Positions 1 through 64,000 of a stretch of DNA of 64,000 nucleotides are shown piece by piece. The first letter of the stretch is position 1. Each line of letters starts with the position of its first letter. Origin of the DNA: an uncultured virus (IMG/VR IMGVR_UViG_3300022928_000001). Lineage: Duplodnaviria; Heunggongvirae; Uroviricota; Caudoviricetes. Location: the IMG/VR virus record IMGVR_UViG_3300022928_000001. One strand, given 5' to 3'. The notes under the pieces are model-generated. The model did no database searches and had not been told where the DNA came from. It was given only the letters and a program-made list of their open reading frames with translations. The position numbers and the translations under genes are program-made.

Positions 1-70
1 TCACCATTGCTTTTCGTTTACACTCCCACGCTAGCCAAGAGGTACGCCGGTTTTTTTGGCCCTATATAAG

Positions 71-173
71 ATACCGAGGGCACAGCTCATTACCTGTATT
101 TTAACTAGTATCATATCGCTCGTCAGCGACCCTCGGTGTAATATTGCTCCCTAAAGGTTCTCTTCAATATTAC
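71..173. ncRNA. Putative structured RNA (multibranch element plus adjacent hairpin)
   Basis: ACCGAGGG(73-80)/CCCTCGGT(130-137) encloses hairpins ACAG-N8-CTGT (82-97) and TCGCT-N4-AGCGA (116-129); GTAATATTG(138-146)/CAATATTAC(165-173) follows; GC-rich for this genome; no ORF in track. Confidence 0.45.
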
Positions 174-178
174 TTTTG

Positions 179-254
179 TGGACGTGGTAGGAGTCGAACC
201 TACGTTTGCTGATAGTGTACTTTCGAACTTTGTCAGCACTTACCCGTCACGCCC
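179..254 (-). ncRNA. tRNA-like RNA resembling the tmRNA tRNA-like domain (Ala identity), without mRNA-like domain
   Basis: GGGCGTG/CACGTCC acceptor stem with G3.U70, discriminator A, perfect T arm GTAGG-TTCGACT-CCTAC, stemless 9-nt D region, TGCTGA/TCAGCA helix with 20-nt loop. Confidence 0.75.
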
Positions 255-256
255 AA

Positions 257-448
257 TTATTTGCGTCGCCAAGATCTGTGCACTGCTGCACTTGTTGCTT
301 GGTCAACAACTTGTATTTCTAAAACCTGTTTGCTGCCAATGATTGGTACATAACTATATAGTTGTGTATCAGAGCATTGCACACAATTTCTATAACCCAT
401 TTTAATTCTAACTGGATGAACTTTATTACCGCATCTACAATATTTCAT
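257..448 (-). CDS. DksA/TraR-like C4 zinc-finger protein
   Basis: CCRCGNKVHPVRIKMGYRNCVQC fits C-x2-C-G-x2-[IV]-x3-R-[LI]...C-[VI]-x-C; coupled to upstream ORF by ATGA. Confidence 0.6.
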   Translation of the reverse strand: MKYCRCGNKVHPVRIKMGYRNCVQCSDTQLYSYVPIIGSKQVLEIQVVDQATSAAVHRSWRRK

Positions 449-591
449 AATTGTTGATTTAATATATAATTTATAACCTGAGATGGTGTACCTGTTACGG
501 TAGTCTCTTCGCCATACAAATCTTCAAATTTTAATTGATAAAACTTTGGTTTGTGTATAGCAAACGGAGTGTTGTATTTATTGCCCGCCAT
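445..591 (-). CDS. Hypothetical early protein (48 aa, MAGNKYNTPF...)
   Basis: Translated by hand; fills gap; ATGA overlap with 257..448. Confidence 0.6.
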   Translation of the reverse strand: MAGNKYNTPFAIHKPKFYQLKFEDLYGEETTVTGTPSQVINYILNQQL

Positions 592-808
592 TTTCAACTA
601 ATTCTGTAGGTTCATATTTATTTTCAATATAATCAATTAGCTTTACAGTAAAGTATTCGATAATATCATTGCCGTCGAAGCCGTCGTCAATTAATGGTTT
701 AAATTTTTCAACAGCGTATTCAACTTGCCATTCATCAATTAATGATGACATTCTTTTGAATTTGTTTTGTAAATCAATGTAATTTTGTAAGTTTGTGTTT
801 TTATTCAT
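578..808 (-). CDS. Hypothetical early protein
   Basis: ORF track; directly downstream of promoter motif; A-rich leader. Confidence 0.7.
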   Translation of the reverse strand: MNKNTNLQNYIDLQNKFKRMSSLIDEWQVEYAVEKFKPLIDDGFDGNDIIEYFTVKLIDYIENKYEPTELVENGGQ

Positions 809-828
809 ATTATTATTTTTTATTCATA

Positions 829-862
829 TATATTATCACGTATAAATTAATTTTGTAACGTA
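829..862 (-). promoter_or_regulatory. Class I (early) promoter motif, copy 1
   Basis: TACGTTACAA-N13-GTGATAATATA; both boxes and spacing identical in 4 copies upstream of minus-strand genes. Confidence 0.8.
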
Positions 863-1008
863 TTTTGTTTAAAATATTCACGTATTTGGTTCATAAGGGA
901 TAAGCCAATATCATAATTATTATAAACGTAATTTACTTTTTGGTCAATATTAAGTTCTGTTTTACTTGTGTTAACATAATCTAATATGTCAATATGTGAT
1001 CTGTTCAT
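847..1008 (-). CDS. Hypothetical early protein (53 aa, MNRSHIDILD...)
   Basis: Translated by hand; ATGA overlap with 1005..1199. Confidence 0.6.
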   Translation of the reverse strand: MNRSHIDILDYVNTSKTELNIDQKVNYVYNNYDIGLSLMNQIREYFKQNTLQN

Positions 1009-1199
1009 TTTGTTACTCTTTTAATTAAACTAAATAATAGTTGTTGTTTTACTTGTAATTCTAATTCATATAAATCATCAAATTCATTTAATTCAAAATC
1101 TGATGGATCCATTTGCCAGTGTATTGTATTGTCAATATGCTCGTCAACTTCTTCAATAATTTTGTCAGCTATATTTGCTATTAAATTTTTATTATACAT
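1005..1199 (-). CDS. Hypothetical acidic early protein
   Basis: ORF track; tight packing; D/E-rich. Confidence 0.7.
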   Translation of the reverse strand: MYNKNLIANIADKIIEEVDEHIDNTIHWQMDPSDFELNEFDDLYELELQVKQQLLFSLIKRVTK

Positions 1200-1200
1200 A

Positions 1201-1401
1201 TTAATATCCGTATTTTAAATAATGTTTAATTGTATTAGCACTTGCTTTGTTAAAAGCGTGTACTCTATCTCTGTATTTTTGATCGGTACAATATTTTTTC
1301 ATTGCATTTACGCTAGTAATACCGTGATCAGTACCATATTTTTGCTCAAATTTAGCTATTTGTAGCAATTTTTCGTCCATCATTTGTTTAGTTATATTCA
1401 T
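1201..1401 (-). CDS. Hypothetical early protein
   Basis: ORF track; downstream of promoter copy 2. Confidence 0.7.
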   Translation of the reverse strand: MNITKQMMDEKLLQIAKFEQKYGTDHGITSVNAMKKYCTDQKYRDRVHAFNKASANTIKHYLKYGY

Positions 1402-1416
1402 ATTGTTTTATTTTAT

Positions 1417-1450
1417 TATATTATCACGGTGTTTTGTATTTTGTAACGTA
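1417..1450 (-). promoter_or_regulatory. Class I (early) promoter motif, copy 2
   Basis: TACGTTACAA-N13-GTGATAATATA, intergenic. Confidence 0.8.
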
Positions 1451-1463
1451 TTTTATATAGCAA

Positions 1464-1595
1464 TTACAAATATTTTTCTTGTTGCCACTGTGGAATTTCA
1501 GAATTTAAACGTTTATAGTATTCTAATTCTAATAATTCAATTTGTGCTTTTGATATTTTTAATATCTTATTTCTTTTTACTTTACGATTTCGCAT
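1464..1595 (-). CDS. Hypothetical early protein (43 aa, MRNRKVKRNK...)
   Basis: Translated by hand; fills gap in early operon. Confidence 0.5.
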   Translation of the reverse strand: MRNRKVKRNKILKISKAQIELLELEYYKRLNSEIPQWQQEKYL

Positions 1596-1921
1596 TCTGT
1601 TTCAATTTCTTTAATAGTTTCATCTAATACTTTTTCCATTTCATTCCATAAATCAAACACGTCATTGTTTACAAAATAATCGTATATACAAACAAACGCC
1701 GCTTGATAGATATCATCTGGACGGCCGTATACGTCATGATCAAGGAAATAATACTCTTCATTGTTTGTTAAGTATTCTTTACATTCATAGTCATATATTA
1801 CAGCAGTGTTAATATAATCATGAAAGTATTGATAAAAATCATCGCTATCATTTATTTCGCCGCCATGAAACGCTAACCAAGCTTCGTCTTGGAAATCGTG
1901 TAATAAGTTTTCTAGTTTCAT
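1577..1921 (-). CDS. Ocr-like (T7 gp0.3-like) DNA-mimic anti-restriction protein
   Basis: 114 aa, very acidic and aromatic; EINDSDDFYQYFHDYINTAVIY and IYDY...DLWNEMEKVLDETIKEIE parallel the T7 Ocr segments [23 protein letters not shown] and IYEQ...DLWEDAEDLLNEYLEEVE (recalled, aligned by eye). Confidence 0.7.
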   Translation of the reverse strand: MKLENLLHDFQDEAWLAFHGGEINDSDDFYQYFHDYINTAVIYDYECKEYLTNNEEYYFLDHDVYGRPDDIYQAAFVCIYDYFVNNDVFDLWNEMEKVLDETIKEIETECEIVK

Positions 1922-2109
1922 TTGTTTATTATTTTATTTATTTCTTTTATTGCTAAGAATTTTCTTGCTTGATACATTTGATAGTCAAGTAATAATTCTT
2001 CTTGTTTGCCTAAACTATTTCCACCGTTATTAATAGCTAATTCAATTTTAGCCATTTTGTGATCAAATTCACTAATTATTGTATTTAGTTCGCTTATATC
2101 AGTTTTCAT
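1918..2109 (-). CDS. Hypothetical early protein (helical)
   Basis: ORF track; ATGA overlap. Confidence 0.7.
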   Translation of the reverse strand: MKTDISELNTIISEFDHKMAKIELAINNGGNSLGKQEELLLDYQMYQARKFLAIKEINKIINK

Positions 2110-2250
2110 TTATTTATTATAATTAATTATTCCCCATATATCTTTTTCATCAACGTCCCAGCGATTTAATATACGCTTAACCATTTCGTCTTTAGTAACA
2201 CCTTCGTGTTCCCATTTATCTATTAGTTCTATTATATATTCTGCTAACAT
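2110..2250 (-). CDS. Hypothetical early protein (46 aa, MLAEYIIELI...)
   Basis: Translated by hand; abuts next start. Confidence 0.6.
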   Translation of the reverse strand: MLAEYIIELIDKWEHEGVTKDEMVKRILNRWDVDEKDIWGIINYNK

Positions 2251-2251
2251 A

Positions 2252-2365
2252 TTATTTTATTACCATTGCTAATAATTCAAATTCATCTTTTGTTATTAAT
2301 CCTTCCCATCTTGCTATTACTAAATGAGAAACATCTCTACCTGTATATTTATTTGTTATAATCAT
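2252..2365 (-). CDS. Hypothetical early protein (37 aa, MIITNKYTGRDVS...)
   Basis: Translated by hand; ATGA overlap with upstream ORF. Confidence 0.55.
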   Translation of the reverse strand: MIITNKYTGRDVSHLVIARWEGLITKDEFELLAMVIK

Positions 2366-2526
2366 AATTTACTAAAGTTTTCTATTATTTCTAATTCTAT
2401 TTTAAATTCTTCTTTTTGAAATTCATTTAACTCATTTAAATAGTCAACATCATTTAACATTTTAACATATTCTTTTAATGAGAAATATATTTTATCAATT
2501 TCATTTTGTGTTAAGTTTACTTTCAT
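2362..2526 (-). CDS. Hypothetical early protein (54 aa, MKVNLTQNEI...)
   Basis: Translated by hand; ATGA overlaps at both ends. Confidence 0.6.
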   Translation of the reverse strand: MKVNLTQNEIDKIYFSLKEYVKMLNDVDYLNELNEFQKEEFKIELEIIENFSKL

Positions 2527-2669
2527 ACTTCTTCTACTTTTAATATATTATCAATTCCAAAATGTTTTATAACTTTTTCAATACTATCACTTTTCATATA
2601 TTTTACGTAGTGATTTACATTTCCTTTACAATTCCAGTGTGTTGTTTTAGTTACTTTAAACATTTTCAT
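2523..2669 (-). CDS. Hypothetical early protein (48 aa, MKMFKVTKTT...)
   Basis: Translated by hand; ATGA overlap. Confidence 0.55.
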   Translation of the reverse strand: MKMFKVTKTTHWNCKGNVNHYVKYMKSDSIEKVIKHFGIDNILKVEEV

Positions 2670-2684
2670 AATTTCTATTTTTAT

Positions 2685-2885
2685 TTATATTAATTCTTTA
2701 TTAGCATTTGGTTGTAAGTGGTAAACTCTATAATAGTATTCTTCTATACTTTCATTATATTTCATTTCTATTTTACTTTCAACATAAATTAGATTTTCAT
2801 TTTGTATTTGTTGTTTACTTCCATAGTAGTTAGGTAAGTGAATTCTTTCCATTTCTTCTAAGATAAAGTTTTTTAAATCTTTCAT
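2685..2885 (-). CDS. Hypothetical early protein
   Basis: ORF track; downstream of promoter copy 3. Confidence 0.7.
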   Translation of the reverse strand: MKDLKNFILEEMERIHLPNYYGSKQQIQNENLIYVESKIEMKYNESIEEYYYRVYHLQPNANKELI

Positions 2886-2907
2886 ATTTTATTATTTTAT
2901 TTACATT

Positions 2908-2941
2908 TATATTATCACTTTATTATAGATATTGTAACGTA
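2908..2941 (-). promoter_or_regulatory. Class I (early) promoter motif, copy 3
   Basis: TACGTTACAA-N13-GTGATAATATA. Confidence 0.8.
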
Positions 2942-3144
2942 CTTTTAGGTATATTTTTTACATTTATAAAACTAAAACCTTTATTTGTAAATTCAATTAA
3001 ATTATCTTCTTTTAAATAAAACTTAAATTCTAGTAAATCATTTATTTTAAAACCTATGTATTTGTTGTTATTAAATTTAAACTTTTTAGTGTGTATAAGT
3101 TTTGATTTGTAGTGATTTGTTTTAAGTTTTGCTAAGTTAGACAT
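2923..3144 (-). CDS. Hypothetical early protein (first gene of early block)
   Basis: ORF track; downstream of promoter copy 4. Confidence 0.65.
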   Translation of the reverse strand: MSNLAKLKTNHYKSKLIHTKKFKFNNNKYIGFKINDLLEFKFYLKEDNLIEFTNKGFSFINVKNIPKSTLQYL

Positions 3145-3168
3145 AGTTTATTATTTATTTGTTACATA

Positions 3169-3202
3169 TATATTATCACTTTATATTATATTTTGTAACG
3201 TA
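3169..3202 (-). promoter_or_regulatory. Class I (early) promoter motif, copy 4
   Basis: TACGTTACAA-N13-GTGATAATATA. Confidence 0.8.
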
Positions 3203-3636
3203 TTTTTATAATAAATATATAAAATGTCCCTTTTTGAATATTTTGCACTATAATATAATATATAACTTTAATAACTTAAAGATCTTATATAAACATTGTG
3301 TATAATTCAGTAAACCAAATACTATATTACATTAATGATAATTTATCATAAGTGTAGGTATAACACAATATCTCTGAGTATATCACAACAAAACATAACA
3401 ATATCTACACATATTGTGACGATAGCTTTAATGTAATGAACATATGACAATGAAATCTATGTAATGTTAAACATATTGCGTCACCATATATGCAACAGAT
3501 CATTGATTTTACTACATTATTAATAGAAATTACATTGTATTACTGTCAATATGGGGGTACTTTATTAATTGACTTTCCTATGTACTTGGTTATCATATAC
3601 ATATATGTAATACAAAACCTCTATATATAAAACATT
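3203..3636. other. Divergent non-coding region; candidate origin or genome terminus
   Basis: Longest gene-free stretch, at the early/late strand switch; five ATGTAAT/ATTACAT boxes. Confidence 0.45.
3226..3256 (+). promoter_or_regulatory. Class II promoter motif, copy 1
   Basis: GTCCCTTT-N9-TTGCACTATAATAT; same boxes and spacing as minus-strand copy at 63482-63512. Confidence 0.7.
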
Positions 3637-3795
3637 ATGAAAAAGAAACGAAGTGTACATACGATATCTCCTTTCTTAAAGAAGGATGCATGTTACTATA
3701 GTGTTAAGGCTAGGTACGATGTATTTCCTTCTGCGTATGCTTCTGGGGCTATAGCAAAATGCCGTAAGGCTGGGGGACCAAAAAAGAAAAAATAA
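3637..3795 (+). CDS. Small basic protein (KDACY...SAYASGAIAKCRK family of marine phages)
   Basis: Translated by hand, 52 aa; recognised motif. Confidence 0.75.
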   Translation: MKKKRSVHTISPFLKKDACYYSVKARYDVFPSAYASGAIAKCRKAGGPKKKK

Positions 3796-3812
3796 ATTAA
3801 ACATCAAACAAC

Positions 3813-4022
3813 ATGGGAATAGGACCACAGAATTTAGGTGCTAGGGGTATGTCTGGAAACAGTAAGCCCTGTGGGTCACCTTTAAAAAAGATTAGCAATT
3901 CATTAGATGGACCGGGTGCAAGCCCTCTAGCAAAGAGTGGATTCAATATTGCGGCTATAGAGGCCAAACAATCAGGAAAAGAAAGTTTTAACTACGGCGG
4001 AAAAAAATTCCCAGTAAAATAA
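3813..4022 (+). CDS. Small basic hypothetical protein
   Basis: ORF track; SPLKK/SPLAK motifs. Confidence 0.7.
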   Translation: MGIGPQNLGARGMSGNSKPCGSPLKKISNSLDGPGASPLAKSGFNIAAIEAKQSGKESFNYGGKKFPVK

Positions 4023-4030
4023 TATATATT

Positions 4031-4432
4031 ATGTATAAGCAAAACCCAGGAGACCCTATAAAGAAATTAGATACTCCAACTACATTTAGAGAAAATAGCC
4101 CGGTAGTAAAGATGGCTAACGATCCATCTAACCCATTATTTAAAATGGATAGCGGTCTATACAAGCACAAGCCAGGTCATAAAGGAGACGATGACTTTAA
4201 CTACAAATCAGATATGGGTAAATACAATCCAACTGTAACATCGTATGAAGGTGATGCGTTTGTAGGTAAAAGAGGTGGCAAAGCTCAAAAGACTGGCGCT
4301 AAGGTATCAGGTTTAACTGAAGGTACGAGAGGCGAGGATAACAAAACTTTCAGAGGTAAAGTTACAGGTCCTGCTAAGTCAACCAAGAGTGAGCAAAGCC
4401 GTAGAGTAAAAGGAGCTACATACTCAAGCTAA
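4031..4432 (+). CDS. Basic low-complexity hypothetical protein
   Basis: ORF track; K/G-rich. Confidence 0.7.
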   Translation: MYKQNPGDPIKKLDTPTTFRENSPVVKMANDPSNPLFKMDSGLYKHKPGHKGDDDFNYKSDMGKYNPTVTSYEGDAFVGKRGGKAQKTGAKVSGLTEGTRGEDNKTFRGKVTGPAKSTKSEQSRRVKGATYSS

Positions 4433-4594
4433 ATGAAAAAGGTAAAGGCTCCTGCTGGTTACCATTGGATGAAAAAGGGTAGTGGGTACAAATTAATGAA
4501 GCATACCGGTAAGTTTGTAAAGCATACCGGGGCTTCTTTATACGCTAGCTTCCCTATACAAAAAGTACATAAAAGTGGCGGTAAGAAAAACTAA
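4433..4594 (+). CDS. Small basic protein (VKAPAGYHWM family)
   Basis: Translated by hand, 53 aa; abuts previous stop. Confidence 0.7.
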   Translation: MKKVKAPAGYHWMKKGSGYKLMKHTGKFVKHTGASLYASFPIQKVHKSGGKKN

Positions 4595-4871
4595 AAAAGG
4601 ATTAGCACTTAAACGTTGGTTTAAAGAAAAGTGGACCGACGAAAAAGGCAATCCTTGCGGTTCCACTAAAAATAAGAATACCAAAAAATGTCGACCATCG
4701 AAACGGGTGTCCGGCAAAACAGTAAAAACCTGGGGTGAAATGTCACCTTCAGAAAAAAAGCGTGCGGTAGCAGAAAAGAAAAAAGTAGGGATGGGAAGGA
4801 AAACATCTCAAATAAGAAGAAAATCTACTAAAGCAAAAAATAATGCAACTACCAAAAAACGGCGTAGCTAA
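4575..4871 (+). CDS. Small basic protein (LKRWFKEKW...PCG...KCRP family)
   Basis: ORF track; motif typical of marine phage basic proteins. Confidence 0.75.
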   Translation: MAVRKTKKGLALKRWFKEKWTDEKGNPCGSTKNKNTKKCRPSKRVSGKTVKTWGEMSPSEKKRAVAEKKKVGMGRKTSQIRRKSTKAKNNATTKKRRS

Positions 4872-5265
4872 AGAACTAAGATCATACGTAGGCTCTTTAT
4901 TTATATTTTTATTTGTAATAGGTATTATAATTACCCTATTGCAGTTTCCAGTATTGGAATCAAATAAAGAAGTAGTAATGGTTTTAATAGGTACAGTAGC
5001 AGCCTCAATACCCACAGTAATAAGTGCAATCACAGGAACTAAGCCTGATGATATAAATGCATTGAAAGGAGATGTTGCTAAAAGAGATCAGCAAATTGAA
5101 CTATTGATTAAGTCAAAAGATGATCTTGAAAAAATGGTTATTGATCTACAAAGAGAGATACTTAAAAATCAAGATGACATTATGGACAAAATTGTTCTTA
5201 AAGCAGCACTCGATTTTGATGATAGAGCTAAAGCTAAAACTATACTAAGAAATAAAAATGGCTAA
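4843..5265 (+). CDS. Membrane protein (2 TM plus coiled coil)
   Basis: Two hydrophobic helices followed by heptad pattern. Confidence 0.7.
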   Translation: MQLPKNGVAKELRSYVGSLFIFLFVIGIIITLLQFPVLESNKEVVMVLIGTVAASIPTVISAITGTKPDDINALKGDVAKRDQQIELLIKSKDDLEKMVIDLQREILKNQDDIMDKIVLKAALDFDDRAKAKTILRNKNG

Positions 5266-5578
5266 AATAGATATTGACGGAGACGGAAAAGCCGACTTTT
5301 CAATAAACATAAGTCAGATAATAACTATAGGTGCATTGTTTGCGTCTATAATTGGTTCTTATTATACATTATCAGCCAAGATTGATGCAAATGCAACTGC
5401 TGTAAAAAAATTAAAAGAAAACGAACAAAAGTATACATGGCCAGCTCAGCGTAAACTTGAAGAAGAAGTGCAGCGAATGACTGTAGAATTTCAAGCAGCC
5501 ATGAAAGATATTGAATACTCCATGCGTGACATAGGTAAACTTCGTGAGGAGCTAGACAGTAAAAGAGATAAAAAATGA
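5258..5578 (+). CDS. Single-TM coiled-coil protein
   Basis: DIDGDGKAD motif, one TM helix, coiled coil. Confidence 0.7.
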   Translation: MAKIDIDGDGKADFSINISQIITIGALFASIIGSYYTLSAKIDANATAVKKLKENEQKYTWPAQRKLEEEVQRMTVEFQAAMKDIEYSMRDIGKLREELDSKRDKK

Positions 5579-5823
5579 GTCAGAAACTTTCCCTTAAAGC
5601 CAGAGCAGCTAAAGCGGCTAGAGACCTGCAATATGCAAATTCGCCTGATAGAAAGGCTAAGCGTGCAGATAGCCAAAAGAAACGTAGAGCTGCGAAGAAG
5701 GCGGGACGTTCTCTGACAAACTTAGATTATGATCATAAAGATCGCAAATTTAAATCCGTTAAAGCCAACAGAGGTAATGACGGAAAAGGTACAAAAAAAG
5801 AAAAACGTAAATTAATTAAATAA
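5575..5823 (+). CDS. Basic protein with minimal HNH-like motif
   Basis: DYDHKD...SVKANRG. Confidence 0.5.
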   Translation: MSQKLSLKARAAKAARDLQYANSPDRKAKRADSQKKRRAAKKAGRSLTNLDYDHKDRKFKSVKANRGNDGKGTKKEKRKLIK

Positions 5824-5826
5824 ACT

Positions 5827-6033
5827 ATGCAAACCATTGTAATTATATTATCAATTTTATTATTTACTGCAGTTGGAATTATTGTAGCAACATATCTTGG
5901 AAAATTTAAAGACTCAGATGCGGATGGCATTCCAGATGAGATTGAAGAATTTGTTGACGAAAAAACAGGTGAGGTAAAAGAAATTGTTAAAAAGTTCACA
6001 AGAAAAAAACCTGGACGCAAAAAGAAAAAATAA
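5827..6033 (+). CDS. Small N-terminal TM protein
   Basis: Hydrophobic N-terminus, DSDADGIPD, basic tail. Confidence 0.7.
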   Translation: MQTIVIILSILLFTAVGIIVATYLGKFKDSDADGIPDEIEEFVDEKTGEVKEIVKKFTRKKPGRKKKK

Positions 6034-6034
6034 T

Positions 6035-6343
6035 ATGCCCGCTAAAAAAACTACACGACGCAAACCCCCTGCACCTTCTAAAAAGAAATCTTTAGGCTAT
6101 TACGCTAAAGTAAACAAGAAGGGTGGAACAGGCAAGAAAGCTGGTGGAGGAATGACGGCTAAAGGTGTTGCAAAGTATCGAAGAGATAATCCCGGTAGTA
6201 AACTAAAAACTGCCGTGACAACACCACCATCAAAATTAAAAAAAGGCAGCAAAGCTGCAAAAAGAAGAAAATCGTTCTGTGCAAGATCTAAAAGCTGGAC
6301 ATCGGAAAGAGGGCTAGCCGCTAGACGCAAATGGAATTGTTAA
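6035..6343 (+). CDS. Small basic protein (GGMTAKG...RRKSFCAR...WNC family)
   Basis: ORF 5984..6343; likely start at ATG 6035 (MPAKK) after previous stop; recognised motif. Confidence 0.75.
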   Translation: MPAKKTTRRKPPAPSKKKSLGYYAKVNKKGGTGKKAGGGMTAKGVAKYRRDNPGSKLKTAVTTPPSKLKKGSKAAKRRKSFCARSKSWTSERGLAARRKWNC

Positions 6344-6347
6344 AAAC

Positions 6348-6372
6348 TAAATTAAATTAAATTAAATTAAAT
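6348..6372 (+). repeat. (TAAAT)x5 leader running into the groEL start codon
   Basis: Five tandem TAAAT units; no Shine-Dalgarno, as expected for Bacteroidota translation starts. Confidence 0.7.
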
Positions 6373-7948
6373 GGCACAATTTGGAGGACCTAAGCTTGTT
6401 AAGCAGCTTCGTTTTAATACAGAAGCAAAAGACAAGCTTACAGAAGGAATAAATAAAATAGCAAATGCCGTAGGCTCTACATTGGGAGCAAGCGGCAGAA
6501 CGGTCGTTATAGAAGACGACTTTGGTAACCCTTATGTAACAAAAGATGGGGTTACTGTTGCTAATTCAATATTGCTCAACGATCCCGTTGAGAACTTAGG
6601 CGTTTCAATGATGAAACAAGCCGCACAAAAGACAGCGAGTATGGCAGGAGACGGTACCACCACCTCCATCGTACTGACTCAGGCCATAATCGACTGTTAT
6701 TATAAAAACAAAGGAAACGAACGTTCTTTTAGAGACATCAAAAGTGGTATTAATAAATTTAAAACCCACGTAATAAATTTTTTAGCCAACAAGGCAGTAA
6801 AAGTTGATAATGAAGAACTATATAACGTTTCTACAATATCTGCAAATAATGATGCAGAGCTTGGGGCTATTATTGCAAAAGCTTTTGAAAATTCAGGTGA
6901 CACTGGAATTGTTGCTATGGAAACTTCTCCAAACAATCAAACGTATGTTGATACCGTAGAAGGAACAAAAGTAGGAAGCACTTGTAAAACACCTCATTTT
7001 TACACTAATAAAGAAAAAGAAATAGCTGAGCTTGACAAGCCACTTGTTTTTATTAGTGCAACTGAAATACCAAATATAAGAAAAATTCAAGACATCCTGG
7101 AGCATGCTATTAAGTCTAACCGCAGCATACTCCTTATTGCACCTTTAGAATCGCAGCCGTTAACTGCACTTGCAATGAATAAAGTAAAGGGCAATATTAA
7201 GGTCAACGTTATAGATCCACCCAGCTTCGGACTTAAGCGAAAGGATATACTAGAAGATCTAGCGTTGCTTGTCGGGGCTAAAGTTTTTGACGAAAGCCTT
7301 GGGGATTCGATTGATGCAATCTCCCCTGACATGTTAGGATCAGCCGATAAGGCTCTTTCAGATAGCGAAGGTACAGTTTTAGTTATTTCTGAAAAATCAG
7401 AAGAAGCTTTAGAACGTATCGAATATTTAAAAACTGCTCTTGATAAAGAGGACAATAAAACATTGTCAAGGCATTTAAACGACAGGTTAGCATTGTTATG
7501 CGGTGGTGTATCTATTGTATATGTAGGTGCTGATACTGAAGTTGAGCTTAAAGAAAAACAAGACAGAGTAGATGATGCAATTCACGCTGTTAAAGCAGCG
7601 AGAAAAGAAGGTATTTTGCCAGGAGGCGGTTCTGCATTAGCATATGCAGCACAAACTGACTGGGAAATAGAATTAAATCAAGACGAACTAGCAGGTCTTG
7701 AAATTTTGCAAGATGCATTAGTAGCACCATATACAAAAATATTATCCAATGCAGGACTACAACCCGAAAACTTCAAATTAACCAAATGGGGAGATGGAGT
7801 TAATGTAACCTGCGGATGCGCAAGAAATATGCGGGATGAAGGAATTATAGATCCTTTCCTAGTTACAAAAACTGCTTTAAATAACGCTGTTTCTGTAGCC
7901 ACTACTATTCTATCAACTGATTGTGTAATTAGTAATATTAGAGAATAA
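6371..7948 (+). CDS. groEL: Chaperonin GroEL
   Basis: VTKDGVTVA, AGDGTTT, ELKEKQDRVDDA, GILPGGG, GIIDP. Confidence 0.97.
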   Translation: MAQFGGPKLVKQLRFNTEAKDKLTEGINKIANAVGSTLGASGRTVVIEDDFGNPYVTKDGVTVANSILLNDPVENLGVSMMKQAAQKTASMAGDGTTTSIVLTQAIIDCYYKNKGNERSFRDIKSGINKFKTHVINFLANKAVKVDNEELYNVSTISANNDAELGAIIAKAFENSGDTGIVAMETSPNNQTYVDTVEGTKVGSTCKTPHFYTNKEKEIAELDKPLVFISATEIPNIRKIQDILEHAIKSNRSILLIAPLESQPLTALAMNKVKGNIKVNVIDPPSFGLKRKDILEDLALLVGAKVFDESLGDSIDAISPDMLGSADKALSDSEGTVLVISEKSEEALERIEYLKTALDKEDNKTLSRHLNDRLALLCGGVSIVYVGADTEVELKEKQDRVDDAIHAVKAARKEGILPGGGSALAYAAQTDWEIELNQDELAGLEILQDALVAPYTKILSNAGLQPENFKLTKWGDGVNVTCGCARNMRDEGIIDPFLVTKTALNNAVSVATTILSTDCVISNIRE

Positions 7949-8202
7949 TGGAAGCAATAGGTAATTATGTAGTTTTAGAAGAAGTCTTAGAGGCTTCCAC
8001 AAAGACACAGGGAGGCTTAGAATTAGCTGAAAAGCACAGAGAAGATATTAGGTATAGAAAAGCAAATATAATCTCTTCAGGGCCAGATATACTCAAGAAA
8101 GGTCAAACAGTACTTTTTGATAGAATTGCTGGTTATCCTGTAGAGCACGAGAATAACATTTATAAAGTTATTAATCTACGTGATATTGTAGCTATATTGT
8201 AA
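7948..8202 (+). CDS. groES: Co-chaperonin GroES
   Basis: KTQGGL mobile loop, KKGQTVLF, DIVAIL; coupled to groEL. Confidence 0.85.
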   Translation: MEAIGNYVVLEEVLEASTKTQGGLELAEKHREDIRYRKANIISSGPDILKKGQTVLFDRIAGYPVEHENNIYKVINLRDIVAIL

Positions 8203-8648
8203 TGGAAAGAACTGATTTTGCTCAAAGAGGCGAAGTTAAAGTTGATTTTCTTAAATATTATAGGCTAATATCTAGGTGGGCTTGTAAAAACAATAATCTT
8301 TCTGTTGCAGATTTAGAATTATTGTTTTATTTAGATCCTATTGTTTATTTTACTATAGATGATTTTAAAACGGGTACATTGTTTTATACTTGGGATAAAG
8401 AAAGATTCTATAGGTTACAAAAGCAAGGGTGGATAAATAAGTCACACAATGGTGGCGGCCGAAGAGGTGACCACAATAAATATAAAGTTAGCCAAAAGGG
8501 TAAACTACTTATAAATAAAATATATAGGATACTAATAGGAGAAGAAGATCTCCCAGCTTCAGCTAAAAGAAATAAAATAATGAAACGGGAAACGTACATA
8601 GATAAAGTGTACAGCCAAGCTATAAAAGAGTTTAACAAGAAAAAATAA
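8202..8648 (+). CDS. Winged-helix (MarR-like) DNA-binding protein
   Basis: LSVADLELLFYL...RLQKQGWI...YKVSQKGK wHTH pattern. Confidence 0.6.
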   Translation: MERTDFAQRGEVKVDFLKYYRLISRWACKNNNLSVADLELLFYLDPIVYFTIDDFKTGTLFYTWDKERFYRLQKQGWINKSHNGGGRRGDHNKYKVSQKGKLLINKIYRILIGEEDLPASAKRNKIMKRETYIDKVYSQAIKEFNKKK

Positions 8649-8653
8649 AAAAA

Positions 8654-9004
8654 ATGGCAATAAGATCAATTGTAACCACTATTGACGACGTTACAGGCGC
8701 TGTTACAAACACTGTTCAGGGACTGGTTAAAAACGAAACTATTACAGGTGTAGTTTTAAGAGAGTTTATGACAAACGGACCAGATAAACTAGCTGATGGG
8801 ACTTATAACGACACTGCTTCTGAATTGAAGTACAACGTTAAAGTAAAACCAAACAACTGTTTAGCTAATATCACATTTGGTAGCGATACTTTTATATTGT
8901 ATAGCGCACCAACAGGTATTACACAAACAATTAAAGCTCCCAGCGCAACAGCAACAGTTAACGCGGTTGTAAAAGCGATAGTTACAGATACAGATACTGC
9001 ATAA
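8654..9004 (+). CDS. Putative virion protein
   Basis: T/V-rich beta-type composition; late block. Confidence 0.6.
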   Translation: MAIRSIVTTIDDVTGAVTNTVQGLVKNETITGVVLREFMTNGPDKLADGTYNDTASELKYNVKVKPNNCLANITFGSDTFILYSAPTGITQTIKAPSATATVNAVVKAIVTDTDTA

Positions 9005-9017
9005 TAAAATATAAAAC

Positions 9018-9158
9018 ATGAAAAAAAGAAAAGTTAATCTATATGATACTCTACCTGGAGTAACTATTGAACCTTCTAAGGTTGATAATCAAAATATGAA
9101 TATGCCTATTACAGCAAAAGTTAAATCTTCTGCGAAAGGAACAAAATTAAAGAAATAA
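9018..9158 (+). CDS. Small basic protein (46 aa, MKKRKVNLYD...)
   Basis: Translated by hand; fills gap. Confidence 0.6.
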   Translation: MKKRKVNLYDTLPGVTIEPSKVDNQNMNMPITAKVKSSAKGTKLKK

Positions 9159-9159
9159 G

Positions 9160-11274
9160 ATGGCAAGAATTAGCACGTACGCAATTGACTCTACTATAGA
9201 AGGAAGCGATAAGCTTTTAGGTACTGATGCAAATTCTAATTCCTCATTAGCCACTAAAAATTATACCATTGATAGTCTTAAAGAATATATTAATGGTGCT
9301 AGTGCAAAAAATATACCAGACGATATTCCTTTAGGATTTGCTTTAACAGTAAATAGAGAAGGAACAGATTACGAAAGAGCTTTAGTTAGAACATTAGCCA
9401 GTTCTGTTGAAACCAATGTTGTGCTTAAAAGTGCCTCGGTTAATACAGGATGCGATGTTTATTTAAATACTCTAGGTACAGGTCAAGTATTTTTAATAAT
9501 TAGGGATTACAATGACGGCCAGTTTGCTGTTGATTACGATTTAAATGATTTTGCAACAAATTCAGCAACTTTTACGGGAGTTGTAGGCGGGGTTACTCAC
9601 AGCGGTACAGTAACATCATTTAATGCTCCAAACTTTGGAAGTGATAGTCCAGCCGCTAATGATAGCCAATACGTAACAAACGGTAATAACATTTACACTG
9701 AGTGGATGTTTAATGTTACTTTAGGCGATGGCCAAGTTTATACTGGTGGCCAAGTAGCATTTACAGAATTTACATTCTTAACAGGAGCGCAAAGAATTGA
9801 AACACAAGCAGTTGGTTCTTTAAAAGTAACTAGAAACCTCAGTGTTCCCGATGGTGACCTGACTGTAGGTACAGAAAGTCCAACTACAGATCCTAGAAAT
9901 CTTACTGTTTATGGTGATATAAAATTGCCAACATCAGAAAGCAGGGTTAAATTTGGTGGTGATACTGATAATGTATTATTAAGTACAGATGGGTCTGACT
10001 TAACAATTTCAGGCTCTGGATCTGGATCTAACTTAGTTACTAACGCTACTAGATTTACGCAAGATATAGTAAAAGACGACAATACAACTTCTGGTGACGG
10101 AAGAACAATAATGGGTCAAAATACTTTTACTGCAATTGCTACAGATGGAACAAGAGGTGTATTATCTAATTCAGGCGTTCAGCTACAAGACGCTAGTGGT
10201 AATCCATTAGCTCAGCAGCAAGTTTCAGGTAATGCAACACAAGGCGGACTAAGTAATCAAGGTTATTTAACATCTTTAAAAGTTGATGGAAACTGGTATC
10301 AATTGCCAGAGTTATCTTCTGGTGTTGCAGAAGCATTACCGGGGTTAAGCGAAACATTAGCTGGTCCTCCTTCTACAATAACAACAGGTAGATTTTTTTA
10401 TGGGACTAGAAATGCTGCAGGTGCTTTATTCCAATCAGCAACATCTCCTGCTACTTTACCTACTGGGGAAAGCATAGGTCAGGATGTTACTTCAATAACA
10501 GTAAGTGCTGGCAATAGAACAGACTACGAATCTTTATTTGAAAACATACCTGTAGGACAAAGCTTATATTTTGTTGACAGTGCCTATACGGATCCATTTC
10601 CTGCTGTGGGGGGACAAATATTAGATTCTTCTGTAAACATGTACCTAGTTGTTTCTTATGACACAGGTACACATGTTGCAATATTTGGAAGACAAGGGTA
10701 TGGTACTTTAAATATTTCTACTAGTGAATTTAATATTGATTCAGAAGTAGTAAAATTAAATACAATACCTACGGGAGCTAAATCAAACTTTTTATATTAT
10801 GATACAGCTACTAATGCTGTATCACATAATCCATTAACTGTTTCTGGTTTAGCAAACGGTGCTACTTATGATTATGGAGGCAATACAGATGTGCCTGTAG
10901 TATCTATTGATTTTAATAACTTTATAATTTCAGCACCAGCTAACGGTGTTGTAACTTTAAAGCAAGGCTACACGTTTGGTGGTGTCTTAACAGCTAATAC
11001 ATTTGCTACTAATTACAATCATTATGTATTAAGCAATATAACATCTGATAGAACGCTGACTCTTCCCGCGGGAACCGCAGGTGATAGTATAAAAATAACA
11101 AACATGTCATCTTTGGATGCTAACGGTGCATATTCACAGCCCACATATACCTGGTCTATAGCAACAAACGGATCTGATAAAATAATGAGAACAACAAGTT
11201 TAACTCTTGATGCTTCTACAGAATCTTTTGAGCTTCTATATACAGATAGTGCTAATGGATGGGTAATAAATTAA
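9160..11274 (+). CDS. Tail fibre/hub-associated structural protein
   Basis: MARISTY...DKLLGTD...TKNY N-terminus shared with 13879; C-terminal TLTLPA...GD.I...ELLYTDSANGW fibre module. Confidence 0.7.
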   Translation: MARISTYAIDSTIEGSDKLLGTDANSNSSLATKNYTIDSLKEYINGASAKNIPDDIPLGFALTVNREGTDYERALVRTLASSVETNVVLKSASVNTGCDVYLNTLGTGQVFLIIRDYNDGQFAVDYDLNDFATNSATFTGVVGGVTHSGTVTSFNAPNFGSDSPAANDSQYVTNGNNIYTEWMFNVTLGDGQVYTGGQVAFTEFTFLTGAQRIETQAVGSLKVTRNLSVPDGDLTVGTESPTTDPRNLTVYGDIKLPTSESRVKFGGDTDNVLLSTDGSDLTISGSGSGSNLVTNATRFTQDIVKDDNTTSGDGRTIMGQNTFTAIATDGTRGVLSNSGVQLQDASGNPLAQQQVSGNATQGGLSNQGYLTSLKVDGNWYQLPELSSGVAEALPGLSETLAGPPSTITTGRFFYGTRNAAGALFQSATSPATLPTGESIGQDVTSITVSAGNRTDYESLFENIPVGQSLYFVDSAYTDPFPAVGGQILDSSVNMYLVVSYDTGTHVAIFGRQGYGTLNISTSEFNIDSEVVKLNTIPTGAKSNFLYYDTATNAVSHNPLTVSGLANGATYDYGGNTDVPVVSIDFNNFIISAPANGVVTLKQGYTFGGVLTANTFATNYNHYVLSNITSDRTLTLPAGTAGDSIKITNMSSLDANGAYSQPTYTWSIATNGSDKIMRTTSLTLDASTESFELLYTDSANGWVIN

Positions 11275-11278
11275 CAAT

Positions 11279-11593
11279 ATGGGACTAACAATAGATTTAC
11301 CAAGCGCTGGACTCCTAGGGATTTCTGGCGCTCAAGCTTTTGAAATAACTGGTAATACTAATTTAAATATTAACAGTATATATGTTTGTAAGCAAGCTTC
11401 AGATTTTACAATAACTCTTCCAACAACAGTAACTGCTGACGGTGGAGAAATATTAGTAAAAAAAATAGGCACACAAACCGTAACAGTTACCTCGGCTCTT
11501 ATAGAGGGAACTAATCAATCACTAACAATAACTAACAACCAAGCTGTTCGCTTTGTGTATATCAATGCTACATTTGGTTGGCTAATAACATAA
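11279..11593 (+). CDS. Small tail-fibre module protein
   Basis: TITLP...FVYINATFGW, same module as the 9160 C-terminus. Confidence 0.65.
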   Translation: MGLTIDLPSAGLLGISGAQAFEITGNTNLNINSIYVCKQASDFTITLPTTVTADGGEILVKKIGTQTVTVTSALIEGTNQSLTITNNQAVRFVYINATFGWLIT

Positions 11594-11597
11594 AGCT

Positions 11598-11810
11598 ATG
11601 CCAGACGTTAAAACATTTTATCCTGGTGCAACAGCAGGAAATCCTATAAATAATGCTACTGATGCTGTAGATGCGACTAATGCAACTGTAGCAACCACGG
11701 TAGACGACCAAAATCAAGCTGCAAATTCAAAAATTTGGACAGGAACAACCGCTGAATATACAGCGTTGGGTTCAAAAGATGCGGATACATTATATTTTGT
11801 AATAGCTTAA
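11598..11810 (+). CDS. Small tail-fibre adaptor protein
   Basis: WTGTTAEYTALGSKDADTLY motif. Confidence 0.7.
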   Translation: MPDVKTFYPGATAGNPINNATDAVDATNATVATTVDDQNQAANSKIWTGTTAEYTALGSKDADTLYFVIA

Positions 11811-11811
11811 T

Positions 11812-12876
11812 ATGCCAATATATAAAGGGACAAACGAGATTACCAGTGGGAACTTTTATAAAGGTTCTACAAACATTGAGAATGGGTATAAACAAACAGA
11901 TTCATTTTTTGTTAATTTAGTTACTATTCAATTTAGTTCTATATCGGGTCAAGGTTTTACATATACACTACCTACTTCTAGAACTGGTGATCCTGGCTCT
12001 TCATATCCATCAACTACATTTACTATATCAGGTGCTTCTAATGAAAGACTAAACGGTAGTGGTTTTGCTATGACCGGATTACCTTCAAGTTTATCTGCTT
12101 CAGTAACAAGTGGTAATAATACTAATACTTTAACCGTTACTATAACAGGAAATTATCCAACAGTGGGTGTTTCTCCTATAAGTTCTACTGTATCAGGTAT
12201 AACTGCTGTAACTTCTTATTTAGCTCATTTCTTATTAGTAGGAGGCGGTGGAAATGCAGGTAGTGGCTATGTAGCATCTGGTGCAGGTGGAGGTGGAGTA
12301 AGAACCTCTTTTTCGCCAAACGGAGGTGGGCAAGGAGTTGATTCTAGACCTACTTTAGTTCCAAATACAACATACACAATTACAGTTGCTGGGGTTGGCG
12401 GCAGTTCTACTTTTAACGGCATAACAGCTACTGGCGGTAGTAATGGTAGTGGCTCTACTGCAAGCTCTAGAGGTGGAGGCTCAGCAGGCTCTTATGGTTA
12501 CGGGGGTGGTAGCTCTAATGCGTCAAGCTATGCAGCTGGCGGAGGAGGTGGAGCTGGAGGACCAGGAGGAGGATCTTCAAACTACGGAAATGGCGGCTTT
12601 AATGGAGGTGCCCCTGTTGTTAATTCAATAACAGGATCCCCAACAAATTATGGTTCTGGTGGTAGAGGATACACTGGAAATTATGGAGCAGGAAGCTCTA
12701 CGCCATCCGCTTACGGAAAAGGTGGAGATGGTAGTGGGGGTAGTGGCCAAGCTGGCGTTGTAATACTTAGAGTACCAACAGCAAGTGTAGGAAGCCCTAG
12801 TGGGCATGCTTCAATTAGTACTACAGGAGGCGACTCTATTATTACGTGGACAAGTAGTGGATCTTATACTGGATAA
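11812..12876 (+). CDS. Glycine-rich tail fibre/adhesin
   Basis: LLVGGGG...YTITV...SGQAGVVILR Gly-rich domain. Confidence 0.75.
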   Translation: MPIYKGTNEITSGNFYKGSTNIENGYKQTDSFFVNLVTIQFSSISGQGFTYTLPTSRTGDPGSSYPSTTFTISGASNERLNGSGFAMTGLPSSLSASVTSGNNTNTLTVTITGNYPTVGVSPISSTVSGITAVTSYLAHFLLVGGGGNAGSGYVASGAGGGGVRTSFSPNGGGQGVDSRPTLVPNTTYTITVAGVGGSSTFNGITATGGSNGSGSTASSRGGGSAGSYGYGGGSSNASSYAAGGGGGAGGPGGGSSNYGNGGFNGGAPVVNSITGSPTNYGSGGRGYTGNYGAGSSTPSAYGKGGDGSGGSGQAGVVILRVPTASVGSPSGHASISTTGGDSIITWTSSGSYTG

Positions 12877-12892
12877 ATAAAAAAAATAAAAA

Positions 12893-13048
12893 ATGGCAAA
12901 TTTAACAAATATAATAGGTGGGCAACCGTATTACGATGCTGCTGATGCAAATTCAAAATCTTTATTAAGCTTTTGGAAAGGTACTCAAGCTCAGTACGAT
13001 GCAATAAGTACAAAAGATTCTAAAACGTTATACTTAATTACAGCATAA
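12893..13048 (+). CDS. Small tail-fibre adaptor protein (paralog of 11598)
   Basis: Translated by hand, 51 aa; WKGTQAQYDAISTKDSKTLY; TAATG coupling. Confidence 0.7.
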   Translation: MANLTNIIGGQPYYDAADANSKSLLSFWKGTQAQYDAISTKDSKTLYLITA

Positions 13049-13869
13049 TGCCTATAAATTTATTCAATAATCCTTTATCCTCAATTAAACTGGGAGTTAG
13101 TGATATTTTAAAAGGATATATTGGTAATAATCAAATATTTCCTAATGATACGGAAATAACGGCAGCTGCTTTTACTGATTCTAATATAGCCAACACAGGT
13201 GGTAATACACCTTATGTTGTATCCGGAGAAGTAGGCGCTTCATTTATTTTAACAGGTAGCAACGGAGCTACTGCTCCAAGCGGAACACAAGTTATATCCA
13301 CTAGTCCTACTACATATCAAATAGCTATAGCAGATCAATCTACAACGTGTGGTGCTACTTCAAGAAATGCACAAGTAGTTATAGTACCTCAAGGAAATAC
13401 TATTCTATCAGGTGGTTTAAATAATACAGACACTATAACTCAAGCGGCCGGACCGCCTAATGTATCAAATACAACAACTTTATCTGTTAGCATTACAAAC
13501 ACAAATAGAGTAACAGTAACACAGGGCAGCTCTGTGCTTTGGGCTCCCGGCGCTAGTTTTGCAGTAAATATTTCTTTAACAACGCAACAAACTCTTGGAA
13601 GTATTACTTTAACGCCAAATCCTCCTATAGGAAACTGGACTATTACAAACGGAGGTTTTACGCCACAAGCTTGGAATAGCGGGATTGCTGGAGCTAATCT
13701 AGTTTGGAATGGAAGTAACGCTGGATTAAATGGTGTTAGTGGAACTGCAAATATTACAATACCTGCTGGTGCAACACCTATGACTTCTTTTTCAGCTTCT
13801 TTAACAATAGGTAATATTAACTGTTATTCCGCAACTGTAACAAGTGCTAGCGATACAATATTTCCTTAA
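13048..13869 (+). CDS. Tail fibre/adhesin with Ig-like domains
   Basis: IKLG...YIGNNQIFP N-terminus; T/S/N-rich beta domains. Confidence 0.65.
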   Translation: MPINLFNNPLSSIKLGVSDILKGYIGNNQIFPNDTEITAAAFTDSNIANTGGNTPYVVSGEVGASFILTGSNGATAPSGTQVISTSPTTYQIAIADQSTTCGATSRNAQVVIVPQGNTILSGGLNNTDTITQAAGPPNVSNTTTLSVSITNTNRVTVTQGSSVLWAPGASFAVNISLTTQQTLGSITLTPNPPIGNWTITNGGFTPQAWNSGIAGANLVWNGSNAGLNGVSGTANITIPAGATPMTSFSASLTIGNINCYSATVTSASDTIFP

Positions 13870-13878
13870 TAAAATAAT

Positions 13879-14589
13879 ATGGCAAGAATAAAACTATATC
13901 CCAATGACACAGTCATCACAGGTGGTGATCGTTTAGTTGGAACGGATATAAACGGTAATGCTACAAAAAATTACCAGATAGAAGAAATTGCTAAATATTT
14001 TGCAAAGTCAAGTACTGCAGATTCAACAGGTATTGGCTTTCAGTTTAATTATGCTGGAAAATATACAGGCGGATCCTTAGAAAGCGGGGACTTTAGATAT
14101 GAAGTTAATCCTACAGCCCCTACTCAATTTGGCTGGGCTAACATTACAGGAATAGCTTTTTCTAGATATACAGCTAATGCTACAGATATTCAGCCTATAA
14201 TTAATTTGTATAAAAATCAAATTATAAAGATTACAGATATTGGCACGGCTAATCCGCAAAATTATAGTGTATATAAAATAACTAGCATAACAAATTTAAC
14301 AAATGCTTATTTATTTTCTTTAACACAACAAGGAGGTGCTGGAGAGCCTTCAACCTCTGTGATAGCACTATCAGCAACTGGTGTTTCAACAACAGACGCT
14401 TTTTTCACATTTACCCAATCGGGTGCGTCGGCCACATGGAACATACAACACAACTTAGAAAAGTTTCCAAGCGTTACAGTAATAGATAGCGCTAATAATA
14501 TAGTATATGGAAATACTACATATACAGATGAAAATAATTTAACAATAAATTTTTCTGCTCCTTTTTCTGGAAAGGCATATTTAAACTAA
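13879..14589 (+). CDS. Structural protein (paralogous N-terminus to 9160)
   Basis: MARIKLY...GTD...TKNY; C-terminal WNIQHNLEKFPSVTV...FSGKAYLN domain. Confidence 0.7.
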   Translation: MARIKLYPNDTVITGGDRLVGTDINGNATKNYQIEEIAKYFAKSSTADSTGIGFQFNYAGKYTGGSLESGDFRYEVNPTAPTQFGWANITGIAFSRYTANATDIQPIINLYKNQIIKITDIGTANPQNYSVYKITSITNLTNAYLFSLTQQGGAGEPSTSVIALSATGVSTTDAFFTFTQSGASATWNIQHNLEKFPSVTVIDSANNIVYGNTTYTDENNLTINFSAPFSGKAYLN

Positions 14590-14599
14590 AAAATAAAAA

Positions 14600-15559
14600 A
14601 TGGCAATAAAATATTTAAACAATGTAGACTTAACAAAAAACGAGCTACAAAACGCCGTAATTCAGGTATTAGCAACTGCGCCAGGAAGTCCGGTCGAAGG
14701 ACAAGTATATTACGATTCTACGGATGACGTAATAAAATTTTATAACGGCACGGCGTGGGTATCAGCAGGTGGCGATTTAACTGAGATTACTACCGCAACA
14801 ACAGATCAGCTTACAATTACAGATGGTCAAGGGCCCATACCAAATATTGACATTGTTACCGGTGCTGTTACAAATGCAGGTGTCGAACTAGCTACAGGTG
14901 ATCAAATTTATGATTTTGTAACCACAGGTATTAATGCTAGAATACAAAATGTAACTGATCCTACAGGGGCTCAGGACGTTGCTACTAAAAATTATGTTGA
15001 CACTATTGCAACAGGTTTATTAGAATACAAAGGAGGTTATGATGCTAGCACTAACACACCAGATTTAGATACAGCTACAAATATTGCTATTGATAAAGGT
15101 GACGCATATACTGTTACTGCAGATGGTTTGTTTTTTACAGAGCAAGTAAGAATAGGTGATTTTATTATAGCCGAAACTGCCATAGCCGCGGGAGCAGGAG
15201 CATCATTAAGTGACTTTACAATTGTACAATCTAATGTTGATTTAGCAACAGCAGCAGCTACAGCTGGAGCCGCCGTTAAAGGTATTTCAGGTTATGACTC
15301 AGCAGATTTTTCTGTATCATCAGGATTTGTATCTTTAGCAACAAAAACATATAAAGCATTAATAGGTAATGGTGCATTAACAACCATTCCGGTTATTCAT
15401 GGATTGAACAGCCAAGATTTAATAATTCAATTATTTGATGCGTCTACAAACGAAACAGTTTATGCAGATGTGGTAAGAACAAGTGCATCTCAGGTGGATG
15501 TGTCTTTTTCAGTAGCCCCAGCGTCAAATTCAATAAAAATATTAATTCAGAAAATATAA
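14600..15559 (+). CDS. Tail fibre protein
   Basis: EGQVYYDST, DPTGAQDVATKNYVD, C-terminal HGLNS module. Confidence 0.75.
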   Translation: MAIKYLNNVDLTKNELQNAVIQVLATAPGSPVEGQVYYDSTDDVIKFYNGTAWVSAGGDLTEITTATTDQLTITDGQGPIPNIDIVTGAVTNAGVELATGDQIYDFVTTGINARIQNVTDPTGAQDVATKNYVDTIATGLLEYKGGYDASTNTPDLDTATNIAIDKGDAYTVTADGLFFTEQVRIGDFIIAETAIAAGAGASLSDFTIVQSNVDLATAAATAGAAVKGISGYDSADFSVSSGFVSLATKTYKALIGNGALTTIPVIHGLNSQDLIIQLFDASTNETVYADVVRTSASQVDVSFSVAPASNSIKILIQKI

Positions 15560-15562
15560 CTT

Positions 15563-18500
15563 ATGGGCATTAAATTTAAATCGCCATTAGCGCTTTCGGC
15601 ACACAGAGCTATAGCACATAGCGATTCAGCCCAGACTTTAGAAGTAACGGTTGTAACTAAAACATCTGCTCATCCAGAATTTGGAAACGGCAGTGTTAAT
15701 GGTTACGCTATAGACGGGGTTGAGGGACCTTATTTAGAATTTACTCCTGGTAATACGTATAAGTTTGATCAGTCAGATAGCTCAAACACAGGACACCCTT
15801 TGGCTTTTTATGAAGATGCTGCTAAAACAATATCTTATACTACTGGAGTAACCACAAATGGAACACCAGGTAGCGCAGGAGCGTATACTCAAATAGTACC
15901 TGCTGTTTCAACACCTCCTATACTTTATTATCAATGCACCGTTCACTCCTTAATGGGAAGTTACACAAAATTTGGAACAGGTTCACAGGGTGATACTTAC
16001 ACTTTTAGCGCATCACAAGATGGTGATAACGTTGATTTATTATTAGACGCTGGCTCTGGCACAGATTCAACTGTTCAATTAACAGCTGGAACAAATATTA
16101 CATTAACAAGAAACAGCGCTTCTGAAGTAACTATTGATGCAGCGGGAGGAAGCGGGGGCGCTGCTGATTCAGCACTTAAAATACTTTTAACTGTAAAAAA
16201 CGTATCAGGTGGTTCACTTAGTCCCGGAACTTTAGTTAGAGTGGCTCCAACAGCTACACCTCCATCTGGTAATGTATTAGAAGTTGATATTGCAGATAAT
16301 TCGTCTGCATCTACAATGCCTGCTGTTGGTATAATCACAGATACAATTGCTGATGAAGCTGAAGGTCAGTGCGTTGCTTTTGGTAGGGCTGAAGGTTTTT
16401 CTACATCAGGCTATACTGAGGGAGACCCTATATGGGTTGGAACAAGCGGTGCATTTACAGGTACAAAGCCAACAGGAACTGCGTTAATACAAAGAGTAGG
16501 GCAGGTAATTAAGATTCACGCTACAAATGGTAGCATTGAAGTATTTGGGGCAGGTAGATCAAATGATGTTCCAAATATTCCACAAGACCAATTATGGCTT
16601 GGTAATTCAAGTGGTGTAGCAACGCCAACAGCCCATACTGTAGAAAACATATCTAATGTAACGGTATCTTCTAAAACAAACGGGCAAGCATTAGTATGGG
16701 ATGCTGCAAATAACTATTGGAAAAACGGCACTGTTTCTGGAGGCGGTGGAGGTGGTACAGAACTTTCTATTGAAAAAAATGTATTTACCGCTACAGCTAA
16801 CCAAACGGCATTTTCAATATCATCTGCTATAACAGCATCAAGTAATACACAAGTATATATTGATGGTGTATATCAAGCTAAAAGCAACTATACAACAAGC
16901 GGATCAACAATAACATTTTCAACTGGAGTTCCGGCTGGATCTGAAGTAGAAGTTATTCATTTTATTTCTGTATTATCAAAAGTATATACAGATACATTTA
17001 CTGGTAACGGCACTACGGTTGATTTCACAGCTTCTAAGGACGTTACAGACGAAAACGTTACACAAGTATACATAGACGGAGTTTATCAGTCTAAAGACAA
17101 CTATACGACTTCTGGGACAACTATCACTTTTTCCACCGCACCTCCAAGTGGTAGTGCGATAGAAGTCGTACATTTTACGCCCGCAGTTTATTCAACATTG
17201 AATAGTAACCAGTTTACTGGCACAGGGTTGCAAACAGATTTCACTTTAACACAAGCTGTTGAAGAAGATAAATCTTTTGTATTTATACAAGGTATATACC
17301 AAGAGAAAAGCACGTATAGCATATCCGGTACAACACTTATATTTACTACAGCGCCGCAAAGCGGTTATACTGTTGAAGTAATAACAGTAGGTGAAGTTTC
17401 AATGCTTCCAGATACTATAGATATAGATAACTTTAGTGGTACAGGATCGCAAGTAGATTTTGTTTTAACATCTACCCCAAGTACTGAAAACGCTATTGAT
17501 GTTTATATTAATGGATTATATCAACAAAAAGATACATTTAGCTTATCTGGAAATACATTAACATTTTCTACAGCTCCCCCAAATGGTTCAACCATTGAGG
17601 TTAAACATCAATTTGTAGCAAGCGTTAAAGGAGAGGTTGCTTTAACCGCTGGAACAGGTATTAGTATTACAAAAAATTCAAATAATAATTTTACAATTGA
17701 AAATACGCTTATAGATGTAACAGTATCTTATAACACACCTACAGGTCAAAGTTTAACGTATACAACACCGTCATCGTCAATAGGTCAAGCAGGATCAATA
17801 TATGGGCCACAAACATTTACTATAACAGACGGTAGTAATACATTGAGTGGTACGGCATCAATTTCTGGGTTACCTAATGGGTTAACAGCAAGTCAATCGT
17901 ATAACAATTCAGATCCAGGTAACATTTTAACTATAACATTAGGCGGTGTTTTTCCTTCAGCAAATAGTTTAAATACAAATCTTACAATTTCAGGCTTAAC
18001 ATCTACAACTCCTCCTTTAGAAGTTGATTACTTAGTAATTGCTGGAGGCGGCGGTGGAGGTAGAGGTAGATCAGCTACAGGGGCTGGAGCTGGAGGAGGT
18101 GCTGGTGGTTATAGAAATTCATATAATTCAGAAACATCTGGAGGAGGTGTACCTACTGAATCACTTTTAACTTTATTACGAGCCACAAATTATACAGTGA
18201 CTGTTGGTGCTGGTGGAGGTGGTGCTGGAGGTAGTACAAATGGTGCTAATGGTTCTAATTCTGTATTTGCTACAATAACATCTACAGGAGGTGGTGGTGG
18301 AGCTACTGGTCCCACAGCAGGCTCAAGTGGAGGTTCAGGAGGTGGGGGTGCTAGTGGAGCCGGTGGAGCTGCTGTAACATCTCCTGTGGTACAAGGATAT
18401 AGAGGAGGTAATCAAAGTGGCGCATCTCCTGGAGCTGGTGGTGGTGGTGCAGGAGCTACTGGGCAAGATATAAATACAGGTAATTATGCCGCTGGCGGTA

Positions 18501-18874
18501 ATGGAGGAAATGGATTAACATCCTCTATCACAGGCGCAGCTATCGCTAGGGCTGGTGGCGGTGGCGGTGGAGGCTATTCCAGTGGAAGCGGCGCTGCTGC
18601 CGCAACATCAGGAGGTACCGGTGGAGGTGGTAATGGAGGCGGTAGTTCTTCAACAGCTGGAACCGCAAATACTGGTAGCGGTGGAGGTGGTGGAAATGGA
18701 GGAGACTCCGTTAGTAGAAATGGTGCTAGCGGTGGCTCTGGAGTAGTAATTATACGTTATCCAAGCGGTTATACAATAACCATAGGAGCTGGATTAACAG
18801 GAACAACTACTACAGATGGAAGCGACAAAGTAACAACATTCACAGCTGGAACAGGAAATATATCATTTAGTTAA
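15563..18874 (+). CDS. Long modular tail fibre (cupredoxin-like N-domain, four beta repeats, Gly-rich C-domain)
   Basis: GHPL...YYQCTVHSLMG; 4x V[YF]I.G.YQ...SG.T..F repeats; VDYLVIAGGG...GGSGVVIIRYP. Confidence 0.8.
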   Translation: MGIKFKSPLALSAHRAIAHSDSAQTLEVTVVTKTSAHPEFGNGSVNGYAIDGVEGPYLEFTPGNTYKFDQSDSSNTGHPLAFYEDAAKTISYTTGVTTNGTPGSAGAYTQIVPAVSTPPILYYQCTVHSLMGSYTKFGTGSQGDTYTFSASQDGDNVDLLLDAGSGTDSTVQLTAGTNITLTRNSASEVTIDAAGGSGGAADSALKILLTVKNVSGGSLSPGTLVRVAPTATPPSGNVLEVDIADNSSASTMPAVGIITDTIADEAEGQCVAFGRAEGFSTSGYTEGDPIWVGTSGAFTGTKPTGTALIQRVGQVIKIHATNGSIEVFGAGRSNDVPNIPQDQLWLGNSSGVATPTAHTVENISNVTVSSKTNGQALVWDAANNYWKNGTVSGGGGGGTELSIEKNVFTATANQTAFSISSAITASSNTQVYIDGVYQAKSNYTTSGSTITFSTGVPAGSEVEVIHFISVLSKVYTDTFTGNGTTVDFTASKDVTDENVTQVYIDGVYQSKDNYTTSGTTITFSTAPPSGSAIEVVHFTPAVYSTLNSNQFTGTGLQTDFTLTQAVEEDKSFVFIQGIYQEKSTYSISGTTLIFTTAPQSGYTVEVITVGEVSMLPDTIDIDNFSGTGSQVDFVLTSTPSTENAIDVYINGLYQQKDTFSLSGNTLTFSTAPPNGSTIEVKHQFVASVKGEVALTAGTGISITKNSNNNFTIENTLIDVTVSYNTPTGQSLTYTTPSSSIGQAGSIYGPQTFTITDGSNTLSGTASISGLPNGLTASQSYNNSDPGNILTITLGGVFPSANSLNTNLTISGLTSTTPPLEVDYLVIAGGGGGGRGRSATGAGAGGGAGGYRNSYNSETSGGGVPTESLLTLLRATNYTVTVGAGGGGAGGSTNGANGSNSVFATITSTGGGGGATGPTAGSSGGSGGGGASGAGGAAVTSPVVQGYRGGNQSGASPGAGGGGAGATGQDINTGNYAAGGNGGNGLTSSITGAAIARAGGGGGGGYSSGSGAAAATSGGTGGGGNGGGSSSTAGTANTGSGGGGGNGGDSVSRNGASGGSGVVIIRYPSGYTITIGAGLTGTTTTDGSDKVTTFTAGTGNISFS

Positions 18875-18876
18875 CT

Positions 18877-20166
18877 ATGGCATTAACAAAACTTACAACA
18901 GATTTAATTGACAGTACAATAGTTACTAGTATTAACGGTAGCACCGGTGCTGTTACATTAGAAACTGGCACAGACTGGCAAGCTACCCCAAAAACAGCAG
19001 ACTTTACAGCTGTTGCTGGGGAAGGTTATTTTGTTGATACTACAAGTGCTGCAATTACAGTTACACTTCCAAGTAGTCCAACTGCTGGGGATGAAGTTTC
19101 TATTATTGACTATGGAGCTAATGCAGGTACAAATAATATTACGATCACATCGAGTGATAACATAGAGGGTGCCTCTGATGATTTAGTATTATCCACAGAT
19201 AAAGTATCAAAAACGTTAGTTTATTCAGACGCTACTAAAGGCTGGTTAGTTGCTGCTGATGTTGCTGGCGCAGCCCCGCCCCCGCCACCGGATTTAACAG
19301 TAGATTATTTAGTAGTTGCTGGAGGTGGTGGTGGTGGTGCTGCAATAAGTGGAGGCGGTGGAGGTGGTGGTTTGCGTACTTCTTATGGGACTACTCGAGG
19401 AGGTGGGCAATCATCCGAATCAAATTTAACTCTAACAGGCGGTACAAATTATACAGTAACAGTAGGGGCCGGTGGTGTTGGATGTACTGATTCTGGAATT
19501 GGAGGAGTTGCTAATGGTTCAAATGGCGGTAATTCTGTATTTTCTACAATAACATCTATAGGGGGTGGAACTTCAGAGGATTACGAGGGAAATGGTATCG
19601 ATGGTGGTTCTGGTGGTGGAAGCCCAAGACGAGCAGGCAGTACTTATGGTAATGCAGTAACATCTCCAGTTGTTCATGGATATAGAGGTGGTTCGGGTTC
19701 AACCTCTGGAGGTCAAGATAATTTTGGCTCTGGAGGTGGTGGAGGTGGAGCTGGTTCAGTTGGAGGAAATGCGAGCGGTTCAACTGGAGGAACTGGAGGC
19801 AATGGATTAGAAGTTAATATTATTGGCGGAACAGGAAACTATTATGCCGGCGGCGGTGGCGGTGGTGCTTACAATGGTACAGGTGGTAGTGGTACAAATG
19901 GAGGTGGTAATGGTAGTAGTGGTACAGTTGCTGCAACAAATGGATCCACAAACGTTGGCGCTGGTGGTGGTGCTGGAGGATATCCTTCAACAAGATCTGG
20001 TGGTGATGGAGGCTCTGGAATTGTCATACTACGCTACCCAGATTATTATGATATAACAGTAGGATCTGGATTAACTACAGGACAATTAAATACTGCTGTA
20101 GGATCTAATGAGAAATACACCACATTCACAGGAGGAACAGGAAATATAACATTTGGAGCAGCATAA
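18877..20166 (+). CDS. Glycine-rich tail fibre protein
   Basis: FTAVAGEGYFVDTT...LVYSDATKGW module; Gly-rich domain paralogous to 15563. Confidence 0.8.
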   Translation: MALTKLTTDLIDSTIVTSINGSTGAVTLETGTDWQATPKTADFTAVAGEGYFVDTTSAAITVTLPSSPTAGDEVSIIDYGANAGTNNITITSSDNIEGASDDLVLSTDKVSKTLVYSDATKGWLVAADVAGAAPPPPPDLTVDYLVVAGGGGGGAAISGGGGGGGLRTSYGTTRGGGQSSESNLTLTGGTNYTVTVGAGGVGCTDSGIGGVANGSNGGNSVFSTITSIGGGTSEDYEGNGIDGGSGGGSPRRAGSTYGNAVTSPVVHGYRGGSGSTSGGQDNFGSGGGGGGAGSVGGNASGSTGGTGGNGLEVNIIGGTGNYYAGGGGGGAYNGTGGSGTNGGGNGSSGTVAATNGSTNVGAGGGAGGYPSTRSGGDGGSGIVILRYPDYYDITVGSGLTTGQLNTAVGSNEKYTTFTGGTGNITFGAA

Positions 20167-20183
20167 ATAATAAATAATAAAAT

Positions 20184-20555
20184 ATGGCTCATTACGCTTT
20201 TTTAAACATGCAAAATATCGTCACCGAGGTGATAGTCGGTAAAGACGAAACAGATGGACCAACAAACTGGGAGATGCACTATGGTAACATCCGAGAGCAA
20301 GTTTGTAAGCGTACATCTTATAACACAAGAGGAGGGGTTCATTCAGAAGGCGGTACTCCCTTTAGAAAAAATTATGCAGGCATAGGATATACCTATGATT
20401 TTGCAAGAGATGCATTTATCCCACCAAAACCATTTGATAGCTGGACACTAAATGAAAACAGCTGCTTATGGGAAGCTCCTGTAGCTATGCCAGATGATGG
20501 ACAGCAATATTCTTGGAATGAAGAAATGGGAACTTGGGATTTAATAACAGAATAA
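20184..20555 (+). CDS. Conserved fibre-associated protein (MAHYA...RKNYAGIG family)
   Basis: Recognised motif that usually follows Gly-rich fibres. Confidence 0.75.
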   Translation: MAHYAFLNMQNIVTEVIVGKDETDGPTNWEMHYGNIREQVCKRTSYNTRGGVHSEGGTPFRKNYAGIGYTYDFARDAFIPPKPFDSWTLNENSCLWEAPVAMPDDGQQYSWNEEMGTWDLITE

Positions 20556-20556
20556 T

Positions 20557-21024
20557 ATGGCACTAACTAAAGTAACAGCAGCAGTATTAGAACCAACAGC
20601 TGTAACAGATAACATTTCAAACGGATCTATTGATTCAGATAAGATTGCTAATAATGCCGTTGTAGCTGATAAGATTGCTAATAATGCCGTTGTAGCTGAT
20701 AAGATTGCTAATGACTCCATATCATATACTAAGCTTGGAAATGAGTTTACAACAGCTGCTACGTTGTCTGCAAGTGATGTAGATTTTAGTACCGCTCAAG
20801 TATTTACAAAAACATTAGCAGCAAACGATACGTTGACATTTTCAAACGTATCTACAGGTATGGTTAAAGATCTTGTTATTACAGGAAACTTTACTTTAAC
20901 GCTGCCATCATCTGTTAAAATTATATCTGGTGAATATGATGGAACAGTATCCAACTTAATTCAAATAGCAGCGACCAACGGCTCAACTGAGCAGTGGGCA
21001 ACAATATCACAAGAAGCAGTATAA
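20557..21024 (+). CDS. Tail fibre protein with KIA repeats
   Basis: MALTKV N-terminus; DKIANNAVVA repeats. Confidence 0.7.
   Translation: MALTKVTAAVLEPTAVTDNISNGSIDSDKIANNAVVADKIANNAVVADKIANDSISYTKLGNEFTTAATLSASDVDFSTAQVFTKTLAANDTLTFSNVSTGMVKDLVITGNFTLTLPSSVKIISGEYDGTVSNLIQIAATNGSTEQWATISQEAV
20638..20712 (+). repeat. Perfect 30-bp tandem repeat, 2.5 copies
   Basis: GATAAGATTGCTAATAATGCCGTTGTAGCT x2 plus 15 nt. Confidence 0.95.
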
Positions 21025-21025
21025 T

Positions 21026-21487
21026 ATGAAAGCAATACAAGTAAACGGAGCAATTAAAAAATTTGCGTCATTACCTAAAGTTTGGACAGATGAAAATGGT
21101 ACTCATTTAAATATTACAGATGGAGAAGCTTACGGTTTTTATGACGTTGTAACTCCTAATTACAACTCTGCTACTCAGTTTTTAGGAAATATAGTGTGGG
21201 ATGCAGACACGTCTACTTTCACTTATTTGATTGAAGATAAAACCTGGTCTGAATCATTAGACGAATTAAAGCAAACTAAAATAAGTGAGTTAAAAAATAT
21301 TTACAATAGAAAATTAGTTCAAACAGATTGGTATATAATCAGGGCACAAGAGGGTACGGCTGCACCTCAATCTGTTTTAGATGACAGATCTGCTTTAAGA
21401 GTAGAATGTGCTACAAAAGAAACAGAAATTAATGGGCTTACTACGAAAAGCGAAGTAGCTTCTTATTCTTTACCAAATCTTGACTAA
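21026..21487 (+). CDS. Tail fibre assembly-like protein
   Basis: LVQTDWYIIR...R.ALR motif of fibre chaperones. Confidence 0.6.
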   Translation: MKAIQVNGAIKKFASLPKVWTDENGTHLNITDGEAYGFYDVVTPNYNSATQFLGNIVWDADTSTFTYLIEDKTWSESLDELKQTKISELKNIYNRKLVQTDWYIIRAQEGTAAPQSVLDDRSALRVECATKETEINGLTTKSEVASYSLPNLD

Positions 21488-22341
21488 TGATTAATAAAAA
21501 ATTAATAAGCGCAGGAGCTGCAGCCGGAGGCGTAGATTTAGCTAATGCAACTTATTCTCAAAGCTATTCTATAACCGATGGCCCCCGCGGGATCATGAGA
21601 GGCGGTTGGATTAATTCAACAGGCACAAAATTATACACATGCCACTTGATACTTTCTCCATCAAGACAACATTATATATCTCAATATAATTTTAGTACCG
21701 CATTTGATGTAAGCAGTATTGGTAATATTGTTGGAGAAAAGCAGATTACAGCTACTATTCCGGATTATTTATCGGGGTGCGTTACTAATTTAAATGATAC
21801 ATGGATTCTTTACGACCCTTATTCTACTAATAATTATTATTCTCAACCATTTGGAACTGCAGGTAATATTACAACTTTAGGTACCGTCTACACGGACAGC
21901 TGCTCAAGAAGTGGAGGGGATAGAGTTTCAGTTTCTTATTGGCTTTCGCCTGACGAAGTATATTTGTTTATGTTAACCTCATCAAATTTAAGAAGAATAA
22001 CTTTAAGCACCCCAGGAAATTTATCTTCTGGATCCGGATGTGGATTAGTCAATTCAACAAGCGGAATTACTAGCGATATGAGTGGATCTTATATGCAAGG
22101 CGTAGCTTTTAATAGTGATGGAACAAGACTTTTTGCTGGATCAAGAGCTGGAGGAGTTGGGCAATATGATTTGTCTACCGCGTGGGATATAAGCTCAAGA
22201 GGAAGTATTACTTATTTTAATTTTTCGTCAAATATTGGTTCCTGTTATATTCAAAGCTTTCAATTTAATTCGGATTATTCTAAAATGTTATTACTTGAAA
22301 CTTATCCAAACAGGGGTACTGTACATGAATTTAATTTATAA
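21487..22341 (+). CDS. Beta-propeller-like virion protein
   Basis: FNSDGTRLF, QYDLSTAWDIS and QYNFSTAFDVS repeats. Confidence 0.65.
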   Translation: MINKKLISAGAAAGGVDLANATYSQSYSITDGPRGIMRGGWINSTGTKLYTCHLILSPSRQHYISQYNFSTAFDVSSIGNIVGEKQITATIPDYLSGCVTNLNDTWILYDPYSTNNYYSQPFGTAGNITTLGTVYTDSCSRSGGDRVSVSYWLSPDEVYLFMLTSSNLRRITLSTPGNLSSGSGCGLVNSTSGITSDMSGSYMQGVAFNSDGTRLFAGSRAGGVGQYDLSTAWDISSRGSITYFNFSSNIGSCYIQSFQFNSDYSKMLLLETYPNRGTVHEFNL

Positions 22342-22344
22342 TAA

Positions 22345-25143
22345 ATGGCACAAACTAAAATAAAAGCTGGATTATTTGAAGGCATAATTGGAAATGGCAC
22401 TGATGGATATTTTTTAATGTCCAACGGAGATGGCACTATGACATGGGCTCCATCTATCACACCCCCTACCATTACTAGTATAGCTTACCCAGGTTCAGTT
22501 ACAGCAGCAGATCCAGATGGAGGTGAAACTATTACAGTAACTGGAGCAGATTTCAACCCAGGATTTTCAGTAACTGTAGGCGGCACAGCAGCCAGTATAG
22601 TATCATATGTATCTAGTACGCAAATAAATTTTACAACGCCAGCTAAAGCGGCGGGGGACTACGACATTGTTGTAACTAATTCAGACGGTGGAACCGCTAC
22701 ATTTGTTAATGGTATATCATATAATGGAGTGCCAGCATGGACAACTCCTACTGGTAGCTTAGGTTCTTTTGCCTCTGACACCACTATATCAACTATAACA
22801 TTGCAAGCTGCAGAACCCGACGCTGGTACAATTACTTTTAGTATAACTAATGGAGCGCTTCCAACAGGGTTATCTTTAACAGGCGCTAATATTGACGGCA
22901 CTACCTCTATAGTATCTGCAGATACAACTTATAACTTTACAGTTACGGCAACCGATGATGAAAGTCAATCTACCGGAAGAGCATTTTCTATAACAATAGA
23001 AAAATATGTTTTAGTTTCTTCTGAGCATTTTACAATAAATACATATACTGGTACTGGTTCATCACGAAGCATTGAAGGTAAGATTGGTACTGCTGCCTCT
23101 TTTAATGGGAGTAGTAGTTATATAACAACACCAAGTATAATACCTACAAATAACTTTTCTTTTTCTTTTTGGGTTAATATGAGTAGTTTTTCAGGAGCGG
23201 GTACTAATCAAGTGGTATTTGTACAAAACGAAAATAATAACAGATGGTATATTGCGGTTTATGAATCTGGCAGAATAGAAGCTTGGAGTGGTTTGGGTAC
23301 TTTTACCACTTCTTCTAGCGTTATTAATTTGAATCAATGGCATAATGTAGTTTATACCGCTAGTAGTTCAACCGGCAAAAAAATATATGTAGATGGAACA
23401 GAGGTTTTATCTAATGCAGATACAAGTAATAATGGCGGAACAGCTGCTGGTAATCTTTTTATAGGCTTTGGAAAATGGTATGCAAATTCACTTTATTTAG
23501 ATGGTAAATTAGATCAAACGAGAATATTTAATAAAGTATTAACGACCTCAGAAATAGCCACACTATACGGTGAAAACAATGCTTCATCCACTAAATCTAA
23601 AGCTGATATTTTTAATGACGGCTCTAGTATAGCTTTTTATGAATTTGAAGAAGGCGCTAAAAGCTCAGGCGCTGCAAAACATTACTTGCACGTAGGCGAC
23701 GCAGGGGGACAGAATACAAGTGTAAGAATAAATAGTGTAGATTCTGAATTTACATATGCAAGACCAACCGGATATGCAGAATGGGGCGGCTCATTTGACC
23801 CAAATAATACTGCAACAGATTACGTTGGGTCGTCTTCAGGCTTTGTTTTTAGTGAAAGTAATAAGAAATGGGATAAGCCTACATCTAATTATTTTCATTC
23901 AGTATGGTCAACTAATAGTTATTCAAGTGGCAAATACTATGTTGAGCTTGAATTTTTAAATGCTGATTTAATATTTGGACTAAGCACATCAGAAACCGCC
24001 GATACAGTACATAGTGGTGCGTCTTTTTATGATAACGCAATATCTTATTTCAGCTATAGTGCTACTAAAAATATATATTCAAATACAGCTGTAAGCGGCG
24101 GCGCTGTTTTATCTACAGACAACGTTATAGGCTTTGCAATAGATTTTGATAATAAAACATTAAAATATTACATAAACAATACTCTTGTAGAAACCGAAAC
24201 ATTAGCTGGTTACGATGGAACCTCAACCAATGTAGATTACGTGGGAACTTCATTTAAACCTGGTTTGGTTTGGACTAAATCTCGTAGTAATGCGTTGAAT
24301 CACGCTCTTTTTGATTCAGTAAGAGGTACAACAAAAGCATTAAGACCAAATGATACCACCGCCGAGCAAACAAGAAGTGGTGTAACATCTTTTAATTCTA
24401 ATGGATTCACTATTGGGTCAGACGATGAATCAGGAGGGCAAAACGGATATACATATGTTAGTTGGTGCTGGAAAGCAGGAAATTCGGTAGTAACAGATTC
24501 TGCAACGGGAACATTAACCGCGGATATTAGTGCAAATACTAATGCAGGATTTAGTATTGTAAATTACACGGGAAATCAAACGCAGGGCGCTACTTTTCCT
24601 CACGGATTAGATTCAGCACCGGAAATGGTTATCATAAAAAATAAATCTACTTCAACATATTGGTTTGTTTATCACAAGGATTTAGACGCCAATAAAAATG
24701 TATATTTAAATGACTCTTCATCACAACAAGCAGACAATCAAATGTTTGGTGCAGATGCAAATGTTGTTACCGTTGGTTCAAGCATAAGTGTAAATTCTTC
24801 AACGACAGATTCTATGATTGCCTACTGCTTCCATTCAGTAGATGGCCATCAAAAGGTAGGAAGTTATACGGGGACGGGATCAGCGGGTTCGCCAACGATT
24901 ACGACTGGTTTTCAACCAAGATTTGTAATGATAAAAAATATTAATCTTAATCAAGAATGGATTATGATTGATAGTGTGCGCGGTAATAATTCTGCCAAAA
25001 CATTATATCCTAATTATAGTTATGCTGAAGTAACAAGCGGTAACAATATAGATTTTAACCCCAATGGATTTACAATACAAGAATCGGGCGGTGGTATAAA
25101 TTATCAATCAGGAAATACGTTCATCTATTTAGCAATAGCATAG
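22345..25143 (+). CDS. Multidomain receptor-binding protein (IPT/TIG, Ig, LamG, SPRY-like)
   Basis: GGETITVTG IPT; GALPTGLSL Ig; QWHNVV...IYVDG...DQTRIFN LamG; SGKYYVE...IGFAIDFD SPRY. Confidence 0.75.
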   Translation: MAQTKIKAGLFEGIIGNGTDGYFLMSNGDGTMTWAPSITPPTITSIAYPGSVTAADPDGGETITVTGADFNPGFSVTVGGTAASIVSYVSSTQINFTTPAKAAGDYDIVVTNSDGGTATFVNGISYNGVPAWTTPTGSLGSFASDTTISTITLQAAEPDAGTITFSITNGALPTGLSLTGANIDGTTSIVSADTTYNFTVTATDDESQSTGRAFSITIEKYVLVSSEHFTINTYTGTGSSRSIEGKIGTAASFNGSSSYITTPSIIPTNNFSFSFWVNMSSFSGAGTNQVVFVQNENNNRWYIAVYESGRIEAWSGLGTFTTSSSVINLNQWHNVVYTASSSTGKKIYVDGTEVLSNADTSNNGGTAAGNLFIGFGKWYANSLYLDGKLDQTRIFNKVLTTSEIATLYGENNASSTKSKADIFNDGSSIAFYEFEEGAKSSGAAKHYLHVGDAGGQNTSVRINSVDSEFTYARPTGYAEWGGSFDPNNTATDYVGSSSGFVFSESNKKWDKPTSNYFHSVWSTNSYSSGKYYVELEFLNADLIFGLSTSETADTVHSGASFYDNAISYFSYSATKNIYSNTAVSGGAVLSTDNVIGFAIDFDNKTLKYYINNTLVETETLAGYDGTSTNVDYVGTSFKPGLVWTKSRSNALNHALFDSVRGTTKALRPNDTTAEQTRSGVTSFNSNGFTIGSDDESGGQNGYTYVSWCWKAGNSVVTDSATGTLTADISANTNAGFSIVNYTGNQTQGATFPHGLDSAPEMVIIKNKSTSTYWFVYHKDLDANKNVYLNDSSSQQADNQMFGADANVVTVGSSISVNSSTTDSMIAYCFHSVDGHQKVGSYTGTGSAGSPTITTGFQPRFVMIKNINLNQEWIMIDSVRGNNSAKTLYPNYSYAEVTSGNNIDFNPNGFTIQESGGGINYQSGNTFIYLAIA

Positions 25144-25146
25144 ACA

Positions 25147-25560
25147 ATGGAAAAAAAGAAATTTAAAGATACCGGCGTTGGTAAATTTTTATTAGACAAA
25201 ATTCCTAACGTTGTTGGCGCAATTGCAGGGGACACTCCTGTAGGCTCTGTAATACAAGCTATTATTGGCGGATCTGATATGTCGGATGCTGATAAAGAAA
25301 TAGCTCTTGAAAAATTAAAAATGGAGCGTGCTGAAATAGATGGTACAACAAAAAGATGGGTGGCGGATGCTAGATCAGGCTCATGGCTTGCTTCTAATGT
25401 TCGTCCCCTCGTATTAGTATTTTTAACAGTAAGCTATGTAGCCGGATGGTATATGGGTTACCCTTTAGATTCTATAACTGGACTTTTAACAATTGTAATT
25501 GGTGGATATTTTGGAAGTCGTGGTGTGGAAAAAGTATTTGGAAACAACAAACATAAATAA
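25147..25560 (+). CDS. Putative holin
   Basis: SWLASNVRPL plus two TM helices and GYFGSRG.EK; next to endolysin. Confidence 0.65.
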   Translation: MEKKKFKDTGVGKFLLDKIPNVVGAIAGDTPVGSVIQAIIGGSDMSDADKEIALEKLKMERAEIDGTTKRWVADARSGSWLASNVRPLVLVFLTVSYVAGWYMGYPLDSITGLLTIVIGGYFGSRGVEKVFGNNKHK

Positions 25561-25563
25561 AAA

Positions 25564-25716
25564 ATGACCGATTTAAAAATATACGGTATTAACATTGCGG
25601 CATTAGTAACAAGCTCGCCAATGGTTTCGGGTATAAACCCGATGTTACAAACAATAGTTTTATTATTAACAATAGGGTACACCTGTATAAATATTTATCA
25701 AAAGCTTAAAAAATGA
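25564..25716 (+). CDS. Small membrane protein, holin/antiholin-like (50 aa)
   Basis: Translated by hand; hydrophobic, basic C-terminus; ATGA overlap with endolysin. Confidence 0.6.
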   Translation: MTDLKIYGINIAALVTSSPMVSGINPMLQTIVLLLTIGYTCINIYQKLKK

Positions 25717-26057
25717 AATATTTTACTGAATCTGAATTTAATGAGTTTGAAAAAATGAATCCTGAACTTCTTGAAAAGCTAGATCAGCTAAGAGAAGCAT
25801 ATGGATACCCAATTAAATTAACATCTACTTATAGATCTCCTGATCATCCAATTGAAGCAAAGAAAGCTAAGCCAGGTGAGCACGCTTATGGTGCAGCTGT
25901 TGATATTGCCTGCGTAGGAGGAGAAGCAACCTTTAAATTAGTAAAAGCAGCTATTGAAGTTGGATTTACTAGAATAGGTATAAGTAGAAAAAATAACTTT
26001 GTTCATGTAGGCATAGGGTATGATGGTGCTCCGCCTATTACAATATGGACGTATTAA
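25713..26057 (+). CDS. Peptidase M15A endolysin
   Basis: STYRS...EHAYGAAVDI...FVHVG zinc ligands. Confidence 0.85.
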   Translation: MKYFTESEFNEFEKMNPELLEKLDQLREAYGYPIKLTSTYRSPDHPIEAKKAKPGEHAYGAAVDIACVGGEATFKLVKAAIEVGFTRIGISRKNNFVHVGIGYDGAPPITIWTY

Positions 26058-26066
26058 AAAAATTAA

Positions 26067-26285
26067 ATGAAATTAATTAGAAAAATAAGCATTGGTACAG
26101 ATTATAAAAATGAAGCAATGCATTACTCTGTAGGTCAAGAAGTTTATGGAGGACATAAAATATGTGATATACTAGAGGATAACGGAGGATACAAAATTTA
26201 TATTACAAAAAACGAAGAGGTGCTGCCGTGGAAGTTTTTTAATTCAAACATGGCTGTATCAATAGAATACAATTTAGATTATTAA
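26067..26285 (+). CDS. Conserved hypothetical protein
   Basis: ORF track; IRKISIG.DYK..AMHY.VGQ. Confidence 0.75.
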   Translation: MKLIRKISIGTDYKNEAMHYSVGQEVYGGHKICDILEDNGGYKIYITKNEEVLPWKFFNSNMAVSIEYNLDY

Positions 26286-26870
26286 ATGAAATCACTTTTT
26301 AATTATATTATATCTACTGAATCAAGGTACAACAATAAAATAAATGTTGACCAAAAAGAATTAATACTTAATACAGAAATTAGCGAACGTGACTATATGT
26401 TTGTTAATAGAATAGGTGTTGTTGTTAATGAGCCTGCGTATGGAGTAACTTCAAAGACCCCTAAAAAAGGAGATACTGTAATTGTTCATCATAATGTGTT
26501 TAGAAGATGGTTTGATGTTCGTGGAAATGAAAAAAATAGTGGTAGCTTTTTAAAAGAAAATCAGTATTTTGTAGCTCCAGATCAAATATTTGCTTTTAAA
26601 AGAAATGATAAATGGCATTGCCCAGATGATTATTGTTTTGTTAAGCCATTAACTAATAAAGATAAATGGGACTCTGAAACTGAACAAAAATTAAAAGGTG
26701 AGCTTGTGTATAGCAACAGTGAATTAAGTTCATTAGGGCTTTCTATTGGAGACGTGGTGGGGTTTACACCTGACTCAGAATATGAATTTGAAATAGAAGG
26801 TGACAAATTATATAGAATTTTATCTAATCAAGTTACAATAAATTATGGACAGGAGAAAACGAGTAATTGA
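26286..26870 (+). CDS. Tandem GroES-fold protein
   Basis: Two units: G.VV...KKGDTVIV...F.APDQIFA and FVKP...GELV...IGDVVGF...EFEIEGDKLYRI. Confidence 0.6.
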   Translation: MKSLFNYIISTESRYNNKINVDQKELILNTEISERDYMFVNRIGVVVNEPAYGVTSKTPKKGDTVIVHHNVFRRWFDVRGNEKNSGSFLKENQYFVAPDQIFAFKRNDKWHCPDDYCFVKPLTNKDKWDSETEQKLKGELVYSNSELSSLGLSIGDVVGFTPDSEYEFEIEGDKLYRILSNQVTINYGQEKTSN

Positions 26871-27090
26871 AGCGGCTGAAAAAGCTTTAGTAGAACTTGA
26901 AAAAGTTATCAAACAGAATATAGATTTAGGTGAATTAGATCCAGAAAAAGCAAAAACAGCAGCTCAGGCAAAATGGGTAGCAATTGAAGACTCTTTAAAA
27001 ATAATTGAAAAAATTGAAGAGCTAACAGAAAAAAAATCAGAAAGCAAAAAATCAGAAGCTTTTATGGGTGTTGAAAATAGAGTTAAATAA
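26845..27090 (+). CDS. Putative terminase small subunit
   Basis: Short helical protein coupled (TAATG) to terL. Confidence 0.5.
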   Translation: MDRRKRVIEAAEKALVELEKVIKQNIDLGELDPEKAKTAAQAKWVAIEDSLKIIEKIEELTEKKSESKKSEAFMGVENRVK

Positions 27091-29321
27091 TGTATAAACA
27101 AACTTTATATAAAATACACACAGAGCACTTATCTGATAAAAAGATAAAGAATCATAATAAACATAAAAAGTTTAAATATGGTTATAATGAAGATTTAGAT
27201 TGTGTAATTATAAGCAAAGATGGCACGCTGGGTGATATATATGAAATTCAAGGTCTAAAGGTAGGAATACCTAAAACTCCAAATAAAATAGATGGTGAAG
27301 ACCTTAAAAAAGAAGATCAAGTATTTAAGCAAGTATCCAAGCCCGCATCATTAAATAAAATAAGAAACTTAATTGATTTTAAAGAATATGCGGAAGATAT
27401 TAAAGAGCAGTACTATACTTATATTGAAAATGAGTTTAATCACCGCTCTAATGGCTACTGGTTCATGTGCAACAATGAGCCTTGTTACATTACAGGATCG
27501 CACTATATATACCTCAACTGGACGAAAATTGACGTTGGAGCACCTGATTTTAGACAAGCCAACAGAATCTTTTATTACTTCTGGGAGGCTTGCAAGGCAG
27601 ATAGAAGATCTTACGGAATGTGCTACCTTAAGAATAGACGGTCTGGGTTTAGCTTTATGGCATCCTCAGAAACTGTTAACTTGGCAACAATATCCAAAGA
27701 CTCTAGGTTTGGCATCTTATCTAAGACTGGTGCAGATGCAAAAAAGATGTTCACAGATAAGGTGGTACCAATATCCATTAATTACCCGTTCTTTTTCAAA
27801 CCAATACAGGACGGAATGGAAAGACCAAAGACAGAGTTATCCTACAAGATCCCGTCAAGAAGACTCACGAGAAATTCGATCAGGGAAAGTTATAATCAGG
27901 AGGAACATGGGCAGGGTCTCGACACAACAATCGACTGGAAGAACACGGGGGACAACTCGTACGACGGGGAGAAACTCCAACTCCTTGTACATGACGAATC
28001 GGGTAAATGGGAACGGCCGGACAATATACTCAACAACTGGAGGGTTACAAAAACGTGTCTTAGACTTGGAGCAAAAATAGTTGGTAAGTGCATGATGGGT
28101 TCAACATCTAATGCAATTGAAAAAGGTGGTGATAATTTTAAAAAATTATATTATAATTCAGATGTTACAAATAGAAACCGCAATGGCCAGACTGCAAGTG
28201 GATTATATTCTTTGTTCATACCTATGGAATGGGGATACGAAGGGTTTATTGACAAATTCGGGTATCCTGTCTTCGAAACTCCATCAGAACCGGTTGAAGG
28301 AATTGATGGCGAACAAATTTTTAATGGAGTCATCAATCATTGGAACAACGAGGTTGACGGTTTAAAAAACGACAGTGATGCTCTTAATGAATATTATAGA
28401 CAATTTCCAAGATCTGAAAAGCACGCTTTTAGAGATGAAACTATAAATTCTTTATTTAATCTAACTAAAATATACGAGCAAATAGATTATAATGAAGAAA
28501 TGACTTTAAAGGGTTATGTGACTAGAGGTTCTTTTTCTTGGAAAAATGGAATAAAAGATACAAAAGTTATATGGTCACCAAATAAAACAGGAAGATTTAA
28601 TTTATCTTGGATACCTCCTGTTTCTTTACAAAACAATATAATTATAAAAAATGGTATTAAATTTCCTGGTAATGATGGTCTCGGGGCCTTTGGGTGTGAT
28701 AGCTATGACATCAGCGGTACTGTTGGCGGTGGTGGGTCTAACGGTGCTCTTCATGGATTAACCACTTGGAGCATGGTAAGTGATGTGCCTAATAGTAAAT
28801 TTTTTTTAGAATATATTGCTAGACCTCAAACTGCAGAAATATTTTTTGAAGATGTTTTAATGGCGTGTGTATTTTATGGAATGCCAATATTAGCAGAAAA
28901 CAATAAACCTAGATTATTATATCATTTAAAACGTAGGGGTTATAGAGGATTTTCTATGAATCGTCCTGATAAAACAAAAATTAAATTATCTAAAACAGAA
29001 TTAGAGTTGGGTGGAATACCCAATTCATCTGAAGACATTAGACAAGCGCATGCTGCAGCAATTGAAACATATATAGAATCCCACGTAGGCAATCTAGGAG
29101 AGTCTCACGGTAATATGTATTTTCAAAGAACCTTAGAAGACTGGGCTAGATTTGATATTTCAAAAAGAACAGCGCATGATGCTTCTATTAGCAGCGGACT
29201 TGCTATAATGGCTTGTCAAAAACATTTATACCGACCCGTCGGTGAAAGAAAAACAAAAAAACTTGATTTTGGATTTTCTAAATATACAAATTCAGGATTA
29301 AGAAGTCAGATAATAAAATAA
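27090..29321 (+). CDS. terL: Terminase large subunit
   Basis: KNRRSGFS Walker A, LLVHDESGK Walker B, GCDSYD and AENNK nuclease motifs. Confidence 0.93.
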   Translation: MYKQTLYKIHTEHLSDKKIKNHNKHKKFKYGYNEDLDCVIISKDGTLGDIYEIQGLKVGIPKTPNKIDGEDLKKEDQVFKQVSKPASLNKIRNLIDFKEYAEDIKEQYYTYIENEFNHRSNGYWFMCNNEPCYITGSHYIYLNWTKIDVGAPDFRQANRIFYYFWEACKADRRSYGMCYLKNRRSGFSFMASSETVNLATISKDSRFGILSKTGADAKKMFTDKVVPISINYPFFFKPIQDGMERPKTELSYKIPSRRLTRNSIRESYNQEEHGQGLDTTIDWKNTGDNSYDGEKLQLLVHDESGKWERPDNILNNWRVTKTCLRLGAKIVGKCMMGSTSNAIEKGGDNFKKLYYNSDVTNRNRNGQTASGLYSLFIPMEWGYEGFIDKFGYPVFETPSEPVEGIDGEQIFNGVINHWNNEVDGLKNDSDALNEYYRQFPRSEKHAFRDETINSLFNLTKIYEQIDYNEEMTLKGYVTRGSFSWKNGIKDTKVIWSPNKTGRFNLSWIPPVSLQNNIIIKNGIKFPGNDGLGAFGCDSYDISGTVGGGGSNGALHGLTTWSMVSDVPNSKFFLEYIARPQTAEIFFEDVLMACVFYGMPILAENNKPRLLYHLKRRGYRGFSMNRPDKTKIKLSKTELELGGIPNSSEDIRQAHAAAIETYIESHVGNLGESHGNMYFQRTLEDWARFDISKRTAHDASISSGLAIMACQKHLYRPVGERKTKKLDFGFSKYTNSGLRSQIIK

Positions 29322-29323
29322 AT

Positions 29324-31744
29324 ATGGCAAAAAATAAAGGACAAATAACACAGTTTCCGAGTCAAGCCGTCTCAGATGCAGTTAAAAAATCTAAGGATTA
29401 TGGTTTATCTGTAGCTAGAGCGATTGAGCAAGACTGGTTTAACAAGGATAACGGGTCCGGAAGGTATTACCAAACACGTGATGAATATCACAGGTTAAGA
29501 TTATACGCCAGGGGAGAGCAGTCAATAAGAAAGTACAAAGATGAATTTGCTATTAATGGTGATCTTTCTTATTTAAATCTTGATTGGAAACCAGTTCCTA
29601 TTGTTCCTAAGTTTGTAGATATTGTTGTTAATGGAATGCAAGATAGGCTTTTTAGTATTAAAGCTTTTGCTCAAGATCCTATATCTACAGGTAAAAGAAC
29701 AAAGTTTGTTAACAACATTCAAAGAGATTTAGCTGCAAAAAAAATATTAGCAGATATAGAAGCTGAATTAGGTGTTAATGCTCGTAATGTACCTGAAGAA
29801 GAGCTTCCTGCAAATACGGAAGAGCTAGAGCTTTTTATGCAATTAAACTACAAGCAAGGTATTGAAATTGCTCAGGAACAAGCTATAAACAATGTTTTTC
29901 TTTCAAATAAATATGATGAAATTAAAAGCAGAATTGATTATGATCTAGCTGTTATAGGTATTGGATGTGCTAAGCATTCTTTTAATAATACAGATGGTAT
30001 TAAGCTTGATTATGTAGATCCCGCTAATTTAGTATGGTCATATACGGAAGATCCTAATTTTGCTGATTGTTATTATTTCGGTGAAGTAAAAAAAATAAAA
30101 TTAAACGAATTAAAAAAGCAATTTCCATCTTTAACAGATGAAAAAATTGCAGAGTATACAAAAAAGGGTTCAAATTGGACAGACTATAATAATATAGGTA
30201 ATACTAATGATAATGTTATAGATGACAATAACGTAGTTACAGTATTATATTTTAACTGGAAAACTTGGGAAAATAATGTATACAAAATAAAAGAAACATC
30301 TACAGGTGCTGAAAAAGCTATTCCTAAAGATGATTCTTTTGATCCACCCAAAGATAAAAGAACTAGATTTCAAAAAGTTGCACAAGCAAGAGAGGTAATA
30401 TACGAAGGAGCTTTTATTTTAGGTACTACAGAATTATTAAAGTGGGAAAAGGCGACTAACATGATTCGACCATTATCTAATACAAACAAGGTAATGATGA
30501 ATTATATCGCAAGTGCACCAAGGCTTTATAAAGGAAATATCAATTCCTTAGTATCTAAAATGGCACCTTATGCAGATTTAATACAGCTAACACATTTAAA
30601 ATTACAGCAAGCAATACAAAGAATGACACCATCTGGTGTTTATTTAGATGCTGATGGTTTAGCTGAAATTGATTTAGGGAATGGCACAAGTTACAACCCA
30701 CAAGAAGCGTTAAACATGTATTTCCAAACCGGTTCTATAATCGGGCGATCTCAAACTGTGGATGGTGAAATGAATCCTGGCAAAGTGCCTATTCAAGAAC
30801 TACCTGGCGGCGGCGGTGGTCAAATACAAGTTTTAATAGGAGCATATAATCAGTACATACAAATGATGCGTGATGTTACTGGTTTAAATGAAGCAAGAGA
30901 CGGATCTGATCCTGACCCAAAAGCTTTAGTAGGTGTTCAAAAACTGGCAGCTGCAAATAGTAATACAGCTACAAGACATATACTAACGAGTAGCATGTTT
31001 ATTACAACTTCTTTAGCAGAAGCAATTTCTTTAAGATTTAAAGATGTATTAGAATTCCATCCATCAAAAGAAGCTTTTATAACTGCACTGGGTAGATTTA
31101 CAGTTGGTTCTTTAGAAGAGCTAAAAGACTTGCATATGCATGATTTTGGTATATTCTTAGAATTAGAACCTGATCAAGAAGAAAAACAAATGCTAGAGGC
31201 TAATATACAAACAGCACTAGCACAAAAAAGTATATTTTTAGAAGATGCTATTGATATAAGAGAAATTAATAATACAAAATTAGCTAATCAACTTTTAAAA
31301 TTTAGAAGAATTAAAAAGCAACAGGTTGATCAAACCCAAGCTCAAGCTGCTAGTGCAGCTCAAGCGGAGGCTCAAGGTCAAGCACAAATTGTTGTTGAAC
31401 AAGCAAAAGCGCAAGCAGAACAAATTAAAACAGAATCTAAAATTCAAGTTTCTACAGCTGAAAATGAGCTTTCTATTAAAAAGATGGAAGTTGAGGCAAG
31501 AACAAAAAGAGAACTTATGCAATATGAGTTTGATTTAAATGTTAGATTAAAACAATTAGAGTTACAAGCGCAAAAAGAGCTTGTTGAAAAGCAAAGTGAA
31601 ACTCAAAAAGAAATAGCTAACACAAAAGTTAGTGCGTCCAAAATAACTGGACCGCCTGATACAGGCAAACCAAAAAAGTCCTTTGAGTCTAAAGGCAATG
31701 ATGTTTTAGGGGGGTTTGATTTATCAAGATTTGAACCTAGATAA
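29324..31744 (+). CDS. Portal protein
   Basis: After terL; PIVPKFVDIVV, RDVTGLNEARDG; C-terminal coiled coil. Confidence 0.88.
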   Translation: MAKNKGQITQFPSQAVSDAVKKSKDYGLSVARAIEQDWFNKDNGSGRYYQTRDEYHRLRLYARGEQSIRKYKDEFAINGDLSYLNLDWKPVPIVPKFVDIVVNGMQDRLFSIKAFAQDPISTGKRTKFVNNIQRDLAAKKILADIEAELGVNARNVPEEELPANTEELELFMQLNYKQGIEIAQEQAINNVFLSNKYDEIKSRIDYDLAVIGIGCAKHSFNNTDGIKLDYVDPANLVWSYTEDPNFADCYYFGEVKKIKLNELKKQFPSLTDEKIAEYTKKGSNWTDYNNIGNTNDNVIDDNNVVTVLYFNWKTWENNVYKIKETSTGAEKAIPKDDSFDPPKDKRTRFQKVAQAREVIYEGAFILGTTELLKWEKATNMIRPLSNTNKVMMNYIASAPRLYKGNINSLVSKMAPYADLIQLTHLKLQQAIQRMTPSGVYLDADGLAEIDLGNGTSYNPQEALNMYFQTGSIIGRSQTVDGEMNPGKVPIQELPGGGGGQIQVLIGAYNQYIQMMRDVTGLNEARDGSDPDPKALVGVQKLAAANSNTATRHILTSSMFITTSLAEAISLRFKDVLEFHPSKEAFITALGRFTVGSLEELKDLHMHDFGIFLELEPDQEEKQMLEANIQTALAQKSIFLEDAIDIREINNTKLANQLLKFRRIKKQQVDQTQAQAASAAQAEAQGQAQIVVEQAKAQAEQIKTESKIQVSTAENELSIKKMEVEARTKRELMQYEFDLNVRLKQLELQAQKELVEKQSETQKEIANTKVSASKITGPPDTGKPKKSFESKGNDVLGGFDLSRFEPR

Positions 31745-31775
31745 AACTATTTAAATTATTTTATTATATACAATT

Positions 31776-33020
31776 ATGGAAGAACAAGTTAAAGTTAATG
31801 TTGTAGAAGACAATACTCCTCCTACAACACCACAAGAAAAAGAAGCTGCTGTTTTAGAACAGGCTATTGAAGAGGGTTCTGTTGATGAATCGTATGGTCT
31901 TCAAGACGACGGCGTTTACAAAGTAAATTTAGATAAACCACCAACACTTAAAGAAGATGCCATTCAAGAGCAAGAAACAGAGAGCGTATCTGTGGGCGAT
32001 GGAGCCGAAGATAGCCCGGAAGTGGACGAACAAGTACGGGAGCAAGATACAAAAGAAGAAAACGAAAAAGAAGAAGTAATTGATGATTCACCATTGCAAT
32101 TAGTAAATGATGAACCACAAGAAGAAGAAAAACAAGAAGTACAGAAAGAAATCCAGCAAGAAACAAAACAGGAAGTAAAACAAGAAGAAACAAAAGTTGT
32201 TTTACCTGAAAATGTTGAAAAGCTGGTGCAATTCATGGAAGAAACTGGCGGAACGGTAGAAGATTATGTTAATCTTAATCGTGACATTTCTAAAATGGAT
32301 AGCACAACTTTATTAAGAGAATATTATAAAAATACAAAACCTCATTTAGATGTAGATGATGTTGATTTTTTATTCAACAAAAACTTTGCATATGATGAAG
32401 AGACGGACGATCCGTCAGAAATTAAGGCTAAGCAATTAGCTTTTAAAGAAGAATTATATAATGCCCAAAATTATTTCAACAATAGTAGGGAAAAATACTA
32501 TGCCGATCTTAAGTTAAGAAAGCAAGAAAGTGTTGCTCCTGAATATGCTGAAGCTATGGAGTATTATAATAATTCTAAGCAACAATCAGAAGAGTATAAT
32601 AATCTTCAAAAAGAGTTTATTGAAAAAACAAATAAAGTTTTTAATGATAATTTCAAAGGTTTTGATTTTAAGGTCGGAGAAAACAAATACAGGTTTAAAG
32701 TAGATAACACTGAAAAAGTTAAACAATATCAATCAGATATTTCTAATTTTATTAATGAATTTTTAGGTGACGACGGTTCTGTAGCAGATGCTGCAGGATA
32801 CCATAGAGCATTATTTGCTGCTAAAAATGCAGATAAGATTGCAAATCACTTTTATGAGCAAGGCCGTGCCGACGCCGTGAAAGAATCTGCCAAGCAAGCA
32901 AAGAATATTAATATGGACCCTCGCTCTGATAATTCAACTATAAAAACCGAATACGGAGATAAAATTAGAGTTGTATCTGGAAATTCATCTGATAAGTTGC
33001 GCATTAAATGGAATAAATAA
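31776..33020 (+). CDS. Putative scaffolding protein
   Basis: Very acidic, between portal and major capsid protein. Confidence 0.65.
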   Translation: MEEQVKVNVVEDNTPPTTPQEKEAAVLEQAIEEGSVDESYGLQDDGVYKVNLDKPPTLKEDAIQEQETESVSVGDGAEDSPEVDEQVREQDTKEENEKEEVIDDSPLQLVNDEPQEEEKQEVQKEIQQETKQEVKQEETKVVLPENVEKLVQFMEETGGTVEDYVNLNRDISKMDSTTLLREYYKNTKPHLDVDDVDFLFNKNFAYDEETDDPSEIKAKQLAFKEELYNAQNYFNNSREKYYADLKLRKQESVAPEYAEAMEYYNNSKQQSEEYNNLQKEFIEKTNKVFNDNFKGFDFKVGENKYRFKVDNTEKVKQYQSDISNFINEFLGDDGSVADAAGYHRALFAAKNADKIANHFYEQGRADAVKESAKQAKNINMDPRSDNSTIKTEYGDKIRVVSGNSSDKLRIKWNK

Positions 33021-33041
33021 CACAACTTAAAATCAAACAAA

Positions 33042-34577
33042 ATGGCTTTTACTGGTGGCATTCCTGCCGCATTACAACCAACTCAGTCTAAAACACTTTA
33101 TGCTGGGAATTACATTGACTTCACCTCAGCGGCGCATGATCAATGGACACAACAATTTTTACCCGATGTATACGAAAAAGAAGTAGAGCGCTACGGAAAT
33201 CGTTCAATCGGATCATTTTTAAGAATGGTATCTGCAGAGATGCCTTCAACTTCAGATCAAATTATCTGGACTGAGCAAGGGCGTTTACATACCCGTTATG
33301 CAAATGTACTTCCTCAAGGAAGCGCAGCTACATTGCCAGCTGCTGGTGCTGCTGCTGTAATTGCAGCTAACGCTAATGCAGGTGGAGTATTAAACTTTAC
33401 TATTCCTGCTCAGCCAACAAGTGTTGGTTTAACATCTGACACTACATCAAACTGTAACTTCAAAGTTGGTCAAACAGCTATGGTACAAGTTCAGTCATCT
33501 GCAACTTCTGCTGTTGGTGGAACTGCTGATGTTATTAAAGGTGTAGTAACAGCGGTTTCAGGCGCTAGCTTTCAAATTAAAGCTTACAAAGGTCACGCTG
33601 GCGTAACTGCTGCTGAACGAGTAACTGCAATGGTATATGGATCTGAATTTGCTAAAGGTACTGGAAACTTTACTGAAAAGCTAGATCCTAGCTATGCTAC
33701 ATTTACTAATGCTCCAATCATTATGAAAGAGCACTATTCAATCAATGGATCTGACACAGCTCAGATTGGATGGATTGAAGTAACTTCAGAAAATGGAGCA
33801 GATGGATACCTATGGTACCTAAAATCAGAGCACGAAAATAGACTACGTTGGGAAGACTACGTAGAAATGGCTATGGTTGAAGGTGTTGAAAAAGCTGCTG
33901 GAGGAGCTAATATTGCTCTTGGAACTTATGGAGGTAGCCTTGCTGCACAAAATGCACGTGGTACTCAAGGGTTCTTTGACGCAATTGAAGAAAGAGGTAA
34001 CGTATATTCAGGATTTGGAGCGCAGGCTACAGGTGGTGGAGCACTTACTGATTTCGATGCTGTTCTTAAGCAACTAGACAAGCAAGGGGCTATTGAAGAA
34101 AACATGCTTTTCTTAAATCGCGATTTATCATTAGAAATTGATGATATTCTTGCTCAACAAAATGGTGGCTATGCTAGCGGTGGTACTTCTTATGGAGTAT
34201 TTAACAACAGTGAAGATATGGCACTTACTTTAGGGTTTACTGGATACCGCAGAGGATCTTATGACTTTTACAAAACTGACTGGAAATACTTAAATGACTG
34301 GTCAACTCGTGGAGGTTTTGGAGATGTTGAAGGTGTTTTAGTACCTGCTGGTACGTCTACTGTTTATGACCAACAACTTGGTACAAACATTAAGCGCCCA
34401 TTCTTACACGTAAGATATAGAGCTTCAGAAACTGACAACAGAAAAATGAAATCTTGGATTACAGGATCTGTTGGAGGACCTACTAGCTCAGATATTGACG
34501 AAATGAGAATGCACTATCTGACTGAAAGATGTCTTATTACTCAAGCTGCAAATAACTTTGTATTATTTAAAGCTTAA
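33042..34577 (+). CDS. Major capsid protein
   Basis: QQFLPDVYEKEVERYGNR, WTEQGRLH, GTQGFF, LTERCL; followed by strong hairpin. Confidence 0.88.
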   Translation: MAFTGGIPAALQPTQSKTLYAGNYIDFTSAAHDQWTQQFLPDVYEKEVERYGNRSIGSFLRMVSAEMPSTSDQIIWTEQGRLHTRYANVLPQGSAATLPAAGAAAVIAANANAGGVLNFTIPAQPTSVGLTSDTTSNCNFKVGQTAMVQVQSSATSAVGGTADVIKGVVTAVSGASFQIKAYKGHAGVTAAERVTAMVYGSEFAKGTGNFTEKLDPSYATFTNAPIIMKEHYSINGSDTAQIGWIEVTSENGADGYLWYLKSEHENRLRWEDYVEMAMVEGVEKAAGGANIALGTYGGSLAAQNARGTQGFFDAIEERGNVYSGFGAQATGGGALTDFDAVLKQLDKQGAIEENMLFLNRDLSLEIDDILAQQNGGYASGGTSYGVFNNSEDMALTLGFTGYRRGSYDFYKTDWKYLNDWSTRGGFGDVEGVLVPAGTSTVYDQQLGTNIKRPFLHVRYRASETDNRKMKSWITGSVGGPTSSDIDEMRMHYLTERCLITQAANNFVLFKA

Positions 34578-34592
34578 TAAGGTTTTTAACTA

Positions 34593-34630
34593 TAGGATAC
34601 GGGCTCTTCGGAGCCCAGTATTCTTATTTT
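34593..34630 (+). terminator. Hairpin/terminator after major capsid gene
   Basis: GGGCTC-TTCG-GAGCCC (34601-34616) with extended stem and T-rich tail. Confidence 0.8.
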
Positions 34631-34643
34631 ATATTATTTAATT

Positions 34644-35414
34644 ATGACAACAAAAACAACAAAAGCTCCTGACGCTGAAAAAGGATGGGAGATAAAAGAC
34701 AGAACATACGTATTAACCGGTAATAGATCACCTATTTCTTGGACAATACAAACAAAACACACAGCTAGAAAACCTTTGCTTTATTTTGATGAAGCAACCG
34801 GAATAAACAAAGAAATACGTTACGCTACAAACCAAAGATCTTTATTTGTAGATGGTCAAGATGGAGCTGTAACATTATCTCATGTAATGTTTTTAGATGG
34901 TGTATTATATGTTCCAAAAGAAGAACAAAATTTACAAAAATTACTTTCTTTATATCACCCAGAAAGAAATAAATTATGGGAAGAAGTTGACGAAGTACGA
35001 GAAGCTGAAGATGAAATTGACGTTTTAGAATTAGAACTTGAAGCTTTAAACTTAGTTAATGAAATTGATATTGAACATTTAGAAGCTATTATGAGAACTG
35101 AGTTAGGTTCAACAGTTGCTAGTCTTTCTTCTAAAGAATTAAAAAGGGATGCGTATAGATTTGCTAAATCGCAACCAGTTTTATTTTTAGAACTTGTTCA
35201 AGACGAAGATATAAAGTTAAGAAATCTAGCTAATAGAGCTGTTGAAGTTGGAATTTTACAACTTACTGATGACAATACTGTTTTTAAATTTGCTAATGGC
35301 AAAAAAGTTTTAACAGTACCATTTGAACAGCACCCATACGCGGCGTTAGCTCAATATTTTAAAACTGATGAAGGTGTAGATTTAATGAAATCTATAACAA
35401 AAAAGCTTTCATAA
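34644..35414 (+). CDS. Conserved hypothetical protein downstream of capsid gene
   Basis: ORF track; EIRYATNQRS, LQKLLSLYHP. Confidence 0.75.
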   Translation: MTTKTTKAPDAEKGWEIKDRTYVLTGNRSPISWTIQTKHTARKPLLYFDEATGINKEIRYATNQRSLFVDGQDGAVTLSHVMFLDGVLYVPKEEQNLQKLLSLYHPERNKLWEEVDEVREAEDEIDVLELELEALNLVNEIDIEHLEAIMRTELGSTVASLSSKELKRDAYRFAKSQPVLFLELVQDEDIKLRNLANRAVEVGILQLTDDNTVFKFANGKKVLTVPFEQHPYAALAQYFKTDEGVDLMKSITKKLS

Positions 35415-35420
35415 ACACTT

Positions 35421-35449
35421 GGCGTAGAGTAAGAAATTAACTCTATGCC
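35421..35449 (+). terminator. Intergenic hairpin
   Basis: GGCGTAGAGT-N9-ACTCTATGCC; weak U tail. Confidence 0.5.
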
Positions 35450-35474
35450 GTCTAAATTAACACAATAAATATAA

Positions 35475-36218
35475 ATGGTAAATATAGATAACGTCTACAA
35501 TACTGTATTAGTAATAACTAATAAGGACAACCGTGGATATATAACACCAGAAGAGTTTAATAGGCTAGCAAACCAAGCTCAAAATGAAATATTTGAAAGC
35601 TATTTTAGAAAGCAATCTTCATATGAGCTCAATGCAAATATTACTAGCGATTTTGCAGATCCTGTTTTAAACACTTCTGAGAAAATAAATGAATTTTACG
35701 GTGATGCTAATTTAGTATTAAGCAATGGTATTTTTAATTATCCTAGTGACTTTTATAGATTAGGCGTTGTATCTGTTAATAATAAAGTAGCAGATTTTGC
35801 ACATCATTCAGATATAAAATATATTAACCAATCACCTTTAACCTACCCTGTTGATAGCCAACCTGTATATACGTTAGCTAAAAATGGGGTTAAGGTTTAT
35901 CCTAGCACAATAACTACAGGTGTTAGTATAGATTATTTAAAAAAGCCTAACAGACCTAAATGGGGTTATATTATGCCTACAGCCGCGCAGATAGCGGCAG
36001 GTGTACCTAACAAGCCTATTTATGATCCAACCGTATTTGATCCCGCTACGGATAGTTATAGTGCATCTGCAAAGTCTTATAATTTTGAGCTACATGCTTC
36101 AGAAGAATATGATCTAGTTGTTAAAATTTTAACATACGCAGGAGTAGTTATAAAACAAGCTGATATAGCAGGATTTGGACAAGGTAAAGAACAACAAATA
36201 GCAGCAACTGAACAATAA
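35475..36218 (+). CDS. Tail ring/adaptor protein 1
   Basis: NKDNRGYITPEEFNRLANQAQ, YLKKP..PKWGY; position. Confidence 0.75.
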   Translation: MVNIDNVYNTVLVITNKDNRGYITPEEFNRLANQAQNEIFESYFRKQSSYELNANITSDFADPVLNTSEKINEFYGDANLVLSNGIFNYPSDFYRLGVVSVNNKVADFAHHSDIKYINQSPLTYPVDSQPVYTLAKNGVKVYPSTITTGVSIDYLKKPNRPKWGYIMPTAAQIAAGVPNKPIYDPTVFDPATDSYSASAKSYNFELHASEEYDLVVKILTYAGVVIKQADIAGFGQGKEQQIAATEQ

Positions 36219-37141
36219 TGGCAATATCAAGAAAACCTTTAGATGTAAATAATTATTCTGCTTTAGATGGCGGAACAGGATTAGCTATACCGGGATACTA
36301 TAGTAGAACAAACTTAAATGATATAATTAATAACTTTATGATTGCCTATGTAGGCGATGGAAAAGTTTTAACAAAGGTTCCTAGATATGAAGTAGCTTTT
36401 TGGGCACAAAGATCGGTTCAAGAATTTAGCTATGATGTTTTACATTCTGAAAAATCTATAGAAATAGAATTAAGCCCAACTAAAAGCATTTCTTTACCTT
36501 CTGACTACGTTAATTATGTTAGGATTGAATATACTGATGCTAACGGCGTAATGAAACCTATACTGCCAAGCAGAACAACTACAGCAAATAAATCAGTTGC
36601 ACAAGATCAAGATTATAAATATATATACGATCAAGAGGGTAATATAGTTTTTAAAGAAATATCTGAAACTATTGAAAAATATCAATCAGCTGAAAGATTA
36701 ATGGACGTTCAACAAACTCAAGATTATTATAACGGCTATTTTGACACTGATGATTATTTGTATTACGGAAGAAGATACGGATCAACTCCTGAATACCAAA
36801 ATATAAATGGTACTTTTGTTTTAGATACAGAAGCTGGAAAAGTTTATTTTGATGCAGCATTTAAAGAAGGCACGTTTATAACTTTTACATATATATCTGA
36901 CGGTTTAGGTGATAATGGCAATTTTGATAATGTATACGTTCCTAAATTAGCAGAAGACGCTGTATATGCTTCAATGCTTTATAATTTAGCTAAGCTTAGA
37001 GGTTCAGCCGCAGGTGCTGCTGGGCTTTACAAAAAAGAAGCTTCTTCTAAAATGCGAAATGCAAAAATAAGATTATCTAATATGAAGTCTACTGAAATGG
37101 CTCAAATATTACGTAATAAAGCAAAGTGGATTAAACACTAA
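36218..37141 (+). CDS. Tail ring/adaptor protein 2
   Basis: LPSDYVNYVRI, YISDGL, RNAKIRLSN. Confidence 0.75.
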   Translation: MAISRKPLDVNNYSALDGGTGLAIPGYYSRTNLNDIINNFMIAYVGDGKVLTKVPRYEVAFWAQRSVQEFSYDVLHSEKSIEIELSPTKSISLPSDYVNYVRIEYTDANGVMKPILPSRTTTANKSVAQDQDYKYIYDQEGNIVFKEISETIEKYQSAERLMDVQQTQDYYNGYFDTDDYLYYGRRYGSTPEYQNINGTFVLDTEAGKVYFDAAFKEGTFITFTYISDGLGDNGNFDNVYVPKLAEDAVYASMLYNLAKLRGSAAGAAGLYKKEASSKMRNAKIRLSNMKSTEMAQILRNKAKWIKH

Positions 37142-37150
37142 TAAAATTGT

Positions 37151-40100
37151 ATGCCAGAAATTAAAAGAACGTTCAACGTTGGTAAAATGAACCGCGATTT
37201 GGACGACAGACTAGTGCCTCCTGGGGAATACCGGGAAGGTTTTAATATTACTGTTGGGCAATCTGAAAGTTCGGATGTTGGTTCTATTGAAAACTTATTA
37301 GGTAATGAAGCTGTTTCTCAAAGCAATTTAGCTAATGGTAAATGTATTGGATACATAAGCGATACAGGTACAGAAAAAATATATTTTTTTGTAACAAGTA
37401 ATTCTTCCTACAACGAAACAAACACTGGGCAGCATGGTTTATTTGAATATGATCAAAAAACAAAGCAAACTACTGCACTAGTTGTTTCTGCTCAACTTAA
37501 TCTACATCAAAGCTATCCAATAACAGGAATAAATATTGTAGATGATTTATTATTTTGGACGGATAATAGAAATTATCCTAGAAAAATAAATGTAGTAACC
37601 GCTAGAAACAACACGTCTTATTATACAGCGGCTAATGATATTGATAATTTAATATCGGTCGCAAAGTTTGCACCTTACGAATCGCCAACCTTAGTATCTG
37701 CAACAAGAGAATCTAATATATCTTCTACATTTATGGAAGACAAGCTAATTAGATTTTCTTATAGATGGCAATTTGATGATAATGAGTATAGCACATTAGC
37801 TCCATTTAGTCCTATAGTTTTTTCAAGACTAAATGAAACAGATTCTATAAGTACTTCGTTATCTAATTTTGGAGAAATTGAAACGTTTGTTAATGCAATT
37901 AATCAAGTTCAACTTCAAATACCAACACCTACAGGTTACGGTATAAAAAATGTTGAGCTAATATATAAAGAGTCCGGCTCAGGAACATTATATGTTGTTG
38001 ATGATCAAGATATTACAACTGAGCCTTTTGTAAACTTTACATATTCGTCTACTGACCCGTTTCGAACATTGCCAGGCGATCAGCTTACAAGAGTTTATGA
38101 TGCAGTGCCAATTAAAGCAAAAGCACAAGAGGTTGCTGGTGGAAGATTAGTATATGGTAATTTTTTACAAAACTACGATATTCCAGATATTTCTTTTACA
38201 ATTACAAGAACAGGTGAAACTTCTGCTAGAAATAATATATTAGAAAATCAATCAGTTAAGTCAAGAAGAACTTATCAGGTAGGTATTGTTTTAGCAGATA
38301 AATTTGGAAGACAATCTCCTGTTATATTATCAAGCTCTGGTACGGATACTGTTTTTATAGATCCAGGAAATGGGGATGCAGCATCTACAACTGCGTTCAA
38401 TGCTTTGCGTATCACTTTTACAGATACTACACAAATACCATCTTGGGCATATTCATATAGAGTTGTTGTAAAACAAAGAGAACAAGAATATTATAACTGG
38501 ATTTCTACAATAGATGCTGCTAACACTGTTAATCGTTTTGGTGATAGTATAAATAAAATACCTAGAGATCAAACAGCAACTATTCCGCCAAGTACATCTC
38601 CAACAATATCACCTTGTGATGTTTCTGTATATCCTAAATTTTTATCTGGAGGTAATGTGTATACAAAACCGTATGCTAATTTAACTAAAGTACAGTCTAT
38701 TGCAAATCCATCAGGAGATGCGTTAGTAACAACAATTGATAATTCTGGTGCTTCAGTAACTAGTGGTCTTTGTGTTTTTGAAACTGAGCCGACATCTTCG
38801 GAGCTAGATATATTTTATGAAACTTCAACTGGTGGTTTAGTATCAGAAATACCGGCTACAACAACAGATATTTCATTTTTTAATTGTATACTATTAACTT
38901 TCACATCAGGTAATCACATTGAGATAAACAGAATACGTGCTGGTTTCAATGAACCATTTTTTGATATAGGTGTTCGAGCTTTTGTTGTACAAGAAAACTT
39001 TACGCAAGAAAGAAGAAAAAACACATTAATACATTCTAGTGGGCTTTTAAACTCCAGAACAGGTATTAACTATATAAATCAATTCAATGAGTCCGAGGGA
39101 GGTTTAACAATCTCATTAGACCCATTAGACGGTTCCGTACAAAAATTATTTGTTGATGATACTCAGGTTATAATATTTCAAGAAGACAAGGTCTCTAGAT
39201 CTCCTGTAAATAAAAACTTTATATATTCTGCAGAAGGCGGAGCGGTGCCTGTAACTAGTAATACACAATTTTTAGGTACAATAGCTGCATACGCTGGTGA
39301 ATTTGGAATATCACAAGATCCTCAATCTTTTGCTAGCTATGGTTTTGCAAAATACTTTACTGATAAAAACCGAGGTACTGTATTGAGGTTATCTCAAAAT
39401 GGTATTACTGAAATAGCTAAAGCTGGGATGGGAGATTTTTTTAGAGATGCTTTAAAACAATCTACACAAATAATTGGATCTTATGATGAATATAATCGCT
39501 GTTATGAGTTAACTATTATTGGGCAAGGGTTTGACAGTAATAAGGATACAAATACTGAAACGGCTAGTGAAGGGTATTTAACATTATCTTTTGATGATAG
39601 ATCTAATGGTTGGACTAGTTTTAAAGGTTTTAAACAAGAAGGCGGTATTTCATTAAATAATTATTATTATACATTTAATGGTGGAACATTATGGGAACAT
39701 CATAAGGAAAATGTAACTCATAATAATTTTTATAATTCTGGAACTCAAAAATCTTATGTAATACCAATATTTAATGATGCTCCATCTTTAATAAAACAGT
39801 ATAATGCTTTGAGTTATGAAGGTGATGAAGGATGGGGAGTTGAATATATTCAAACAGATATAGATAATTCAGGAGTAGTTCCTCAAACAGTTACTTCTTT
39901 TTCTACAACATTACAATTATTAGGTGCTGCAAATAATTCTGTTTTTAACGGTGCTAATACAGCAATTGCAAAAGAAAACGAAGGTATTTCTTGGGCTATA
40001 TTTGTTGAACCTTTAAATTCACAATTTGAATTTAAAAGCATTAGTGATATTGTTTTAACCCCTGCTGCGGGAAGCAGCTTAACTGTAACAAACCCTCAGT

Positions 40101-41122
40101 CTATAACTGAAGGTAAATTAGTTTTTTTAATTCAGCATACAGTAGGGACTTCAAATACTATTCAAACTTTAAATATATCAGGTACTGGTGCTAGTCTAGC
40201 ATTTACCGTAGCTTTATTAACGGTTAATACTATAGATACAGTTGCTTTTTCTGCAATAACTCCAGCATCTCAAATATTTAATAATAGCGGAAGTAATAAT
40301 GTTGTTTTTTCTACTGCAGCATTTACAAATTATTATATAGATCCTGCTAATATTACAGTTAATACCTCGGAAATGCCTGCAATAACAAATCCAGGCACCC
40401 TTACTAATGCTAGAAACGGAGATAATATTGTTTATACTCTTCCCATAACCGTGCCAACAGAAGCTACAGCGGGAACTATAACAATAAATGGAACCGCAAC
40501 ACTTAAAAATACGTTAACTTGGGAGCAGGGTAATGTTACATCTCCTGGCGTTATAGCAACACCTAATGGCACAACCGTAGGGATAGCTTATTATAACTCG
40601 CCTTTTGAGGCTGCTGCTTCAAGAACAGCAACTATTACATATACATGTTTAGCCACTGAGGTGCTAACTACATCTAGTTACACGGATAGCGGAGTGGGTT
40701 ACCCTGCAAACACTAATATAAGTAGTGTATTAAGCAATAACGACGGCCAGCTTACAATAACTGTAGTTGTTCCAGAGCTAATTGGTAATACAACTGCTAC
40801 ACCTACAATTACCGTAACAGGAGCAGCTACTGCAACTTTAGGAACAACAACAACTCCTCAGGCAATTAATCAAGCAGGAGATGACGTTGTAATATCAGGC
40901 ACTTGGAATGTGAATGGTTCAGCAAGTCCTAGTGATAATTGGTTATTATTAAATGGAGTAAATGGTACAGCTGCGCTAACGCCTGGCAACTCTTTTACAA
41001 TAGGAGCTACTGAAAACACAACAGGTTCATCAAGAACAGGAACAATTACATTAGCAACAACTAATACAAGAGTTTCTGCTAATGTCCCTAATCAAGTAAT
41101 AACTATTAATCAAGCAGGATAA
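37151..41122 (+). CDS. Tail stabilisation/muzzle protein with C-terminal Ig-like array
   Basis: GKMNRDLDDRL, LLFWTDNRNYPRKIN, RFSYRW, RLVYGNF, YFTDKNRG.VLRLS; ends in BACON-like NTTGSSRTGTITL...ITINQAG. Confidence 0.85.
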   Translation: MPEIKRTFNVGKMNRDLDDRLVPPGEYREGFNITVGQSESSDVGSIENLLGNEAVSQSNLANGKCIGYISDTGTEKIYFFVTSNSSYNETNTGQHGLFEYDQKTKQTTALVVSAQLNLHQSYPITGINIVDDLLFWTDNRNYPRKINVVTARNNTSYYTAANDIDNLISVAKFAPYESPTLVSATRESNISSTFMEDKLIRFSYRWQFDDNEYSTLAPFSPIVFSRLNETDSISTSLSNFGEIETFVNAINQVQLQIPTPTGYGIKNVELIYKESGSGTLYVVDDQDITTEPFVNFTYSSTDPFRTLPGDQLTRVYDAVPIKAKAQEVAGGRLVYGNFLQNYDIPDISFTITRTGETSARNNILENQSVKSRRTYQVGIVLADKFGRQSPVILSSSGTDTVFIDPGNGDAASTTAFNALRITFTDTTQIPSWAYSYRVVVKQREQEYYNWISTIDAANTVNRFGDSINKIPRDQTATIPPSTSPTISPCDVSVYPKFLSGGNVYTKPYANLTKVQSIANPSGDALVTTIDNSGASVTSGLCVFETEPTSSELDIFYETSTGGLVSEIPATTTDISFFNCILLTFTSGNHIEINRIRAGFNEPFFDIGVRAFVVQENFTQERRKNTLIHSSGLLNSRTGINYINQFNESEGGLTISLDPLDGSVQKLFVDDTQVIIFQEDKVSRSPVNKNFIYSAEGGAVPVTSNTQFLGTIAAYAGEFGISQDPQSFASYGFAKYFTDKNRGTVLRLSQNGITEIAKAGMGDFFRDALKQSTQIIGSYDEYNRCYELTIIGQGFDSNKDTNTETASEGYLTLSFDDRSNGWTSFKGFKQEGGISLNNYYYTFNGGTLWEHHKENVTHNNFYNSGTQKSYVIPIFNDAPSLIKQYNALSYEGDEGWGVEYIQTDIDNSGVVPQTVTSFSTTLQLLGAANNSVFNGANTAIAKENEGISWAIFVEPLNSQFEFKSISDIVLTPAAGSSLTVTNPQSITEGKLVFLIQHTVGTSNTIQTLNISGTGASLAFTVALLTVNTIDTVAFSAITPASQIFNNSGSNNVVFSTAAFTNYYIDPANITVNTSEMPAITNPGTLTNARNGDNIVYTLPITVPTEATAGTITINGTATLKNTLTWEQGNVTSPGVIATPNGTTVGIAYYNSPFEAAASRTATITYTCLATEVLTTSSYTDSGVGYPANTNISSVLSNNDGQLTITVVVPELIGNTTATPTITVTGAATATLGTTTTPQAINQAGDDVVISGTWNVNGSASPSDNWLLLNGVNGTAALTPGNSFTIGATENTTGSSRTGTITLATTNTRVSANVPNQVITINQAG

Positions 41123-41123
41123 C

Positions 41124-41363
41124 ATGGCTGATATAATAAAATTTCCTTTTGAAAAAAAAGAAGGCAAGTATTTTACGCCTATAGTTTCTGAGCAAACTAA
41201 ATATAAAGTTGAAAACGGAGCTATAGTAGAAGATGGCAAAGAGTTAATATCAGGTATAAAAGGTGCATTTGCTATTATAAAATTAGTATTGCCTATTGAA
41301 AATGCAAGCGCAAAAAAAGAGCTGTTTGCATTAAATTCAGAGGCAGTCAATTCATCGAATTAA
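41124..41363 (+). CDS. Detached C-terminal segment of muzzle protein (putative)
   Basis: FEKKEGKYF...GIKGAFA...KELFALNSE motifs, which I recall as the end of muzzle homologs. Confidence 0.6.
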   Translation: MADIIKFPFEKKEGKYFTPIVSEQTKYKVENGAIVEDGKELISGIKGAFAIIKLVLPIENASAKKELFALNSEAVNSSN

Positions 41364-41368
41364 ATTAT

Positions 41369-41809
41369 ATGAAATTACAAGTAAGAAAATTACAAGAATC
41401 CGATTGGGATTTAATACCAAGTTGGTGGGAAGCTTATGGTTCTGAAGGCTTCCCTCGTGACTTTTTACCCGGAGCATTTCAGGTGGGTGATGAACAAGAA
41501 AAAAAACGCGAAGGACTAGGTGGCTTTATGGTTTGCAAAGGAAACGATCCTATTGCAGCTATGTGGCTGTGGATGACAAATAGTAAGATGGCAATTCCAG
41601 CTGTTGTAGTGAGTGATAGATCTTATCGTGACACCGACAGAAGTGATGCATTGCAACTCTTAGTAGATTTTACAACTGATTTTGCCGAAGACTTAGGTTA
41701 TAAATATGCTTTTGCATGGGCAAAGCCAGGTAGATTATTAGAAAAATATAAAAAGGCGGAGTATTATTGCGATAAAACTCCATCCTATGAATTAATACTA
41801 AAATACTAA
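41369..41809 (+). CDS. GNAT-fold protein preceding ejection genes
   Basis: VRKLQESD..., LVDFTTDFAEDLGYKYAF, LLEKYKK acetyltransferase-like pattern. Confidence 0.6.
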   Translation: MKLQVRKLQESDWDLIPSWWEAYGSEGFPRDFLPGAFQVGDEQEKKREGLGGFMVCKGNDPIAAMWLWMTNSKMAIPAVVVSDRSYRDTDRSDALQLLVDFTTDFAEDLGYKYAFAWAKPGRLLEKYKKAEYYCDKTPSYELILKY

Positions 41810-42987
41810 TGGGAGATATAGTAAAAGGTGTAGCATCACTTTTTGGAGGTAGAAAAAGAAGACAAGAACAAAAAAGAGCAACAAGAGCTGCTGATCAAGC
41901 TATTGCTAGACAAGACAATTTTGATTTTCAAAATGTTTATAGCGGAATGGAAGGCCCAACTGTAGAAAGTCAAGGGTATGATCCTTCGCAAGCTCAGGTA
42001 GGTCAACTAGGGGTTGCTCAGCAAGCACAATTGGCTCAATTAGCACCTTCACAAGGATATGAAGCACAAGGTTATACAGCACAAGGATATGATCCAAGAA
42101 CAACTTCAGTAGGGGGTCTGGCTAGAGGAGCTGATACAGGATTAACCAACACGATGGCTAACTTGCAGGTTTCAACAGCTGCTGCAGATATGCAAGCGCA
42201 GGAAGCGGATCAGTCATTGGCAGCATCACAAGATTTAGCCGCACAAGCCGGTACAGGAGCAGGTGGCGCTACAGCGTTAGCAGCAGCGGCAGCAAAATCA
42301 AAAGCTGGTGTGGCCGCTTCTATAGATCAGCAAGTTAAAAGAAACGAAATGCTTAGAGCTCAGGGTGAAAGTGAATTACAAAGAGCTCAATTAGCACAAG
42401 GAAATTTAGCGTCTCAATTTGATTTAGGTCAAAGTCAGTTTAATGTGGGGGCTCAAAACAGAGCAGCACAATTCGGAGCACAAGCTCAAAATCAAGCAGC
42501 GCAATTTGGCGCACAGGCTCAAAACCAAGCAGCAAGATTTGGTGCTCAATCTGCTAATCAATTTGCATTAGCTCAATTTAGTGCAGAAAATCAAATGAAT
42601 CAGTTTAATACTGGAGCGCAAAATCGTTTTGCACAAACACAATTTGGTGCTGAAAATCAATTTGCATTAGCTAATACTCAAGCACAAAATCAAGCCGCAC
42701 AGTTTGGTGCTACCGCAGCTAATCAAGCTGCTGCTAGAAACGCTGATTATCAATTTAAAGCGGATCTTATGGACAGACAAGGAGAGGCTATGGCTCAGCA
42801 ATTTGATTTTAAAAGATTACAAGATCAAACAGGTAGAGCAGTGGCTGATAAAAACAACGCTGATGCAGCCAGAGCCCAAGCAAAGTCTAATCTTATAGGA
42901 GGCATTGCAGGTGTTGCTAGCGCAGCGCTGGGTCCTATAGGGGGATTAGGAGGCGCTGTTGGAATGTTATTTGGAAAAAAAGATTAA
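41809..42987 (+). CDS. Ejection/DNA pilot protein (Ala/Gln-rich)
   Basis: QNQAAQFGA repeats, Gly/Ala hydrophobic ends. Confidence 0.7.
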   Translation: MGDIVKGVASLFGGRKRRQEQKRATRAADQAIARQDNFDFQNVYSGMEGPTVESQGYDPSQAQVGQLGVAQQAQLAQLAPSQGYEAQGYTAQGYDPRTTSVGGLARGADTGLTNTMANLQVSTAAADMQAQEADQSLAASQDLAAQAGTGAGGATALAAAAAKSKAGVAASIDQQVKRNEMLRAQGESELQRAQLAQGNLASQFDLGQSQFNVGAQNRAAQFGAQAQNQAAQFGAQAQNQAARFGAQSANQFALAQFSAENQMNQFNTGAQNRFAQTQFGAENQFALANTQAQNQAAQFGATAANQAAARNADYQFKADLMDRQGEAMAQQFDFKRLQDQTGRAVADKNNADAARAQAKSNLIGGIAGVASAALGPIGGLGGAVGMLFGKKD

Positions 42988-42990
42988 AAT

Positions 42991-44508
42991 ATGTCAGAAT
43001 ATAATTACGATTTTTGGGCTAAAAAAAACGAATACGCAGCAGGTGGCGCTAAAGAGCAGCAAATGATTGGAAGCGCAATAGATAAATCTATTGCAGAAAG
43101 AAGATTATTAGCAGATAGAGCTGAGGCTAAAAGAAATAGACAGCTACAAAGAGATATACTAAATTATAATCAAGCCACTAAAATGGCTGAAAATTTAGAC
43201 ACTCTTAATTTTATGCCCACCGCTGGTGTTAAAGGCATGGACGAAGTAATGGTTGGACTAGGCCGTTCAATTGCAGATCAAGCAGCTTATTTGAATTCAG
43301 AGCTTGCTAGAACGCAGGATACCGCGTCGTATTCCGCTGCTATGGCTAGATTAAAAAGCGAAGTTACAGCCGCTAAAGGATTTGATGGTAAAATTAAAGA
43401 ACTTTTAGGCACTTATGAACAGGCTGTTCAAAGCGGTAATCTATCTGATTTTACAGATGCAAATACTAGAGCTGTAATTGAAGACCTAAGAAGCGGATCT
43501 CCTGAAGGTAGATTTGAAAATATTAACGGCGTTACTACCTGGGTTGGCAAAAATGCTTTAGGCGAAGATTATAAACTAGCTATGAGTCAAGTTGATCAAT
43601 TAAAAAATCAACTACAACAAAAAGACGATATTAATACATTAATTGATAAAGGGCTAAGCGTACAGCAAACAGCAGATGGTCACATATTAAGCTTTGATGA
43701 ACCCGCATACGGAAAAAACAATGAAAAAGGTTTATCTGCAGCTGATCTATCTAATAATATGCTTGTTGATTTAGTTAATTCTGCTGGAGCGGAAAATAAA
43801 GAGCGTAAAAGTGCAGCTATTCTTGTAGATCATTTTGGTTATGATAAAAAGGAGGCTTTGAAATTGTTTTCACAAGTTATACCAGAGGATGAAAGAACAG
43901 CACAAGAAAAAGCTGATGGTATAGTTACGGTAGGAGATCAACTTTTGCAAAGAGAATGGTTAAATAAATCTAAAAATTTATATGGAATAAACCAAGCGGC
44001 TGTTCAAAAATACAAAGAATCTGCAGAAGATCAATATCAACAGCATTATAACGCAAAAGATATACAAAAGCAGCTTAGAGCAGATAGAGCACAAACTAAA
44101 AATGCTTTAGCCAATGATAATGATCCTAGATTTTGGAATACTCCAATAAACAATGATTTGACTAATTTAAAAGGCATGCCTCCAAAAGAAGCTTTAACTA
44201 AGTTTAATGGCTTAATGCAGAGATTTAAAGGAGATTTGGCTCTATTAGGATTAAGCAACACTGAAATAAAACTTGGCGATGGTACAGTTGTTCCCGCTGT
44301 TGAGTTTGAAGATGAAGAAGGTAATACAGTTAAACAAGAAGGATATTTAGCTGCAGGGCCGCCAGTATCAATGGTTATTCAAAACCCTAAAGTACCCGGA
44401 GCACCTGCTATTGAAATACCGTTTAACGCTTCACCTGAAGATATAAAAAGAGCTATATTCCAAGCTCAAGGATTACAATCACCAAATTCAAGAATAGGTT
44501 TACCATAA
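42991..44508 (+). CDS. Putative ejection (internal virion) protein
   Basis: Helical; position between pilot and giant protein. Confidence 0.6.
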   Translation: MSEYNYDFWAKKNEYAAGGAKEQQMIGSAIDKSIAERRLLADRAEAKRNRQLQRDILNYNQATKMAENLDTLNFMPTAGVKGMDEVMVGLGRSIADQAAYLNSELARTQDTASYSAAMARLKSEVTAAKGFDGKIKELLGTYEQAVQSGNLSDFTDANTRAVIEDLRSGSPEGRFENINGVTTWVGKNALGEDYKLAMSQVDQLKNQLQQKDDINTLIDKGLSVQQTADGHILSFDEPAYGKNNEKGLSAADLSNNMLVDLVNSAGAENKERKSAAILVDHFGYDKKEALKLFSQVIPEDERTAQEKADGIVTVGDQLLQREWLNKSKNLYGINQAAVQKYKESAEDQYQQHYNAKDIQKQLRADRAQTKNALANDNDPRFWNTPINNDLTNLKGMPPKEALTKFNGLMQRFKGDLALLGLSNTEIKLGDGTVVPAVEFEDEEGNTVKQEGYLAAGPPVSMVIQNPKVPGAPAIEIPFNASPEDIKRAIFQAQGLQSPNSRIGLP

Positions 44509-44520
44509 TAAATATACAAT

Positions 44521-47500
44521 ATGTTTGAATATAACGGACAACAATTTACATTGGCAGAAGTTGAAGAAGCTGCTGCAAATAAAAAAATGTCACTTGATCA
44601 ATATATAAATCAATTTGGTATTAAAAAAATTGATTCACAAATTGTGGAAAAGCCACAACCTGCTGCGGAGATAGCTGCACCTGCAGTGGGTCAAACTCCC
44701 GATACGGGATTGCAGCCGGCAGTTGGTTTATTGGAATCTCCAAGACTTAATTTAGGTCAAGATTTAAAAGACGGATTAAGCCCTGAAGAAAGGTTACAAA
44801 AGAAAAGAGAAGAATATACCCAAGAAGATTTAAATTCTATAAAGTTTCAATTTGACAAAGGACCTGAGTACGGTAAAAGATTTGGTGAAGAAGCTTATAA
44901 TAAGTATATTGAAACAGGAAAAATAGACACTAACCTGCTTCCAAAACAGAACAGATTAGTAGATCCTACAACTGGCAAAAGATTAGGTGTTTCAGATGTT
45001 TTAGGTAATGTGTTTAAAAACATGCCTGAACAAAGAAAAGTTATGTGGGCTTCTACTAAAAATTTACTTTTTGAATTTGCTGAAGCTGCTGCTAAACAGG
45101 GTGCTTTAAATCAAGGGTTGGGTGCTGGCGCAAATGTTCTTGCTAGCGATGAAACTAAAGAATTTCAACAAAAATTAGCCGCGGAATCTGATAGTCTTTT
45201 TGATGAAGAAGTTAAAGCTAATTATAAAACTATTTTAAATAGCTATAATGAAATGGCTAAAAACCCTACAGGTGCTGGTATACTAGGGTCTGGCTCAACA
45301 GGTCTAGCGGGCTCAGCAAGTATGGTAGATTTAGTGGGAGGGTTAGGAACTTCAGTAACAAGTGTTGCTACATCAGTAATACCTACTATGGCGGCAACTG
45401 CTGTGGGTGGGCCTGTTGCAGGGGTTGCTGTTATGGCTAATTTAATGATACCTTCAATGGTAACAGATTATAACATTGAAAAAGCCAATACTTTATATAA
45501 AGATTTAGACACTGAAGAAGAAAGAATAAACAAATTAATAGACGAGGATAAACAAGAGCTAGGAATACCTATTGCTTTAGGTACTATAGCAACAAGTTTA
45601 GAATATATAGGATATAAAGGTATTGCAGGCAGCATAGCTAAAAACATGTCCAAGAAAGGGATGAAAGATTGGGCTAAAGCTATGTATGCCATATCTAAAA
45701 ATAAAAAAGGAGTATCCAATTCAACTGCTACAATAAAAGAATCAGCAACTGAGGTTGCTCAATTAATACCTGAATTAACTAATCAGTATGCAGCCCAAGG
45801 TTTAAGTTTTGAAGAAGGAGCTAAAAAAATGTTTATTGACGACGGCAAAGGTGGGCTTGGTGAGTTTTGGCAACAAGCTCCAGAAATAGCTATTCAAGCT
45901 GCTTTTGGTACTAGAATATTCCAAGGCGCTAGCTCTGGGCTTGTAAGAACTTTAAAAACCGTTAGAAATAAATTTCCTGGAGTACAAGGTGTTAATGAAA
46001 ATTCTTTTTTTACATTAGGAGTATTAAAACAAAGAAAAGCAACTGAACAAAATAAAGATGTTATAGAAGGCCTTGATGCGGCTATAGCAATAGAAGAACA
46101 AAAAATAAAACAAGCTGTTTTTAATGGTAACAATATAGTAAAAAAATTAGATAACAAAGAGGTAAACTCCGTTGCTAAAGCTTCCGCTAGAATAGAAGAA
46201 AATCAAGAAAAAATAGAAGATTTAAAAGCTCAAAAAGATCTTGATATAATAGATAATGCACAATATGAAACCGCAGTAGCTGGACTTAATGCTTCTATAG
46301 AAAAAGATAATGCTTTAATAGATGGTATTGTAGAAAATGCTGTAAAAAAAGAAAACATAAGGGAGGATGATCTTTCTTTTAAAACAGGCTATGATGCATT
46401 TTTAGAAGCTACTAGGGCTGAGTCTGAAGCTAAAACTAGCAATAAAATAGCTCTTGATGAATATATACAAAAAAATAAAGAGTTAAAAAATAAACTTGAC
46501 TCAGGTTTAATAACAAAATCAGAATTTGATAATCAAAAAGCCGACAATACACAAGACTATAAAAATACAAAGCAAAAGAATGATGCTATTATAGATAAAG
46601 TTAATAAAAACGTTGAATCTATTTCTTCTAGCAGCATTAAATTGTCTGTTGAATTGCAAAAAGCTTTTGACGAAGGAGTTGCTGATGGATCTATAAAAAA
46701 AGACGATAACGGTAAAAATATTATATCAAATAAAGTTTATCAAGCTTTAGAAAAAACACAAGAAGCTTTTATAAAAAAGATTTCTAATTCAGTTTTTAAT
46801 TCAATTCCAAAAGATTTGCTTGTTGCAAACACAACAAAACAAGATTACGAACAAAATGTAAAAACTGAGTTTTTAGAATTGTTAAGATCTTATGATGGTT
46901 CGGTTCCTTTAGGGGCTTTTATGCAAACTTATTTGCCAAAAAGAGCTATTGGTAAAAGAGCATTACAAGGAATATCAAATCAAAGATTTACTAATGATTT
47001 AGAAAGCAGTGCTGTGCAAGGAATGATATCTGAAGAAGACTCAGAAATTGCACCAGAAATTAAAAATATAGAAACTGCACAGGCTTTAAATATTAGCGAT
47101 GACTTATTAAGTACTATAAAAAATGCTGCTAAAAAAGCATTAGCTACAGTAAGCAAAAAAGTAGACGATATAAAATTTAAATCAGATGTTTCTAAATCTT
47201 TTAAAGATGATTTATATAAATTAATTAAAGACGCTAAAGGTCTTAAAAATACAAAAACAAATCCTGGTTTAACGAAAGCAATAGAAGAGTCTCCAGAGGC
47301 TTTTTATAATTCACTTTCTATAGAGTCCATGCGTATGGCCCGCGCTAAAGGAGGAGTAAATCCTTTTGAGCAAGCAGGTTTATTAAAAAGAGATAGCAAT
47401 GGTGATTTGCAAAAAGTAAAATTTAGCAATGATATTTTATCTAAGTTTTTAAACTATTATACAGATGAATCTTTAAAACCAGCGGCTAGATCCGATAGAC

Positions 47501-50500
47501 AAATGAATCTTATTGAAGCTTTAGTTACTTCAATGGGTGCACGCGAGGCTATAAACTTATTAGAAAATGATATTGAGTTTAGAAAAAGATTTGCTGAGCA
47601 GCAACAACAAGAGCAGTCTAAAAATGTTTTTGAGCAAGCAGCAAATAAAATAAAAAATATATTTCAAAAATCTTTTGTAAAATCAATAAAAGAATTTGCA
47701 GCATTTGGCAAAACATGGAAGGCTATTGCTAAAGATTTTAATATTAATGTATTATTAGATTCTAAAAATGAAGCGGATGTTTTAGAATTTCAAAACTGGG
47801 TTGCTGAAACGGCAACTCGTTTTTTGCCTAGAAGTTTTTTTACAAGTGGAACTTTTGCGGGCGCTGGCACATCAGCTCCTTCAAGAAACTTTTATTATAC
47901 ATCTGTTGAGCAATTAAATGAATCAATAAAAAATTCTTCTTTTGCCAAAGAGGACTCAGATATTGAAGCTGCAGTAACAAAACAAAATTATACCTCAGGG
48001 GTTGGGTCTAAAAGAAAAATTCAAGATAAATTTTTAAAAGGTCTTTGGGGTTCTGCTAAATTACAAGAGCAAAATAAATCTAAATTAGAAGGTTTAAAAA
48101 AAATATTTTTAGCTTTTGAGTCTATGATTAAGGAAGACCCAAATAATGCTAAATTTATTATAGCCATGCTAAGCAGCACTAGCCAGGGAATGGGGGGCTT
48201 TGTAAGAGTATCTGCTCCAATTAATTTTATAGCTAAAAATTTATTTGGAGTAATTGTTGAAGAGCATACTTTACCAGCTAGTTTGGTTGCAAAATATTTG
48301 TTTAACCAAGCCATGAATCAAACTGTTAATAAAGGATTCAATGGAATTAAAAATAATTATTTTCAGGGAGCTTTAGCAAAAATTGATGACAATAAACTTG
48401 CTGGATTAGGACCTGATGGTAGACCTTATAATTATAAAGAAAGAACCCCACCGGGATGGACTTTATTAGACAATATATGGGCTAGGTATTTTAATAAAAA
48501 TGTTAATAGTACATCAAACGGTATTGATCCTAATAATATTGTTTTAGCAAATAATAAAACTGTTGCAGAAGAATTTAATGTTGGTTTTGACGGATCAATT
48601 ATACCTGATGTTAAAAAACTACAACAAGAAGCTATAGCTGAGCAAACAGAAGATCAAGTAGAAAACCTAATTGATAGAGCTATAGCTAAGTTAACAGAGC
48701 TAACTGGAACGGAAGGAACTTTGCAAACTAATATAGGGGCTGTGCCAATTAATATAATTATTGGAGGTTTAAGAGCAACTAAATTAGCTTATCAAGGTGG
48801 AAAAGCTTTAGCTGATGCAATAGCTGATGGTTATAAAAAAGTTAAAGGCTACATGAGTGCTAAAGAGTGGTCTGATTTTGTAACACAATACACCAGTGAA
48901 GTAAAAAACGAAAAAAATCCTTCACAAGTTAAATTAGCAATACTTTCTGAAAAAGGGGTTGCTCAAGTGCAAGAGCAAGCTAGAAAAACAAATGAAGCTT
49001 TATTAAATAGCTTAGGCATAGAAACAGAAGGGTTAACAACAGAAGAAATTGTTGATAAAATAAATACGCTAAGAAAAGCAAAAGTAGCAGCAGCAAATAA
49101 AAAAGCACCAACTAAGAAGGCTAGAGTTTTTGATTTTGATGACACTCTAGCTAAAACTAAATCTAACGTGCTATACACGCTTCCAGATGGCACTTCAGGA
49201 AGTTTAGATGCTACACAATTTGCAGAACAATATAGCGAGTTACAGGAAGCCGGAGCAACTTTTGATTATTCTGAGTTTAGCCAAGTAAAAGATGGAAGTA
49301 AAGGGCCGTTAGCTGTTCTTGCCAAAAAATTTACCGAGGCTAAAGGGGATAGAGATGTTTTTGTTTTAACAGCTAGACCCGCTGATTCAGCTAAAGCTAT
49401 ACAAGAATTTTTAAGATCAACATTAGGAATAAGTATTCCTTTGCAAAATATTACAGGTTTGGCAAATGGAAAACCTAGTGCTAAAGCTTTTTGGATTGCG
49501 GAAAAGGTTTCTGAAGGTTATAATGATGTATTTTTTGCGGATGACGCTGCTGCTAATGTAAAAGCAGTTGCCTCTATGCTTGACAACTTAGGTGTTACTA
49601 AACGAGTGCAACAAGCTAAAGAAACTGATCAAAAAAGCCTTGAAGATGAAATGGATTCTATTATTAGAGGTAAGAAAAGATCTAAAATAGCTAAATTTTT
49701 AAGTAAAATTAATATTTACATTCCGCCTGGAGCGGATGATTTTGCTGGACTGCTTCAATATTTTCAAGCCAAAGGAAAGTTAGGAGAAGAACAAATGCAA
49801 TGGTTTCAAGATAATTTATTAATTCCTTTTTCTAAAGGCATTGCCGCATTTACTTCTGCTAAAGTTACATTAGCTAGTGATTTTAAAGAATTAAATAAAA
49901 GATTTAAAAATACAAAAACACTAGGTGTATCTTCTAAATTTAGAAAATTGCTTGATAAAAAAGTATTAGATGGATTATATACTAATGAACAAGCAGTTAG
50001 AGCTTACTTATATGATAAAGCAGGAGAAGATTTAGGTATAAATAAAGCGGATGCTCAAGATTTAATAAGTTTAGTTGAAGGTAATTCTGAATTAAAAGCA
50101 TATGCAGATGAACTTTCTAAAATAACAAAATTAGATACAGGCTATCCTCCTATTACCGAGCAATGGCTAGGTGGGAATATTGAGTCAGACATGGCTACAG
50201 TTTCTAATAGAGCACAAAGAAAAGAATTTTTGCAAGAATTTATTAATAATAAAAATCAAATATTTTCTGAGCAAAACATGAAGCTAATAAAACAGGTTTA
50301 TGGAAATGACTTTACTGACGCTCTTAAAAACATTCTTGAAAGAATGGAAACTGGCCAAAATCGTAAAAAAGGTAAAGACAAGGAATTCAACGCAGCAATG
50401 AATTGGATTAACCAATCCGTAGGTGCGGTTATGTCTATTAACATGCGTTCCGCTTTGCTTCAACAAATGTCTATTGTTAATTACTTAAACTGGAATTTTA

Positions 50501-51981
50501 ATAATCCTATTAAAATGGGATTAGCTATGGCTAATGTCCCTCAGTTTATGAAAGATTACATTAAGATATTAAACTCCGATTTTTTAAAAGAAAGAAGAGG
50601 AGGTATGGCAATTGAAGTTAATTTATCAGATATAGCAGACTCAACTCCAGGTAATTTATTCCAAAGGCTAAACAAAAAAGTTTTAGAATTAGGATTTAAG
50701 CCTACTCAATGGGGTGATAGTAATGCTATTGCATTTGGTGGAGCTTCGTGGTATAGAAATAGATATAATCAATTAATTAAAGAAGGTTTATCTGAATCTG
50801 AAGCGGATGCTCAAGCTATGTTAGAATTTCAAGAAGTTACAGAAACCTCTCAACAGTCATCAAGGGTTGATAAAGTCTCTAGACAACAAGCTTCAGATAT
50901 AGGTAGACTTATATTAGCATTTGCTAATACACCATTACAGTATGCTCGTGAAACTAGAAAAGCAACTTCTGATTTAATAAATGGAAGAGGTGATTGGAGA
51001 ACAAATGCTTCAAAAATAATTTATTATGGAGTTGCCCAAAACTTAATATTTACCGCTTTACAGCAAGGTTTATTTTCTTTGTTAATTGGTGATGATGATG
51101 ATGACGAAGAAAAAAGAAACAAAAAATTAAATTATGCAGTAAACGGAGTTTTAGACGGCATACTTAGAGGTATGGGTTACGCAGGAGCGGTAGTATCCGC
51201 GCTTAAAAACTTAAGTATGGAGTACTACGATCAATATCAAAAAAGACAAGCTGGAGAAAGAGTATATGACGGTTCCTTAAAGCTTATACAAAAGGGTCTT
51301 TCAATTTCTCCTCCTATTAGCAAAAAAATAGGTGATATTGTAGAAGCCCAAAAGTTTGAAACATGGAGACAATATAAAAACGACCCGTTTTATCAAGCTT
51401 TTGCTTACGCTAATTATGTTTCAGGAATAACTAATTTGCCGGTTGATCGTGTTTTTAAGAAAATAGAAAACTTAAAAGCCGCTTCACTGGAAAGTACTGA
51501 AACGTGGCAATCTTTGTTTTTGTCTTTAGGTTGGTCGCCTTATAATGTAGGTGTAGAATATCCTAAAAAAGTTGGAAAGAAAAAAATAATAAAAATTTCA
51601 AAACCAAAAGAACTTAAACAATATAAGCCTATTGGTGGTAGTAAAAGAAAAAAGAAATCTTTAACTGGTATAGGTTCTGGAATTCCTAAAGTTTTACCTA
51701 AAGGTGTTTTAGGTAGAGCTAATCGCGATGGCAGCATTGAAGTTGCTGAAGGATTATCTCCTACTAAAAAAAAGCAAGTAATTGCTCATGAACAAAAGCA
51801 TCAAGAGGATATGAAATCTGGAAAACTAGATTATAATAAAAAATTTATTTATTGGAATAATGAAAAGTATAAAAGAACAGCTGATAAAAAAATAAATTAT
51901 AAAGGAAAATTATATATTGAAGGTTCTCCGGCTTTACCTTGGGAAAAAGCTGCAAATAAAGCTGAAAAAAAAATTAATTAA
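44521..51981 (+). CDS. Giant multidomain internal virion/ejection protein (sigma-like, HAD, zincin modules)
   Basis: 2486 aa at end of tail block; VFDFDDTL/LTAR/FADD HAD motifs; HEQKH; sigma region 2-like segment. Confidence 0.8.
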   Translation: MFEYNGQQFTLAEVEEAAANKKMSLDQYINQFGIKKIDSQIVEKPQPAAEIAAPAVGQTPDTGLQPAVGLLESPRLNLGQDLKDGLSPEERLQKKREEYTQEDLNSIKFQFDKGPEYGKRFGEEAYNKYIETGKIDTNLLPKQNRLVDPTTGKRLGVSDVLGNVFKNMPEQRKVMWASTKNLLFEFAEAAAKQGALNQGLGAGANVLASDETKEFQQKLAAESDSLFDEEVKANYKTILNSYNEMAKNPTGAGILGSGSTGLAGSASMVDLVGGLGTSVTSVATSVIPTMAATAVGGPVAGVAVMANLMIPSMVTDYNIEKANTLYKDLDTEEERINKLIDEDKQELGIPIALGTIATSLEYIGYKGIAGSIAKNMSKKGMKDWAKAMYAISKNKKGVSNSTATIKESATEVAQLIPELTNQYAAQGLSFEEGAKKMFIDDGKGGLGEFWQQAPEIAIQAAFGTRIFQGASSGLVRTLKTVRNKFPGVQGVNENSFFTLGVLKQRKATEQNKDVIEGLDAAIAIEEQKIKQAVFNGNNIVKKLDNKEVNSVAKASARIEENQEKIEDLKAQKDLDIIDNAQYETAVAGLNASIEKDNALIDGIVENAVKKENIREDDLSFKTGYDAFLEATRAESEAKTSNKIALDEYIQKNKELKNKLDSGLITKSEFDNQKADNTQDYKNTKQKNDAIIDKVNKNVESISSSSIKLSVELQKAFDEGVADGSIKKDDNGKNIISNKVYQALEKTQEAFIKKISNSVFNSIPKDLLVANTTKQDYEQNVKTEFLELLRSYDGSVPLGAFMQTYLPKRAIGKRALQGISNQRFTNDLESSAVQGMISEEDSEIAPEIKNIETAQALNISDDLLSTIKNAAKKALATVSKKVDDIKFKSDVSKSFKDDLYKLIKDAKGLKNTKTNPGLTKAIEESPEAFYNSLSIESMRMARAKGGVNPFEQAGLLKRDSNGDLQKVKFSNDILSKFLNYYTDESLKPAARSDRQMNLIEALVTSMGAREAINLLENDIEFRKRFAEQQQQEQSKNVFEQAANKIKNIFQKSFVKSIKEFAAFGKTWKAIAKDFNINVLLDSKNEADVLEFQNWVAETATRFLPRSFFTSGTFAGAGTSAPSRNFYYTSVEQLNESIKNSSFAKEDSDIEAAVTKQNYTSGVGSKRKIQDKFLKGLWGSAKLQEQNKSKLEGLKKIFLAFESMIKEDPNNAKFIIAMLSSTSQGMGGFVRVSAPINFIAKNLFGVIVEEHTLPASLVAKYLFNQAMNQTVNKGFNGIKNNYFQGALAKIDDNKLAGLGPDGRPYNYKERTPPGWTLLDNIWARYFNKNVNSTSNGIDPNNIVLANNKTVAEEFNVGFDGSIIPDVKKLQQEAIAEQTEDQVENLIDRAIAKLTELTGTEGTLQTNIGAVPINIIIGGLRATKLAYQGGKALADAIADGYKKVKGYMSAKEWSDFVTQYTSEVKNEKNPSQVKLAILSEKGVAQVQEQARKTNEALLNSLGIETEGLTTEEIVDKINTLRKAKVAAANKKAPTKKARVFDFDDTLAKTKSNVLYTLPDGTSGSLDATQFAEQYSELQEAGATFDYSEFSQVKDGSKGPLAVLAKKFTEAKGDRDVFVLTARPADSAKAIQEFLRSTLGISIPLQNITGLANGKPSAKAFWIAEKVSEGYNDVFFADDAAANVKAVASMLDNLGVTKRVQQAKETDQKSLEDEMDSIIRGKKRSKIAKFLSKINIYIPPGADDFAGLLQYFQAKGKLGEEQMQWFQDNLLIPFSKGIAAFTSAKVTLASDFKELNKRFKNTKTLGVSSKFRKLLDKKVLDGLYTNEQAVRAYLYDKAGEDLGINKADAQDLISLVEGNSELKAYADELSKITKLDTGYPPITEQWLGGNIESDMATVSNRAQRKEFLQEFINNKNQIFSEQNMKLIKQVYGNDFTDALKNILERMETGQNRKKGKDKEFNAAMNWINQSVGAVMSINMRSALLQQMSIVNYLNWNFNNPIKMGLAMANVPQFMKDYIKILNSDFLKERRGGMAIEVNLSDIADSTPGNLFQRLNKKVLELGFKPTQWGDSNAIAFGGASWYRNRYNQLIKEGLSESEADAQAMLEFQEVTETSQQSSRVDKVSRQQASDIGRLILAFANTPLQYARETRKATSDLINGRGDWRTNASKIIYYGVAQNLIFTALQQGLFSLLIGDDDDDEEKRNKKLNYAVNGVLDGILRGMGYAGAVVSALKNLSMEYYDQYQKRQAGERVYDGSLKLIQKGLSISPPISKKIGDIVEAQKFETWRQYKNDPFYQAFAYANYVSGITNLPVDRVFKKIENLKAASLESTETWQSLFLSLGWSPYNVGVEYPKKVGKKKIIKISKPKELKQYKPIGGSKRKKKSLTGIGSGIPKVLPKGVLGRANRDGSIEVAEGLSPTKKKQVIAHEQKHQEDMKSGKLDYNKKFIYWNNEKYKRTADKKINYKGKLYIEGSPALPWEKAANKAEKKIN

Positions 51982-51983
51982 TT

Positions 51984-52571
51984 ATGGAAGACGAAAGTTT
52001 AAAATTAAAAAAAGCCCGTGAAAAAATGAACGATGCTTTAGGTTTAAAAGAATCAAACTCTATTACTCCTGAGCCTAAGCTTAAAACAAAAAAACAAAAA
52101 AATAAAGCAAAAAAAAGAGTTGATAAAATTACCCGTAGAGTAGAAAGAAAATACGATGCTGGAGATCTTAGCACTACTGAAAATATGGCAGCTGCAAGAA
52201 CAAAAGAGGGTAATTTAATTGATACAAGAAAACAAAAAAGAAAAGATTATCTTGTTGCTTTTGCTAATGAACTAGCTCCCGCAGAACAATCTGGGCAATA
52301 TAAAGGAGAAGCTTTTGGTAAAGGGCCAAAACCCACGAGTGGCGAAGCAAGTATTGCAGGTGCTCAAGCTGCTGTTGATGATAAAAGAGCGGAAACAGCA
52401 AAAAATGAGCAGCAATATTCAGATATTTTTAAAGGATTACAAGATGTATCAAACGATAAATTACTTAATAATTTTTCTTATGATACAGGTGTTTCTGGTT
52501 TAAATAAAAATACAGACTCGAATCCTTCTTCTTTTATGAAAAAAGAATATTTTAAAAAGAGAGGATATTAA
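51984..52571 (+). CDS. Hypothetical protein
   Basis: ORF track; last late gene. Confidence 0.7.
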   Translation: MEDESLKLKKAREKMNDALGLKESNSITPEPKLKTKKQKNKAKKRVDKITRRVERKYDAGDLSTTENMAAARTKEGNLIDTRKQKRKDYLVAFANELAPAEQSGQYKGEAFGKGPKPTSGEASIAGAQAAVDDKRAETAKNEQQYSDIFKGLQDVSNDKLLNNFSYDTGVSGLNKNTDSNPSSFMKKEYFKKRGY

Positions 52572-52616
52572 ATAAAAAAAGGGGTAACCATTTACGGCTA
52601 CCCCTTTATTTTTTTT
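52571..52616. terminator. Bidirectional intrinsic terminator
   Basis: A-tract, GGGGTA.CC-N6-GG.TACCCC, T-tract between convergent blocks. Confidence 0.9.
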
Positions 52617-54357
52617 ACCCATCACAAGATATGCAACTAGGATCCATTGCTTTTGCGGCTATATCGCCTCGCAATACTGATTCTGTACGCATATAATATA
52701 ATGTTTTTATACCTCTTTTCCAAGCTTCAAAATGTACCTGATTAATCCATCTAGGCTCTGCTTCTGAAGGGAAAGCTAAATTAAGTGATACCGACTGATC
52801 TATATAATCTTGCCGTATACCCGCTTGACCAACCAATTCTAATTGGTTTATTTCTTTAAATGTTTTAAATACATTTTTAACTGGCTCACCATCTTCTTGA
52901 GTTAGTCGTCCGAGGTGGTCGTAAAACCATCCATCGAGTTCTTTAATTCCTTGAACGGATCCACCATCTTCCAAAATTTTATCCCAAATTTCTTTGGTAT
53001 CGATACCAATCTTTTTAAATACTTTTTTAAGTTCATTGTTTTTGCGTATAAACGTTCCTTTAGCTGATTGCTCTGTAAATACATTAGCAGCCCAAGGCTC
53101 AATTCCAGGAGATATATTGCCACTAAGCTTACTATTAGAGACTGTAGGGGCCACAGACCGAAGATGAGTGTTACGCATACCAGTACCCACACACCAGAGA
53201 GGCTCCCCATATATTTCTGCAAGCTTTCTTGACGCTCTTTCAGATTCAATTTTAATTTTACTAAAAATTTCACGTGTTTTAAATTGTGCTAATAATCCTT
53301 CAAAAGCAATTCCTTTTTGCTGCAACAAAGTATGCCAACCTAAAACACCTAAGCCAACTGCTCGGCCTTTTTCAGCACTACGTATAGCATTCTCAAAGCC
53401 TTTCATGTTTTTAGCTTTTTGTATAAACTCTTCCATCACTCCATCTAAAAACCAAATAGCATCGTAAATAAGATTAGTATTTTTCCATTCATCATACTTT
53501 GCAAGGTTTACTGAAGACAAACAACAAACAAAACTATGCGATTCATCTGTATGCAATGTAATTTCACTGCATATGTTTGTCATATGTACTTTTAAGCTAT
53601 TGCTTTTGTAAGCATCTGGATTAGCTTTGTTCGTATTGCCTTTAAAGAGGATATACGGCTCCCCAGTAGCTTTACGTTTTTGGAGTAGTTTTGACCACCT
53701 CGATCTTGCTTCTTGATCTCCGCCCTCGAGTCTTCGCATAAACTTATCGCCAACGACAGCACACTGATGTAGGTTAAGAGATTGCCTGTTGACGTCACCT
53801 TTAGGTTCTCTGATTTCCAACCATTCATCAAAATCAGGGTGTTCGATATTGAGATTAACGGATGCAGCCCCTCTTCGTACTGATCCTTGATTGGTCGCGA
53901 GTATAGTTGAGTCATAGATTTTGCAAAAAGGGACAACTCCATCTGATGTTCCATTACCTGTAATTTTAGCTCCAGCGGGTCTTATCATATTAATGCCAAT
54001 ACCTACACCCCCGCCGTGCTTTGCAAGCAGCATCATTTCTAAATTCTTTTGTCCAATATCATTTATACTATCTGCTACATCAATACCAAAGCAACTTATA
54101 GGTAAACCTCGGTCTGTGCCTGTATTAGACAACACTGGGGAAGCTAAACATAGCCACCCCTTCCATATATACTCAAAAAACTTTTCAGCCAGTTCTGGCT
54201 TATATAAACGCCTCGCTACTGAATTAGCTACTCTTTGATAGGCGTCTCTAGGTGATTCTCCTAAAAGCAAATATCCGCCTGTAATGGTTTTTTTATAAAC
54301 CTCAGTGTCTCCCCAAGACGGATAGTCAACACCTTTTTTCCATTCTTTATTCCACAT
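52615..54357 (-). CDS. nrdA: Ribonucleotide reductase class Ia alpha subunit
   Basis: SPVLSN, ISCF, TNICSEI, APTVS, KTLYY, C-terminal CISC. Confidence 0.95.
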   Translation of the reverse strand: MWNKEWKKGVDYPSWGDTEVYKKTITGGYLLLGESPRDAYQRVANSVARRLYKPELAEKFFEYIWKGWLCLASPVLSNTGTDRGLPISCFGIDVADSINDIGQKNLEMMLLAKHGGGVGIGINMIRPAGAKITGNGTSDGVVPFCKIYDSTILATNQGSVRRGAASVNLNIEHPDFDEWLEIREPKGDVNRQSLNLHQCAVVGDKFMRRLEGGDQEARSRWSKLLQKRKATGEPYILFKGNTNKANPDAYKSNSLKVHMTNICSEITLHTDESHSFVCCLSSVNLAKYDEWKNTNLIYDAIWFLDGVMEEFIQKAKNMKGFENAIRSAEKGRAVGLGVLGWHTLLQQKGIAFEGLLAQFKTREIFSKIKIESERASRKLAEIYGEPLWCVGTGMRNTHLRSVAPTVSNSKLSGNISPGIEPWAANVFTEQSAKGTFIRKNNELKKVFKKIGIDTKEIWDKILEDGGSVQGIKELDGWFYDHLGRLTQEDGEPVKNVFKTFKEINQLELVGQAGIRQDYIDQSVSLNLAFPSEAEPRWINQVHFEAWKRGIKTLYYMRTESVLRGDIAAKAMDPSCISCDG

Positions 54358-54362
54358 CTAAT

Positions 54363-54509
54363 TTATTTTAGTTCTTTATCTTTCTTAAGCATATCTTTTT
54401 TATTAGTTCTAATATACTCAAGTATAGCTCCTGCTACTCTTACATCTGAATCAAACATATTGGTTAAATCAGATTCATATTCAAATAATTCTTGTAATGG
54501 TGTTTTCAT
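54363..54509 (-). CDS. Hypothetical protein (48 aa, MKTPLQELFE...)
   Basis: Translated by hand; TAATG coupling. Confidence 0.6.
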   Translation of the reverse strand: MKTPLQELFEYESDLTNMFDSDVRVAGAILEYIRTNKKDMLKKDKELK

Positions 54510-54859
54510 TATGCACTATATAAATAAATTAAATATCCTATTGTAACATTTACATTAACCGCAACTAAGTTCCATTGTTTTAAAACAAAAACCTGCGGAG
54601 TTAATAATAAGCCGGCTATTACATATGTTATTCCTCCAATTTTACCATAGCTTAATAAATGCGGAGACATCATCATGAAAGCTGTGCCCATATACCCTAA
54701 TCTAAAAGAAAGTCTTTCAATAGCAGTTAATCTTCTATCGTGTACTAATGCTCTTAAAAATCTTTGTTTAAAACGATATTCACATTTCTTACAGGTGCGT
54801 TTACCATAACGAAACTTATTTGTATTTTTTTCTTTATGGCATTTGTTACATTTTCTCAT
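54509..54859 (-). CDS. Zn-ribbon plus membrane protein
   Basis: CNKC...CKKC then about 3 hydrophobic segments; start likely ATG 54859 coupled to nrdB stop. Confidence 0.65.
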   Translation of the reverse strand: MRKCNKCHKEKNTNKFRYGKRTCKKCEYRFKQRFLRALVHDRRLTAIERLSFRLGYMGTAFMMMSPHLLSYGKIGGITYVIAGLLLTPQVFVLKQWNLVAVNVNVTIGYLIYLYSA

Positions 54860-55827
54860 TACCAAATATCTTCAAAATCTTCTCCTTCATTCGCTTTGGA
54901 ATAGTCCGTGGGACGTACAGCAAAAAAGTCAGTATGAGTGTGACCACCAGTGAGATGGTAAAACCAATCGAGTTTGCTTGCTCCTTCGGCATCATATTCA
55001 AAGTACTTCCTGATGTTTGTGTAACCAAGTTCATTGATTTTTTCATTAAGTCTTTTTCTAATAAATTGTTTGAGATCGTTGGCTTTAAGGTTTTCAATAT
55101 CTCCTTGTTCGAACATTTTGTCAATATATCTTTCTTCTGCTTTAAGCATTGCTTCTGCTGCATCTATAACATCTTTTTTACAATCTTCTAATAACTTAGG
55201 ATCTTCTTGACACATATGCTTAAACAGCTGGCAACCCATCTTACTGTGTAATGATTCATCTCGCACAGACCATTTCATTTGTTGTCCAATACCTTTTAAA
55301 AGATTTCTTAACTGGAAGCTATATAACACAGCAAAAGCAGAATATAAACTAACTCCTTCAGCAAAAGCACTAAAAATAGCCAACGATTTTGCAATACCAA
55401 TTTTATCAGTTCCTTCATAGCTAACTAAATTATCAAAGCGTTCCATAGTAGCTTCGTCTTGTAAAAACGCTTCAAAGTTTTCTAATCCTAATGTTTCATT
55501 TAAATAGCTATAAGCAACAGCGTGTATTGTTTCTTGCGAACCAAACATCATAGCCATTTGCTGTATTTCGTGCTTAGGAAACCAGCCTACTACCTTTTGA
55601 GTCCAATAATCTGAAACGGCACATTCTGTTTGGGCAAAGCCTAATAAAATATTACCAACTAAGTTTTTTTCTGAATCAGTTAGTTTTTCGTTCCAATCCT
55701 TAACGTCACCTGACATTGGTATTTCGGTGTGCAACCAGAACGCTTGAGCTTGTTTAAGCCATCCCTCAGTATAGTACTCTGGATATTCAAATGGTTTGTA
55801 CGGTATTCTTTCATCAAATAATCCCAT
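54859..55827 (-). CDS. nrdB: Ribonucleotide reductase class I beta subunit
   Basis: ETIHAVAYS, EGVSLYSAF, RDESLH, TDFFA. Confidence 0.95.
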   Translation of the reverse strand: MGLFDERIPYKPFEYPEYYTEGWLKQAQAFWLHTEIPMSGDVKDWNEKLTDSEKNLVGNILLGFAQTECAVSDYWTQKVVGWFPKHEIQQMAMMFGSQETIHAVAYSYLNETLGLENFEAFLQDEATMERFDNLVSYEGTDKIGIAKSLAIFSAFAEGVSLYSAFAVLYSFQLRNLLKGIGQQMKWSVRDESLHSKMGCQLFKHMCQEDPKLLEDCKKDVIDAAEAMLKAEERYIDKMFEQGDIENLKANDLKQFIRKRLNEKINELGYTNIRKYFEYDAEGASKLDWFYHLTGGHTHTDFFAVRPTDYSKANEGEDFEDIW

Positions 55828-56025
55828 TTATTTTTCTTCTTCTTTTTTAGTTAAACTTTCTTTTAATTTATCTAATGCTAATTGGTAATCTGGAAACTCT
55901 TTAATTAATTCCATAGTACCTATTGATAAATCTTTAAGATTAGTTAACTCTTGCACAACCCTATTCATAGCTGACCCTAAAGTATCTATTTTATTAGACA
56001 TTTCTATTAATCTACTTTCTTTCAT
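55828..56025 (-). CDS. Hypothetical protein
   Basis: ORF track; abuts nrdB. Confidence 0.7.
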   Translation of the reverse strand: MKESRLIEMSNKIDTLGSAMNRVVQELTNLKDLSIGTMELIKEFPDYQLALDKLKESLTKKEEEK

Positions 56026-56171
56026 TCTAATATTTTTTTACTTAAAAAAACAGGTGAGCCGTCTTTTATATATGCAATTATATGTTTGTCTCGCTCTTCA
56101 ATAATTATGTTATCACCTTTTTTAAATCTACTAGGATAATTTTTTAATAAATATTCTTCTATATTACTCAT
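56022..56171 (-). CDS. Hypothetical protein (49 aa, MSNIEEYLLK...)
   Basis: Translated by hand; ATGA overlap. Confidence 0.6.
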   Translation of the reverse strand: MSNIEEYLLKNYPSRFKKGDNIIIEERDKHIIAYIKDGSPVFLSKKILE

Positions 56172-56301
56172 AATATATTGTTATTATAAATTCAACAAAT
56201 GGCAAATAAACTACATGCTCTACAAATTGCTGCTCCGGATAGCTTCTAGCTCCTATAAGCACCCCAGGATATAATCCTACTGCTAATTCCCAACCTTTCA
56301 T
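56164..56301 (-). CDS. Hypothetical protein (45 aa, MKGWELAVGLYPG...)
   Basis: Translated by hand; overlaps next start. Confidence 0.6.
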   Translation of the reverse strand: MKGWELAVGLYPGVLIGARSYPEQQFVEHVVYLPFVEFIITIYYE

Positions 56302-56364
56302 TGCGTTTCATTTAAATAATAAAGAAGCATCTTCATATGAAAAGATACCCTTTCTTTATAGTGA

Positions 56365-56484
56365 CTACGTAGTGTAAAATCCGTGTCCTCTTGCAATTCT
56401 ATCAATTTCTCTGTATTTGATTCCACCTTTTTCTTTTTTAGTGTATTGTTTAATATCTCTTTCTAATACTCTTCTTGTATACAT
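56365..56484 (-). CDS. Hypothetical protein (39 aa, MYTRRVLERD...)
   Basis: 3' part of track ORF 56365..56595; ATG coupled (TAATG) to endonuclease stop. Confidence 0.5.
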   Translation of the reverse strand: MYTRRVLERDIKQYTKKEKGGIKYREIDRIARGHGFYTT

Positions 56485-56942
56485 TAGTCGCGCTTTCTTT
56501 TTCTGTTCTCTTTGATCAGCATCACCGTCCGGTCTACTTCTTTCTGGTTTTGCGGCTTGTAAAGCGTCTTTCCAATCTTGTTTTTTGTAAGCCATAATTT
56601 AAATAATTTCCATCTCAAAGGGAAAGACTCATTAGCCCTTCCCTTGCATTCTATTATGTAGTCTTTTCCAACGAAGTCAGGTGTATACTTAATTCCCAAA
56701 ACTTTTTTTTGCCCTCTGTTAGTATACTCACCCTTTCCGTTGGATTGTTTTTCGTAAGATTGATTTTCAAAATTAAATCCTTCGACCAACTGGAAAACTT
56801 CATTTTCATAACCTTCAAATAATTTTTCTTTTTTTAAAGCCATATAAGTATACCGTTCTAAGCCTGACGCAAAGTTTATTCCGTCATAAGATATTTTTTT
56901 AGCTTGTACAGGTCCTCGCTTTTTACTACGTTTTTTTACCAT
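56484..56942 (-). CDS. T7 endonuclease I-like resolvase
   Basis: FASGLE, YTPDF, IIECKG. Confidence 0.85.
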   Translation of the reverse strand: MVKKRSKKRGPVQAKKISYDGINFASGLERYTYMALKKEKLFEGYENEVFQLVEGFNFENQSYEKQSNGKGEYTNRGQKKVLGIKYTPDFVGKDYIIECKGRANESFPLRWKLFKLWLTKNKIGKTLYKPQNQKEVDRTVMLIKENRKRKRD

Positions 56943-57217
56943 GTTCTATCTTCTACCCATCTTTCAGGGCTTTTATGCTTACTAAAGCTATCTTCTTCTT
57001 CGTAATCTTTAAGTATCTTTTCTTCAAGAGCGTTACTTGTTTCCATCTTAAGCTTTTGAATATAGTTTACAGCATCCATTAATTCTTCTTGTAAGTGATT
57101 AAGCCATTTATGTAAGCTAGGTTCATCATCGTGTAAAGTAACACCGTATTTTTTATAACCTACATCGCTTCGTTCTTTGAACTTATCGATTACTTGTTTA
57201 ATTATTTTATCACGCAT
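56936..57217 (-). CDS. All-alpha NTP pyrophosphatase-like protein
   Basis: GYKKYGVTL...WLNHLQEELMDAVNY. Confidence 0.55.
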   Translation of the reverse strand: MRDKIIKQVIDKFKERSDVGYKKYGVTLHDDEPSLHKWLNHLQEELMDAVNYIQKLKMETSNALEEKILKDYEEEDSFSKHKSPERWVEDRTW

Positions 57218-58004
57218 CTTTTACAAATGTTCCGTTAACCATCTTACCTGTGCGCCCAGCTATTACCTTATAAGCTGAATCTATACAGTCTTCTATATTA
57301 TATCCTTTAAGCTTAGCTAAGTTTGTTAAAACAACAACCATATCACCTATAGCATCTATAAATTCAGGCTCGTCGTTTTTTAATATAGCTTGAGCTAATT
57401 CTCCAGCTTCTTCCATAAGCTTAATATATTGTGTTCTTACGTCGCCGGTTTTATATATACCTTTTTCTTCAGCCCATTCTCTAATTAATTCAAATTGATC
57501 CTGATTAGAGTATAGCTTTTCTTTATCTTTTTGAAACGGGCCAGCCATGTGCATAGCTTTATTATATACAAAGCTACGGCTTTTATTAAACATAGATTCT
57601 TTAATATTGTCTAATATCCATTCTATTTTATCGGTTGAATCTATTTTAATATTGCCATATGGTGTTTCCCATTCAAGCTCCGCTAAAAATGCTCCATCAA
57701 TATCATTTTTTGATACAGCAAATGTAGTTGTTTGATCCGTTACATTAACTTGTTTACTCATAGGTTTTTTAAATAATTTATCATAAGGTTTTATATCAAC
57801 TTTATAACCTAAGTCTTTTTGTAATTGTCTTTCAGCGTTAGCAGCCTCTTTTATATCATCTGTTTCAAATAATATTTCATATTCTCCAGGTTTAAAACCC
57901 TGTTCATCAACAACTCTTTTTTGTATATTAGTTGTACAGCCTATCTTTTTACCTAGTATATGATAAACTTTATATTTACCTGTGCTTACTGCTGATATTC
58001 CCAT
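57210..58004 (-). CDS. GIY-YIG-like domain fused to MazG-like pyrophosphohydrolase
   Basis: YKVYH...KIGCTTNIQKR...E; C-terminal KLMEEAGELA...DAIGDMVVVL. Confidence 0.75.
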   Translation of the reverse strand: MGISAVSTGKYKVYHILGKKIGCTTNIQKRVVDEQGFKPGEYEILFETDDIKEAANAERQLQKDLGYKVDIKPYDKLFKKPMSKQVNVTDQTTTFAVSKNDIDGAFLAELEWETPYGNIKIDSTDKIEWILDNIKESMFNKSRSFVYNKAMHMAGPFQKDKEKLYSNQDQFELIREWAEEKGIYKTGDVRTQYIKLMEEAGELAQAILKNDEPEFIDAIGDMVVVLTNLAKLKGYNIEDCIDSAYKVIAGRTGKMVNGTFVKDA

Positions 58005-58342
58005 CTTACAATATAATATTTGTTATCTTGACCTCTAAGCAAAGCATCTCTTTTTATTTCGCCTGGTCTAATCATATAATCAGATTTCCAATTAGATTCA
58101 ATAACTGCATCCATATCAGAATCTGATTCAAAAGAATCTATAACTTTAGCTTTAAGCATTATACTTTCATAATCACCTTCATACCTAGGTAAATAATCTG
58201 ATGTTGCTATAATTTTACCTTGTTGTACTGGAGCAATATAAAAATCGTCTGTCATTGTAACAAATTGTGACCCTGAATAATATACATAATCAAATTGTGC
58301 AAATGTAAATAAAGGTAATAATAATAATAATAATATTCTCAT
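57986..58342 (-). CDS. Exported protein with signal peptide
   Basis: MRILLLLLLPLFTFA|Q, Bacteroidota-style Gln after cleavage site. Confidence 0.7.
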   Translation of the reverse strand: MRILLLLLLPLFTFAQFDYVYYSGSQFVTMTDDFYIAPVQQGKIIATSDYLPRYEGDYESIMLKAKVIDSFESDSDMDAVIESNWKSDYMIRPGEIKRDALLRGQDNKYYIVRWEYQQ

Positions 58343-58352
58343 AATTTTAGTT

Positions 58353-59174
58353 TTAAGTTCCTACTGATAATTTTGCTTTTATTGGTTTATGCGGGTCGTA
58401 ATCAAACAACATCACATCATTTATTTTTGGTAATACTAGTTCATTATCTCTTTCAAATATTCCACAACCTAATTTTACTTTAGGTGGTTTTTTAATGCTC
58501 CTAGAAAGCTGTTCTTTAACTTGCTCAAAATGATTATTATATATATGACAATCACCTAAACTAATAGTTAGTCTTCTTGGTTCTAATAAAGCTCCTTTAG
58601 CAAGCATTTCTAATAACAAGCCATACATTGCAATATCATAAGGCAAGCCTAAAAATAAATCTGCTGATCTTTGTTGAAGCATTAAATCTAAGTGTGTACC
58701 ATCACTATATAGTTGGAAACTATGGTGACAAGGAGGCAATACCATATCAGGCATATCAACTGGGTTCCACGCAGATAGCATAAGTCTACGAGAGGTGGGA
58801 TTTTCTTTGAGTTCTCTAACAACGGCTCTAAGCTGATCAACACCATTAAAATTGCGCCACTGATGCCCATATACAGGTCCCAATGTGCCATCCGTTCTTC
58901 CTGATCTTTTATAATCGGCGTCCCAATACCTAACGCCGTTAGAATGAAGATAATCAAGATCGACACGACCGTTGATGATCCATAATATCTCCGCAATAGC
59001 ATTTTTAAAATATATTTTTTTAGTTGTTAATAAAGGAAATCCTAAAGCCATATCATGCCTGATAACTCTGCCAAACACTGATTTTGTTCCAGTTCCTGTT
59101 CTATCTGGTTTATCATAACCTCCATGCAATGTGCCTGAAAGTAAACCTAAGTATTCTTCTTCTATATTAATCAT
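58353..59174 (-). CDS. thyA: Thymidylate synthase
   Basis: DRTGTGT, FPLLTTKK, LPPCH, QRSADLFLGLP, GDCHIYNNH. Confidence 0.97.
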   Translation of the reverse strand: MINIEEEYLGLLSGTLHGGYDKPDRTGTGTKSVFGRVIRHDMALGFPLLTTKKIYFKNAIAEILWIINGRVDLDYLHSNGVRYWDADYKRSGRTDGTLGPVYGHQWRNFNGVDQLRAVVRELKENPTSRRLMLSAWNPVDMPDMVLPPCHHSFQLYSDGTHLDLMLQQRSADLFLGLPYDIAMYGLLLEMLAKGALLEPRRLTISLGDCHIYNNHFEQVKEQLSRSIKKPPKVKLGCGIFERDNELVLPKINDVMLFDYDPHKPIKAKLSVGT

Positions 59175-59446
59175 TGTTTATCATAATAGTATTTACACAT
59201 TTCAAACATTGCATCCCAAACCTGATTTTTATCATATATATGTTTGCTTTTATAAACTTTTTTATAATTATCAGGTGTTGAAATACCTATATACCATTTA
59301 CCCGGAGTATTTTGTATACCTATAGGACTTATTATAATATTGCTTTTAACGCAATAATCATAATATTTTTGTTGTTCTTTTGATATGTTAAATTCAGGTA
59401 ATTTATATTTAGCCTGTTCTTTTTGTCTTTTAGTTAAAGTTCCCAT
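59171..59446 (-). CDS. Hypothetical protein
   Basis: ORF track; overlaps both neighbours. Confidence 0.7.
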   Translation of the reverse strand: MGTLTKRQKEQAKYKLPEFNISKEQQKYYDYCVKSNIIISPIGIQNTPGKWYIGISTPDNYKKVYKSKHIYDKNQVWDAMFEMCKYYYDKQ

Positions 59447-61140
59447 GGCATTTCATTTACCGCCACATTTTCATGAGGCACATAGTTACCACTTATATGG
59501 TCCCATTTGAAATGGGCTTCTGCCTGGTTTTCACCGAGGTTTTGAAATTTAACTTTAAGAACTTTAACTTTGACTGTTTTATTATTGTAATCCCTGTGAA
59601 CAAGCAAGCCATGATAAGAAGCATCATACCACTCACCACCTCCTTTAATAGAATACATAGTTGGTTCATCAATTGTGCCATCGTCTTTTTTATACATTTT
59701 AGTTGGATGTGCAACTATTATAACTAACACATCATACTTCTTAGCAAAAGCTTCTATTCTAGTTAAGTACTCCATAGTAGCATCAGGTATGCTCATTTTT
59801 TCAGCACCCTTCATTTTAACTTTATTATATGGATCAATAACTAAACACTTTATTCCTTTGCGTTTAACAAGTTCTGCGCCTTTAGCTAAAACAGCATCTA
59901 AATCATATCTTTCGTTTTCAATAAAATAAAAGTTATCGTTTACTAAAGATTTTACATCATTCCATTTATTGCTACCTATATCCTCTTTACTTGGCATCCA
60001 ATTGCCTATTTTGCGCATTAATTTATGAGCATGTAAGAATGTAGGTTTATTTTCTGGAGACGCAAAAGCAGTTTTCCAACCATATTTTAATTGGTATCCC
60101 ACCACCATTCTATCAACAAAATCAGACTTCCCGCTGCTAGGAACGCCTGTAACGGTGATGAATTGTCCCGTGTAAGTACTGAATATGCTATCAAAGTTAT
60201 CAAGACCGACTTGATACCCAGGTTTAAAACCTTCTTGAATAAATTCCTGTAGTTCATCGTCTATATCATTTAATGTTATTACGTTTTCAAGAGGAACAGG
60301 GCTAGCTTCATTAACAAGACGCTTGAGCATAGACCCGCCGTAAGCCATAATATATTCATTAGCATCTTTGAGACCTGAGAAGTTAAGTGTATAGCATACT
60401 TCAGCTCCAAAACGTCTAATGAGTTCTTGTTGTAAATTTTGGCCGGCTTCATCTCCGTCAACGGCAATGATGATTTTCTTTTTGTCATTGAAATATTCAA
60501 TGCAATTGTCGAGGTAATCAAGATTAAGGCGATTAAGAGTAGCTCCGTTTGGTACAGAGACCACACTATCGATCTTAGATTCCACAAAAGATAAAGCATC
60601 CATCTCGCCTTCCACAATAACAACATAGTCGTGCCCAACAGTGCTATCAATATTATAGAATACTTTTTCTGCCCCTTTAACAAGTTTAAAATTCTTTCTA
60701 CCATCTCTATATTTTATATTTATAAGTTCATTATTAATAAAATAATTGAATTGAATTGTGTTCTCTTCTTTAGATGTTTGAGGCATCCATTCAGGACCCT
60801 CTGTAATTTTCATTTTAATTAAAGTACGTTGTGATATTCCTCTACTTTCAAACCATTTAACAGCCCTGTCGCTAAGCATTACATCATTCTTCCACTCTGG
60901 TTTTATATAAACCTTATCAGCTTCTCCTTTGCGTTGAAAGGTATGTAATTGAAAAACCTCATCACAGTTCATACAAGTACCAAGACCACGATCCCAATCA
61001 TACATAGCGCATTTAGCTTTACGATTCTCGGGTTTTCTATCAGCAGAGCAAAGAGGGCATACACCCTCTTTTTTCCCTACCTCAAGATCATATTGATTGA
61101 ACTGGTCAATCTTAAAACCATTGATCTCTGTTGTATTCAT
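59434..61140 (-). CDS. Primase-helicase (T7 gp4/Twinkle-like)
   Basis: CPLC...CMNC zinc finger, EGEMDAL and DGDEAG TOPRIM, GVPSSGKS, VIDPYN, VAHP. Confidence 0.93.
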   Translation of the reverse strand: MNTTEINGFKIDQFNQYDLEVGKKEGVCPLCSADRKPENRKAKCAMYDWDRGLGTCMNCDEVFQLHTFQRKGEADKVYIKPEWKNDVMLSDRAVKWFESRGISQRTLIKMKITEGPEWMPQTSKEENTIQFNYFINNELINIKYRDGRKNFKLVKGAEKVFYNIDSTVGHDYVVIVEGEMDALSFVESKIDSVVSVPNGATLNRLNLDYLDNCIEYFNDKKKIIIAVDGDEAGQNLQQELIRRFGAEVCYTLNFSGLKDANEYIMAYGGSMLKRLVNEASPVPLENVITLNDIDDELQEFIQEGFKPGYQVGLDNFDSIFSTYTGQFITVTGVPSSGKSDFVDRMVVGYQLKYGWKTAFASPENKPTFLHAHKLMRKIGNWMPSKEDIGSNKWNDVKSLVNDNFYFIENERYDLDAVLAKGAELVKRKGIKCLVIDPYNKVKMKGAEKMSIPDATMEYLTRIEAFAKKYDVLVIIVAHPTKMYKKDDGTIDEPTMYSIKGGGEWYDASYHGLLVHRDYNNKTVKVKVLKVKFQNLGENQAEAHFKWDHISGNYVPHENVAVNEMPWEL

Positions 61141-61141
61141 A

Positions 61142-61198
61142 TTAATCTTCGATTAAATCGTTATCTCCGTTATCTGCTACCCAATCATCCCAATCCAT
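61142..61198 (-). CDS. Putative 18-aa acidic peptide MDWDDWVADNGDNDLIED
   Basis: Fills the SSB-primase gap exactly; TAATG coupling. Confidence 0.45.
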   Translation of the reverse strand: MDWDDWVADNGDNDLIED

Positions 61199-61527
61199 TA
61201 AAATGGTAAATCAGGTTCTTGAGTCGCACCAGATATTGATTGTAACATATCTACATTAGACTGTTGAGGTTGCCCTTCTCTTGGAGCAGTAGTTACGTTT
61301 TGGCCATTAGTCCAAACAACTTTAACATTACCTAAATAAGATTTTTGAGCTTTAGCATCTCGTTCTTCTTTGGTTTGTTCGGTTTGTATATAACCTGAAT
61401 CTCCGTATTGACCAACCTCATCATTTAATACAATAGTAATCGGATAGTATTTACCCTTTTTACCCTCATAAATTTTTGACTTTTCAATTTTAGTTAAGTC
61501 AATGTTTGCTGAAATAATACTTGCCAT
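61198..61527 (-). CDS. Single-stranded DNA-binding protein (putative)
   Basis: IDLTKI...GKKGKY core, disordered tail ending DLPF. Confidence 0.75.
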   Translation of the reverse strand: MASIISANIDLTKIEKSKIYEGKKGKYYPITIVLNDEVGQYGDSGYIQTEQTKEERDAKAQKSYLGNVKVVWTNGQNVTTAPREGQPQQSNVDMLQSISGATQEPDLPF

Positions 61528-61694
61528 TAATATGTAGCTAATTGATTAAACATTCTTCTCATTTGATCTTTAGTAGCACCTGTTGTTCTACGTAAATTGT
61601 CCACCGCTTTTGTATGCGATTGATTGTTGTAAAAATTGTTTACGCTTGTGTTAACTCCTGTTACGTCACAAACTTTTTTTCTGGTTCTTCCCAT
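61527..61694 (-). CDS. Hypothetical protein (55 aa, MGRTRKKVCDVTG...)
   Basis: Translated by hand; TAATG coupling to SSB. Confidence 0.65.
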   Translation of the reverse strand: MGRTRKKVCDVTGVNTSVNNFYNNQSHTKAVDNLRRTTGATKDQMRRMFNQLATY

Positions 61695-61709
61695 AATATT
61701 AAATTTAAA

Positions 61710-62441
61710 TTAAAGTGTTTTGGAGATATAATATTGGCTAAAATCTCCGTCGCCATTTACAAAAAACTCATTATAAGCCTGAACTGCTTTAGCAACTTTG
61801 TTTTGTCCAGACTGCAAAAATCTTTCGCTGCAATCAAACAATCCAGTTTGTAATGTTTTTTTATCTATCACTATAAATACTAATTCATAACCAAACATTT
61901 TAGAATAAATATATGCTTGACTATCATAATTATATTTATAGGCTGAATTAGCAAAGGCATTTATATTGTTTGTAGTCTTAAGATCAATAACTAATTGATG
62001 ACTATGATTAACAATATCTGCTTTACCTTTCCATTGCATACCTTCTAATTCAGTTATACCTGGCAGTTCGTATTCAACTGCACCTTCTTGTATTAGATCT
62101 CTAAATAAATCATTATCTAATACTTTTTCACGCATCAATTCTATAGCATCAGCTTCGTGTTCAAGCAAGCATATATCTTCCCCTGCTATCTCCTTATAAG
62201 CTTTTGTATTACGTGTTGATGATTTTACTATTTTATATTTATCAAGCTTGTGAGGCTCTAATATTGTTGTATGAAAATATCCTCCGATTAAAAAAGCGGG
62301 ATTAGGTGGTGAAGGTTTTTTAAATTCTAAAGGATTATTTAAGAGAGCTGATATATCACTATTGCTTAAATAAGTTTTACCAAACTCTCCATAATAATCT
62401 TCGTCATTACGTAACCTTTCAATTGCTTTTTTATTATTCAT
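61710..62441 (-). CDS. PD-(D/E)XK exonuclease (RecE/ExoVIII-like)
   Basis: LSNSDI, GGYFHTTILEP, KGKADI, IDLKTT, YDSQAYIY. Confidence 0.85.
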   Translation of the reverse strand: MNNKKAIERLRNDEDYYGEFGKTYLSNSDISALLNNPLEFKKPSPPNPAFLIGGYFHTTILEPHKLDKYKIVKSSTRNTKAYKEIAGEDICLLEHEADAIELMREKVLDNDLFRDLIQEGAVEYELPGITELEGMQWKGKADIVNHSHQLVIDLKTTNNINAFANSAYKYNYDSQAYIYSKMFGYELVFIVIDKKTLQTGLFDCSERFLQSGQNKVAKAVQAYNEFFVNGDGDFSQYYISKTL

Positions 62442-63033
62442 TAAGTTGTTCTAAAGCCTCAGCTGTTATAGTATATTTTTCTTGAAGTGTTTTCATTAAA
62501 CCTCCATTTGCTAAAAACTTTTTAGCTTGATCAATATTCTTCATATTAATTAAAGGTTTTTTGTTTTGCATAATTTTATTTTCAAGATTATTAACTTGAG
62601 CTTTTAATGTTTGCCGCTGCATATCACGGCCATGCGTATTTGTCGCATCCGAATCAGCTGTATCATCAATAAGCAATAAATTACCTAAAGCATATTTTTT
62701 ACCATAAGAAGATGCTGAACCAAACTTTTGTGGCATTTGCATACCCTTTTGATTAAGATCAACACCTACAATAGCAGTGCCTTCAATTTGATCACCAGTC
62801 TCAGCATCTACAATTGTAGCAGTACTATGAATTATAGGAAATTCAGATCCTAGTGTTAAGTTCTCTCTTATTGTAACATAAACACCGTACTTCTCATTAT
62901 ATGGTTTTAATGCTTCTAATATATCTTCCGCAGATCGGAACATATAGTTGCCAAAATTATTTTTTCTAGACTTTTTAGCTTTAAAGTCTGCCTGAATAGC
63001 ACTAAGCTTCTCTCGTATGTTCATTAGATTCAA
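62434..63033 (-). CDS. ERF-family single-strand annealing protein
   Basis: FGNYMFRSAEDILEALKP, GSASSYGKKYAL, DDTADSD; start may be ATG 63024. Confidence 0.88.
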   Translation of the reverse strand: MNLMNIREKLSAIQADFKAKKSRKNNFGNYMFRSAEDILEALKPYNEKYGVYVTIRENLTLGSEFPIIHSTATIVDAETGDQIEGTAIVGVDLNQKGMQMPQKFGSASSYGKKYALGNLLLIDDTADSDATNTHGRDMQRQTLKAQVNNLENKIMQNKKPLINMKNIDQAKKFLANGGLMKTLQEKYTITAEALEQLNE

Positions 63034-63127
63034 TTATTTGATAGTTAATATAAATTCCGTTTTTATAATATGTTACAATTCCATCTCCCGTGACTTTTGT
63101 AACTTCATCATCAATAAAACCTTCCAT
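63002..63127 (-). CDS. Hypothetical protein (41 aa, MEGFIDDEVT...)
   Basis: Translated by hand; fills gap. Confidence 0.5.
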   Translation of the reverse strand: MEGFIDDEVTKVTGDGIVTYYKNGIYINYQIIESNEHTREA

Positions 63128-63129
63128 AA

Positions 63130-63480
63130 TTAAGATGTTAGATCGTAAATGATGTTATCCTTTTTAAATAATCTCCGCTTATTATATTTTTTTATTGTAC
63201 CGAAGATTGTTTGCCCATCTACTAAAGTGTTGTTGTGATAAGAATGTTCGTGCCATATTTTTTCTTTTTGATTTACGCCGATGCCGGTTAATTGTTGGTT
63301 AGTTATTGGAATATATTTGCCACCTGATACTGCATTAACAGTGCTTAAATTATAATTAGGTTGCTTTTGCTTAGGTGCATTATCTTTATAAGAATTAGGT
63401 GGTTGATCACCTTGTCTTACAAACTGCAATTCATCTATTGTCGATAGACAATATTTATATTTACTTTTAAATTTATACAT
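63130..63480 (-). CDS. Hypothetical protein
   Basis: Track ORF 63130..63495; first ATG at 63480. Confidence 0.65.
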   Translation of the reverse strand: MYKFKSKYKYCLSTIDELQFVRQGDQPPNSYKDNAPKQKQPNYNLSTVNAVSGGKYIPITNQQLTGIGVNQKEKIWHEHSYHNNTLVDGQTIFGTIKKYNKRRLFKKDNIIYDLTS

Positions 63481-63481
63481 A

Positions 63482-63512
63482 ATATTATAGTGCAATTTTA
63501 CGTTAAAGGGAC
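63482..63512 (-). promoter_or_regulatory. Class II promoter motif, copy 2
   Basis: GTCCCTTT-N9-TTGCACTATAATAT fills the gap between sigma gene and replication operon. Confidence 0.7.
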
Positions 63513-63513
63513 C

Positions 63514-63999
63514 TTAATCTTTATAAATTTTCAATTTATTTTCTGCCCAATCATATACTTTTGACGATGACTTAATGCCGTTGGTAACTACAAAATAAGC
63601 TAATTCATTAAGTGCATCATCATTTGATCTTAGTTTAGTTAATAAACGTTGTTTTTGTTTCTTAACATTCTCTACATTCATACTAAAATATGAAGCTATG
63701 TCTTTGATTTTCTTAGGTTTAGAATATATATCATCTAAGCCATAAAACATTTCTATCATAACATGGTATTTAGGTACATACTTTAATAGCCAACCTTTTA
63801 AAAATTCACCCAGTTTTTCGTAATCATAATCGTATACTTCTTCGTCTATAACAGATAGTACATCATTATCAAACCACTGAGGAAACAATACAGTTATAAA
63901 TCCAAAACCATTTGAATAACGTTTTTTGTCTTCATTATTCCAAACACCTTTTATAGGCCGCTTTGATCCGTCTGCATTTTTTTTAACTTCATCTGCAAC
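63514..63999 (-). CDS. Phage sigma70-family factor (5'-truncated by window)
   Basis: Frame open to window edge; MIEMFYGLDD...KKIKDIASYFSMNVENVKKQKQRLLTKLR matches sigma region 4 HTH. Confidence 0.75.
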   Translation of the reverse strand, partial: VADEVKKNADGSKRPIKGVWNNEDKKRYSNGFGFITVLFPQWFDNDVLSVIDEEVYDYDYEKLGEFLKGWLLKYVPKYHVMIEMFYGLDDIYSKPKKIKDIASYFSMNVENVKKQKQRLLTKLRSNDDALNELAYFVVTNGIKSSSKVYDWAENKLKIYKD

Positions 64000-64000
64000 T

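Follow-up and report, generated by a model that had tools for sequence, protein, structure and literature searches.

A probable tag-less, TLD-only tmRNA gene in an uncultured podophage and its relatives among uncultured marine phages

The stretch of DNA analysed here, referred to as the window, comprises 64,000 nt from an uncultured virus of the Caudoviricetes (IMG/VR record IMGVR_UViG_3300022928_000001). A second genome, G001 (39,283 nt), overlaps it at both ends, with positions 1-36008 corresponding to window 27993-64000 at 99.96% identity and positions 39028-39283 corresponding to window 1-256; the genome is thus circular or circularly permuted, of about 67 kb, and 3,019 nt lie between the window's ends. 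The phage encodes a terminase, a portal protein, GroEL/GroES, ribonucleotide reductase, ThyA, MazG, Erf, a primase-helicase and an ATP-dependent ligase. Its terminase shares 62% identity with its counterpart in an uncultured podovirus, and the values for Flavobacterium, Cellulophaga and Tenacibaculum phages are 30-44%. The source is an uncultured podophage of about 67 kb related to phages of Flavobacteriia, and the RNA gene described below lies in its early/replication-strand region. Neither SmpB, nor an integrase, nor a tRNA-handling enzyme was found when 80 of the 84 ORFs of the window and nine ORFs of the gap were scanned. Megablast and blastn searches of the flanks against GenBank phages returned no relative, and five cultured relatives gave no match above 26 bits to the covariance model of the RNA family (R1, described below); none of the five carries the RNA.

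The element under study is a 76-nt RNA gene whose parts, together with two neighbouring features, are listed in Table 1. The earlier note had placed a mini tmRNA-like RNA at these positions, 2 nt after the stop codon of an ORF, and both statements hold; the strand, which it did not give, is minus. The ORF in question encodes a 63-aa protein and ends in a TAA at 259-257, and the two bases 256-255 separate this stop codon from G1. On the same strand, about 190 nt downstream of the element, the gap contains a tRNA-Met(CAT) gene, 14 nt past the start of the window, which scored 64.6 bits on RF00005 and was also called by ARAGORN. The spacer separating the two RNA genes holds the conserved block GAUACUAGUUAAAAUACAGGUAAUGAGCUG, which also precedes the mini-tmRNA in one related locus (L143), and related motifs precede either tRNA-Met or the mini-tmRNA elsewhere. 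A motif, ATACTAGTTAA...AC, was considered as a repeated promoter and rejected, as the window holds one exact copy of it and five matches at up to two mismatches against 4.9 expected.

Table 1. Positions of the RNA gene, its parts and its neighbouring features in the window
Feature	Position	Strand	Remarks
Tag-less RNA gene, probably of the TLD-only tmRNA type	179..254	minus	76 nt; G1 = 254, discriminator A = 179; fold, RF00023 and R1
Acceptor stem, 5' strand GGGCGUG	248..254	minus	pairs with 180-186; G3 = 252
D-loop analogue ACGGGUAAG, 9 unpaired nt	239..247	minus	no D stem; holds conserved GG
P2-like helix UGCUGA/UCAGCA, 6 bp, with 20-nt apical module CAAAGUUCGAAAGUACACUA	207..238	minus	covariation
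AAC linker 5' of T stem	204..206	minus	aligns to AC before the RF00023 T stem
T arm GUAGG-UUCGACU-CCUAC	187..203	minus	UUCGAnU loop near-invariant in the family
Acceptor stem, 3' strand CACGUCC, and discriminator A	179..186	minus	no encoded CCA
Gene for 63-aa four-cysteine protein, product ending ...HRSWRRK*	257..448	minus	conserved RNA neighbour
Conserved block (…GAUACUAGUUAAAAUACAGGUAAUGAGCUG…) in the RNA/tRNA-Met spacer	60..130	minus	single exact copy in window

Read on the minus strand, from 254 down to 179, the sequence runs GGGCGTG, ACGGGTAAG, TGCTGA, 20 nt, TCAGCA, AAC, the T arm, CACGTCC and A, which agrees letter for letter with the layout first proposed. An unconstrained RNA fold gave the same structure as minimum free energy and as centroid, and this is the proposed structure (-23.3 kcal/mol, z = -1.97; equal stability was reached by 7 of 200 shuffles). 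Sequence and fold together bear out the features recorded from the letters at the outset, namely a 7-bp acceptor carrying G3.U70 and discriminator A73, an intact T arm preceded by a 3-nt linker, and a predicted structure from which both the D arm and a 7-nt-loop anticodon arm are missing. The D region and the T arm are 39 nt apart, and the mRNA-like domain, with its resume codon, tag ORF and pseudoknots, is absent. The 3' end of the gene reads ...CACGUCCA and is followed by CAA, so that CCA is not encoded. The D region of the window copy holds GG and has neither a D stem nor UCGAC; its lack of GAC, pointed out before, is true of this copy, and many relatives read ...UAGAC (TAGAC in the DNA) here.

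ARAGORN called no gene in the window, and no Rfam family matched it at gathering thresholds. When positions 1-600 were searched in E-value mode, the best match of the clan was the tmRNA family RF00023 (29.7 bits, E 3.5e-10; the gathering score of 47 was not reached), which outscored the tRNA model RF00005 in clan competition. The alignment spans model positions 1-374, with 39 nt in place of 326 interior positions, and a sub-threshold score is expected where the interior is missing. As a control, a canonical tRNA-Ala of genome G002 obtained 28 bits on RF00023 run alone; the Rfam score by itself therefore indicates no more than an alanine-type acceptor and a T arm. What argues for tmRNA is instead that the D and anticodon arms are both missing and that a D-loop analogue and an AC linker are present. 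The element was also considered as part of a permuted two-piece tmRNA (RF04321). That model gave 17.1 bits (E 0.24-1.5) over its positions 36-96 only, and the score did not improve when 3 kb beyond the window start were added, where a normal tRNA-Met gene is found instead.

Relatives of the element were collected from IMG/VR by pattern. The exact 25-nt pattern was found in two contigs, degenerate T-arm and acceptor patterns in at least 120 stretches, and the 5'-end pattern in 16. ARAGORN, when run on 128 pattern matches, called 17 as tmRNA and five as tRNA, leaving 106 uncalled. Sixteen of the tmRNA calls are viral full-length, tag-encoding tmRNAs with the GGGCGTG acceptor, and the remaining one (L017, 185 nt, with a doubtful tag) is a long copy of the mini-tmRNA family. 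The uncalled copies mostly consist of GGGCGUG, a D-loop analogue of 9-11 nt (commonly AAAUGGUUAG), a helix with its apical part, (A/U)AAC, the T arm, CACGUCC and the discriminator A, which is usually followed by CUA. Across the family the apical part ranges from about 8 to more than 100 nt. A blastn search of the element against GenBank yielded 71 records, all of them matches of T-arm length, none covering 80% of it.

A first alignment of 28 copies, in which the three helices were written as structure, showed pairing in 91% of cells and a covariation score of 0.326 against 0.089 in shuffles, and from this alignment the covariance model R1 was built. R1 found one copy in the window plus G001, at 78 bits, and, in 87 sources, 83 of the 128 pattern matches. 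The alignment of these 83 is fitted to the model, and its acceptor was dictated by the patterns used for collection. In it 93.7% of cells pair, and covariation reaches 0.365, compared with 0.088 in shuffles, 0 of 500 of which attained the observed value; partners slid along the sequence scored 0.03-0.09. Changes on both sides of a pair were seen at six of six P2 pairs and at two of five T-stem pairs (pairs 2 and 3). The covariation among phage homologs for which the earlier note had called is thus present, and the 78-bit family-model score together with the covarying helices makes the window element more than a chance arrangement. It is a real, selected RNA gene. Of 20 further loci, 16 had RF00023 as their sole clan match (20.6-41.9 bits) and the other four had none at E <= 0.01. 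That the homologs might be canonical tRNAs, of which the element is a decayed copy, is not borne out, as ARAGORN recognised one D-arm-bearing tRNA (L042) and one doubtful tRNA (L082) among 82 family matches.

Since the acceptor served in collecting these copies, its conservation was assessed in a sample drawn independently of the RNA, using loci fetched through the neighbouring four-cysteine protein. At least 507 IMG/VR stretches encode this protein; among the best 80, an R1 match lies downstream on the same strand in 54, giving 47 distinct RNAs. Pair G1-C72 is present in all 47 and G2-C71 in 46. Pair 3:70 is G.U in 45 and A-U in two, with G-C in none, and the adjacent pair 4:69 covaries (C-G in 36, A-U in seven, G-C in three). 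The discriminator is A in 46 of the 47 RNAs, the GG of the D loop is kept in 44-45, each of the linker nucleotides A, A and C in 43-47, and the T loop UUCGAnU is essentially invariant. A wobble fixed at 3:70 beside a freely covarying 4:69 is what selection for AlaRS identity predicts and what upkeep of a helix alone does not. The alanine identity pair is selectively retained.

The element shares with bacterial tmRNA (SsrA, RF00023) the acceptor with G3.U70 and A73, the D-loop analogue and the T arm, and differs from it in having neither pseudoknots, nor a resume codon, nor a tag frame (39 nt for about 326). For a closer comparison, 151 genomes of Bacteroidota were sampled, 144 of which yielded a tmRNA, and 32 genes were compared, these being the 30 best-scoring and two from G002. 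Their 5' ends read GGGG(G/A)UG-(A/U)(A/U/C)(A/C/U)UGG(A/U/C)UUCGAC..., close to GGGCGUG-AAAUGGUUAGAC of the phage family, and the D-region consensus of the family, GAAAUGGUUAGAC, resembles GAAAUGG(A/U)UUCGAC of Bacteroidota tmRNA. Their acceptors were GGGGGUG (19), GGGGAUG (11), GGGGACG (one) and GGGCGUG (one, the second G002 copy); pair 4:69, which is C-G in the window element, is G-C in 31 of the 32. CCA is encoded in ten of the 32 genes and not in 22, so that its absence from the phage gene is normal for Bacteroidota.

A TLD-only tmRNA has been described in a phage before. In the accessible text of two sources, one by Hudson, Lau and Williams and the other the 2025 tmRNA database paper, Mycobacterium phage DS6A is listed as a carrier of a 'TLD only' tmRNA (PMC4131195, PMC11915505), and a DS6A-like molecule is stated, with reference to Mao et al. 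2009, to inhibit tmRNA strongly in E. coli, perhaps through titration of SmpB (PMC4131195, PMC11915505). We located this RNA at 28478-28560 of JN698994.1, where it has no annotation and begins 11 nt downstream of gp33. RF00023 gives it 43.2 bits, below 47, with the interior replaced by 20 nt, a shortfall coupled to an interior deletion as in the window element with its 29.7 bits. R1 recovers it over all 80 model positions (35 bits, E 7e-8 in 451 nt). Like the window element, it is a phage-borne RNA of about 80 nt whose 7-bp acceptor carries G3.U70 and is followed by a discriminator A without an encoded CCA; a GG-bearing D-loop analogue, one short-loop helix, an AC linker and a T arm make up the remainder. 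In both phages the gene also begins close behind an upstream ORF, at 11 nt in DS6A and at 2 nt in the window. From the common layout and the R1 match, the window element is the same kind of object as the DS6A RNA in a different phage lineage.

The two nevertheless differ in several respects. No primary-sequence relationship beyond the tmRNA consensus is detectable between them, and their host phyla are distinct, DS6A belonging with Actinomycetota and the window phage probably with Bacteroidota. UCGAC of the D loop is kept in DS6A and absent from the window copy. A large family, exchangeable apical modules and a four-cysteine neighbour are features of the marine RNA, as against DS6A, and inhibition of tmRNA is known for the DS6A-like molecule, not for the window element. 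The novelty implied at the outset was therefore overstated, as, on the evidence of the available text of PMC4131195 and PMC11915505, the kind, a little-studied one, was already in print in 2009-2014 and the window element adds to it. A literature search, with many subscription papers outside its reach, found no account of a broad family of TLD-only RNAs in phages.

Two further groups of tmRNA offer comparison. CDS-less plastid and mitochondrial forms exist, according to the accessible text of PMC11915505, and reduced organellar tmRNAs (those of jakobid mitochondria and the plastid forms of about 65 nt in Mallomonadaceae) likewise have no tag frame and are thought still to act through SmpB, as far as the available parts of PMC11915505 and PMC3590771 go. 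These are, however, the organelle's own sole tmRNA, whereas the window RNA is a viral extra in a cell which presumably has a complete one. The full-length phage tmRNAs described in the accessible portions of PMC4131195 and PMC9004378 (those of the mycobacteriophage Bxz1 group, of Bacillus phage G, and the two-piece ssrA of the OM43 phage Melnitz) are phage-borne too, but encode a tag.

The proposal of a TLD with alanine identity and no coding domain thus stands up well: RF00023 is the best match here and in 16 of 20 relatives, the identity elements are kept in the RNA-independent sample, the 5' ends are Bacteroidota-like, and R1 finds the DS6A RNA. We consider it highly probable that the element is the gene for a TLD-only tmRNA, devoid of a CDS and hence of a tag, and the RNA probably interferes with, or short-cuts, the rescue-and-tag system of the host. 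In the mechanism that we envisage, the acceptor, D-loop analogue, first helix and T arm of tmRNA would have been retained, with a 20-nt hairpin replacing the pseudoknots and the tag frame. The RNA would be co-transcribed with the small ORF upstream, cut by RNase P at G1 and trimmed at its 3' end, and would receive CCA from the host, as most of the examined tmRNA genes require in Bacteroidota, the phylum to which the hosts of the cultured relatives belong. AlaRS would then charge it with alanine through G3.U70 and A73, and the charged RNA would be bound by SmpB and EF-Tu. Having no resume codon, it would compete with the host tmRNA for SmpB, AlaRS, EF-Tu and stalled ribosomes, the outcome being a block of SsrA tagging during infection or, at most, a tag-free peptide transfer followed by drop-off. 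The description as a TLD-only tmRNA and this competition with host tmRNA, taken jointly, are favoured on balance and with modest confidence.

Twenty RNA-library runs match parts of window 1-1500, the best share being 0.45. In all four of the runs examined (salt-marsh and marsh metatranscriptomes from three studies) the element is covered by a contig, and these contigs span the flanks as well, have no readable ends, strand or level, and are possibly DNA-derived.

The conserved neighbour of the RNA is the 63-aa protein encoded upstream. Its four cysteines are invariant and its C-terminus reads ...WRRK; sixteen unnamed homologs are present in the protein database. Searches with it returned no Pfam or PHROG family and, with Foldseek, no PDB match at E <= 0.001, and its first half may resemble zinc fingers of the TraR/DksA type. 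Among 53 RNA-collected loci with 700 nt of flank or more, 39 have a homolog upstream of the RNA on the same strand, and this conserved synteny of the mini-tmRNA with a small four-cysteine protein is new. The gap between protein and RNA ranges from -1 to 648 nt.

In the main rival to the interpretation given above, the tRNA-like fold would be a processing or stability signal, a form of 'punctuation' at which RNase P and RNase Z cut the early transcript between the small ORF and the next RNA gene; it may be likened to tRNA punctuation in mitochondria, to the t-elements of plant mitochondria and to mascRNA, its alanine acceptor then being a legacy of tmRNA. Consistent with such a role, G1 lies 2 nt past the stop codon in the window, the gap is -1 to 2 nt in eight of the 44 loci with the protein upstream, sometimes with overlap of the TAG, and the minus strand shows no promoter-like site between ORF and RNA and no terminator after the RNA. 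Adjacency is not general, however, as ORF and RNA are 28-648 nt apart in the other 36 of the 44 loci. Moreover, RNase P and RNase Z need neither G3.U70, nor A73, nor GG, yet these are kept in 45, 46 and 44-45 of the 47 protein-anchored RNAs while pair 4:69 and both other helices covary.

The slot downstream of the protein bears on the same question. No R1 match is present in 26 of the protein-anchored loci. In 13 of these the slot is occupied by other mini tRNA-like units, with T arms and with acceptors such as AGTGGTG/CACCACT (47 nt), TAACTAG/CTAGTTA, AGAGTTG/CAACTCT and others, none of them having G3.U70; of the rest, five hold tRNA-Met only, four have less than 200 nt of flank, and in the last four the 430-600 nt of flank contain nothing of this sort. 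The presence of non-alanine tRNA-like units in the same slot of related phages is a new observation. It accords with a punctuation signal, and the slot itself, given these 13 of 26, needs no alanine identity. On the whole we regard a processing or stability signal as unlikely. Counting against a TLD-only tmRNA that competes with host tmRNA are the units without G3.U70 which fill the slot in these 13 of the 26 loci, the sub-threshold RF00023 score, the lack of the UUCGAC of the tmRNA D loop in the window copy, the absence of the RNA from all five cultured relatives, and the difference at pair 4:69 from 31 of the 32 Bacteroidota tmRNAs.

The apical hairpins of these units proved to be shared among them. 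A 20-nt module of the TAACTAG-type unit of L474 is 19/20 identical to that of the TLD-type copies L037, L046 and L097, and a module of 24 nt is common, at 24/24, to L475 and L120. The window's own module, CAAAGUUCGAAAGUACACUA, occurs as a free-standing hairpin directly after the stop codon of the protein in L037, L083, L109, L446 and L457, and in the last of these the TLD comes 8 nt after it. Apical hairpin modules are thus exchanged between elements, a further new observation. At the junction itself, two IMG/VR contigs stop exactly 2 nt upstream of G1, and contigs from RNA libraries vary at 256-259, with a 50-nt insertion at 256/258 in one (X3) and divergence before 259 in another (X1). A physical genome end 2 nt before G1 was considered and set aside, strain mosaicism that breaks assemblies being the best reading of these breaks. 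The slot alternatives, the shared modules, the free hairpins and the contig breaks together identify the ORF/RNA junction as a seam of recombination and the RNA region as modular.

This modularity raises a second alternative, in which a stable and perhaps chargeable TLD serves as a scaffold displaying an exchangeable hairpin as cargo, the hairpin is bound by the four-cysteine protein, and the hairpin-protein pair is the functional part of a small RNP. If so, the recurrence of modules as free hairpins and on two scaffolds would represent swapping of cargo. The lone hairpin after the protein's stop in five other loci, the modules common to TLD-type and TAACTAG-type scaffolds (19/20 and 24/24) and the protein-RNA synteny, which holds from RNA to protein (39 of 53) as well as from protein to RNA (54 of 80), all point this way. 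Common descent within one phage clade may alone explain the synteny, however; the protein belongs to no recognisable RNA-binding family or fold, its AlphaFold2 model being of moderate confidence (pLDDT 73.9), and free variation in apical length fits an unconstrained, insertion-tolerant loop. Such an RNP appears improbable. The related suggestion that the TLD is a chargeable scaffold directed to the ribosome or SmpB, with which a widespread group of uncultured marine phages would bring a small RNP to stalled ribosomes or SmpB and so act beyond passive titration, is scarcely less doubtful.

Host anti-phage nucleases, or other factors which target tRNA or tmRNA, could also find in the RNA a decoy or a substitute substrate. 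The sole analogy here is that some phage tRNAs counter tRNA-cleaving defences, and the near-invariant acceptor could be mimicry; but the anticodon loop, the usual target of such nucleases, is missing, and no defence-related gene was found nearby among the ORFs scanned, so that a decoy of this type is very unlikely. Hardly credible is a decayed remnant of a phage tmRNA or tRNA gene, or an att fragment for integration into ssrA, for although the element has no coding domain and escapes both ARAGORN and the Rfam thresholds, and although phages that integrate at ssrA carry the ssrA 3' end (as given in the accessible part of PMC9004378), compensatory changes in two helices and the identity elements are kept over at least 47 distinct copies, and an attP or prophage junction is rejected by a TLD 5' half which an attP core does not need, by the absence of an integrase among the ORFs scanned and by a genome that is a circle or permutation of about 67 kb.

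Taken as a TLD-only tmRNA, the element shows that this type is not peculiar to one mycobacteriophage, but is selected and widespread in uncultured marine phages with cultured relatives that infect Flavobacteriia. The linked protein is encoded in at least 507 IMG/VR stretches, of the best 80 of which two thirds carry the RNA, and the breadth of the family, its protein neighbour and the swapping of its apical modules give it an interest beyond a single element. Bacteria rescue their ribosomes mainly through trans-translation, which is also a drug target. Should the link between protein and hairpin be true, it would provide a new partner for the rescue system. The family constitutes a compact natural set of variants bearing on how a TLD by itself acts on the ribosome, and on whether phages gain from stopping tagging.

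The gene upstream of the mini-tmRNA, the 76-nt tag-less RNA that consists of the tRNA-like domain (TLD) of tmRNA, encodes a 63-aa protein with invariant cysteines C4, C6, C22 and C25 and a basic C-terminus, relatives of which are encoded by at least 507 IMG/VR stretches; the protein gave no match in Pfam, PHROG or PDB folds. In relatives, the slot downstream of this four-cysteine gene was found to be occupied by other mini tRNA-like units, one type being a 47-nt acceptor plus T arm containing CUACGGUACUAAG, and another having a TAACTAG/CTAGTTA acceptor with variable inserts. The acceptor stems of these non-TLD units were divergent and covarying, and none carried G3.U70, the alanine identity pair. 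Hairpin modules internal to the TLD recurred free-standing directly 3' of the stop codon of the four-cysteine ORF (L037, L083, L109, L446 and L457), and also within a second kind of tRNA-like scaffold (L474/L037 and L475/L120).

Features around the mini-tmRNA, elsewhere in the window and in related loci (L, individual loci; G001, nearest IMG/VR record; G002, Saprospiraceae MAG)
Feature	Location	Strand	Remarks
Four-cysteine protein gene	window 257-448	-	63 aa
Block GAUACUAGUUAAAAUACAGGUAAUGAGCUG	window 96-111, surroundings ~60-130	-	between mini-tmRNA and tRNA-Met
tRNA-Met(CAT) gene	L003 18941-19014 (= G001 38941-39014)	-	14 nt past the window start
Slots with other mini tRNA-like units	L437, L441, L442, L469 (~1960-2030)		
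Slots with other mini tRNA-like units	L436, L443, L453, L473-L475		
Slots with other mini tRNA-like units	L439 1390-1440; L480		
GroEL and adjoining Cpn10/GroES homolog	window 6371-7948 and 7948-8202	+	GroEL: phrog_5725, E 3e-129
2,486-aa ORF	window 44521-51981	+	end of structural block
Second tmRNA copy	G002:C12:52052-52453 (L385)		AT-rich, phage-type GGGCGTG acceptor, CCA encoded
D-arm-bearing family match	L042 499-582		ARAGORN: tRNA-Arg(CCG), 84 nt

Two independent viral contigs, G001 and IMGVR_UViG_3300006929_000026 (L004), both terminate exactly 2 nt upstream of G1 of the mini-tmRNA. Among contigs from RNA libraries, X3 has a 50-nt insertion between window positions 256 and 258, while X1 is a variant sequence that diverges before position 259. 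Positions 255-259, between the four-cysteine ORF and the mini-tmRNA, are best read as a strain-level recombination seam.

The tRNA-Met(CAT) gene lies ~190 nt downstream of the mini-tmRNA, and a same-strand tRNA-Met(CAT) was present within 600 nt in 19 of the 128 pattern matches. It has an A1xA72 mismatch at the first acceptor position, which was retained in divergent copies while the other acceptor pairs covaried (window/L007 versus L009/L010 and L437). A 1:72 position left unpaired is reminiscent of initiator tRNA, but the three G-C pairs of the initiator anticodon stem are missing from the phage gene. The GAUACUAGUUAAAAUACAGGUAAUGAGCUG block of the intervening spacer was found upstream of the mini-tmRNA in L143, and ACUAGUUAAC-like motifs preceded tRNA-Met or the mini-tmRNA in other loci. 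Elsewhere in the window, the 2,486-aa ORF had no PHROG match and gave only a sub-threshold SHOCT hit in Pfam.

The Saprospiraceae MAG carries two tmRNA genes, the second of which, given its phage-type acceptor and encoded CCA, may be phage-derived. One family match, in L042, combines the acceptor and T arm of the mini-tmRNA family with a proper D arm, and this RNA may be a chimera or may link a tRNA to the TLD scaffold.
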